Assembly: GCA_020833025.1 (NCBI GenBank) | Contig: JAJHRB010000011.1 | Span: 1-30,565 of the forward strand | DNA from: Thermoproteaceae archaeon | Lineage (GTDB): Archaea; Thermoproteota; Thermoprotei; Thermoproteales; Thermoproteaceae | Direction: 5' to 3' | DNA: 30,565 nt | Part shown: one piece after another, positions 1 through 30,565 of the stretch | How the letters are laid out: each line of letters starts with the position of its first letter | How positions within the stretch are numbered: position 1 is the first letter of the stretch | The notes under the pieces: model-generated | Seen by the model: the letters and a program-made list of their open reading frames with translations, nothing else | Told to the model about the DNA's origin: nothing | Databases searched by the model: none | Made by a program: the position numbers and the translations under genes

Positions 1-131
1 ACACCTTCGACCACTGGGAGCTCAGGATATCCAAGCGGCTCATAGACATAGAGGCCTCCGAGAGAGTGCTCAGGCGCCTGATGACAATTCGCGTTCCCGA
101 CACTGTTAAGATAGAGCTGCAGCTGATTTAG
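1..131 (+). CDS. rps10: 30S ribosomal protein S10 (uS10), 3' end only
   Basis: Frame from nt 3 reads [42 protein letters not shown], matching the archaeal uS10 C-terminus; not in the ORF track because it is truncated by the window edge. Confidence 0.93.
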
Positions 132-159
132 CGAGAGAGGCGCGCGCACGCCGCGGCTG

Positions 160-1029
160 ATGATTCCGTCAGTAGTGCTATACGCAATAGCAGTAGCACT
201 TGCAATCCTGCTGGCGGCTTGCGTCGTGCTGGCCTACATCCTGACGGCTCAGCCCGCCGCGCGGCCGGCAGCGCCGCCCCCCGCCGCGCCCCCGCCGCAG
301 AAGCAGCAAGCAGCAGGATCGGGGGAGACTGGCGGGAGCCAGAAGCCGCAGAGGGGCGCCGGCGCGGCGGCGCCCTCCGAGGCGCGCGAGCCGCAAATAA
401 CTGACGTCAAGGTCTATACTTTCACACCTGAGGTGCTCCGGAAGTGCGGCGTAGGCTCGGCGGCATGGTATTACTACTTTAATATAACAGTGGAGAGATT
501 TACGGCAGGTGATCCCGTGTACCCTACACACTTCAGAGCGCTCACGCCAGAGGGTCCAGGAGATTTGAATTATCCCTCCCATCCGGCAATCTTAGAGGAG
601 TATTACTTCCCCCGCTATAACGAGAGCAGCCTCAATCGTACGGGCGTGATTAATGTATACGCAGGGCTGCAAAGCAGCGTGCAGCTCGATATTACATATA
701 TTGAGTACCGGGGACGCCAGTACAGGATCAGTGACAGTAACAAATTTTTTGTTGTCTGCATTGGAAAAGGAATATTACTAAAGACCGACAACACAATACT
801 TAGACCTCTACACATGCCGCAATGGTCGCTCGGCCTGCTGCCAGCTGATAGGAGGTACACAATCGTCGTGTACCTGCCGCGAGGACGCTACGAGGTGAGG
901 GGCCCGAGCGGCGTTGCAGTCGAGCAGCAGGTGGTGGAGGGCGGGAGGAACGTGACCGTCGTCTTGCGCTTTGACAACAAGCCGCTGGCCTACGACGAGC
1001 TCGTCATTGAGTTCCGCAAAGCTGGCTGA
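160..1029 (+). CDS. Membrane-anchored, probably secreted glycoprotein of unknown function
   Basis: N-terminal hydrophobic helix, Pro/Ala/Gln-rich linker, beta-rich domain, four N-x-S/T sequons (NIT, NES, NRT, NVT). Confidence 0.7.
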   Translation: MIPSVVLYAIAVALAILLAACVVLAYILTAQPAARPAAPPPAAPPPQKQQAAGSGETGGSQKPQRGAGAAAPSEAREPQITDVKVYTFTPEVLRKCGVGSAAWYYYFNITVERFTAGDPVYPTHFRALTPEGPGDLNYPSHPAILEEYYFPRYNESSLNRTGVINVYAGLQSSVQLDITYIEYRGRQYRISDSNKFFVVCIGKGILLKTDNTILRPLHMPQWSLGLLPADRRYTIVVYLPRGRYEVRGPSGVAVEQQVVEGGRNVTVVLRFDNKPLAYDELVIEFRKAG

Positions 1030-1031
1030 GG

Positions 1032-1688
1032 CTAGGCGAGCTCGTCGAGGCAGGAGGCCGCGCGCCTCACCGCTGCCCGTATTTCCTCGCCTGGCGGCGC
1101 CCTCGCGCCGAACAGCTCTGCCTCGAGCATTGCGGCGAGCCAGTACAGGCGCAGCTTGGCGAGAGTGAGCGTCTTGTTCGCCATGGCTGCCGCGGCCTCA
1201 ATGTCTGCCACCACCCTCCCGCGCCGCTTCAGCGGGATGTCGAGGCGCTCCTCCCCGAGTATCTCGACAAATATGCCGGCCCTGTTCACCGCTATCACGC
1301 CAGAGTGCTTGTGCCCGGTCTCCCTGCCGATTTCCAGCAGCCTGCGCGCAAGCCTCGCGCTGGCCACCGCGACGTGGAGTATTGCCCCCCTCACCATGAG
1401 CCACGCGTCGTCGATGCCGGACGCCGCCGCCGCTATTTGGCCCGGCGCGACCGGGTGGTGCCACTTAGCCGCCGGCCTGAAGCCCCTCCCCTTGTTGAAG
1501 CTCGGCCTGGCGGTCTCGGCGACCATTATTCTGCCGCTGCAGCTCGACGTCGTGTAGATGTCGGGGTGCCTGTTCAGCAGCCGGAGCAGCGGCAGAATGT
1601 CGCCGTCAACGCGCCCCTGCGCTGCCTCCCTCTCCAGCCTCTCCACGAACGCCCTCTTCCTCGCCTCGAACGCCTCCCTGTCGACCAC
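1032..1688 (-). CDS. taw3: tRNA wybutosine-derivative methyltransferase Taw3/TYW3
   Basis: Motifs VDGDILPLL..LN, YTTSSCSGRI, KWH, ILHV. Confidence 0.92.
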   Translation of the reverse strand: MVDREAFEARKRAFVERLEREAAQGRVDGDILPLLRLLNRHPDIYTTSSCSGRIMVAETARPSFNKGRGFRPAAKWHHPVAPGQIAAAASGIDDAWLMVRGAILHVAVASARLARRLLEIGRETGHKHSGVIAVNRAGIFVEILGEERLDIPLKRRGRVVADIEAAAAMANKTLTLAKLRLYWLAAMLEAELFGARAPPGEEIRAAVRRAASCLDELA

Positions 1689-1790
1689 GCCCTTGCATGC
1701 CTGTCACTTTATAGCTTGCCGCGCCCCGCAGGGCCGAGTTAACATTGACAGGGTCTGCAATTATTATAAGCCCCGGCAGTGCGCTGCTGC

Positions 1791-2642
1791 ATGAATCCCT
1801 ACCCCTATCTCATTTTGCTGAAGCCGAGAGTCATCTGGCTGCTGATATTTTCCAGCACCGCAGGCTACATCTACGCCGCGCCGAGCGTTAACTGGCTAGA
1901 GCTCGCGTCGCTCTTGCTAGTTGCCACGCTTGCAATAGGCGGGTCGGCGGCATTCAATCACTACTGGGAGCGGGACATTGACGCCGTGATGACGAGGACT
2001 GCCAGGAGGCCGCTGCCGGCCGGCCTCGTGCCCCCGGCGGGGGCCCTCGCGCTCTCGCTGGCGCTGTCCGCCGCCGGCATCGCCCTCGCCTTCCTCCTCC
2101 TCGGCCACCTCCCGGCTATTTTCGTCCTCGCCGGCTGGCTCTTCTACGCCGTTGTCTACACAATCTGGCTCAAGAGGCGGAGCTGGCTCAACGTTCTCGT
2201 GGGGGGCTTCGCCGGGAACGCGACGTTTCTCGGCGGCTACGCGCTGGGCAGGGGCTCCGTTGACCTGGTCGCGGTGCTAGTCTCCTTTGCAATTTACCTG
2301 TGGATACCGTCCCACATATGGGCCCTCGCGTACAGGTACCGCCACGACTACATCAGGGCCGGAGTGCCTATGCTCCCGGTGCTGATTAGAGAGAGGAAGT
2401 CCGTCGCTCTGGTCTCAGCCATGAACATCGTAGCGGCGGCGTACGCTGTGCTGGTGTACTTAATGCTCGGCGCGGGGGCCGCCGGGCTGGCCCTAGTGCT
2501 CGGGGGGGCCGCGGCGAGCGTGGCTGCCAGCGCGCTGGCGCTCGCGAGAGGGGACGACGAGTCAATGTGGAGGATGTACAAGGCCTCGAGCCCCATCCTC
2601 ACGCTCTTCCTCTCTGCGCTGATAGTGGCAAGGCTCTTTTAA
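1791..2642 (+). CDS. ctaB: Protoheme IX farnesyltransferase (heme O synthase, UbiA family)
   Basis: [50 protein letters not shown]; multiple TM helices; ATG 1791 lies about 25 nt after TATA-like TTATAA (1764-1769). Confidence 0.93.
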
Positions 2643-2741
2643 CTCCCTGAAGCCGGCTCTCAATTCTGTCTGCTAGTTTGTCCAGCCTCCCGGGCGGGAG
2701 CCGGCCCGGCGCGCCGCCCTGTGAGTAGAGCTGAGCGCGGC

Positions 2742-4799
2742 TCAGCACGCCTCGACGCGCGCGCCGATTTTCACGCGCGCTGCCTTGCAGCGCCTCCCGC
2801 CCACGATCACCTCGCCCGGGAACTCGCCGAGGATGTAGACCGCTCGCCACGCGCCTCCCGGCTCCACCGCGAGGCCTGACCTCCTGACTCTCGCGCTGCC
2901 GCCGTCAGTGTAGACTGTCCACTCGCCCTCCCCGTAGATCAGGAGCCCGTCCTCGGCAGGCACGGCGGATTCCCTCCTGATGTAGAGCGGCATTTCGGAC
3001 TCTGACGCCACCCACGCCGGGCCCTCGTACGCCTCTCCCGTCTCTAAGTCGAGCCAGGAGCCCGCGGGCAGGTAGACATCCCTCTGCCTGGCCCCCCTGT
3101 CGAGTATTGGCGCGTAGAGCAGGTAGGGCCCCACCATGTACTCGTCGTGCACCTTGAGCGCGTCCTCGTCGTCGGGGAACTCTATGCCGAGAGGCCTCAC
3201 TATGAGGTGGCCGTGGAGGTGCGCCTCCCACGCGAGATGCCTTAAGTACGGCAGGAACCTCCTCCTGAGCGTCACGGCCCTGAGGGCCATCTCGCGGTAC
3301 TTCGACGGCATGCGCGTTATCTCTGCGTCGGGAGTTCCCTTGTCCCTGTGCACTCTGAAGAGCGGCAGGAGCGCCGCGGCCTGGTACCACCTCGCGACCA
3401 GCTCGTAGTCGCCGATGCCCGCGAACCCGCCCACGTCGCAGCCTACGTGATGAACGCCGGATGCCGATAGGCCGAGCACCGCCATGATCGAGAGCCTGAG
3501 CCCCTCCCACGTGCTCGGCACGTCGCCTGTCCAGAGCGCTGCGTACTTCTGGATTCCCAGGTAGCCCGACCTGGAGAGCACGAACGGCGCCTTGCCGGCG
3601 GCCTGGAGCCCGCGGTATGTCGCCTCGGCCTCGAAGTAGGGGTAGAGGCCGCGCACTCTCTCGTGGGGAACCCTCATCCCGCCGACGATGTGGTAGGCGC
3701 CGCGGGGGGCCCTGCAGTAGAGCTCGTCCCTGGTGAGGGGCATTGGCGTGGCGCCCGCGAGCGCGCTAAGTCTAGACGCGGAGACCAGAACGTCGCAGTT
3801 GAATACAGTCGGCTCGTTCATGTCAAGCCAGATGCCGTCCAGGCCGTGCGCGGACGCGAACTCCTGCACGGCCCTGGCCCAGAGCTCTCTGCACTCCTCC
3901 CTCAGGAAGTCCGGTAGTATTGAGAGTCCCGGCCACCCGCGCGCCAGGTATATCTCGTCGTTCTCGGTGACGAGCGAACACCTCAAGAACCTCTCGAAAG
4001 CCTCGTAGCCGGGCTCGGCCTTTATGTACGGGTCGACTATTGCCACGACCCTGGCGCCGAGCTTGTGCGCCTCCTCGACGAAGCGGCGCGGGTCGGGGAA
4101 CTTCCTGCGGTCCCACGTGAACTGCCTGTACCCGTCCATGTAGTCTATGTCGAGGTACACCGCGTCGACGGGCGCGAGCCGCGAGACCTCGCGGAGCGTC
4201 TCCAGCGCCGCGTCTGCCGGCTCGTAGCTGTAGCGGGACAGATGAAACCCGAGGGCCCACTGCGGCGGCAGAAAGGGCATCCCGGTTATCTCGCAGTACG
4301 TGCTGTAAACGTCGAGGGGGCGCGGCCCGAAAATGACGTAGATCTCCGGCCTGTCCTCGACCTCCACCACCGCCTCGTCGTACTTCGTCGCGCCGAGATC
4401 GGCCGTGCCGTACGCCGGCGAGTTCACGACGAGGCCGAACGCCCTGCCCCTCTCGACGAACACCATGAACGGTATTGACGCGTACAGCGGGTCCATTCCC
4501 AGCTGGTAGCCGTAGAGGTCGTTGTTGAACAAGACGAAGCGACCGCGCCTCCTGTCGGGCGGGTAGGCCCGGGTGCCGAGGCCGAACACGTGCTCGCGGG
4601 GGCCCAGCCTCTTCCTTATGACCGTCCTGTCCGCGTCAAGCTCCACCCTGAGCTCGACCCTCACGCCGCAGCACGATGCCGAGAGCACCCTGCCGTCAAA
4701 TGAGGCCTCAGGCCTTGGCTCGCCCGCGGGGAGGCTGAAGGAGAGTATCTGCCTGCCGAGCGTGAGCTTGATGCTCTTCCTGCCCACCTCCAGGGACAT
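2742..4799 (-). CDS. Alpha-glucosidase, glycoside hydrolase family 31
   Basis: GIWLDMNEP nucleophile motif, WTGD acid/base motif, DIDYMDGY, PLFRVH; start moved to ATG 4799 (the track's extension crosses the promoter region). Confidence 0.92.
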   Translation of the reverse strand: MSLEVGRKSIKLTLGRQILSFSLPAGEPRPEASFDGRVLSASCCGVRVELRVELDADRTVIRKRLGPREHVFGLGTRAYPPDRRRGRFVLFNNDLYGYQLGMDPLYASIPFMVFVERGRAFGLVVNSPAYGTADLGATKYDEAVVEVEDRPEIYVIFGPRPLDVYSTYCEITGMPFLPPQWALGFHLSRYSYEPADAALETLREVSRLAPVDAVYLDIDYMDGYRQFTWDRRKFPDPRRFVEEAHKLGARVVAIVDPYIKAEPGYEAFERFLRCSLVTENDEIYLARGWPGLSILPDFLREECRELWARAVQEFASAHGLDGIWLDMNEPTVFNCDVLVSASRLSALAGATPMPLTRDELYCRAPRGAYHIVGGMRVPHERVRGLYPYFEAEATYRGLQAAGKAPFVLSRSGYLGIQKYAALWTGDVPSTWEGLRLSIMAVLGLSASGVHHVGCDVGGFAGIGDYELVARWYQAAALLPLFRVHRDKGTPDAEITRMPSKYREMALRAVTLRRRFLPYLRHLAWEAHLHGHLIVRPLGIEFPDDEDALKVHDEYMVGPYLLYAPILDRGARQRDVYLPAGSWLDLETGEAYEGPAWVASESEMPLYIRRESAVPAEDGLLIYGEGEWTVYTDGGSARVRRSGLAVEPGGAWRAVYILGEFPGEVIVGGRRCKAARVKIGARVEAC

Positions 4800-4864
4800 C
4801 CCGGCATTGCGGTCGTCGCGGCTCTTAAAAAGGCGCAAAGTCTATATGCGGCGGCAACGAGCAC

Positions 4865-5110
4865 ATGCAGCTGAAAGTGAGCGCAAACGTGGTACGCGAC
4901 TTCTGGGAAGCTTTTGAGGCTGCGCACGTCGCTCATAGTCTCTCTAGTGCCGTCGCTCCTCCTCATCTCGGGGAGGCCGGCTACGTCTCTGCCACCGGGG
5001 GCCCGACGTGGCTTGCGCTGCTGGTGACCGCCTCCGCGCTGGCCCCGCCGGCCTTCCTGCTCTTGGGCGCGGCCCTCGCCAGGGCAGGAGAGCGGCGCCG
5101 GCCCCGCTAG
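4865..5110 (+). CDS. Small hypothetical protein with C-terminal hydrophobic segment
   Basis: ATG about 20-35 nt after AT-rich promoter-like motifs; fills the gap between GH31 and rpl3. Confidence 0.55.
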   Translation: MQLKVSANVVRDFWEAFEAAHVAHSLSSAVAPPHLGEAGYVSATGGPTWLALLVTASALAPPAFLLLGAALARAGERRRPR

Positions 5111-5147
5111 CCGGAGAAGCCTTTAAAGACGGCCCCCGGCGCGCTTC

Positions 5148-6173
5148 GTGGGCCTGAAGATACACAGGCCGCGCCGCGGCTCGATGGGAGTGTACCCGCG
5201 CAAGCGCGCGGCAGACATAGTGCCCAGAGTGCGCAGCTGGCCCGGCGTTAACGTGGGGAGGCCCGTGCTGCTCGGCTTTGCCGCGTACAAGGCCGGAATG
5301 CTCCACGCCGTGGTCATCGAGGACAGGCCCACGAGCCCGCTCTACGGCAAGGAGGCGGTCAGGGCCGTCACGGTCCTCGACGCCCCGCCGCTCTACGTGT
5401 GGGGCGTCAGGCTCTACACCCTCGACCCCGACACCGGGTACAGGCTCTCGGTGGCCGAGGCGTGGGCGTCTGAGCTGCCAAAGCACCTCGGCAGGGTGCT
5501 GACGCTGCCTAAGGAGGTCCCGACAGAGAGACAGCTGAAGAAGCTCGAGGAGCACAAGGACGTTGCTGACGAGGTCAGGATCCTCGTGGCGACTCAGCCA
5601 CACCTATCCGGCATAGGCAAGAAGACTCCAGAGATACTCGAAATACCGGTCGGCGGCGTGCCGAGCATTGAGGACAGGTTAAAGTACGCGCTCTCGCTTC
5701 TCGGCAAGACCGTGAGCGCCAGGGACGTGTTCACGCCGGGCCAGCTAGTCGACGTCATTGCGGTGACCAAGGGCAGGGGATTCCAGGGCGTTGTCAAGAG
5801 GTTCGGCGTTGCAATACTGCCGCGCTGGCACAAGCACAGAAAGGGTCACAGGAGGGTCGGAAGCATAGGCCCGCAGAAGCCCGCCGTCATGTTCACTACG
5901 CCCAGAGCGGGGCAGATGGGCTTTCACCAGCGCACCGAGTACAACAAGAGGATCCTGAAGATCGGGGACAGCGGGCTCGAGATAACGCCGAAGTCCGGCT
6001 TCCCGCACTACGGCGTCATAAGAGGCCCCTATATATTGCTGCAGGGCAGCGTCCCGGGGGCGCGCAAGAGGCTGGTGGTGCTGAGATATCCGGTAAGGCC
6101 GCCGGCAAAGGCCCCGCCGCTCGCCGAGCCGCAGGTCGTCTGGGTGAGCTCGCAGCCGCCGCCCGCGACCTAG
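5148..6173 (+). CDS. rpl3: 50S ribosomal protein L3 (uL3)
   Basis: RPRRGSMGVYPRKRA, FAAYKAGM, VDVIAVTKGRGFQGVVKRFG, PRAGQMGFHQRTEYNKRI; TTTAAA about 25 nt upstream. Confidence 0.97.
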   Translation: MGLKIHRPRRGSMGVYPRKRAADIVPRVRSWPGVNVGRPVLLGFAAYKAGMLHAVVIEDRPTSPLYGKEAVRAVTVLDAPPLYVWGVRLYTLDPDTGYRLSVAEAWASELPKHLGRVLTLPKEVPTERQLKKLEEHKDVADEVRILVATQPHLSGIGKKTPEILEIPVGGVPSIEDRLKYALSLLGKTVSARDVFTPGQLVDVIAVTKGRGFQGVVKRFGVAILPRWHKHRKGHRRVGSIGPQKPAVMFTTPRAGQMGFHQRTEYNKRILKIGDSGLEITPKSGFPHYGVIRGPYILLQGSVPGARKRLVVLRYPVRPPAKAPPLAEPQVVWVSSQPPPAT

Positions 6174-6215
6174 CCGGCGCTAAAGCCTTATAAACGCCGC
6201 GAGAGCCACGGGCGC

Positions 6216-7091
6216 GTGCTCGGCCAGGCCGCAGATCCCGTCGAGCAGGTGCTGCTGAAGTTCAAGCAGCTCGACCTGAGCCCCTACATCAGCCCGCCCG
6301 CCGAGAGGCCGCCGGAGAGGATCAAGGTCTACGCGCCTGACGGGACCCTGGCAGCAGAGACAATCGCGCCGCCCCACTTCTTTGAGTACGTGAGGCCAGA
6401 CCTGATAAGGAGGGCCTACCTGAGCGCGCTCTCGGCTAGGTTCCAGCCCAAGGGCACTTACGAGGGGGCAGGCAAGGAGCACAGCTGCGAGTCGTTCGGC
6501 GTGGGCCTCGGCATTGCCAGAATCCCGAGATACAAGGGCCACTTGTGGCCGCGCGGCTGCATGGCGCCCAACACTGTCGGCGGCAGGAGGGCCCACCCGC
6601 CCAGGCCCGAGAAGAAGCTCCACGAGGAGATAAACTGGAGGGAGAAGAACCTCGCGATAAGGTCCGCCATTGCCGCAACGGCGTACAAGTCGTGGGTCTC
6701 CGCGAGGGGCCACGTGATAGACAGAGTGCCCTCGCTACCCCTCGCCGTCACGGAGGGCGCAGAGAAAATAGAGAGGGCGGGGGGCGCGAGAGGGCTCTTC
6801 ATGGCGCTGGGGCTTTGGGACGACGTAGAGAGGGCAGCGCGGCGCACGAGAATACGGGCCGGCAAGGGCAAGAGACGCGGCAGGCGCTACAAGGAGCCCA
6901 GGAGCGTTCTGGTCGTGGTCTCGCGGCTCGGCGCGCCGCTCGCTAGGGCAGTCAAGAACTTCCCCGGCGTTGACGTGGTCCCCGTCGATCAGCTGAACAT
7001 GCTGGCGCTGGCGCCGGGAGGCGTGCCCGGCAGGCTGACACTGTGGACCCTCCCGGCAATAGAGAGACTGAGGCAGGGGCTGTTCCTGTGA
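6216..7091 (+). CDS. rpl4: 50S ribosomal protein L4 (uL4)
   Basis: VRPDLIRRA, ESFGVGLGIARIPR, VGGRRAHPP, RAGKGKRRGRRYK, LAPGGVPGRLTLWT; own TATA TTATAAA upstream. Confidence 0.96.
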   Translation: MLGQAADPVEQVLLKFKQLDLSPYISPPAERPPERIKVYAPDGTLAAETIAPPHFFEYVRPDLIRRAYLSALSARFQPKGTYEGAGKEHSCESFGVGLGIARIPRYKGHLWPRGCMAPNTVGGRRAHPPRPEKKLHEEINWREKNLAIRSAIAATAYKSWVSARGHVIDRVPSLPLAVTEGAEKIERAGGARGLFMALGLWDDVERAARRTRIRAGKGKRRGRRYKEPRSVLVVVSRLGAPLARAVKNFPGVDVVPVDQLNMLALAPGGVPGRLTLWTLPAIERLRQGLFL

Positions 7092-7336
7092 TCATTAAGA
7101 GATTCGTCATAACGGAGAAGGCAATAAGGCTCGCGGAGAGGGAGAACAAGATAACAATAATCGTTGACAGGCACGCCACTAAGAAGCAGATAGCTGAGGA
7201 GGTAGAGAGGCTCTACGGCGTGAGGGTCGAGAGGGTAAACGCGCTCATAACGCCGCAGGGGGAGAAGAAGGCGTACGTGAAGCTGGCAAGAGAGCACAGC
7301 GCGATGGACCTGCTCAGCAAGATAGGAGTGCTGTAG
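7088..7336 (+). CDS. rpl23: 50S ribosomal protein L23 (uL23)
   Basis: IIKRFVITEKA..ENKITIIVD..ATKKQI..GEKKAYVKL; GTGA overlap with the rpl4 stop. Confidence 0.95.
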   Translation: MIIKRFVITEKAIRLAERENKITIIVDRHATKKQIAEEVERLYGVRVERVNALITPQGEKKAYVKLAREHSAMDLLSKIGVL

Positions 7337-7337
7337 G

Positions 7338-7391
7338 GCAGCGGCGCCTGCCGCGGGGCTCCGCCGCTCTGCCTGGCTGAGCTACGGGCCC
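7338..7391 (-). tRNA. Orphan 5' half of a tRNA gene (positions 1-30, tRNA-Lys-like) plus 21-nt BHB intron-like segment; no 3' half in cis
   Basis: Minus strand reads GGGCCCG-TA-GCTC-AGCCAGGCA-GAGC-G-GCGG, then AGCCCCGCGGCAGGCGCCGCT-GC, then the rpl23 stop antisense; TTTTATT box about 25 nt upstream; no T-arm or acceptor 3' strand follows. Confidence 0.75.
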
Positions 7392-7440
7392 TCGCGCACT
7401 CGCGCCACCCGGGAATAAAAGCTTTTCCTAACGGTCACGC

Positions 7441-7818
7441 GTGGAGCTGCTGGAGCGCGTCCTGGAGAGGCTCAACTTGCGCGCGCTGAGGGGCTGCGCG
7501 GAGCTGAGCGAGCGGTGCGTGAAGGGCATTGCGCGCTGCGAGCGCGAGGTAAGGCTGTGCGACTGGAGGGCGGACTTGAGGTGCGGCGGAATTTACGTCG
7601 AGATAGAGCCTGCAGAGAGGCTAGCGTGTGGGCTCGGCCAAGCTGCGCTGTGGCGCGCGGCGTGCGGCGTGGACGCCGTGCTGCTCGTGTACGGCAGCGG
7701 CGAGTCTGAAAGGGCAAGGCTTGCATCACTAATTGTGCCAACGGTATACATTGACGTAAAGCTCAAAATAGCGTGCAAGTACGCAGGCGGTGCAGGTAAT
7801 TGCATTCCTGTCAGCTAG
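7441..7818 (+). CDS. Small Cys-rich PD-(D/E)XK-like nuclease-fold protein
   Basis: RADL..GIYVEIE..GLGQA resembles the R-x-D ... E-x-K ... GQ pattern (Lys replaced by Glu); 9 Cys; TATA-like AATAAAA at 7414-7420. Confidence 0.5.
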   Translation: MELLERVLERLNLRALRGCAELSERCVKGIARCEREVRLCDWRADLRCGGIYVEIEPAERLACGLGQAALWRAACGVDAVLLVYGSGESERARLASLIVPTVYIDVKLKIACKYAGGAGNCIPVS

Positions 7819-8620
7819 CGGCGGCGTCGGCAAGACCACGATAGCGGCTCACTTAGCCTACATGTTCCGGCGGGAGGGAAACAACGTGCTGCTCGCGGAC
7901 ATGGACCCGAGCGCCGGCCTCAGCGTCACGCTGCTCGGCGAGCACAGAGTCCTCGAGCTCGAGGGAAGGGGGAGGACGGTCGGCGACGCGCTCCTTAGGT
8001 TCCTGAGGGGCAACAGCGTCGAGGTTTCTGATTATGTCGTGCAGGCAAAGCTCGGCGAGTTCGCCGTAGACATTATGCCGAGCGGGGACTTGCTCAGCGA
8101 TGCAATGGGCTCGCTGTGGTACTCGGGGAACTACCCCAGCCCGGAGTTGAGGGTCAGGGAGTTCCTCGAGAGGTCAGGCGCGCATAGGTGGGACGTGATA
8201 CTGCTGGATACGATACCGTTCTACGAGAGGAGATACACGCTAACGGCACTTTACACCGCAGACAAGGTGATAATAGTCACTCACCCCTACGGCTCGGAGC
8301 CCCAGCGCGTGAAGAGGATGTACTCTAAGCTCGCGCAGGCTGTAAGGTCGGGCATCGACATAAAGGCAAGGGTGCTTGTGAATAGGGCGCGCGTGGGGAC
8401 CGCGGAGGCTGAGCACGCTATGGAGAGAGTTGCGGCGCTCGACGTGCCTAAATTCAGCACTGTAATTCATGAGCGGGTGTGCTACAGCGGAATTCCGCAG
8501 ATGGAGTGCTTCACGGGCAGGGGAAAAAACAAGGTAAAAGACAAAAATGCGATAGGCGAAGTTGAGAAGCTGTTTGCCGAGCTCAAGGACTGGCTCTCAG
8601 TCCAGCTCACTCTCGGCTAG
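7790..8620 (+). CDS. ParA/Soj-family ATPase with variant Walker A
   Basis: SASGGVGKTT, VLLADMDPSA, WDVILLDT, RVLVNR; overlaps the upstream ORF by 29 nt. Confidence 0.88.
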   Translation: MQVIAFLSASGGVGKTTIAAHLAYMFRREGNNVLLADMDPSAGLSVTLLGEHRVLELEGRGRTVGDALLRFLRGNSVEVSDYVVQAKLGEFAVDIMPSGDLLSDAMGSLWYSGNYPSPELRVREFLERSGAHRWDVILLDTIPFYERRYTLTALYTADKVIIVTHPYGSEPQRVKRMYSKLAQAVRSGIDIKARVLVNRARVGTAEAEHAMERVAALDVPKFSTVIHERVCYSGIPQMECFTGRGKNKVKDKNAIGEVEKLFAELKDWLSVQLTLG

Positions 8621-8621
8621 C

Positions 8622-8673
8622 TCAGCGGGATAACCGCCTCCTCACCCCTTCAGGCTCCCCAAGACTTCATCAC
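8622..8673 (-). ncRNA. C/D-box sRNA
   Basis: C GTGATGA - 13 nt - D' CTGA - C' GTGAGGA - 13 nt - D CTGA. Confidence 0.85.
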
Positions 8674-8715
8674 AGCACGCGACAAGGATTTAGCCCGGAA
8701 ATTAGCTCTCCCGGC

Positions 8716-8764
8716 GTGATGAGCCTCACGGTAGGCGAGGGGTGAACGGAGCGCCCTTCTCTGA
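8716..8764 (+). ncRNA. C/D-box sRNA
   Basis: C GTGATGA - 12 nt (GCCTCACGGTAG) - D' GCGA - C' GTGAACG - 12 nt - D CTGA; TTTA box about 25 nt upstream. Confidence 0.8.
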
Positions 8765-8767
8765 CGG

Positions 8768-8923
8768 CTACCTGAGCGCATACTGTCTGCACCACTCTGC
8801 CCTTCTCCTGAGGGCCTCCGCGGTCCGGGGGTCCGCGTCAGGCCTCCTGGAGTACTCTTCGAACTGCCTGACAGCCCTCCTGCAGCCCTCGACGACCAGC
8901 GCGTGCCAGCCCTCTGCAGACAT
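8768..8923 (-). CDS. Small hypothetical protein (51 aa)
   Basis: ATG overlaps the GNAT stop (TGATG); helical charged sequence MSAEGWHALVVEGCRRAVRQFEEY. Confidence 0.55.
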   Translation of the reverse strand: MSAEGWHALVVEGCRRAVRQFEEYSRRPDADPRTAEALRRRAEWCRQYALR

Positions 8924-9459
8924 CACGCGCCGAGATAGGGCTTCAGGCACGTCTCGCGCCACAGCCTTGCGACCTCGCCCGTCACGGCAGCTATGACGCG
9001 CGGGTCGCCGCCCTTGACGTAGAGAATATCATCGTCATAGCCGCACGTGGCCCTCAGCAGAGCGTCCCGAGCGGCACGCGGCAGGCCCTCCCAGCGGTAC
9101 GGCCTGTAGCCGAGCCCCTCGAACAGCCGCATTGCCGGCGCGTTGTCCTCTCTCGTTGTCGCCAGGTATATGCCGGCGCCGCACTCCCGCTCGGCCAGCG
9201 TGACGAGGAGCCTGCCGAGGCCGCGCCCGCGGTGCTCCGGCGCCACCACCGCGTAGTAGTGCACGCACGCCGTGACAGCGAGCCTGACGGCGTAGAACAC
9301 TTCCGCGGCCACGGCCCTCCCGTCAACGCTTAAGACCAGAGCCCACGAGCGCGGCCACCTCTCCAGCACGGCGCGTGCGTACTTGACGCTCCCGTAGTAG
9401 GCGCCGATTAGCTCAAGAGCTGCTTTCTCGTCTCTCGACACGCTCAGCCGGGCGTGCAC
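8923..9459 (-). CDS. GNAT-family N-acetyltransferase
   Basis: Motif A VAPEHRGRGLGRLL, DNAPAMRLFEGLGY; GTG 9459 chosen because it lies just after the cutA stop. Confidence 0.85.
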   Translation of the reverse strand: MHARLSVSRDEKAALELIGAYYGSVKYARAVLERWPRSWALVLSVDGRAVAAEVFYAVRLAVTACVHYYAVVAPEHRGRGLGRLLVTLAERECGAGIYLATTREDNAPAMRLFEGLGYRPYRWEGLPRAARDALLRATCGYDDDILYVKGGDPRVIAAVTGEVARLWRETCLKPYLGA

Positions 9460-9469
9460 GGGGCTGCGC

Positions 9470-9781
9470 CTACGCGCCGGTCTCCCTGCGGACCCAGTCC
9501 AAGTAGTCGGCAAGACCTGCGGTTATGGGCAACGCTATTATCTCGGGGACCTTATACGGGTGAATCGCGCGGACCTCCCTGATGAGGTCGCCGAGCCTCT
9601 CGCTGGTGGTCTTCACGACCAGCAGCACCTCGCTCGACTCCTCAATTTTCCCCTCCCACCAGTACATCGACGACACCGGCGCTATGTTGACGCACGCCGC
9701 GAGCCTCCTCTCGAGCAGGCGCCTCGCCATCTTCACGCCGCTCTCGCGGTCCGGCGCCGTGATGAGCACGACCGCGTACAT
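9470..9781 (-). CDS. cutA: Divalent-cation tolerance protein CutA
   Basis: LLERRLAACVNI..SMYWWEGKIEE..E..L..KT..HPY.VPEIIALP. Confidence 0.95.
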   Translation of the reverse strand: MYAVVLITAPDRESGVKMARRLLERRLAACVNIAPVSSMYWWEGKIEESSEVLLVVKTTSERLGDLIREVRAIHPYKVPEIIALPITAGLADYLDWVRRETGA

Positions 9782-9800
9782 GACCCTGCCGGCGCCGCGC

Positions 9801-10640
9801 TTAAAAAAGCCGCGGCCGCGCGGCCGCGGGGAACATCCGCGCGATTGCCTCGAAGTCCTCGCCCGACAGCTCCAGCGCGAGCGCTCCCGCTATCTCGTCT
9901 ATGTGCTCCTTTCTCTCCGACTTCGGGATCGGCACCACGCCCCTCCTCACGTACCACGCGAGCGCCACCTGCACTGCCGTCGCGCCGTACTTCTTGCCCA
10001 CCTCGGCGAGCCTCGCGTCCCTCGCTATTGCCCCCCTCTCCAGCGGCGTGTAAGCAATATACGCCATCCCGTTGGAGAGGGCATAGGGTATCACGTCGAG
10101 CTCGTCGCGCCTGTGGTAGAGGGAGTAGTAGTTCTGCACGGCGGCCAACTCGTGCTTCTTCGCGCACGCCTCAGCCTCGAGAAGCTCTCCGAGCGAGAAG
10201 TTGCTGACGCCGAAGTACCTTATCACGCCGGCGTCAACCAGCGCCTCGAACGCTCTAATGGTCTCGCACACCGGCGCCGCGCTTGACGGCGCGTGGAGCA
10301 GGTACAGGTCTATGTACGTGCCGAGCCGCGAGGAGCTCCGACGCGCCGCCTTTATCACGTCGTCGTACCCCGCGTGAGTGGGCCACACCTTCGTGACGAT
10401 GAACAGCTCGTCTCTCGGGAACCCGCGAATAGCGGCGCCCACGAGCTCCTCAGCGTGCCCGCCGCCGTACATCTCGGCGGTGTCTATCAGCTTGATCCCG
10501 CGCCCGATTGCGTGCCTGATGGCCTCTATCCACTCCGCGTCCCTGCTGCGGTCAGGAGTCCAGAAGCCCCCGCCGATTCCCCACGTGCCCAGGCCGACCG
10601 CGGGAACGCAGCCGGCCCGCCTGAAGCACGCCCTCCTCAC
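9801..10640 (-). CDS. Aldo/keto reductase
   Basis: GLGTW, IDTAEMYG, FIVTKVW, DLYLLH, GVSNF, YTPL, IPKS. Confidence 0.93.
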   Translation of the reverse strand: MRRACFRRAGCVPAVGLGTWGIGGGFWTPDRSRDAEWIEAIRHAIGRGIKLIDTAEMYGGGHAEELVGAAIRGFPRDELFIVTKVWPTHAGYDDVIKAARRSSSRLGTYIDLYLLHAPSSAAPVCETIRAFEALVDAGVIRYFGVSNFSLGELLEAEACAKKHELAAVQNYYSLYHRRDELDVIPYALSNGMAYIAYTPLERGAIARDARLAEVGKKYGATAVQVALAWYVRRGVVPIPKSERKEHIDEIAGALALELSGEDFEAIARMFPAAARPRLF

Positions 10641-10664
10641 GCCGCCGCGCCTCGGGCCCGCTTA

Positions 10665-10874
10665 TTAGCGCTGCGCGCGCATTAGCACGAGATCCCCGGC
10701 TTCTATGACGCGCCAGCCCAGCCGAGCGAGGATGCGCGAGCACGCGCCCGGCCTCCTGGCCAGCGCGACGCGCCTCTCGTAGTCCACCGCGACTAGAGCG
10801 CGCGACATGAGGCAGAGCGATGCCGCCAGTCTCGAGAGGGCAAGCGCAAAGCCGCTGGGACCGCGGGCACTCAC
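10665..10874 (-). CDS. Small hypothetical protein
   Basis: T-rich TATA-like box on the minus strand (10893-10900) about 20-25 nt before GTG; fills the gap. Confidence 0.4.
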   Translation of the reverse strand: MSARGPSGFALALSRLAASLCLMSRALVAVDYERRVALARRPGACSRILARLGWRVIEAGDLVLMRAQR

Positions 10875-10972
10875 GGCGCTGCGCGCGCCCCTCTAAAAAA
10901 ATCCTGAGCGCCGGGCTCTCGGAAGTCGGCGGGGAGAGCTTTTTAGGGAGGGCAAGGACTGGGGAGAGCTCG

Positions 10973-11050
10973 GGGCCCGTAGCTCAGCCTGGAAAGAGCG
11001 GCGGCCTCCGGAGCCGTAGGTCGTGGGTTCGAATCCCACCGGGCCCGCCA
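10973..11050 (+). tRNA. tRNA-Arg(CCG), intronless, CCA encoded
   Basis: Full cloverleaf GGGCCCG/CGGGCCC, anticodon loop CT-CCG-GA, T-loop TTCGAAT, A20 Arg identity element; TTTTTA promoter at 10940-10945. Confidence 0.97.
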
Positions 11051-11364
11051 GTCTCGTGCTCTCCGCGACGGGCAGAAGTCCCAGCCCTCTCGCGCGCCTC
11101 ACTGCTCAATATCCGCGCGCCCCCAGCAATACGGGCGCGGCTCGCCGCCCTGGCCTCCAGACGCGGGCTCCTGCGCTGCCTCAACTGTCTGCGCTAGTGC
11201 AATTCCGGCGCCTTGCCCGCCCGTGCCGGAATTGATGAATGTAAAGCGCGGCTCGAAGCGGCCGCCGGGAGGGCAAGGAATAGTATGAAGCGCGGTCAGC
11301 AATACGGGTGGTGTATTAACAGCGAGCTGTAAGGCTTAAATAGCCGCCGCCCCTCCTTGCGGCG

Positions 11365-12446
11365 ATGCCAGACTTGGGGCGAGGGACAGGGCTTATCTCG
11401 TCCTTGAGGACGGCACTGTGCTCGTAGGCCGGCAGATCGGCGCCGACAGGGCTGCCGTCGGCGAGGTCGTCTTCACGACTTCTGTCGTCGGCTACCCCGA
11501 GACGCTGACGGATCCTAGCTACAAGGGCCAGATCGTTGTCTTCACGATGCCCCTGATAGGCAATTACGGCATTTCCGAGGACCAGATGGAGTCCGACGGC
11601 GTAAAGGCCGAGGGCGTCGCCGTCTTCGAGGCGACGCGGCCGAGCCACTACAAGTCTGCAATGTCGCTGGACGAGTGGCTGAGGGCCGAGGGAGTCCCGG
11701 GAGTCTCCAGAGTGGACACGAGGGCGCTGGTGCTCAAGCTGAGGGAGCACGGCGTCATGATGGGCGCGCTGGGGCCCCTGGAGCCTGACAGACTGCTGAG
11801 GATGCTGAGGGGCTCGGCAAGGTACGACGAGATGCTTTACGTCGATCTCGTCTCGGTGAGAGAGCCCGTAGAGCTCGGCGAGGGGCGCCTGTGCGTAGGC
11901 GTTGTCGACTGCGGCGTCAAGAGGTCAATAGTGAGGGAGCTCCTCAAGCGCGGCTTCAGGGTGAGGCTCGTTCCCTGCCGCAGGCCTGAGCTCGCCTTCG
12001 ACTGCGACGGGCTCCTGTTGAGCAACGGGCCGGGCAACCCCAAGCTGCTGGACTTCCTGGTGGAGCGCGTCAGAGAGTACTTCGAGTACAGGAAGCCGCT
12101 CATGGGCATATGCCTCGGCCACCAGGTAATAGGGCTTGCGTCCGGCGCGGGGGTCTACAAGCTGAAGTTCGGGCACAGGGCATGCAACAAGCCCGTCCGC
12201 GACCTGAGGTTCACCGGGAGGACCTACATCACGGTGCACAACCACGGGTACGCCGTCGACCCGCGCGGCACGGAGCTCAAGGTCTGGGCAGTGCAGCCTG
12301 ACGACGGGACTGTCGAGGGGCTCTACCACGAGAGGCTCCCGCTCGTCACTGCGCAGTTCCACCCCGAGGCCTCGCCGGGCCCGAACGACACGAAGTGGCT
12401 CTTCGACGTTTTCGCCAGGATGGTGAGGGGCCATGCCGGACGTTAG
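11365..12446 (+). CDS. carA: Carbamoyl-phosphate synthase small subunit; 5' end frameshifted as sequenced
   Basis: AYLVLEDG, GEVVFTT..GY..LTDPSY.GQI, LSNGPG.P, GICLGHQ, HNHGYAV, QFHPEASPGP; ATG 11365 is out of frame by 1 nt. Confidence 0.92.
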
Positions 12447-15400
12447 GAGGGTCCTAGTGATAGGCTCGGGGGCCATAAAGATAGCGGAGGCTGCCGAGTT
12501 TGACTACTCGGGCTCCCAGGCGCTCAAGGCGTTCAGGGAGGAGGGCATAGAGACCGTGCTCGTCAACCCAAACGTCGCGACGATACAGACGTCGAGAGCC
12601 CTCGCCGACAGGGTCTACTTCGTGCCCATACAGCTCCCGCTCCTCGAGCGCGTTATAGAGCGCGAGAGGCCGGACGCCGTCGCGTGCGGCTTCGGCGGCC
12701 AGACAGCACTGTCGGCGTGTGTGGAGCTCCACGACGCGGGCGTGCTGCAGAGGTACGGCATCAGGGTTCTCGGCACGCCGATTGAGGGCATAAGGAAGGC
12801 GCTGTCGAGATCTCTCTTCCAGCGTGCGATGAGAGAGGCCGGCATACCGGTGCCCCCCAGCGGGGCGGCGACATCGCCGGAGGGGGCCGTTAGGCTCGCG
12901 CGGGAGATAGGCTATCCTGTCGTCGTGAGGGTGAGCTTCAACCTCGGAGGCGCGGGGGCCTTCGTGGCCTGGAGCGAGGGAGAGCTCGTCGCGAGGCTCT
13001 ACAAGGCATTTGCCCAGTCGGCAATACGCGAGGTCCTGGTGGAGAGGTACCTCGACGGCTGGAAGGAGGTTGAGTTCGAGGTCGTGAGGGACGCGCATGA
13101 CAACGTGGCGGCGGTTGTCTGCATGGAGAACGTCGACCCCATGGGCGTCCACACCGGGGACTCTATAGTCGTCGCGCCGTGCCTCACGCTAACAAACGAG
13201 GAGTACCAGAGGGCGCGCGACATATCGATAGGAGTCGCGCGCGCGGTTGGCGTGATCGGCGAGTGCAACGTGCAGGTGGCGGTGAACTACGCGGGGCCCG
13301 AGCAGTACGCGATAGAGACGAACCCGCGCATGTCGCGCTCGAGCGCGCTCGCGTCCAAGGCGTCGGGATACCCCCTGGCCTTCATAGCGGCAAAGCTCGC
13401 GCTGGGCTACAGGCTCGACGAGGTCCTGAACACCGTCACGAGACGCACTGTCGCCGCGTTTGAGCCCGCGCTGGACTACATCGTGGTCAAGCACCCGAGG
13501 TGGGAGAGCGACAGGTTCGGGATCGGCGAGGGGCTCGGCCCCGAGATGATGTCAATAGGCGAGGCAATGGCAATAGGCCGCACGCTGGAGGAGGCGTGGC
13601 AGAAGGCGGTCAGAATGGTCGACATAGGGGAGCCGGGTCTCGTCGGCGGCAAGATGTTCAGGGAAATAGCGCTGGAGAGGGCCGTCGAGTGCCTGAAGAG
13701 GCGCGAGCCGTACTGGCCTATATGCGCAGCGAGGGCGATATATCTCGGCGTTGGCGTCGACGAGATAAACAAGTTGACCCGCGTCGACAAGTTCTTCCTC
13801 ATGGCAATAGAGCGCGTCGTCAGCGCTTACAGGGCCTTGGAGAGGGGCGAGGCCGACATCGAGGAGCTGAAGCTCCTCGGCTTCTCCGACCTGCAGATAG
13901 CGGAGGCGCTGGGAGTGAGCGAGGAAGAGGTGCGCAAGATGAGGAGGCGTCCCGCCGTCAAGAAGATAGACACGCTCGCCGGCGAGTGGCCCGCCGAGAC
14001 CAACTATCTCTACGTCACGTACGGCGGGGCTCGCGACGACGAGACCCCGCGCGTTGACTTCCTGGTAGTCGGCGCCGGCGTGTTCAGGATAGGCGTCAGC
14101 GTGGAGTTCGACTGGTCCACTGTGAACCTTGCGTGGGAGCTCAAGAGGCGGGGCTTCAGGGTGGCCGTTCTCAACTACAATCCCGAGACCGTGTCGACGG
14201 ACTGGGACGTCGTTGACAAGCTCTACTTCGACGAGATATCGGTGGAGAGAATTCTCGACATACTGGAGAAGGAGGGGAGCGGAACCGCCGTGGTTCTCTA
14301 CGCGGGGGCCCAGATAGGCCAGAGGATCTACAAGAGGCTGGAGGATGCCGGCGTAAAGATCGGGGGGACGAGGGCGCGCTCGGTAGACGCGGCGGAGGAC
14401 CGCGAGAAGTTCTCGAAGCTGCTGGACAGACTCGGCGTGAGGCAGCCGCCGTGGCTCTCGGCCAGGTCCCTCGCGGAGGCCGTCAAGCTCGCGGAGAGTC
14501 TCGGCTATCCGGTCCTCGTGAGGCCGAGCTACGTCCTGGGCGGCACGTCAATGGCCGTCGCGCGTAACGAGCGCGAGCTCGCGGACTTCTTGAGGCGGGC
14601 CGCAAGAGTGAGCGGCGAGCACCCGGTCGTCGTCTCCAAGTTCATCGCGCGCGGGATCGAGGCAGAGGTCGATGCCGTGTCTGACGGCAGGAGGGTCGTC
14701 GCGACGCCGATAGAGCACGTGGAGCCCCCCGGCGTTCACTCCGGCGACTCGACGATGGTCCTCCCGCCGAGGAGGCTCGATGGCGCCGCGGTGAGGAGGC
14801 TCGTCGAGATAGCCCACCTCATAGCGAGAGAGCTGGAAGTCAGAGGGCCCCTGAACGTTCAGTTCGTCGTCAGCGACGACGTATACGTGATAGAGGCAAA
14901 CCTGAGGGTCAGCCGCTCGATGCCCTTCGTCAGCAAGGCCACCGGCGTCAGCTACATGTCTCTCGTCGCCGACGTGCTTGCAAGCGGCAGGCTGCAGACA
15001 GACGGCGATGTGGCGATTCTGAGGCCGGCGAGATGGTGGGTCAAGACGCCGCAGTTCTCGTGGGCAAGGCTCAGGGGCGCCTACCCAAGGCTCGGCCCGG
15101 TCATGTACAGCACGGGCGAGGTGGCGGCTAGCGGCTCGACGTACGAGGAGGCCCTGCTGAAGAGCTGGCTGGCGGCAACGCCGAATAGAATACCGGCCAG
15201 GAACGCGCTGGTGTACACGTACGACGAGAGCCACGCCGAGAACATCAAGCTCGCGGCGTCTATACTGTCCCGGCGCCTCGAGGTCCTCACGCCCGAGGAG
15301 CTGGGAGACAAAGTCGTCGAGATGTTAAAGTGGGGGGAGGTCGACATAGTCATGACAGCGGGAGACACGCCGGACAGGGACTTTCACATCAGGAGGGCTG

Positions 15401-15510
15401 CCGCCGACACCAACACGCCGCTCGTGCTCGACTCGATGCTGGCGGTGGAGCTCGCCAGGGCGTTCGTGTGGTACTACGGCGGCGGGAGGCTGGAGGTGGA
15501 GCCGTGGTAG
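12433..15510 (+). CDS. carB: Carbamoyl-phosphate synthase large subunit
   Basis: VLVIGSG.I.I..AAEFDYSGSQA, ENVDPMGVHTGDS, IETNPRMSRSSALASKA, RPSYVLGG, MYSTGEV. Confidence 0.97.
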   Translation: MPDVRRVLVIGSGAIKIAEAAEFDYSGSQALKAFREEGIETVLVNPNVATIQTSRALADRVYFVPIQLPLLERVIERERPDAVACGFGGQTALSACVELHDAGVLQRYGIRVLGTPIEGIRKALSRSLFQRAMREAGIPVPPSGAATSPEGAVRLAREIGYPVVVRVSFNLGGAGAFVAWSEGELVARLYKAFAQSAIREVLVERYLDGWKEVEFEVVRDAHDNVAAVVCMENVDPMGVHTGDSIVVAPCLTLTNEEYQRARDISIGVARAVGVIGECNVQVAVNYAGPEQYAIETNPRMSRSSALASKASGYPLAFIAAKLALGYRLDEVLNTVTRRTVAAFEPALDYIVVKHPRWESDRFGIGEGLGPEMMSIGEAMAIGRTLEEAWQKAVRMVDIGEPGLVGGKMFREIALERAVECLKRREPYWPICAARAIYLGVGVDEINKLTRVDKFFLMAIERVVSAYRALERGEADIEELKLLGFSDLQIAEALGVSEEEVRKMRRRPAVKKIDTLAGEWPAETNYLYVTYGGARDDETPRVDFLVVGAGVFRIGVSVEFDWSTVNLAWELKRRGFRVAVLNYNPETVSTDWDVVDKLYFDEISVERILDILEKEGSGTAVVLYAGAQIGQRIYKRLEDAGVKIGGTRARSVDAAEDREKFSKLLDRLGVRQPPWLSARSLAEAVKLAESLGYPVLVRPSYVLGGTSMAVARNERELADFLRRAARVSGEHPVVVSKFIARGIEAEVDAVSDGRRVVATPIEHVEPPGVHSGDSTMVLPPRRLDGAAVRRLVEIAHLIARELEVRGPLNVQFVVSDDVYVIEANLRVSRSMPFVSKATGVSYMSLVADVLASGRLQTDGDVAILRPARWWVKTPQFSWARLRGAYPRLGPVMYSTGEVAASGSTYEEALLKSWLAATPNRIPARNALVYTYDESHAENIKLAASILSRRLEVLTPEELGDKVVEMLKWGEVDIVMTAGDTPDRDFHIRRAAADTNTPLVLDSMLAVELARAFVWYYGGGRLEVEPW

Positions 15511-16064
15511 CGCACGGCGGCGCTGTAGAGTTCAGACTCGGCAAGGTCTCCGTGCTGCCGCTCAAGGGTGACATCACCGAGGTTGAGGCAGAGGTGATAG
15601 TCAACGCAGCGAACCCGTACCTAGAGCACGGCGGCGGCGTGGCCGCGGCAATAGTCAGGAGGGGCGGGCACGTAATTCAGGAGGAGAGTAGAAAGTGGGT
15701 CAGGAGGCACGGCCCCGTGCCGGTCGGCGGCGTCGCCGTGACGTCCGCCGGGAGGCTCAGGGCGAGGTACGTGGTGCACGCGGTGGGCCCTAGGTGCGGC
15801 GCAGAGCCGGTGGAGAAGATACGCGAGGCCGTCGAGAACGCACTGCTCAAAGCCGACGAGCTAGGAGCCGAGTCGGTCGCGCTGCCGGCAATAAGCACTG
15901 GCGCGTTCGGCTGTCCCTACGAGGACGCGGCCGTCCAGACGGCCGAGGCGATAAGGGCCGTGTCAGGCCGCCTGAAATGCGTGAGGAGGATAATGGTCGT
16001 GTTGTACACCGACGAGGCCTACAGCGCGTTCGTGAGGGCGTTCGGCAAGATTCTCGCGCACTGA
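15504..16064 (+). CDS. Macrodomain (ADP-ribose-binding/processing) protein
   Basis: GDITE..IVNAAN..L.HGGGVA.AI, YVVHAVGP, VALPAISTGAFG; GTG 15504 overlaps the carB end. Confidence 0.92.
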   Translation: MVAHGGAVEFRLGKVSVLPLKGDITEVEAEVIVNAANPYLEHGGGVAAAIVRRGGHVIQEESRKWVRRHGPVPVGGVAVTSAGRLRARYVVHAVGPRCGAEPVEKIREAVENALLKADELGAESVALPAISTGAFGCPYEDAAVQTAEAIRAVSGRLKCVRRIMVVLYTDEAYSAFVRAFGKILAH

Positions 16065-16121
16065 CGGCGCGAGCATGACGCGCGTTCCAGGTCCATGTAA
16101 AGGACAGCTGGACGGGGCGGC

Positions 16122-16257
16122 TGGTCGGCCCGCCGGGATTTGTGGGCGGGTTTCCCCTGAACCCGGGACCGCCCGCTACAGGCCCGGGGAATTGCGCCCT
16201 GCTGTCCCCCCGGGGGCTGTCTACAGCCGGGCGCTCTGACCGCTGAGCTACGGGCCG
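16122..16257 (-). tRNA. tRNA-Tyr(GTA) with two non-canonical introns (39/40, 43 nt, 16176-16218; 56/57, 17 nt, 16142-16158)
   Basis: C1-G72 acceptor CGGCCCG/CGGGCCG-A-CCA; removing both introns gives a perfect 76-nt cloverleaf; bulge-helix motifs at both junctions; TTTTAAA about 25 nt upstream. Confidence 0.88.
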
Positions 16258-16339
16258 TGCCCGCACATTTGAGGCGGGCTCTTTAAAAGCATTGCTCCGC
16301 ACAGCTTTATATCTGCCGCGCGGGCCGCCACAGGGACTG

Positions 16340-16457
16340 GTGACGACAGCCCAGTAGGCGAATGCGTGAAGACGCGGGACCGGCCTCTCGTCCTGGCTCT
16401 CTCGTGATGAGGTCAGCGGCGGGTGACTCGAGATGGCCGGAGAGGGGCCTCTACTGA
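16340..16457 (+). ncRNA. Possible tandem C/D-box sRNA-like unit(s)
   Basis: TTTATAT at 16306; GTGACGA-11nt-GCGA-GTGAAGA (no clear D box), then GTGATGA-12nt-GTGA...CTGA; no plausible ORF on +. Confidence 0.4.
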
Positions 16458-16472
16458 CCGGCGCGGGCGCGC

Positions 16473-16583
16473 TCACGCGGGGAGCCCGCAGCCTCTGAGC
16501 AGGTGATCGACGACGGGCTTGAGAAGCTCGGCGTCGAACACCACGCGGGATATTCCGCTGCCGCTCACGGAGGCGGACTTGAC
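16473..16583 (-). pseudogene. 3' remnant of a protein-coding gene cut at the CRISPR repeat
   Basis: 36 codons VKSASVSGSGISRVVFDAELLKPVVDHLLRGCGLPA* with 31/36 G/C third positions, no start, directly abutting the repeat. Confidence 0.45.
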
Positions 16584-16608
16584 GTTTCAACCCTTCTTGA
16601 GATTCGAC
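16584..16608 (-). CRISPR. Solitary CRISPR repeat (copy 1), GTCGAATCTCAAGAAGGGTTGAAAC
   Basis: Ends in the GTTGAAAC handle and resembles Thermoproteales GAATCTCAA...GAAA(C/G) repeats; identical to 28623-28647; no spacer-repeat unit follows. Confidence 0.8.
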
Positions 16609-16693
16609 CGCTTACATGGAGCCCTTTCTTGCTCTTTTAAGCTTTTCGCTCCCGGCCTGCGCCCACGGGCCGCCGCACTGGACGCGCTATAAA
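16609..16693 (-). promoter_or_regulatory. CRISPR leader-like region with BRE/TATA
   Basis: Minus strand GAAAAGCTTAAAAG about 30 nt before repeat copy 1. Confidence 0.6.
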
Positions 16694-17275
16694 CTATTTT
16701 TCGCAGATCTTCTTGGGCGGCGGCGCCGTTAAAACCCCCACGAGCTCTACTGCCTCCACGGCCGCCACCTCAAGCCCGCCCTGCGGCGTGGCCACGGTCA
16801 CGCGCGGCGCGACGGCGAGAGCCTCGTAGAGCCTGCGGCCGCACCCCTCGTCCCCAATCTCGACGCCGAGCGCGTACACCGGGGGCGGGCTCTCGCCGAA
16901 GTAAATGCCGAGCACGCCCTCGATGTACGGCTGCGTTGTCGCGACCGCGAGGTAGTACGCGCCGCGCAGCCTCTCGAGAAGCGCGCATATCTGCTGCCGG
17001 CGTTCAAGCACCATCTCGGGCGTGACGGCTTGCCAGTCGTAGTAGTCCGGATCGCCCCCGGTTATCTTCGACGTGTTGTAGCGAATCACGAGGTAGCTCG
17101 CGGGGCACCTCGCGTCCAGCGCGTGCTCGTCAAACTCATCCTCGTGGCAGAACACCATTAAATCGCCGTTGCCGATTATATACTCAGGGGGCCCGCCCTC
17201 TAGAGGGCCGAACACCTCCCTCACTGCCTTCAGCGCGTCGCCGCAGTTCCCCCACCTCAGCAGAAGCAAGAGCAT
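16694..17275 (-). CDS. Hypothetical alpha/beta protein (193 aa), last gene of the ATPase trio
   Basis: Starts 8 bp after the upstream stop; coding-like composition; no family recognised. Confidence 0.75.
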   Translation of the reverse strand: MLLLLLRWGNCGDALKAVREVFGPLEGGPPEYIIGNGDLMVFCHEDEFDEHALDARCPASYLVIRYNTSKITGGDPDYYDWQAVTPEMVLERRQQICALLERLRGAYYLAVATTQPYIEGVLGIYFGESPPPVYALGVEIGDEGCGRRLYEALAVAPRVTVATPQGGLEVAAVEAVELVGVLTAPPPKKICEK

Positions 17276-17283
17276 GTGCTACC

Positions 17284-17697
17284 TCAGGCACATATTTTAT
17301 TCGAAGGCGCCACGAGTCTCACATTAATGTGTGAGTGTTGGAAGTACTCGCGCACTTGCTTGCCAAGCTTGGCAGTGCGTGATACGATAATGAGTACATC
17401 GGCAAGGAGGTCGTGGACCTTGTACTGTGCTAACACCGCCGATTTCGTATTCAGAAACTTCTTGACAAGCGAGTCTTTGCAGCCCCACAAGTCCCTCTCA
17501 GTGGCCTCCACGATGTACAGCCTTCTGCCGCACATGCACACATAGTCTGCAACCCTGCCGGCGGGCTTTATACTGCACGGCGTGCAACCAGTTACCTGGG
17601 GGTCTGCCGCGCAGCAGCAGTCCGCGTAGAACGGGGCACGGCACTGTTGCTGCAAGCAGCGCCGCGCGCGTAGGTCCAGGTACAGAATCGCTCTCAT
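17284..17697 (-). CDS. Cys-rich PD-(D/E)XK-like protein (137 aa)
   Basis: GRVADYV..RLYIVEAT resembles a PD-(D/E)XK core with Lys replaced by Thr; 11 Cys; ATGA overlap with the ATPase. Confidence 0.55.
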   Translation of the reverse strand: MRAILYLDLRARRCLQQQCRAPFYADCCCAADPQVTGCTPCSIKPAGRVADYVCMCGRRLYIVEATERDLWGCKDSLVKKFLNTKSAVLAQYKVHDLLADVLIIVSRTAKLGKQVREYFQHSHINVRLVAPSNKICA

Positions 17698-18542
17698 GAC
17701 ACTACCACCGCGTGATATGCCGCGAGCTCCCGCCTGAAGAGCTCGACGTCGTCCAGCCTCTCAATGCGCCTTGCCCCCCTGTCAATATAGTAAGCGGCGA
17801 GCCCGCGCCTCATGGCGAGCCGCAGCACCAGCCCGCTGTGAGTCTCGAGCACCACCGCGGCCCTCGAGCGCGCGATCGCGCTTATCAAGTCCGCGATGTA
17901 GTCCACGTGGAGGCCCGCCTCGAAGTTCTCGACGGCAACAAAGTCCCCCGTCTCAAGCGCCGTTTCGATCGCCAGTCTCCTCCTCTGGCCGTAGGAGAGA
18001 TTGGCAAGGGGTATCCACCGGCCGAGACCCGGGTCGCGCGCGTGGTCGTAGTAGCTCTCCAGGTAGAGGCGCCCGGCAATCGACGGGCACGCCACCACAA
18101 TATCGATATCCTCGGACCTGATGCCGGCGAATGCCACCTCCTGCCGCCCGAGCGCGTGCTCGTGCGCGCCGCACTCCCGCGCCGTCCCCACCTGCACTGC
18201 TCTCACTTCGTCGATATGCCACACCACCAGATCTCTGCCCCAGCCGTCGGGGCTGGTAACGCTGCTCTTCCACTCCGCGCCCCCCACTCTCGCGGTAAAG
18301 GCGTCTCCCCTGATCTCCACGTGAAATTCCCTGAACTTCACGACGGCCTCCGCCTCATCTAGCTCCCGCTTGGGCAGCACGGCACTGCTGTAATACCGCT
18401 TCGAGGAGAGCTTGCTGAGCGCGAGGAGCAAGAGGTGGATTATCGTGGACTTTCCGCCGCTGTTCGGGCCGTACAGGACGACCTTCTCGCCCTCGATGAC
18501 AGTATCCTTCAATACTTTCAACTTTTTTATTTGAAGAAACAT
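17694..18542 (-). CDS. ABC-type ATPase (AAA_21/AAA_15-like, no membrane partner)
   Basis: Walker A GPNSGGKST, signature LSYGQ, Walker B/D-loop VAVENFEAGLH, H-switch LETHS. Confidence 0.88.
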   Translation of the reverse strand: MFLQIKKLKVLKDTVIEGEKVVLYGPNSGGKSTIIHLLLLALSKLSSKRYYSSAVLPKRELDEAEAVVKFREFHVEIRGDAFTARVGGAEWKSSVTSPDGWGRDLVVWHIDEVRAVQVGTARECGAHEHALGRQEVAFAGIRSEDIDIVVACPSIAGRLYLESYYDHARDPGLGRWIPLANLSYGQRRRLAIETALETGDFVAVENFEAGLHVDYIADLISAIARSRAAVVLETHSGLVLRLAMRRGLAAYYIDRGARRIERLDDVELFRRELAAYHAVVVS

Positions 18543-18544
18543 GG

Positions 18545-18558
18545 TGACTTAGAAGTCA
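18545..18558. promoter_or_regulatory. 14-bp palindrome, putative operator
   Basis: TGACTT-AG-AAGTCA between a CTTAAG box (18567-18572, minus) and the ATPase ATG. Confidence 0.4.
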
Positions 18559-18563
18559 AGCAA

Positions 18564-19331
18564 TCACTTAAGCCTGACAACGCCATACCCCACTCGGGTC
18601 TTGGCGCCGAGGCCCTCCGCCAGGGCCTCTTTTATCAGGCCGTACACCTCCTCGGCGCACCTGACCTCCAGGCTGCGCGACGCGACAAAGAAATCGAAGG
18701 TGGCACCTGGCCTGATCACGGGGAAGACTATGGGCGTGGGCTTCGCCGCGTCCTCCCTCACGACATCGGGCTCTCTGTAGTGCGGCGTTATCACGTCAGG
18801 CTCGACGGCGACAGAAGACGTTGGCAGCGCGTCTGTGATCACTAGCGCCCCCTCCCGCCCCGCGTGGCCGAAGAGCTCTGCCGGCGGGAGGCCGCAGGCC
18901 CCCCGGCGCGTCCCCGCCTTCAGGGCGCCCTTTAGCGCGGTGGCGGGAATGTACGGCGCGTTGAATATGGGGTGCCACGCCAGGCCAATCTCGAGCGGCA
19001 TGTAGGGGTTGCGCAGATGAACGGCGAGGGGCGTCTCCGTCTCCACCGTTAGGCGGAGCACGAGGGGGAACTGACTCCTTAGTTCTCGGTCTAAAGCCTC
19101 CAGGTACCTCAGTATCAATTCCGTCTGGATGCGGAAGTCCTTCAGTCTCACCGTGACCTCCCTGCTGAACTTAGAGAGCTTGGCCTCCTCGCCTTGCTTT
19201 GTCCGCACCCACTCCAGAAGCCCCGTGACCACGCACGAGGTGACGTTGTAGCCGGGCCGTATGCAGTCCAGAGCGGCTATCCCCTCCTCGGGGGGCCGGC
19301 GTCCCCCGTCGTGCCCTCTGGGCTGCCTCAC
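18564..19331 (-). CDS. cmr6: Type III-B RAMP Cmr6
   Basis: TPLAVHL..PLEIGLAWHPIFNAPYIPATALKGAL, DALP, DVITPHY, PTPIVFPVI, GLGAKTRVGYG; GTGA overlap with cmr1. Confidence 0.92.
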   Translation of the reverse strand: MRQPRGHDGGRRPPEEGIAALDCIRPGYNVTSCVVTGLLEWVRTKQGEEAKLSKFSREVTVRLKDFRIQTELILRYLEALDRELRSQFPLVLRLTVETETPLAVHLRNPYMPLEIGLAWHPIFNAPYIPATALKGALKAGTRRGACGLPPAELFGHAGREGALVITDALPTSSVAVEPDVITPHYREPDVVREDAAKPTPIVFPVIRPGATFDFFVASRSLEVRCAEEVYGLIKEALAEGLGAKTRVGYGVVRLK

Positions 19332-20374
19332 GGCCACACCCTCTGGGGGCTCCACCTCTGTATCAGCCGGAGGAAGAGGTCGCGCGCCTCTCTCACCCTC
19401 CTCTCGTCCACCACAATGCTCTCCACGCCGCTCTCTCCCACCCACTTGAGCTTGGGAGGCCAGTCGGCGGAGAGAAACAACGAGATGTAGGTGCCACCGC
19501 CGTACTTGTGCCTCGGCGAGTGTGCCGCCGCGAAAACTGCCGAGGGCCTTCTCAGCCCCTCGCCGCGCGGGTCCATGTAGCCCGTGCCCGTGCCCCTCTG
19601 GCTTCTAGGCAGGCCGAAGAACCACGCGTTGCGGTCCATGGGGTCTGGCGCCGCGAAGCTCCCGGCGGCCAGCTCTGCCCTGCGGGACCGCAGGAAGATG
19701 TTATGTACGTCAGGGAATCCCGCCGCGACCTTGTAAACCTCAAAGAAGCCTCTCGCCGCGGCAGGGATGGGAGGGAGCCCTTGCTGCGCGGCGCCGCACT
19801 TCCCTACCCGCACGCCCTCTCTCGCAGCCTCGAGGAGCTCCCTCACCCCGCCCCTAGGGGCGTCTCCCCGCGTGTCCAGCACGTCGACGACCCCCAGCGA
19901 CTTCCTCCCGCCCTTGCCCAGGCCGGAGAGAGTGAGCGCTAGGGCAAGCGCCGCCACGGCGGGGGCGAATGCCCTGTGATTTCCCTCCACCGTCAGCCTG
20001 AACATGCCCCCAACGGCATACTCCACGTCGTGCGACAGCGCTATTAGGTCCAGCCTCTGAATGCCGCTTTTCCGCCTCCGCCTCACTACCTCAACCCTCG
20101 GCGGCCTGAGCACCTCGACCCTTATCCTGTACGCAGAGGCGGCTTTAGTCGAGCCAAGGCCCATGTCCTCGGCGACGGCCCTCGAGGTCTCTTTTGCCAG
20201 ATCCCTCACGCACCCTGCCTCGTAAAGCACGCCGGCAGCAACCGCCCTCGCCCACCACCTCCAGAGGCCCTTAACGGAGGTAGGCCTTATGTAAAAGCGA
20301 GGGTCGAGCACGCCGGGGTCGTACCAGCCCACGGAGAGGGGCGTGTTGATGGTGAGCTCGAAGACCGCCCTCAT
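19328..20374 (-). CDS. cmr1: Type III-B RAMP Cmr1
   Basis: TPLSVG..IRPTSVKGLWRWWARA, GLGKGGRKSLG, FFGLPR, RRPSAV. Confidence 0.92.
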   Translation of the reverse strand: MRAVFELTINTPLSVGWYDPGVLDPRFYIRPTSVKGLWRWWARAVAAGVLYEAGCVRDLAKETSRAVAEDMGLGSTKAASAYRIRVEVLRPPRVEVVRRRRKSGIQRLDLIALSHDVEYAVGGMFRLTVEGNHRAFAPAVAALALALTLSGLGKGGRKSLGVVDVLDTRGDAPRGGVRELLEAAREGVRVGKCGAAQQGLPPIPAAARGFFEVYKVAAGFPDVHNIFLRSRRAELAAGSFAAPDPMDRNAWFFGLPRSQRGTGTGYMDPRGEGLRRPSAVFAAAHSPRHKYGGGTYISLFLSADWPPKLKWVGESGVESIVVDERRVREARDLFLRLIQRWSPQRVWP

Positions 20375-20799
20375 TCCCCCCTCTCGAACTTCGCCTCCGC
20401 CAGCTTCTTAAGCCAGTCCACGAACTCGGCGAGCTCTAGGTCCACTAGGTCGCCGAGCCTCTCGACCTCCCTCAAGGCCTCCCCCAGGTTGCCGGCCTTG
20501 ACGCCCAGGGCTCTCAGCGCGTCGACGAGACACAGGCCGTAAATGGCGTATCCCCTCTCCTCCCTCGACAGGCTGGAGCTGCATATTGCCCTGACGCCCT
20601 CCTCGACGCTCTTGTGCGAGAATATGTCGCGCTCGCTCGACCTCGCGGCGAGGGCGGCCAGCGCGTAGGCGGTGCCCGTGTAGTAAATATCGGAGGGCAC
20701 GTGCCTGGCCCTGGCCCTGAAGGCAGACCGCGTCTCGCCGTCGCAGTGACGCTCGACCAGCTCCACGCACTCGAGCGCCTTCCTGAGCCACGACGTCAT
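20371..20799 (-). CDS. cmr5: Type III-B small subunit Cmr5
   Basis: Helical 142 aa with PSDIYYTG..YALA and WLKKLAEAKF; ATGA overlap with the cmr4 stop. Confidence 0.88.
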   Translation of the reverse strand: MTSWLRKALECVELVERHCDGETRSAFRARARHVPSDIYYTGTAYALAALAARSSERDIFSHKSVEEGVRAICSSSLSREERGYAIYGLCLVDALRALGVKAGNLGEALREVERLGDLVDLELAEFVDWLKKLAEAKFERGE

Positions 20800-21758
20800 A
20801 AGATCACCTTGACGAGACCCCTGCCTATTGTCTCCTTGCCGCCGAGCCACACCGGGCCCCTGATCATGTCGCTCACGTAGTCGCAGGGATCGCCGTCTAC
20901 TCTCACTCTCTTCCTGCACACTTGCCTCTCCTCGTCGACCTCGCCATCGGCGCATTTCTTTTCTTTGTCCATACTCACGCTCACGCTCACAACGCTCGGC
21001 CGCCGCCCGGCGCAGTAGTACCCGGACACAAAGACCGTAAATGGCGGGATGTACTCCTCGCTCCACGGGCCGGTCTCCACGGTCTTAGTATCCTGCTTTA
21101 GGCGGACTCTGTACTGCACTAGGAGGCTGCGCCGCACTATCCCCGCGATGTCGTCGTCTGATGCCACGGCGAAGCCGACCTCGCCCACCATCCTTCTTAC
21201 CTCTTGAAACGGCGGGAGGTCGAGGGCCGGCGCCCTCCCCGCGACCCTGTACTTCCTTTCGTTGATCACCGCGTGCCCGTTCACCGAGTACCTGTTGTCG
21301 GACAGGTAGACCGTGCCGCTCCCGGGCCTCGGGATCTCTGGCAGCTTGAGCGCGCAGCCCAGGGCCTCCGCGTAAAGCGCGGCGAAGCTGAGCAGCAGCG
21401 GCGACGTGACGTACAGCCACACCCCCTTCAGAGACCTCGCGGGAATGGCCACGAGCTTGACGTCGAGAAACGCCACCGGCGACGCGAACTCAGACGCCTC
21501 CTCTGGCCTCGGCCCGAATGCGGCTAGCACCCTGGCGCACTGGGCCGGGTCGCCCACGCACTTGGCGCTCCGCCCGTCGCTATGGAACAGCCCGCGCTCC
21601 GCCTTGGCTCTCAGGGCGCCCTTGAGCGACGAGGCCCATATCGCCGGGAGCCCGAACTCGTCCCGCTGGACTGGCAGGTCCACATGCGCCGCCTCGCCGC
21701 GGCCCACGCCGGGGTGGAGGGCTGTCAAGGCCACCAGCCAGAACAGCTTACCCCCCAT
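20796..21758 (-). CDS. cmr4: Type III-B backbone RNase Cmr4
   Basis: TALHPGVG..VDLPVQRD (catalytic Asp), WASSLKGALR, WSEEYIP, LGGKETIGRGL. Confidence 0.95.
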   Translation of the reverse strand: MGGKLFWLVALTALHPGVGRGEAAHVDLPVQRDEFGLPAIWASSLKGALRAKAERGLFHSDGRSAKCVGDPAQCARVLAAFGPRPEEASEFASPVAFLDVKLVAIPARSLKGVWLYVTSPLLLSFAALYAEALGCALKLPEIPRPGSGTVYLSDNRYSVNGHAVINERKYRVAGRAPALDLPPFQEVRRMVGEVGFAVASDDDIAGIVRRSLLVQYRVRLKQDTKTVETGPWSEEYIPPFTVFVSGYYCAGRRPSVVSVSVSMDKEKKCADGEVDEERQVCRKRVRVDGDPCDYVSDMIRGPVWLGGKETIGRGLVKVIL

Positions 21759-21790
21759 TAACTTTCATAAACTCGCCACTTTTTAAAATT
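21759..21790. promoter_or_regulatory. 32-bp bidirectional promoter for cmr4 and cmr2 operons
   Basis: TTCATAAA (+) about 20-25 nt before the cmr2 GTG; TTTTAAAAA (-) about 25 nt before the cmr4 ATG. Confidence 0.65.
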
Positions 21791-24640
21791 GTGGACTGGT
21801 TCGCCAAGGCGTACGCCCTCCTTCACGATCCGCCTCACAAGGCCCTCTGGTTTGAGGACGAGAAGTACAGGGTCTTTGACAAGGAGAGCCACGAGGGCGA
21901 GGCGCGCAAGATGCTCGACGAAATGCTCAGGGGAACGCCTCTCGGCGGAGGGGCCCCCTCTAGGGACGTCACGATGAGGGTGAAGACGGCGGACAGGATT
22001 GCTGCGTCGTTTGACAGGTGGGCCCTGCCGGAGCCCGCCGGCGGCTACTGGGCGGTGGCAGAGGCTCTGTACAACCCCTTCAACTTACAGTACTCAATGC
22101 GGATAGAGAGGCCAGATCCAAAGGCCTTCAGGAGCGCGCTGGAGGATTACATCCGCCGAGCGAATGAAATCCTCAGGGCCGCGCGGAACGACAGAGAGAC
22201 TTACGTACTGCTCTACGCCGTCGCCGAGCCGCTCTGGATACTGAAGGGCCTGCCGGCCCTCCCGGCGGACACCAGAGCGCCGACCCACACGGTCTTCGAC
22301 CACCTGTACGCGACGGCATCCATGATGAACTGGGTGGACGGCGGGGGCAGCCTCAGCCCGAGGGGCTGTCTGCTCGAGATTGACGTCCCCGGCATTCAGA
22401 GGATTATCGGCTCGGCGAGAAAGGCGGGGGACTACCGCGCGGGGAGTCTCCTCGTGTCGCTGGCTGTGTGGCTGACGGCGTGGCAGTACATGCGGAAGTA
22501 CGGTCCCGACGTACTCCTCTCCCCCACGCCCCGCTTCAACCCCCTCTTCTACTTCCAGCTGGCCAGAGAGATCAAAGGGGGAGAAATTGAGGGCGCCGGC
22601 AAGCGCGCGCCCGGCGAGAGGGCCCTGGAGCTCTACGCCGAGCTCGTCGTCAAGGCGCTCGGCCTCAAGGCGCTGGGGGAGGAAGGAAGGGAGGGCGGGC
22701 CTGAGAGGCTAATCGCCGAGTACTTCATCGAGAGGGCTTCCGTGATACCGGGCACGGCGTATCTAGCGCTGCCCGACTGCGCGGAGGCCGAGAGAGCGCC
22801 GGAGTACTTCGAGGCGGCGCTCTCCGCCATAAAAGATGCGGCGTGCGGCTCCGAGCGCGAGGACCTGCCCCTCCCCGTCAGGCCCGCCGCCGTGCGGGAC
22901 AACCACGTGGCCAGGCTGGCGAGGAGGGTCCTCGAGAGAACCCCCGCGCTCTACCTCCCGCTCAGGCACAGGTGTGTGTCCGTCGAGGATGCGCTGCGCG
23001 AGGCCGAGAGGGTCGCCAGAGAGCTCGCGCCGCCCGACCACCTCCTGAGGGCTCTCGGGGGAGAGCGCGGCCTGGCGGAGCGCCTTCTGTTCTACGCTGC
23101 GTGGAGGCTGCTGCACAGAAAGGTCGCGGCGCCGAGGGCGCCCTCGTGGTTCAGCGAGGGCGGGAGGCCCAACTTCGTCAAGCTCTACGAGGGGCCGTGG
23201 ATTCACAGCACGCTGGACCCAGACCAGCCGGCGTCGCTGAGACTCGGCGGCGTGGTTAGAGAGAGGAGGCTGGACTACGACGAGGAGACGTGGAGCGTGC
23301 TCAGCCGCGAGCTGGGAGCGGGGGAGGGCGCGGAGAAGTTGAGGGAGGAGCTGAAGAAGGTCTTCAAGCCGAAGGAGGCGCTCGGCCCGGTAGACGTGCT
23401 CAAGCGGGCGCTCTACTACGCCGTGGCCGGGGGAGGAATACCGTCGGTGCAGGAGACGGCTCTGAGGTGGTACTATAACAGGGGATGGGCGGAGGCCTGC
23501 GACGACAGCGTCAGGAGAGGCATTGAAGAGATCGTCGGAGGGGGCGACGCCGAGGAGATCTTCGGCCAGCCGCCGGCGCCGGATGCCGTCTTGCGGCAGC
23601 GCTGCAAGCGCAAGGAGACGGACAAGCCGCCGATGTCGTTCACGTACGCCATAGTCAGAGCCGACGGGGACTACGTGGGGAGGCTCGCGAGGGGCTGCGT
23701 GAGGGGCCGCGCCGGCGGCGCGGTCGAGCAGGCGCTCGAGGACGTGCTGCCCAGAGAGGCCAGGGGCGACGCGGAGAGGTGGAGGGAGGACGGGAGGCTC
23801 GTCATCGAGGCGTTCAAGCTCGTCCAGAAGCTCCGGGGCAAGGAGTGCGAGGACGCCACGGGGGAGTTCCTCAAGGAGTTCCCCGACGTGATGTTCGTCG
23901 TCCCGTCGCCGTCTTACTACGCCGCGCTCTCCGCCTCGCTCATGATCACCGCGCTCAAGGACGCGAAGGCAGTCATCGAGCGCGACGGCGATGTCGTGTT
24001 TGCCGGCGGCGACGACCTGCTCGCCTTTGCGGCGAGGCCTGCGGCGCTGGAGATAGTCGAGGAGACCAGGAGGGCTTATCACGGCGACGGCGGCTTTCAC
24101 AGGCTGACGGACAGCTACGCGGTGCCGGCCCCCGCGGCCTACGGCAGGAGCTACTCGGTGAGACTCACGCACTCGATCACGGACTTCATGGCCATCGAGG
24201 TCGACGAGGCGAGCAGGCTGCTGGAGGCCGCCAAGAGTGCCGTGAGGGGCAAGGACGCGCTAGTGATATCCGCCTCGACGGGGCACGCGGGCGTCGTGAG
24301 GATGTTGGACGTGGGCGAGGTGGAGAGAGTCGTGAAGGCCTACCTTGCCGGCGACCTCTCCCGAAACCTCCCCCACGACATGGAGGCGGTTTACACGCCC
24401 GGCGCGCCGGTGGGAGGCAGCGACGCGAGGAGGGCTGAGGAGATCCTCCTGGCGTACACTGTCAGGAGGAACGTCCGCAGGGGCAGCAAGGCAGGGGACG
24501 GGCTCGTTGAGGCGCTAGTAAGGCTCCACGGCGCCATGTGGGATTACTTTAGGCTGGAGGGCGCGCGAGACAGGCTGGGGCTGGCGGGCCCCTGGCACAA
24601 TATGGTCGAGCTGCTGAAGGCGCTCAGGGAGTTCCTATGA
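21791..24640 (+). CDS. cmr2: Cas10/Cmr2 with HD domain and intact GGDD palm
   Basis: LLHDPPHKAL..ADRIAASFDR, PADTRAP.HTVFDHL, ADGD..G, FAGGDDLLAF. Confidence 0.96.
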   Translation: MDWFAKAYALLHDPPHKALWFEDEKYRVFDKESHEGEARKMLDEMLRGTPLGGGAPSRDVTMRVKTADRIAASFDRWALPEPAGGYWAVAEALYNPFNLQYSMRIERPDPKAFRSALEDYIRRANEILRAARNDRETYVLLYAVAEPLWILKGLPALPADTRAPTHTVFDHLYATASMMNWVDGGGSLSPRGCLLEIDVPGIQRIIGSARKAGDYRAGSLLVSLAVWLTAWQYMRKYGPDVLLSPTPRFNPLFYFQLAREIKGGEIEGAGKRAPGERALELYAELVVKALGLKALGEEGREGGPERLIAEYFIERASVIPGTAYLALPDCAEAERAPEYFEAALSAIKDAACGSEREDLPLPVRPAAVRDNHVARLARRVLERTPALYLPLRHRCVSVEDALREAERVARELAPPDHLLRALGGERGLAERLLFYAAWRLLHRKVAAPRAPSWFSEGGRPNFVKLYEGPWIHSTLDPDQPASLRLGGVVRERRLDYDEETWSVLSRELGAGEGAEKLREELKKVFKPKEALGPVDVLKRALYYAVAGGGIPSVQETALRWYYNRGWAEACDDSVRRGIEEIVGGGDAEEIFGQPPAPDAVLRQRCKRKETDKPPMSFTYAIVRADGDYVGRLARGCVRGRAGGAVEQALEDVLPREARGDAERWREDGRLVIEAFKLVQKLRGKECEDATGEFLKEFPDVMFVVPSPSYYAALSASLMITALKDAKAVIERDGDVVFAGGDDLLAFAARPAALEIVEETRRAYHGDGGFHRLTDSYAVPAPAAYGRSYSVRLTHSITDFMAIEVDEASRLLEAAKSAVRGKDALVISASTGHAGVVRMLDVGEVERVVKAYLAGDLSRNLPHDMEAVYTPGAPVGGSDARRAEEILLAYTVRRNVRRGSKAGDGLVEALVRLHGAMWDYFRLEGARDRLGLAGPWHNMVELLKALREFL

Positions 24641-25542
24641 TCGAGCTGAGGATAACCCCCATCGGCCCCGCGCGCTTCGGCATCAGGCATCTGTCAACGC
24701 CGGCCGTCGCCAGCAGGGATGACGTCTGGATCGCCCCGCCGCCCTCCACCGTGCTGGGAGCCCTCGGCGCGCTTCTCGGCGCGAGGGTGGACTGCGGGAG
24801 GTGCGGCAGCGGGGACTTCGAGTGCCGGGCGGCGGCGGCCGAGAGGTCGCTGCTCGAGCTGGCGGACCAGCTCGGCGTGCGCAAGATGTGGGGGCCGCTC
24901 GTCAGGGCGGGGGGCAGGATCGGCGTTCCCGCCCTCGACTTCGTGCTCTACCCGGACAGCATGACCGCGGAGAGGGTGGAAAAGGTGTCGAGAGTCGGCC
25001 TGGCGCTGACGGAGAACAAAACGGCGGCGCCGGGCTACCTCTACCGCGCCACGTTCCTGCGCGCAAGAGGCCTCACCTACATCTACTACATCGACGGCGA
25101 TCTCGGGCCCTTCAGGCCGAGGGTTGTCAGGCTGGGGGGCGAGGGGAGGGCGGCACTGGTCGAGGCGGTAGAAGTCAAGGAGAGGCCGCCGGGAGTGATG
25201 CCAGAGGCTGTGAGCGGGCATGCCGTCCTCATAACGCCCCTCCTCATGCCAGACGGCGAGCTCCCGCGGTGCGTGAAGCCCCTGGGAGCGTACGAGCTGA
25301 AGCCGGCTGAGGAAGGGGGGAGGGCCCCTGCGGTCAGGCTGGAAAGGAAGGTCAGGGTAGTCCAGTGGGGCCTTGGCTTCAGCGAGGCGTGCCGCGAGAG
25401 GAGGCCAATATACCCAGCCCTGCCTCCAGGCACGGCGGTAGAGGCCGGCGACTGCCCCGCCGCGGTCGGCTACATGGCCCGGCTCGGCTACGGCGCGCTG
25501 TACCCCATGAGGCGAGCGCTCGCGCCTGCAGAGCCGCCGTGA
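24637..25542 (+). CDS. cmr3: Type III-B RAMP Cmr3
   Basis: PPPSTVLGAL, RVGLAL..K.A..GYLY, VVRLGGEGR, LITP, ALPPGT, LGYG; ATGA overlap with cmr2. Confidence 0.92.
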   Translation: MIELRITPIGPARFGIRHLSTPAVASRDDVWIAPPPSTVLGALGALLGARVDCGRCGSGDFECRAAAAERSLLELADQLGVRKMWGPLVRAGGRIGVPALDFVLYPDSMTAERVEKVSRVGLALTENKTAAPGYLYRATFLRARGLTYIYYIDGDLGPFRPRVVRLGGEGRAALVEAVEVKERPPGVMPEAVSGHAVLITPLLMPDGELPRCVKPLGAYELKPAEEGGRAPAVRLERKVRVVQWGLGFSEACRERRPIYPALPPGTAVEAGDCPAAVGYMARLGYGALYPMRRALAPAEPP

Positions 25543-25597
25543 CGTCTCGGCGGCGGCAGGGCGGCTGGAGCTGCCGGCTGGCTATCCGCGCGCCGGC

Positions 25598-25623
25598 CCC
25601 TCAGAGCCTATTTTTTCTGAGGG
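25598..25623. terminator. Hairpin with T-run between convergent cmr3 and csx1
   Basis: CCCTCAGA/TCTGAGGG 8-bp stem enclosing a T-run. Confidence 0.35.
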
Positions 25624-25658
25624 TTCGCGCGATTTGGTCGGCGAGGGGGCCTCGGGAA

Positions 25659-26861
25659 TCACATCTCGAGACACCTCTTTGTCCTCTCCAGGTCTTTCCT
25701 TTCCATCACGATAGCCCCATCGCGGCAGATTTTGACGTAGCTGTCAAGCAGGCCGGCGTGTGCGACAAAATCTCTATTGTCCTCTTCGCAGGGCTCGCCG
25801 GCTCTCTGAGGCGGGAAGCCCTTCACCTCCGCCAGCGTTTTACAGCCGGCGAGTGGGATCCGGCGCAGCAGCTCCTCTATCTCGTCCAGCTCGTGGTTTA
25901 CCAGAAGCCGCGCGGTGGGGTTCAGCTTTCTTACCACGTGCCACTTCCTGTACTGCTGAACGGTTTTTGGGAGCTCCTTGCAGCCAGCCCACGCCAGAAG
26001 CCGCTCGTAAAGCGCTCTGAAGTCAGGCGCCTCGCCGTACTCAACCTCGCACAGCCTCTCGCCATACCTAAGCTTAGGCACTGTGCTGTAAGACGGCTCC
26101 TCCGTCTCGCAGAGTCTCGCGTAATGGAGCGGCGCGCCGTAGTAGAGAGCACGGGACGCCAGGTGGCGCGGCTCCCAGAAGAAGTGGAGATGGTCGAGCG
26201 AGTCGCTGAATAGCCTCACGTAGTGCCAGTCCTCCGGCGTGGCGTTCCACACGGAGATCTCCACCCGGTCGTAGCCGTAGAGAAGCGCGACGTTCGCCAC
26301 CAGCCTGACGGCATAGAGCGAGATTGTCGGCATGAAGTTAACGCCGTGGGTCACGTCGAGCGCGACCTCGAGCCTGCCCCCGGGCTCGCCCAGCTCCTTC
26401 ACTTGCCTCCAGAGGCCCAGCACAAGCTCGGCCAGGATGTGATCCGGCGACGCCTTGTAGAGGTACCTGCCGGCGTACAGCCCCACGGAGCCCGTGGCCA
26501 CCACCTCCACGCTGTGGCCCATGGCCGCCGCCACCGCCTTCACATAAGCCGCAAGCGCCTCCCGCCATCTCTCGCCTACAAGCGGCTCAAGCACCACGGA
26601 ATCACCCCGCTCCTTGAAGCTGACGACGCCGCTCCATCTTTCTGCGAATTTCCGCGCCGTTTCCACTGCCTTCTCGTTCTCCTTGGCCCTCCTTGCCACG
26701 GCCGTCAAGGCAGAGTCCACCACGTAGACGACGTAGCGGTCGGCCTCTGCGCAGGCGATGGAGGAGAAGCCCTCCCTCTCCTCCCAGCCGCACTTATACC
26801 TCGCCCAGCGCCAGTTTAACGGGCTGCCCCACGTGGTGACATAGAGCCTTCTGCTCTCCAT
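25659..26861 (-). CDS. csx1: CARF-HEPN ribonuclease Csx1
   Basis: VTTWGSP..W..Y, VVDS, LDVTHGVNFMP CARF motif, HEPN R-x4-H (RDFVAH). Confidence 0.93.
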   Translation of the reverse strand: MESRRLYVTTWGSPLNWRWARYKCGWEEREGFSSIACAEADRYVVYVVDSALTAVARRAKENEKAVETARKFAERWSGVVSFKERGDSVVLEPLVGERWREALAAYVKAVAAAMGHSVEVVATGSVGLYAGRYLYKASPDHILAELVLGLWRQVKELGEPGGRLEVALDVTHGVNFMPTISLYAVRLVANVALLYGYDRVEISVWNATPEDWHYVRLFSDSLDHLHFFWEPRHLASRALYYGAPLHYARLCETEEPSYSTVPKLRYGERLCEVEYGEAPDFRALYERLLAWAGCKELPKTVQQYRKWHVVRKLNPTARLLVNHELDEIEELLRRIPLAGCKTLAEVKGFPPQRAGEPCEEDNRDFVAHAGLLDSYVKICRDGAIVMERKDLERTKRCLEM

Positions 26862-26973
26862 GCCCTGTCTTTATTTGCTTAACTCTTTTTTATGAAATCC
26901 CTGCCGTTGCTGCAGGCAGCTAGAGCTTCGATGAGGGTTGGCGGCGAATCGGGTTCTTTCATTCAACGGCCGC

Positions 26974-28555
<1,582 letters not shown>

Positions 28556-28593
28556 GGGCGGCCTTAAAGGGGGCGCGCCAATTAACGCGTTGC

Positions 28594-28647
28594 GTGATGA
28601 CTCGACTCGCAGCAGAGCCGTAGTTTCAACCCTTCTTGAGATTCGAC
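28594..28647 (+). ncRNA. C/D-box sRNA-like unit B whose 3' half is the antisense CRISPR repeat
   Basis: CCTTAAA promoter at 28562; C GTGATGA - 12 nt CTCGACTCGCAG - D' CAGA - 6 nt - anti-repeat. Confidence 0.45.
28623..28647 (-). CRISPR. Solitary CRISPR repeat (copy 2)
   Basis: 25/25 identical to 16584-16608, same orientation; no leader or spacer array around it. Confidence 0.8.
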
Positions 28648-28669
28648 GCTCCAGGCGCCGCGCGAAATC

Positions 28670-28722
28670 TCAGCACGGAACTGACTCGTCACGCGTCTGC
28701 CGAGGCGGCCTTCCCCCATCAC
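28670..28722 (-). ncRNA. C/D-box sRNA candidate C
   Basis: C GTGATGG - 16 nt - D' CAGA - C' GTGACGA - 12 nt - D CTGA; TTTTAA about 25 nt upstream. Confidence 0.65.
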
Positions 28723-28778
28723 TCGCCTCCGCGGCGCGCGCCCCTTAAAACTCTTCTGCGCAAACGCCACGCAGCGCT

Positions 28779-28827
28779 GTGATGAGGGCCTTAAACGGGG
28801 CGTGGTGCCGTGGGGAGCGGAGACTGA
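28779..28827 (+). ncRNA. C/D-box sRNA candidate D
   Basis: C GTGATGA ... D CTGA 49 nt apart, flanked by a GCGC/GCGC terminal stem; CTTAAAA about 30 nt upstream; internal boxes degenerate. Confidence 0.6.
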
Positions 28828-28862
28828 GCGCGGCGGCGCCCGCGGCAGGGAGGTCTCGCCGC

Positions 28863-28910
28863 GTGATGACAGTGTCAGTTGCTGCGCGGTGATGACTCCC
28901 GGCCGGCTGA
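28863..28910 (+). ncRNA. C/D-box sRNA E
   Basis: C GTGATGA - 12 nt - D' CTGC - C' GTGATGA - 11 nt - D CTGA. Confidence 0.8.
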
Positions 28911-28915
28911 CCGCG

Positions 28916-29728
28916 CTAGCCCTGCCGCTGCCGGCCCTCCCCGGACCCCGCCGCGCGCTCCCCCGGGCAGTCGAGCGGCGTTATCCTCACCGCGCCTAGC
29001 CCCATTCCCCTGCCCGTCCCGACGTTGAACGCCTCGGCGACTGCCAGCGCCCTCCACACGTCGCCCAGCCTCCTCCTGCCGAAGACGCGGTATAGGGCCC
29101 AGCCGACGAAGCCCCTCGCCACGCCCCCGTTGAGGAGCCTCACGGTCCTCACGCAGGGCCCCCTGCACCCGAAGTCCGTGATCCCGACGTAAGTGTAGAC
29201 CCACTTGAGGAACCTCACGCCGAGCTTCAGGAGGCCGAACTTCCTCCCGTACGCGACGGCAGAGAGGAATATGTTGAGCGGACGCGGCGTGAAGTCGTAG
29301 ACAGGCTTGCCCCGCCTGTAGTACGGGTGCGTCTCGAAGCGCGCGGGCGAGACGAACTCGACCTTGAAGCACGGCTTCTCCTCGAGCCTCCTCGGCGCGT
29401 CCCAGAACTCGACCTCCTCCACTGCAACCGCCGAGCTGAACACGCGGAACTCGCCTGCCGACGCCACGGCCTCGACGAGCTTCCTCGCAATCTCCCTCTG
29501 CGCGAACGCTGCCCTGAGCTCCACCGGCGAGCCGGGCTCTGCCGCGGTGGCGTCGAGGACGGGCCTCCCGTTCACCACCAGCGGCCAGACGGCAAACGGC
29601 TTGGGCCTCGCGTCGTGAAGCCACGGCGCCTTGAGGAGCGCCAGCACGACCGACTGGGCGATCGTGCCGGAGAAGCCGGCTACGGCCGCGGGCGACTTCA
29701 GCCGCCCCCTCACCACCACGACGCTCAT
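28916..29728 (-). CDS. cas6: crRNA-processing endoribonuclease Cas6
   Basis: LHD..PKPF, VEFVSP.RF, P.P..IF, GFVG, C-terminal G-rich loop NVGTGRGMGLG. Confidence 0.93.
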   Translation of the reverse strand: MSVVVVRGRLKSPAAVAGFSGTIAQSVVLALLKAPWLHDARPKPFAVWPLVVNGRPVLDATAAEPGSPVELRAAFAQREIARKLVEAVASAGEFRVFSSAVAVEEVEFWDAPRRLEEKPCFKVEFVSPARFETHPYYRRGKPVYDFTPRPLNIFLSAVAYGRKFGLLKLGVRFLKWVYTYVGITDFGCRGPCVRTVRLLNGGVARGFVGWALYRVFGRRRLGDVWRALAVAEAFNVGTGRGMGLGAVRITPLDCPGERAAGSGEGRQRQG

Positions 29729-30549
29729 TGCCCGCAGCGGACGAGCGGCTTGAGCACCGTCCTCACGCGCGCTGCCTCCCCCGGCCCTCCGGGCTCCCTG
29801 CCCAGCGCGGCGTCAAGGTTGTCTGCAATCATTATCACGTAGGCCACCAGCTCCCCCCAGACGGCTGCCGGCTTCAGCAGCTTCGCGCGCAGCCTCAGGA
29901 GCGCGGCGTCAAGAGTCTGCAGGTACTCCCACTTCATGCGCCCGCCGACCGCGGCCCACACGACGCTCCAGTTCGCGCCGGGCCAGAACTTCTCGGCGCC
30001 CCGCGCTGCCCCGGCGAGCCTGCCGACGTCCTCCACCTCCAGCGCCGCGGATCTGGCGTCGTCGAGCACGTCGTCGATGCTCCTGCGGGCGGAGTGGTGG
30101 AGCGCGATGCCCGCGGCCACCGCGGCGGCGGCTCTGTCTGCAACCGCGCCGCGGGGCCTCAGCAGCTCGTACACGAGGTGCCACGCGAGCCACGCGGACA
30201 GCACCTCGTGCCCCCTCAGCTGCGCCGGGCAGCCGGCCTTGTCGCGCTCCGCCGCCCTCCTAAGCCTGTCCTGATACGCCGCCGTGGCCTTCCCCACGTC
30301 GTGGAGATACGCGGCGAGCGTTAGGAGCTCGCGGGCCTCTCCCGGCGCCACGCCCAGTGCCCTCGCGAGCCTGGCGGCCGAGCTGAGAACCTCCCTCCTG
30401 AGCGCGTCGGCGTTGAGCTCGCAGCCCAGCTCCCTGACCTGCCCCCCAACGCGCTCCAGCTCCTGGCCGTCAAGCGCGACTATCCGCGCCGCGCCCTCGA
30501 GGTGTTCTGCCAGCGGCTGGCCGCACCACGCGAGCGCCCCCTCACTCAT
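29725..30549 (-). CDS. cas3'': Stand-alone Cas3'' HD nuclease (type I-A style)
   Basis: QPLAEHL, AAYLHDVGKA, HEVLSA, IALHH, ADNLDA; overlaps the cas6 start. Confidence 0.9.
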   Translation of the reverse strand: MSEGALAWCGQPLAEHLEGAARIVALDGQELERVGGQVRELGCELNADALRREVLSSAARLARALGVAPGEARELLTLAAYLHDVGKATAAYQDRLRRAAERDKAGCPAQLRGHEVLSAWLAWHLVYELLRPRGAVADRAAAAVAAGIALHHSARRSIDDVLDDARSAALEVEDVGRLAGAARGAEKFWPGANWSVVWAAVGGRMKWEYLQTLDAALLRLRAKLLKPAAVWGELVAYVIMIADNLDAALGREPGGPGEAARVRTVLKPLVRCGQ

Positions 30550-30565
30550 AGTCGGCCCTGAATCC
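30542..30565 (-). CDS. Tail of an upstream gene (possibly Cas3' helicase), truncated by the window
   Basis: Reads GFRADYE* overlapping the cas3'' ATG; identity inferred only from usual type I-A gene order. Confidence 0.3.
   Translation of the reverse strand, partial: GFRADYE

Follow-up and report, generated by a model that had tools for sequence, protein, structure and literature searches.

A probable trans-split tRNA-Trp(CCA) in a Pyrobaculum genome, with its 5' half encoded beside the ribosomal protein L23 gene

Split tRNA genes are a rare arrangement. They are also central to the debate over the origin of tRNAs, as two half-molecules from the start or as whole molecules that were broken later. 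The closest described systems are the trans-spliced tRNA-Lys(CUU) of Staphylothermus marinus, S. hellenicus and Nanoarchaeum equitans (Chan, Cozen & Lowe 2011, PMC3218864; Randau et al. 2005). [quoted passage not shown] A 2014 review lists the same species only, with split tRNA genes in about seven archaeal species (PMC4033280). Split and tri-split tRNAs are also on record, through that review, for Caldivirga maquilingensis (Fujishima et al. 2009, cited in PMC4033280). In the literature searched, no paper was found that describes a split tRNA-Trp, or any split tRNA in Pyrobaculum. The locus described here would bring in Trp as a new isotype and Pyrobaculum as a new genus, for which the absence of split tRNAs was reported in 2011.

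The window, by which is meant the whole 30,565-nt stretch of DNA that was analysed, is contig C46 of a draft genome (1.56 Mb in 126 contigs, 62.6% GC, 94% complete) whose host is Pyrobaculum by GTDB genus. Its minus-strand segment 7428-7340 is very probably a gene in its own right, encoding the 5' half of a trans-split tRNA-Trp(CCA) (Table 1). This reading draws on gene architecture, complementarity, motif geometry, product identity and evolutionary origin, all of which can be followed in the sequence itself. The original prediction placed tRNA positions 1-30 at 7391-7361, and it is accurate to the base. These nucleotides comprise the acceptor 5' strand GGGCCCG, U8 and A9, a D-stem (GCUC/GAGC) with the D-loop AGCCAGGCA, G26, and then GCGG at positions 27-30.

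Table 1. Positions of the 5' half, its proposed partner and other tRNA genes and halves of the host genome (C46, the window, unless another contig is named)
Feature	Position	Strand	Basis or remark
BRE/TATA-type archaeal promoter, GGAAAAGC + TTTTATT	7414-7428	-	read directly; predicted from sequence
TTTTATT box	7420-7414	-	directly preceded by GGAAAAGC
Spacer, TATA box to tRNA position 1	7392-7413	-	22 nt
5' exon of tRNA-Trp(CCA), positions 1-30 (31 nt incl. 17a)	7361-7391	-	31/31 vs relatives' genes
Trailer: A7360 (first non-exon base), then 14-nt arm GCCCCGCGGCAGGC (7359-7346)	7346-7360	-	complement of C28 19339-19326
Bulged G7345 + CCGCT (7344-7340)	7340-7345	-	co-fold: possible 5-bp helix extension with C28 AGCGG
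Ribosomal protein L23 gene, convergent	7043-7336	+	Pfam PF00276, E 3.4e-15; stop codon 7334-7336
tRNA-Arg(CCG)	10973	+	other tRNA gene of the window
tRNA-Trp 3' half	C28 19344-19256	-	own TATA box
TATA box GAAAAGCATAAAATT	C28 ~19372-19364	-	~20-24 nt before leader's pairing region; predicted promoter
Leader: AGCGG, 14-mer GCCUGCCGCGGGGC, GUCG, UG	C28, ends 19320	-	complement of C46 trailer
3' exons, positions 31-76 with encoded CCA	C28 19319-19305 + 19286-19256	-	read from sequence
Cis intron at 45/46, 18 nt	C28 19304-19287	-	read from sequence
Arg(UCU) halves	C89 28993 + C13 7364	- and +	promoter-bearing; trailer/leader complement
Asn(GUU) halves	C20 13302 + C74 5818	- and +	promoter-bearing; trailer/leader complement
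Gln(UUG) halves	C28 34809 + C19 711	- and -	promoter-bearing; trailer/leader complement
Gln(CUG) halves	C14 10839 + C89 466	+ and +	promoter-bearing; trailer/leader complement
Leu 3' halves (UAG, CAG, GAG, one more)	C89 48541, C89 53522, C102 3207, C34 22761	+, -, +, +	own promoters, near-identical leaders
Leu 5' halves, only two	C89 44350, 55050	+, -	one with 10-11 nt complement to all four Leu leaders

A promoter had been claimed for this half and the claim holds up at the level of sequence. A GGAAAAGCTTTTATT box is placed 22 nt ahead of tRNA position 1, at about -36 to -22, and the spacing matches that in 15 ordinary tRNA genes of the host genome. When upstream regions are aligned, the identical spacing is also seen ahead of seven other 5' halves in the same genome. 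With the same box at the same distance in 15 cis genes and seven other 5' halves, the promoter call is not a one-off match. Relatives' tRNA-Trp genes have a similar upstream promoter box, GAAAAGCTTAAAAA. The usual distance from the centre of an archaeal TATA box to the start is about 24-27 nt. Transcription of the 5' half is predicted to start at 7391 or a few nucleotides before it, which would leave a short or absent 5' leader.

The other end of the transcript is less tidy. The L23 stop codon lies 4 nt past the trans-pairing region of the trailer, and no clear oligo-T terminator is present between the two. For this reason the 5'-half transcript probably reads antisense into the 3' end of the L23 gene. 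There is a precedent in N. equitans, where RNA-seq has some tRNA halves running into opposite-strand neighbour genes and a defined 3' end is dispensable (PMC3491384).

Standard tRNA finders miss both halves, and the host genome would be scored as having no tRNA-Trp. At 7338-7420 neither ARAGORN nor Rfam (gathering and E-value modes) returned a tRNA, and the only matches were at chance level (YrlA, 17 bits). The anticodon, T-arm and 3' acceptor strand had been said to be missing in cis. This is borne out: the other tRNA genes of the 30.6-kb window are Arg(CCG) and Tyr(GUA) only, so it holds no Trp 3' part on either side of the half. The Tyr(GUA) gene (~16100-16257, minus strand) has several introns, with inserts after the anticodon and in the T-loop (loop CUGUAGA); ARAGORN misses it, and Rfam gives it 25 bits, below threshold.

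Where, then, is the rest of the tRNA? The host genome was searched for 12-mers complementary to the 5'-half trailer. Three consecutive seeds matched, and together they form one 14-mer at one place, C28 19339-19326 on the minus strand, 6 nt ahead of a G31. Aside from the locus's own opposite strand, this complement is unique in the host genome. The original prediction had envisaged a 3' half with a complementary leader ending in GCCG-NN before G31. Exactly one tRNA 3' half matches GCCCCGCGGCAGGC, and its leader ends in GTCG-TG, then G31. From G31 the C28 gene continues with the anticodon loop CUCCAGA, the stem strand CCCGU, AG, the 18-nt insert, GUC, a T-arm (GGGGG/UUCAAAU/CCCCC), the acceptor strand CGGGCCC, A73 and CCA. 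CGGGCCC pairs base for base with GGGCCCG of C46. No other pairing of an orphan 5' half with an orphan 3' half in the host genome has as long a perfect complement as C46/C28.

These are separate loci. The contig end faced by the trailer is 7.3 kb away and the one faced by the leader 17.4 kb, which puts the halves at least 24.7 kb apart if C46 and C28 abut, and the L23-L4-L3 genes lie beyond the 5' half. Both contigs have a composition typical of the bin. The 18-nt intron at 45/46 of the 3' half belongs to a small family. Closely similar introns (GCCG...GCGGGCGGA-) occur in Trp (C28 19304-19287), Cys (C89 ~52560), Arg(UCU) (C13 ~7345), Lys(UUU) (C81 ~490) and Asn (C74 ~5800), and their central helix takes in tRNA bases 40-43.

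It is clear that the two halves make a complete tRNA on paper. C46 7391-7361 joined to C28 19319-19305 and 19286-19259 gives 74 nt, which ARAGORN reads as a canonical cloverleaf tRNA-Trp(CCA). The joined exons agree with uninterrupted tRNA-Trp genes at 72/74 positions in P. arsenaticum, 71/74 in P. islandicum and 70/74 in P. aerophilum, and the 5' exon recurs unchanged (31/31) at the start of the uninterrupted P. arsenaticum and P. oguniense genes (for P. oguniense, strain TE7, CP003316, among the relatives compared). The 94%-complete assembly holds no second CCA-anticodon stem-loop in a tRNA context. The 5' pattern of tRNA-Trp and its anticodon-arm pattern each occur once in the assembly, on C46 and C28 respectively. 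Host tRNA-Trp is most likely made by joining two transcripts.

The original prediction offered a 5' piece of a split tRNA-Lys as one of two readings. It was right about the split half and wrong about the amino acid, the partner's anticodon loop being CUCCAGA and not CU(C/U)UUAA. Every Pyrobaculum relative has the D-loop AGCCAGGCA in its tRNA-Trp, and the Lys genes of these relatives have AGCCTGGTA. The Lys and Trp 5' parts of Pyrobaculum differ only in this loop, which explains the mistaken guess. A check for Lys tRNAs elsewhere in the host genome finds a Lys(CUU) gene on C31 and a split Lys(UUU) on C81.

What if the C46 half is simply dead, the 5' remnant of a copy destroyed by recombination, with an intact tRNA-Trp in the unassembled 6% or so of the genome? 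The assembly is indeed incomplete (94%, 126 contigs), and the genome does contain tRNA fragments, likely integration-site duplicates (tRNA-Ser 3' ends at C17:96 and C12:11372). Nevertheless, this explanation is very improbable. The fragment has stayed 31/31 identical to functional orthologues and retains its promoter, relatives have a single tRNA-Trp gene, and both halves sit in the ancestral tRNA-Trp neighbourhood (see below), which marks them as the original gene and not a copy. A matching 3' half exists, with a promoter, a complementary leader and a correct bulge-helix-bulge (BHB). The same promoter-bearing 3' half on C28 counts against the alternative offered at the outset, a gene truncated by recombination. 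As for the tRNA-Ser fragments, 3' portions are duplicated at C17 96 and 10521 (-) and at C12 552 and 11372 (+), ~10.4-10.8 kb from full genes. They have no leaders or BHB, and they resemble att sites duplicated by integrated elements rather than split halves.

Trailer and leader pair through 14 perfect base pairs, a 1-nt bulge (G) and then up to 5 bp. From the annealed strands a BHB can be drawn at exactly 30/31. Its outer helix is 3 bp (G22-G24, 7369-7367, with C32-C34), its central helix 4 bp (C25-C28, CGGC, 7366-7363, with leader GUCG, one pair being G-U) and its inner helix the 14-bp one. The bulges, 3 nt each and on opposite strands, are G29 G30/A (7362-7360) and U G/G31. Cleavage is predicted between 7361 and 7360. 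With a G-U in the central helix and an outer helix of only 3 bp, the motif is a relaxed one. An outer helix AGAG/CUCU had been proposed; the CUCCAGA loop of the partner gives the 3 bp G22-G24/C32-C34 instead. A small BHB in cis had also been proposed (GCCG at 7345-7342, inner stem GCC/GGC). It can be drawn, but its bases are better used by the 14+5 bp trans helix of the minimum free energy (MFE) co-fold.

In that co-fold (ViennaRNA), both the acceptor stem and the 14+5 bp helix are formed between the two strands, at -103 kcal/mol. Beside the junction its register is slightly shifted from that of the drawn BHB. Energy rules penalise the BHB motif, and a shifted MFE register is expected. The plain duplex energy is -53.2, against a mean of -28.7 (sd 7.1) for random 45-mer controls, i.e., a z of about -3.5, which is a weak test in a GC-rich genome. 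The control minimum, -53.9, is probably the locus's own opposite strand, which the background included. The case is therefore carried by position and context, not by energy.

One source of such context is the tRNA-Trp genes that have an intron in cis. One genome per species was scanned for a conserved 25-mer of the tRNA-Trp 5' part (at least 119 DNA stretches). Among the matches listed, 101 genes of Thermoproteota have the 25-mer followed by GCUCCAG, and in 56 of them an insert is present at 30/31 (a few of the pairings being chance hits). The first base of the insert is A in 54/56 of the inserts listed. The four nucleotides before the last two are, among the same 56, GCCG in 44, GUCG in seven (as in C28) and GCUG in two, and all three strands can pair with C25-C28. 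The trans complex therefore reproduces the geometry of a widespread and conserved cis intron.

This bears on another possibility, that the arrangement is an artefact of assembly or binning, with a chimeric join at 7337-7340 or contigs from different strains, and that the real gene is contiguous or has a cis intron. The assembly is a metagenome-type draft with some redundancy, for example identical tRNA-Met genes on C35 and C54 and identical tRNA-Ser genes on C17 and C69. An artefact is nevertheless scarcely credible. The tRNA breaks off at precisely 30/31, the conserved site of the intron, and not at a random point, and what follows is the conserved A and a helix arm; the 3' half starts with a promoter and leader, not at a contig end, and the contigs run on for 7.3 kb and 17.4 kb. 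That trailer and leader are perfectly complementary over 14+5 bp points to co-evolution of the two contigs within a single genome. Both match the bin in composition, and an intermediate form of the gene is present in the complete genome of Pyrobaculum sp. WP30 (see below). The redundant tRNA genes are identical together with their flanks (C35 8008-8081 and C54 51-124; C17 10497-10581 and C69 39-123), some of them at contig ends.

Could the C46 half serve more than one tRNA? The 3' halves of Arg(UCU) on C13 and Lys(UUU) on C81 also end in CGGGCCC, and with identical acceptor strands the Trp half might be shared with them, in the manner of the shared halves known from Nanoarchaeum and Caldivirga. 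A 13-nt complement of the trailer (to CGGCAGGCGCCGC) does occur at C13 7258-7270, ~60 nt upstream of the Arg(UCU) 3' exon. However, this 13-mer precedes the nearer of the TATA boxes that belong to the C13 half, and it does not adjoin a BHB. Moreover, Arg(UCU) and Lys(UUU) own better-matched 5' halves (C89:28993, 13 nt; C81:627, 14 bp including one G-U), and the D-loop AGCCAGGCA is Trp-specific in relatives. Sharing of the half, in addition to its use for Trp, is as hard to credit as an artefact. The 13-mer at C13 7258-7270 lies between two TATA-like boxes and also complements 10 nt of the Lys(UUU) trailer; a related intron may have left it as a relic, or it may be a chance match in GC-rich DNA. 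Finally, a permuted tRNA or one with a long cis intron was rejected, given the separate promoters, the protein genes adjoining both breakpoints and a window without a Trp 3' part.

How might a trans-split tRNA-Trp be made? We infer the transcription, annealing, cleavage and ligation of the halves from the layout of the two genes. The BRE/TATA box would drive a short transcript consisting of tRNA positions 1-30 and the GC-rich trailer. The C28 gene would supply the complementary leader, positions 31-76, the encoded CCA and the 18-nt cis intron at 45/46. Trailer and leader would anneal (14 perfect bp, the bulged G and up to 5 more) and the 7-bp acceptor stem would form. The annealed halves would then present the BHB, with outer helix G22-G24/C32-C34, central helix C25-C28/GUCG and bulges G29 G30/A and U G/G31. 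Splicing endonuclease would cut both bulges (G30/A and G/G31) and RtcB would ligate G30 to G31, the same enzymes presumably excising the 45/46 intron. The host genome has one EndA-family gene on C61 (PF01974, the only one detected) and an RtcB gene on C60. The latter (C60 4614-7331, plus strand) consists of two matched blocks in one 961-aa frame with ~1.3 kb between them, possibly an intein-like insertion.

The next question is where the split came from, and here the genus itself provides clues. In 11 Pyrobaculum species tRNA-Trp is uninterrupted at 30/31, and three further species have variant tRNA-Trp sequences. One Pyrobaculum MAG (G014) has a 37-nt cis intron at 30/31. In Pyrobaculum sp. 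WP30 (CP012158, complete, ~1555294-1556310) the gene is in two same-strand pieces, 939 nt apart. The WP30 5' piece is followed by a trailer and then a T-run, TTTTTTATT. Its 3' piece has an GAAAAACTTAAAAAA box of its own, i.e., a second promoter, and a leader complementary to the WP30 trailer but unlike the host's in sequence. A 115-aa antisense ORF lies between the pieces. No description of this adjacent-halves tRNA-Trp was found in the literature searched. The helix sequences differ among the host, WP30 and the intron-bearing MAG while the pairing is kept, which is a signature of selection on structure.

Similar arrangements occur outside the genus. Three Desulfurococcales MAGs (JALWZC010000124, WAON01000166 and CAYUVB010000033) have a tRNA-Trp with 716-785 nt inserted at 30/31, and ahead of the 3' part stand a promoter-like GAAACGCTTAAAAG box and a leader that can pair with the trailer. 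They look like independent adjacent-halves forms outside Pyrobaculum. Both they and the WP30 gene look like an adjacent-halves intermediate stage.

Another clue is that the neighbours of the two halves have not been lost. The genes 1.5-3 kb upstream of the host 5' half also lie ahead of tRNA-Trp in P. islandicum and P. neutrophilum, with orientation and spacing unchanged. In WP30 they lie 2-5 kb upstream of tRNA-Trp. Directly after the host 3' half come the genes that directly follow tRNA-Trp in P. neutrophilum and P. islandicum, and in P. arsenaticum, P. aerophilum and WP30 these genes are further downstream of tRNA-Trp. Each half keeps ancestral neighbours, from which it follows that the break in the ancestral locus fell in the middle of the tRNA and that neither half was parted from the genes on its side. 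Housekeeping genes are the newcomers: L23-L4-L3 lies beyond the 5' half, and a semialdehyde dehydrogenase gene precedes the 3' half; the L3-L4-L23 cluster is not beside tRNA-Trp in relatives. [quoted passage not shown] A mobile element at the breakpoints was considered and rejected, as no integrase or transposase adjoins them among the flanking genes.

Very probably, then, a tRNA-Trp with the widespread 30/31 intron was cut inside the intron by a chromosomal rearrangement. The natural series within the genus and the retained neighbours support such an order of events, with the intron first and the split later. A simple reciprocal inversion, with one end in the tRNA intron and the other at the end of the L23 cluster, was considered and rejected: over the available 1.2 kb, what follows L23 in seven relatives shows no homology to the sequence ahead of the C28 half.

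The Trp gene does not seem to be alone. At least six further host tRNAs look split, namely Lys(UUU), Arg(UCU), Asn(GUU), Gln(UUG), Gln(CUG) and three or four Leu isoacceptors. The Arg(UCU), Asn(GUU), Gln(UUG) and Gln(CUG) pairs have perfect trailer/leader complements of 11-14 nt. For Leu, four 3' halves with near-identical leaders face only two 5' halves, and the complementarity suggests that one 5' half is common to three or four of the 3' halves. Lys(UUU) is split at 30/31 within C81 445-700. Its halves diverge from a perfect inverted promoter duplication (CCAGCCAGGAGAAAAGCTTAAAAGG on both strands), and its trailer and leader pair through 14 bp with one G-U, followed by GCCG-AU before G31. 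This arrangement looks like the result of an inversion with one end in the intron.

It is somewhat probable, on this evidence, that the Trp half is one outcome of a burst in which tRNA genes broke up across the genome of a single Pyrobaculum lineage. N. equitans and C. maquilingensis have six split tRNAs each. If the burst is real, the host holds more than either of them, and more than any described genome. The forms with no intron, a short intron, adjacent halves and dispersed halves would then make a dated natural series, in which split tRNAs arise from intron-bearing genes.

How does this locus compare with the systems already known? It has much in common with the split tRNA-Lys(CUU), namely two separately promoted genes, ligation at 30/31, a sole gene for the anticodon and a mature 5' half of ~31 nt. 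The GC-rich perfect trans helix after the BHB is 13 nt in tRNA-Lys(CUU) and 14 nt here. The differences are the isotype, Trp(CCA), the extra cis intron at 45/46 in the 3' half and the G-U in the central helix. The separation also differs. In Staphylothermus the halves are ~4.5 kb apart, whereas in the host they are on different contigs, at least 24.7 kb apart if these abut. A second group of known split tRNAs, read as recent derivatives of an intron-bearing gene, is split at 37/38 with the halves adjacent. In contrast, the host tRNA-Trp is split at 30/31 and its halves are dispersed and flanked by unrelated housekeeping genes.

C. maquilingensis is also of the Thermoproteales and also has several split tRNAs in one free-living genome, with pieces common to isoacceptors, as the host seems to have for Leu, although there the tRNAs are those for Gly, Ala and Glu and the split sites are others. 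A further likeness is to the crenarchaeal tRNA-Trp with a cis intron at 30/31. The host shares with it the first base A, the GCCG/GUCG/GCUG strand and the 2-nt bulge before G31, features of 53-54/56 inserts among the matches listed. The difference is that the helix arms of the cis intron are on one transcript, 12-46 nt apart, whereas those of the host are predicted to be on two.

Follow-up and report, generated by a model that had tools for sequence, protein, structure and literature searches.

Type III CRISPR cassettes of the Thermoproteales have been described near a RecF/SMC-like ABC ATPase that always occurs with proteins of about 170 aa, and the two components were named Cas_RecF and RFas (RecF-associated) by two studies that gave neither a fold nor a function for them (Vestergaard, 2014, PMC3973734; Shah et al, 2018, PMC6546367). 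Both studies found the RFas partners to be without database matches, and the example genes that were named are Pars_1112, Pcal_0278 and P186_0873/4. In the later of the two, the module comprises clusters 17, 83, 84, 108 and 211, with clusters 83 and 108 in the top five for type III association in archaea; Pars_1112 of Pyrobaculum arsenaticum is listed as cas_RFas, and VMUT_1481 and P186_0874 are references for the cluster-17 ATPase (Shah et al, 2018, PMC6546367). In the library that we searched, nothing on Cas_RecF-RFas turned up beyond these two naming papers.

The window, by which we mean the whole stretch of DNA that was analysed (30,565 nt of a Thermoproteaceae archaeon, GCA_020833025.1, contig JAJHRB010000011.1, positions 1 to 30,565 of the forward strand), carries the Cas_RecF-RFas module, an accessory of type III systems in Crenarchaea, in a three-gene form. 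Cas_RecF and RFas have been published as a pair, or with "multiple divergent copies" of RFas, whereas here we find a fixed three-gene order, and no fold was given for published RFas, whereas here the middle gene encodes a Cys-rich protein with a predicted PD-(D/E)xK fold. The present analysis thus adds the three-gene architecture and a predicted nuclease fold for the previously unassigned middle gene.

Layout and identity of the locus

The module lies directly downstream of cmr6, the last core gene of a cmr4-5-1-6 operon running in the same direction (Table 1), and its three ORFs are all present on the minus strand and intact. Read directly, the junctions are as the initial annotation had them: the TGA stop of cmr6 is followed by 21 nt and then, in the same direction, by the ATG of the ATPase gene, the stop of which overlaps the start of the 137-aa gene in an ATGA; another 8 bp separate the stop of the 137-aa gene from the ATG of the 193-aa gene. 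The cmr6 assignment is well above threshold (97.9 bits against the NCBIfam cut-off of 51.1 for TIGR01898), and the true start is probably further downstream than the longest ORF gives. As had also been noted, the cassette contains no permease gene that could partner the ATPase. The window Cas10 retains its HD motif (LLHDPPHK) and GGDD, as read in translation, and csx1 and a ring nuclease are also encoded in the window (Pfam/NCBIfam), so no missing activity demands an extra nuclease. We also rejected the trio as a substitute for a Cas10 HD nuclease that had been lost, as most trio-linked Cas10s, like that of the window, keep LLHDPPxK and GGDD.

Table 1. Features of the module and of the neighbouring cmr cassette, in window positions.
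Feature	Coordinates	Strand	Basis
Leader-like stretch and single CRISPR repeat without spacer	16584..16693	-	Repeat search and common motif
RFas (RecF-associated) protein, 193 aa	16694..17275	-	PADLOC PDLC01095 cas_RFas
Cys-rich protein, 137 aa, predicted PD-(D/E)xK fold	17284..17697	-	Fold model
Cas_RecF-type soluble ABC ATPase, 282 aa	17694..18542	-	Pfam AAA_21
cmr6 (longest ORF)	18564..19445	-	TIGR01898, E 8.1e-28
cmr1	19328-20374	-	NCBIfam TIGR01894
cmr5 (longest ORF)	20371-21066	-	NCBIfam TIGR01881
cmr4	20796-21758	-	NCBIfam TIGR02580
cas10/cmr2, divergent from the trio	21791-24640	+	NCBIfam TIGR02577
cmr3, after cas10	24637-25542	+	NCBIfam TIGR01888

The 193-aa protein matches the PADLOC model cas_RFas (E 2.6e-16, residues 1-120), with nothing found in Pfam or NCBIfam. 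Its family of 16 members includes Pogu_1163 and P. arsenaticum ABP50690.1; the latter matches the family profile with an E of 3.8e-63, is 35% identical over half of the window protein and sits between CRISPR2 and the cmr6 gene Pars_1114, a position from which we infer that it is Pars_1112. The ATPase is counted as a putative Cas_RecF because of its AAA_21 domain and its place beside RFas and after cmr6; the other candidate assignment is to the sister pair Cas ABC ATPase + sRRM of Vestergaard (2014). The initial annotation had suggested a possibly undescribed CRISPR-embedded defence system or Cmr accessory. What survives of this is a linked type III-B module with a nuclease fold and no detected CARF domain; it is not undescribed, as the cas_RFas match places it in a system that was named in 2014, itself uncharacterised, and the P-loop proposed for the third protein finds no support (see below).

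The statement that the trio ends at a CRISPR leader is correct as far as a leader-like motif is concerned, but incomplete. One copy of the genome's CRISPR repeat is located at 16584-16608, 85 nt past the stop of the 193-aa gene, and its crRNA sense is the minus strand, as for the trio. Between stop and repeat lies a 16-17-nt motif; four other loci of the same genome that bear repeats have it next to them as well, and at the one such locus that was checked it is found ~29 nt past the last repeat, compared with 26 nt in the window. The repeat stands single, with no CRISPR array beside it or elsewhere within the window.

Features of the three proteins

The ATPase matches Pfam AAA_21 with 48.6 bits (cut-off 27, E 1.6e-12). 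It had been credited with all four ABC motifs, which holds for Walker A (GPNSGGKS, residues 25-32), the signature (LSYGQRR, ~182-188) and the H-loop (ETHS, E233-T-H235), all canonical, but not for Walker B (VAVENFE, ~201-208), which reads hhhhE-N-x-E in place of hhhhD-E. An alignment of 16 homologues shows no variation in GPNxxGK(S/T) and E-(T/S)-H and very little in LSYGQRR; the Walker B deviation is kept in 16/16, the family pattern being hhhhE-x-x-E, in which the acidic residue is followed by N, V, G, D, A, T or P. Hydrolysis of ATP is uncertain because Walker B is without the canonical D-E pair. The orthologous ATPase goes under the name of a cobalt or ECF transporter ATPase in the annotation of Pyrobaculum sp. 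WP30, as it does in metagenome records.

Could the trio be a defence system in its own right? Like the trio, PARIS (AriA ABC ATPase with AriB Toprim) and Septu (PtuA with PtuB HNH) combine a coiled-coil-free ATPase of the AAA_21/AAA_15 type with a small nuclease. The nearest profile matches of our ATPase in PADLOC, all partial, are the defence ATPases mad3, NsnB, AriA, AbiLi and GajA, and AriA structures are among its few PDB sequence matches. These likenesses point to a free-standing PARIS/Septu/AbiL-like system with its own trigger that shares an island with Cmr without a functional tie, a reading that we regard as rather unlikely. The PADLOC matches extend no further than the surroundings of Walker A, or else the segment with signature and Walker B, those to AriA spanning 60-70 residues only, and the partner proteins have no PADLOC match to AriB Toprim-DUF4435, PtuB HNH, GajB helicase or AbiLii. 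The trio further differs from PARIS and Septu in having a predicted PD-(D/E)xK protein instead of Toprim or HNH, a third protein, a place in a cmr operon and a non-canonical Walker B. Lamassu/DdmABC consists of the SMC-like ATPase LmuB, of LmuA, often a Cap4-type PD-(D/E)xK nuclease, and of the small LmuC. Here the likeness is architectural only (ABC-type ATPase, PD-(D/E)xK effector, small third subunit): our ATPase, at 282 aa, is without a coiled coil and matches LmuB weakly and at the N-terminus (PADLOC, E 0.0027), and its partners have no PADLOC match to Lamassu.

The 137-aa protein contains, as previously counted, 11 Cys and a D...E-x-T core, which corresponds to D51 and E64-A-T66. Single-protein word-index searches gave three matches each only, and profiles were needed; an exhaustive profile search of 1.84 billion representatives found just 13 relatives at E<=0.001, thus no distant named relative by sequence. 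The protein has no Pfam, NCBIfam or PADLOC match, and its family profile retrieved only spurious designed-TIM-barrel matches among PDB sequences. In the AF2 model (pLDDT 95.5, pTM 0.90) the N-terminal half forms a beta-rich Cys cluster (C14, C19, C27-29, C38, C41), and the C-terminal half forms the putative nuclease core. There D51 precedes a strand, the strand after it bears E64-x-T66, and K80 belongs to the helix that comes next. D51 and E64 are invariant or nearly so, on adjacent strands (52-56 and 59-65) that make the expected hairpin, and K80 is invariant. About 47 of the best 50 VIA matches are PD-(D/E)xK nucleases, and the top Foldseek matches belong to this class again (prob 0.95, E 0.014). 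The earlier description of a nuclease-like protein had been made to depend on such a fold; as judged by AF2, Foldseek and VIA, the protein looks like a PD-(D/E)xK nuclease, with moderate fold Z-scores of at most 6.5.

Its best structural matches are the archaeal nucleases of the AF1548 type (Z 6.5, rmsd 3.0 A over 95 residues) and NucS/EndoMS (Z 6.3; rmsd ~3 A over 93-95 residues for the two), followed by XisH (6.1). NucS and AF1548 have no sequence similarity to the 137-aa protein and are without its Cys-rich N-terminal subdomain, NucS carrying a separate DNA-binding N-domain instead. Can1, Can2/Card1 and Cdn1 share the fold class (Z ~4.5-5.2, with Can2/Card1/Cdn1 at ~5) and likewise accompany type III systems, but they are CARF fusions activated by cyclic oligoadenylates, whereas the 137-aa protein, in which no CARF domain was detected, is paired with an ATPase. 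Public gene calling on the contig has only an 83-aa version of the gene (P0002); the long form is supported by its homologues, in which the Cys-rich N-terminal half is conserved. A paralogous relationship of the 137-aa and 193-aa proteins was considered and dismissed (hhalign E 0.16).

At the position of the ExK Lys, the window protein has T66, as do 7/14 relatives in this family, against Lys in 5/14; the group-B homologues mostly read ECK. Because of this Thr, the window copy could be inactive, or K80 or R68 could replace the motif Lys. A module that in this genome only binds or senses, as a non-catalytic regulator or a decaying remnant, would agree with T66 and with the E-N of Walker B, and damaged copies do occur: the middle gene is frameshifted in P. 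arsenaticum, the ATPase is split into two ORFs in another genome (G023), and P. oguniense has an additional, truncated copy. We nonetheless consider this improbable, since the window ORFs show no such damage, the T-type variant of several species retains D51, E64 and K80 together with a conserved Arg two residues past T66, and the E-x-x-E Walker B is family-wide and not a lesion private to this genome.

The model of the 193-aa RFas protein (AF2 pLDDT 77.7) is a two-layer alpha/beta sandwich. For one published RFas cluster, a hydrophobic signal at the N-terminus had been taken to indicate a membrane-bound protein; by contrast, the hydrophobic N-terminus of the window protein is modelled as a buried beta-strand within a soluble sandwich. 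Conserved features are a Gly/Cys loop after strand 1, an invariant C43 and a T113-x-x-P116 motif. No clear fold match emerged from Foldseek (best E 0.28 in the PDB and 0.12 in BFVD) or from the ESM Atlas (top score 0.79, chance level), and the best VIA matches, with Z up to 5.7, are CdiI, KA1, ACT and PII-like domains and generic ferredoxin-like sandwiches. The suggestion of a degenerate P-loop is not supported: the family consensus of the loop after strand 1 is K-G-x-C-G-G-G-C-G (W-G-N-C-G-D in the window copy), with no GK[ST], and the best fold matches are not P-loop NTPases. That the trio has no recognisable CARF domain agrees with our Pfam/NCBIfam search, which does find the csx1 and ring nuclease of the window; nor did the structure searches with the 193-aa model list a CARF chain, although such lists can miss members of a family.

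Conservation beside type III cassettes

In a survey of 120 genomes of the class we found 25 family-level ATPase genes; for 17 of them cmr6 is the gene immediately upstream, on the same strand and <=850 bp away, with most gaps a few tens of nt. Four others are inside a cmr cassette and one is 2 kb from a csm (type III-A) cassette; none of the 22 module loci that were examined is away from a type III cassette. The cmr6-adjacent ATPase of one genome (G024) matches the family profile with an E of 5.8e-49. The initial annotation had called for a check of conservation beside cmr loci across the Thermoproteales, and there the order ATPase, Cys-rich protein, RFas-like protein recurs in 18/19 assessable loci; the Cys-rich partner bears a PD...ECK-type motif in 18/19 as well, and the third gene product has ~170-220 aa. 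Synteny of cmr6 and the trio extends to P. sp. WP30, P. oguniense, P. arsenaticum and P. calidifontis, the trio of the last being Pcal_1288-1290 with a nuclease of the K type. Across lineages, homology of the partner proteins is modest (hhalign E 1.2e-4 and 4.5e-4), with motifs in register. At E<=1e-10 the ATPase profile found no member in 23 genomes of the largest sister family of the class, and the type III-A-linked Sulfolobales members known from the literature were thus not recovered. The conserved cmr6 linkage ties the module to type III-B and not to a transporter.

This linkage also bears on the question of a free-standing defence system. Such a system could account for the occurrence beside a type III-A cassette, for the few loci (L051, L052, L057) with an inverted module or with one that stands apart from cmr6, at distances of 2-8 kb, and for the presence of the module in only about half of the cmr6-bearing genomes of the order (18/34). 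However, the same-strand position directly after cmr6 persists even among lineages with only ~25% identity between their ATPases, operon-level conservation that is not expected from mere co-location in an island, and the confinement of the examined loci to type III cassettes speaks against independence in the same way.

CRISPR arrays or a leader often directly follow the module, the module side being leader-proximal in the window and P. calidifontis and trailer-proximal in P. oguniense and one further genome (G020). A fixed position beside the CRISPR leader was therefore discarded, as array orientation varies between species. Proximity to arrays would suit a role in CRISPR-linked DNA-end processing or repair, either in Cas4-like prespacer trimming or on ends that arise from interference. 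HerA-NurA and SbcCD pairs also adjoin archaeal type III loci. The Cys-rich PD-(D/E)xK protein recalls Cas4 and AddB, both carriers of Fe-S clusters, its group-B homologues terminate in C-x2-C-x2-C, Cas4 and AddAB are among the fold matches (Z 3.6-4.4), and a likeness of the ATPase to RecF/SMC was noted when the module was first described (PMC3973734, PMC6546367). We give this explanation little credence, as the module is tied to cmr6 and not to cas1, cas2 or cas4, the neighbouring arrays are inconsistently oriented, and NucS and AF1548, not Cas4, are the top fold matches.

Possible function and significance

How might the module work? We favour, with some reservation, a Cas_RecF-RFas module that acts as an ATP-controlled nuclease complex co-expressed with Cmr. 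Production of the three proteins would go along with that of the Cmr backbone subunits, and they would assemble into one complex, in which an ABC-ATPase dimer would bind ATP and, given its unusual Walker B, probably hydrolyse it slowly. Like RecF, Rad50, PtuA or AriA, the dimer could thereby be a clamp or switch that grips or frees the small Cys-rich nuclease, itself perhaps stabilised by metal or disulfides, whereas the RFas sandwich protein may be an adaptor or regulator, possibly towards Cmr. Such a complex would add a nucleic-acid-degrading arm that, as no CARF domain was detected, may be independent of cyclic oligoadenylates. Several observations weigh against this reading: the Thr at the ExK position, the moderate fold Z-scores, the deviant Walker B, the complete Cas10 motifs alongside csx1 and a ring nuclease, the presence of the module in only about half of the cmr6-bearing genomes, and the loci with an inverted or detached module. 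More tentatively, and with the odds against it, the ATP-gated PD-(D/E)xK nuclease might dock on the Cmr complex itself, for example via Cmr6 and RFas.

Research on type III CRISPR systems has been mostly on effectors driven by cyclic oligoadenylates and SAM-AMP, and Cas_RecF-RFas is among the accessory sets most strongly associated with archaeal type III systems. With the nuclease fold and the fixed three-gene order, the module becomes open to experimental tests, through ATPase K31, nuclease D51/E64 and a Cmr6 pull-down. The analysis also exposes two annotation problems, the truncated public call of the middle gene and the mislabelling of the ATPase as a transporter component. If docking on Cmr proves true, a subset of archaeal III-B systems would possess an ATP-dependent DNA- or RNA-degrading arm, a third output route next to the Cas10 HD domain and the CARF effectors.

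Identity and layout of the module

The three minus-strand genes that follow cmr6 very probably constitute a Cas_RecF–RFas module. The 193-aa product matches the PADLOC model PDLC01095 "cas_RFas" (E 2.6e-16), and both families were defined in Table 5 of Vestergaard et al (2014; PMC3973734), where RFas denotes RecF-associated proteins, diverse and small (~170 aa). In the later clustering of Shah et al (2018; PMC6546367), Cas_RecF is cluster 17 and cas_RFas comprises clusters 83, 84, 108 and 211, with Pcal_0278 and Pars_1112 as examples; clusters 83 and 108 are within the top five for strength of type III association, and good database matches are absent for the RFas clusters. The 193-aa family takes in P. 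arsenaticum ABP50690.1, P. oguniense Pogu_1163 and P. calidifontis ABO08714.1, and the ABP50690.1 gene lies between CRISPR2 and Pars_1114 (cmr6), both tabulated by Bernick et al (2012; PMC3396285), the interval that Pars_1112 occupies. A full-text literature search with the family names and locus tags found them only in PMC3973734 and PMC6546367. The module is thus already known as an entity, and the suggestion in the initial annotation of an undescribed system gives way to a fresh example of a kind that has been named and never characterised. Beyond the literature, the present analysis resolves the architecture into three genes, assigns a nuclease fold to the middle one and quantifies the tie to cmr6.

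Public records annotate the family as "hypothetical protein" or "AAA family ATPase", and in Pyrobaculum sp. WP30 and some metagenome records the ATPase is labelled "cobalt transport" or "EcfA2". The WP30 orthologue (locus L014, 10681–11574), publicly an "ABC-type cobalt transport system ATPase"/"EcfA2", is probably mis-annotated, because it follows cmr6 and has no permease.

Reading the junctions directly, we find 21 nt between the cmr6 stop and the ATPase ATG, an ATGA overlap shared by the ATPase stop and the start of the 137-aa gene, and an 8-nt spacer before the 193-aa gene. The ORFs, their spacing and the 11 cysteines initially noted all stand, and the initial interpretation is borne out in part. 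The spacer behind cmr6 contains the inverted repeat TGACTT-CT-AAGTCA. Upstream of the trio lie cmr6, cmr1, cmr5 and cmr4, from which cas10/cmr2 and cmr3 diverge; csx1, a ring-nuclease-like gene, cas6 and cas3'' are found farther along. In the public calls for the same contig, the 137-aa gene (window 17284–17697, minus strand) is only 83 aa long (P0002), starting at Met55 and dropping the conserved Cys-rich N-terminal half.

Features of the module and its flanks in the window
Feature	Position	Strand	Remarks
cmr6–ATPase spacer	18543-18563		21 nt; inverted repeat inside
ATPase, 282 aa	18542-17694	-	ORF; passes Pfam AAA_21
Cys-rich protein, 137 aa	17697-17284	-	ORF; 11 Cys; no Pfam/NCBIfam match
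RFas protein, 193 aa	17275-16694	-	ORF; no Pfam/NCBIfam match; PADLOC cas_RFas
Leader motif, 16-17 nt	~16634-16650		between trio stop and repeat
First solitary repeat	16584-16608		85 nt past trio
tRNA-like sequence	16179-16257	-	25.2 bits (Rfam gathering score 29)
Second solitary repeat	28623-28647		identical to first

No CRISPR array was found in the window. Beyond the trio stands a single copy of the genome's repeat; arrays proper with the same repeat are on other contigs of this 126-contig draft. The motif between trio and repeat recurs next to repeats at four further loci of this genome, and its distance from the repeat is 26 nt in the window versus ~29 nt at the one other locus checked (C103). 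On this evidence, the CRISPR leader at which the trio was initially said to end seems real, but it leads into a lone repeat, and motif and repeat together resemble a leader heading an empty array of one repeat. Neither this repeat (16584-16650 region) nor the second one is accompanied by spacers, and the solitary repeats may represent an array that collapsed in assembly. In the nearby tRNA-like sequence, at which ARAGORN called no tRNA, the stems of the acceptor, D and anticodon arms are good, but 9 nt are inserted in the anticodon loop and the T arm is weak. It lies between a macro-domain gene and the cas locus and could be a tRNA gene that carries an intron or has decayed.

Conservation and linkage to cmr6

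How tightly is the module tied to the Cmr cassette? In Pyrobaculum sp. WP30 all three genes come after cmr6, their products being 64% (ATPase), 38% (137-aa protein) and 53% (193-aa protein) identical to those of the window; P. oguniense, P. arsenaticum and P. calidifontis have the full trio in this position as well. A search of the 120 genomes of the entire class, started from the ATPase alone and repeated with a profile of 16 sequences, yielded 25 family-level ATPase genes (our tally of the search tables). Seventeen are on the same strand and at most 850 bp downstream of cmr6, mostly with gaps of a few tens of nucleotides, four occupy other positions inside a cmr cassette, and one is 2 kb away from a csm (type III-A) cassette in a 2,222,430-bp Pyrobaculum genome that lacks cmr6; these placements cover 22 of the 25 genes. 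At 18 of the 19 assessable loci, two partner genes lie behind the ATPase gene. The first encodes a Cys-rich protein (104–203 aa), with a P-D...E-C-K-type motif in most loci, and the second a protein (~170–220 aa) that mostly starts with a hydrophobic M-L-L-like strand. Both partner families are too diverged for simple searches; profile–profile comparison of the window's lineage with the others gives E 1.2e-4 for the Cys-rich families (98 columns, Cys and D/E motifs in register) and E 4.5e-4 for RFas, modest sequence support for a homology that agrees with the shared gene positions. The homologues are linked to each other and to cas genes, contrary to what would have refuted the initial reading. 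A free-standing PARIS- or Septu-like system that is merely co-located with Cmr seems rather unlikely to us. As cmr6 occurs in 34 of 62 genomes of the order and the module beside it in 18 (our tally), the module is a facultative accessory.

Several relatives depart from this arrangement. In P. arsenaticum a frameshift breaks the Cys-rich gene in two (L016, 10039–10501), and in genome G023 the ATPase is spread over two ORFs (L092, 4483–5395); both are signs of module decay. P. oguniense carries another ATPase copy in tandem (L015, 10685–12081), behind which an 89-aa N-terminal RFas fragment directly abuts the trailer end of an array; the array appears to have cut short a duplicated module. Beside the csm cassette of the 2,222,430-bp genome (L049 of G034, 6815–9860) are two distinct RecF/AAA_21-like ATPases 1 kb apart; one of them is a member of the present family, and behind it there is no more than an 80-aa piece of the Cys-rich partner. 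The sole ATPase-alone locus of the 19 (L047 of G047, 7944–8759) has the gene after cmr6 and no Cys-rich or RFas-like ORF behind.

Folds and motifs of the three proteins

The ATPase scores 48.6 bits against Pfam AAA_21 (cut-off 27). Of the four motifs initially ascribed to it, Walker A, the signature and the H-loop are kept across 16 aligned sequences, but the Walker B D-E pair is E-x-x-E in all 16, which, by analogy with ABC ATPases in general, hints that ATP is hydrolysed slowly and that the protein acts as a switch or clamp.

The 137-aa family has 13 representatives at E≤0.001 among 1.84 billion. Its AlphaFold2 model (14-sequence alignment; pLDDT 95.5, pTM 0.90) best matches NucS/EndoMS, AF1548, Nt.BspD6I and Ecl18kI in Foldseek (probability up to 0.95, E 0.014), and VIA-align against 48,161 representative chains places AF1548 first (Z 6.5, rmsd 3.0 Å, 95 residues), then NucS (6.3), XisH (5.9), LlaBIII (5.5), Can2 (5.2) and FokI (5.0). 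PD-(D/E)xK enzymes fill ~47 of the 50 rows of the re-ranked list, in keeping with the nuclease-like character first proposed; the Z values are moderate, and we therefore read the model as a fold assignment to the PD-(D/E)xK class rather than as proof of catalysis. D51 precedes strand 52–56 and E64 lies on strand 59–65, the hairpin that in this superfamily bears the catalytic D and (D/E)xK. In the 14-sequence alignment D51 is nearly invariant and E64 and K80 are invariant; the motif lysine is Thr in the window copy and 7 of 14 relatives (E-x-T-x-R) and Lys in 5 of 14, and group-B homologues mostly carry E-C-K. A non-catalytic or decaying copy we consider improbable. The first 50 residues form a β-rich subdomain with conserved C14, C19, C27–29, C38 and C41, and group-B homologues add a C-terminal C-x2-C-x2-C. 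By analogy with Cas4 and AddB these cysteines could bind Zn or Fe-S; they could also form intracellular disulfides, which are known in Pyrobaculum. A role of the module in DNA-end or prespacer processing we likewise consider improbable.

RFas is modelled (pLDDT 77.7) as a two-layer α/β sandwich that opens with a buried strand, formed by the hydrophobic N-terminus, and then a Gly/Cys loop; it lends no support to the degenerate P-loop once suggested, nor to a CARF domain. The hydrophobic N-terminus of cluster 108 was read as a membrane signal (Shah et al, 2018; PMC6546367), whereas the model for the window's family buries it in a soluble fold. Foldseek and VIA searches gave no outstanding fold match (best Z 5.7), the best being CdiI, KA1, ACT and PII-like domains. 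Comparison of the two proteins rejected RFas as a paralogue of the Cys-rich protein.

A possible mode of action

The three proteins may form an ATP-controlled nuclease complex, made along with the Cmr backbone and acting with it; in such a complex, gating of the small nuclease would fall to an ATPase dimer, with RFas as adaptor or regulator. We hold this coupled mechanism tentatively, giving it close to an even chance, on the basis of the operon spacing behind cmr4-5-1-6, the conserved three-gene order, the nuclease fold and the fact that, as initially stated, CARF was not detected in the trio. The trio as a substitute for a lost Cas10 HD domain was rejected, because Cas10 keeps HD and GGDD here and in most trio-linked cassettes. 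The module offers a clean, testable lead into an unexplored type III output with no sign of cyclic oligoadenylate dependence.
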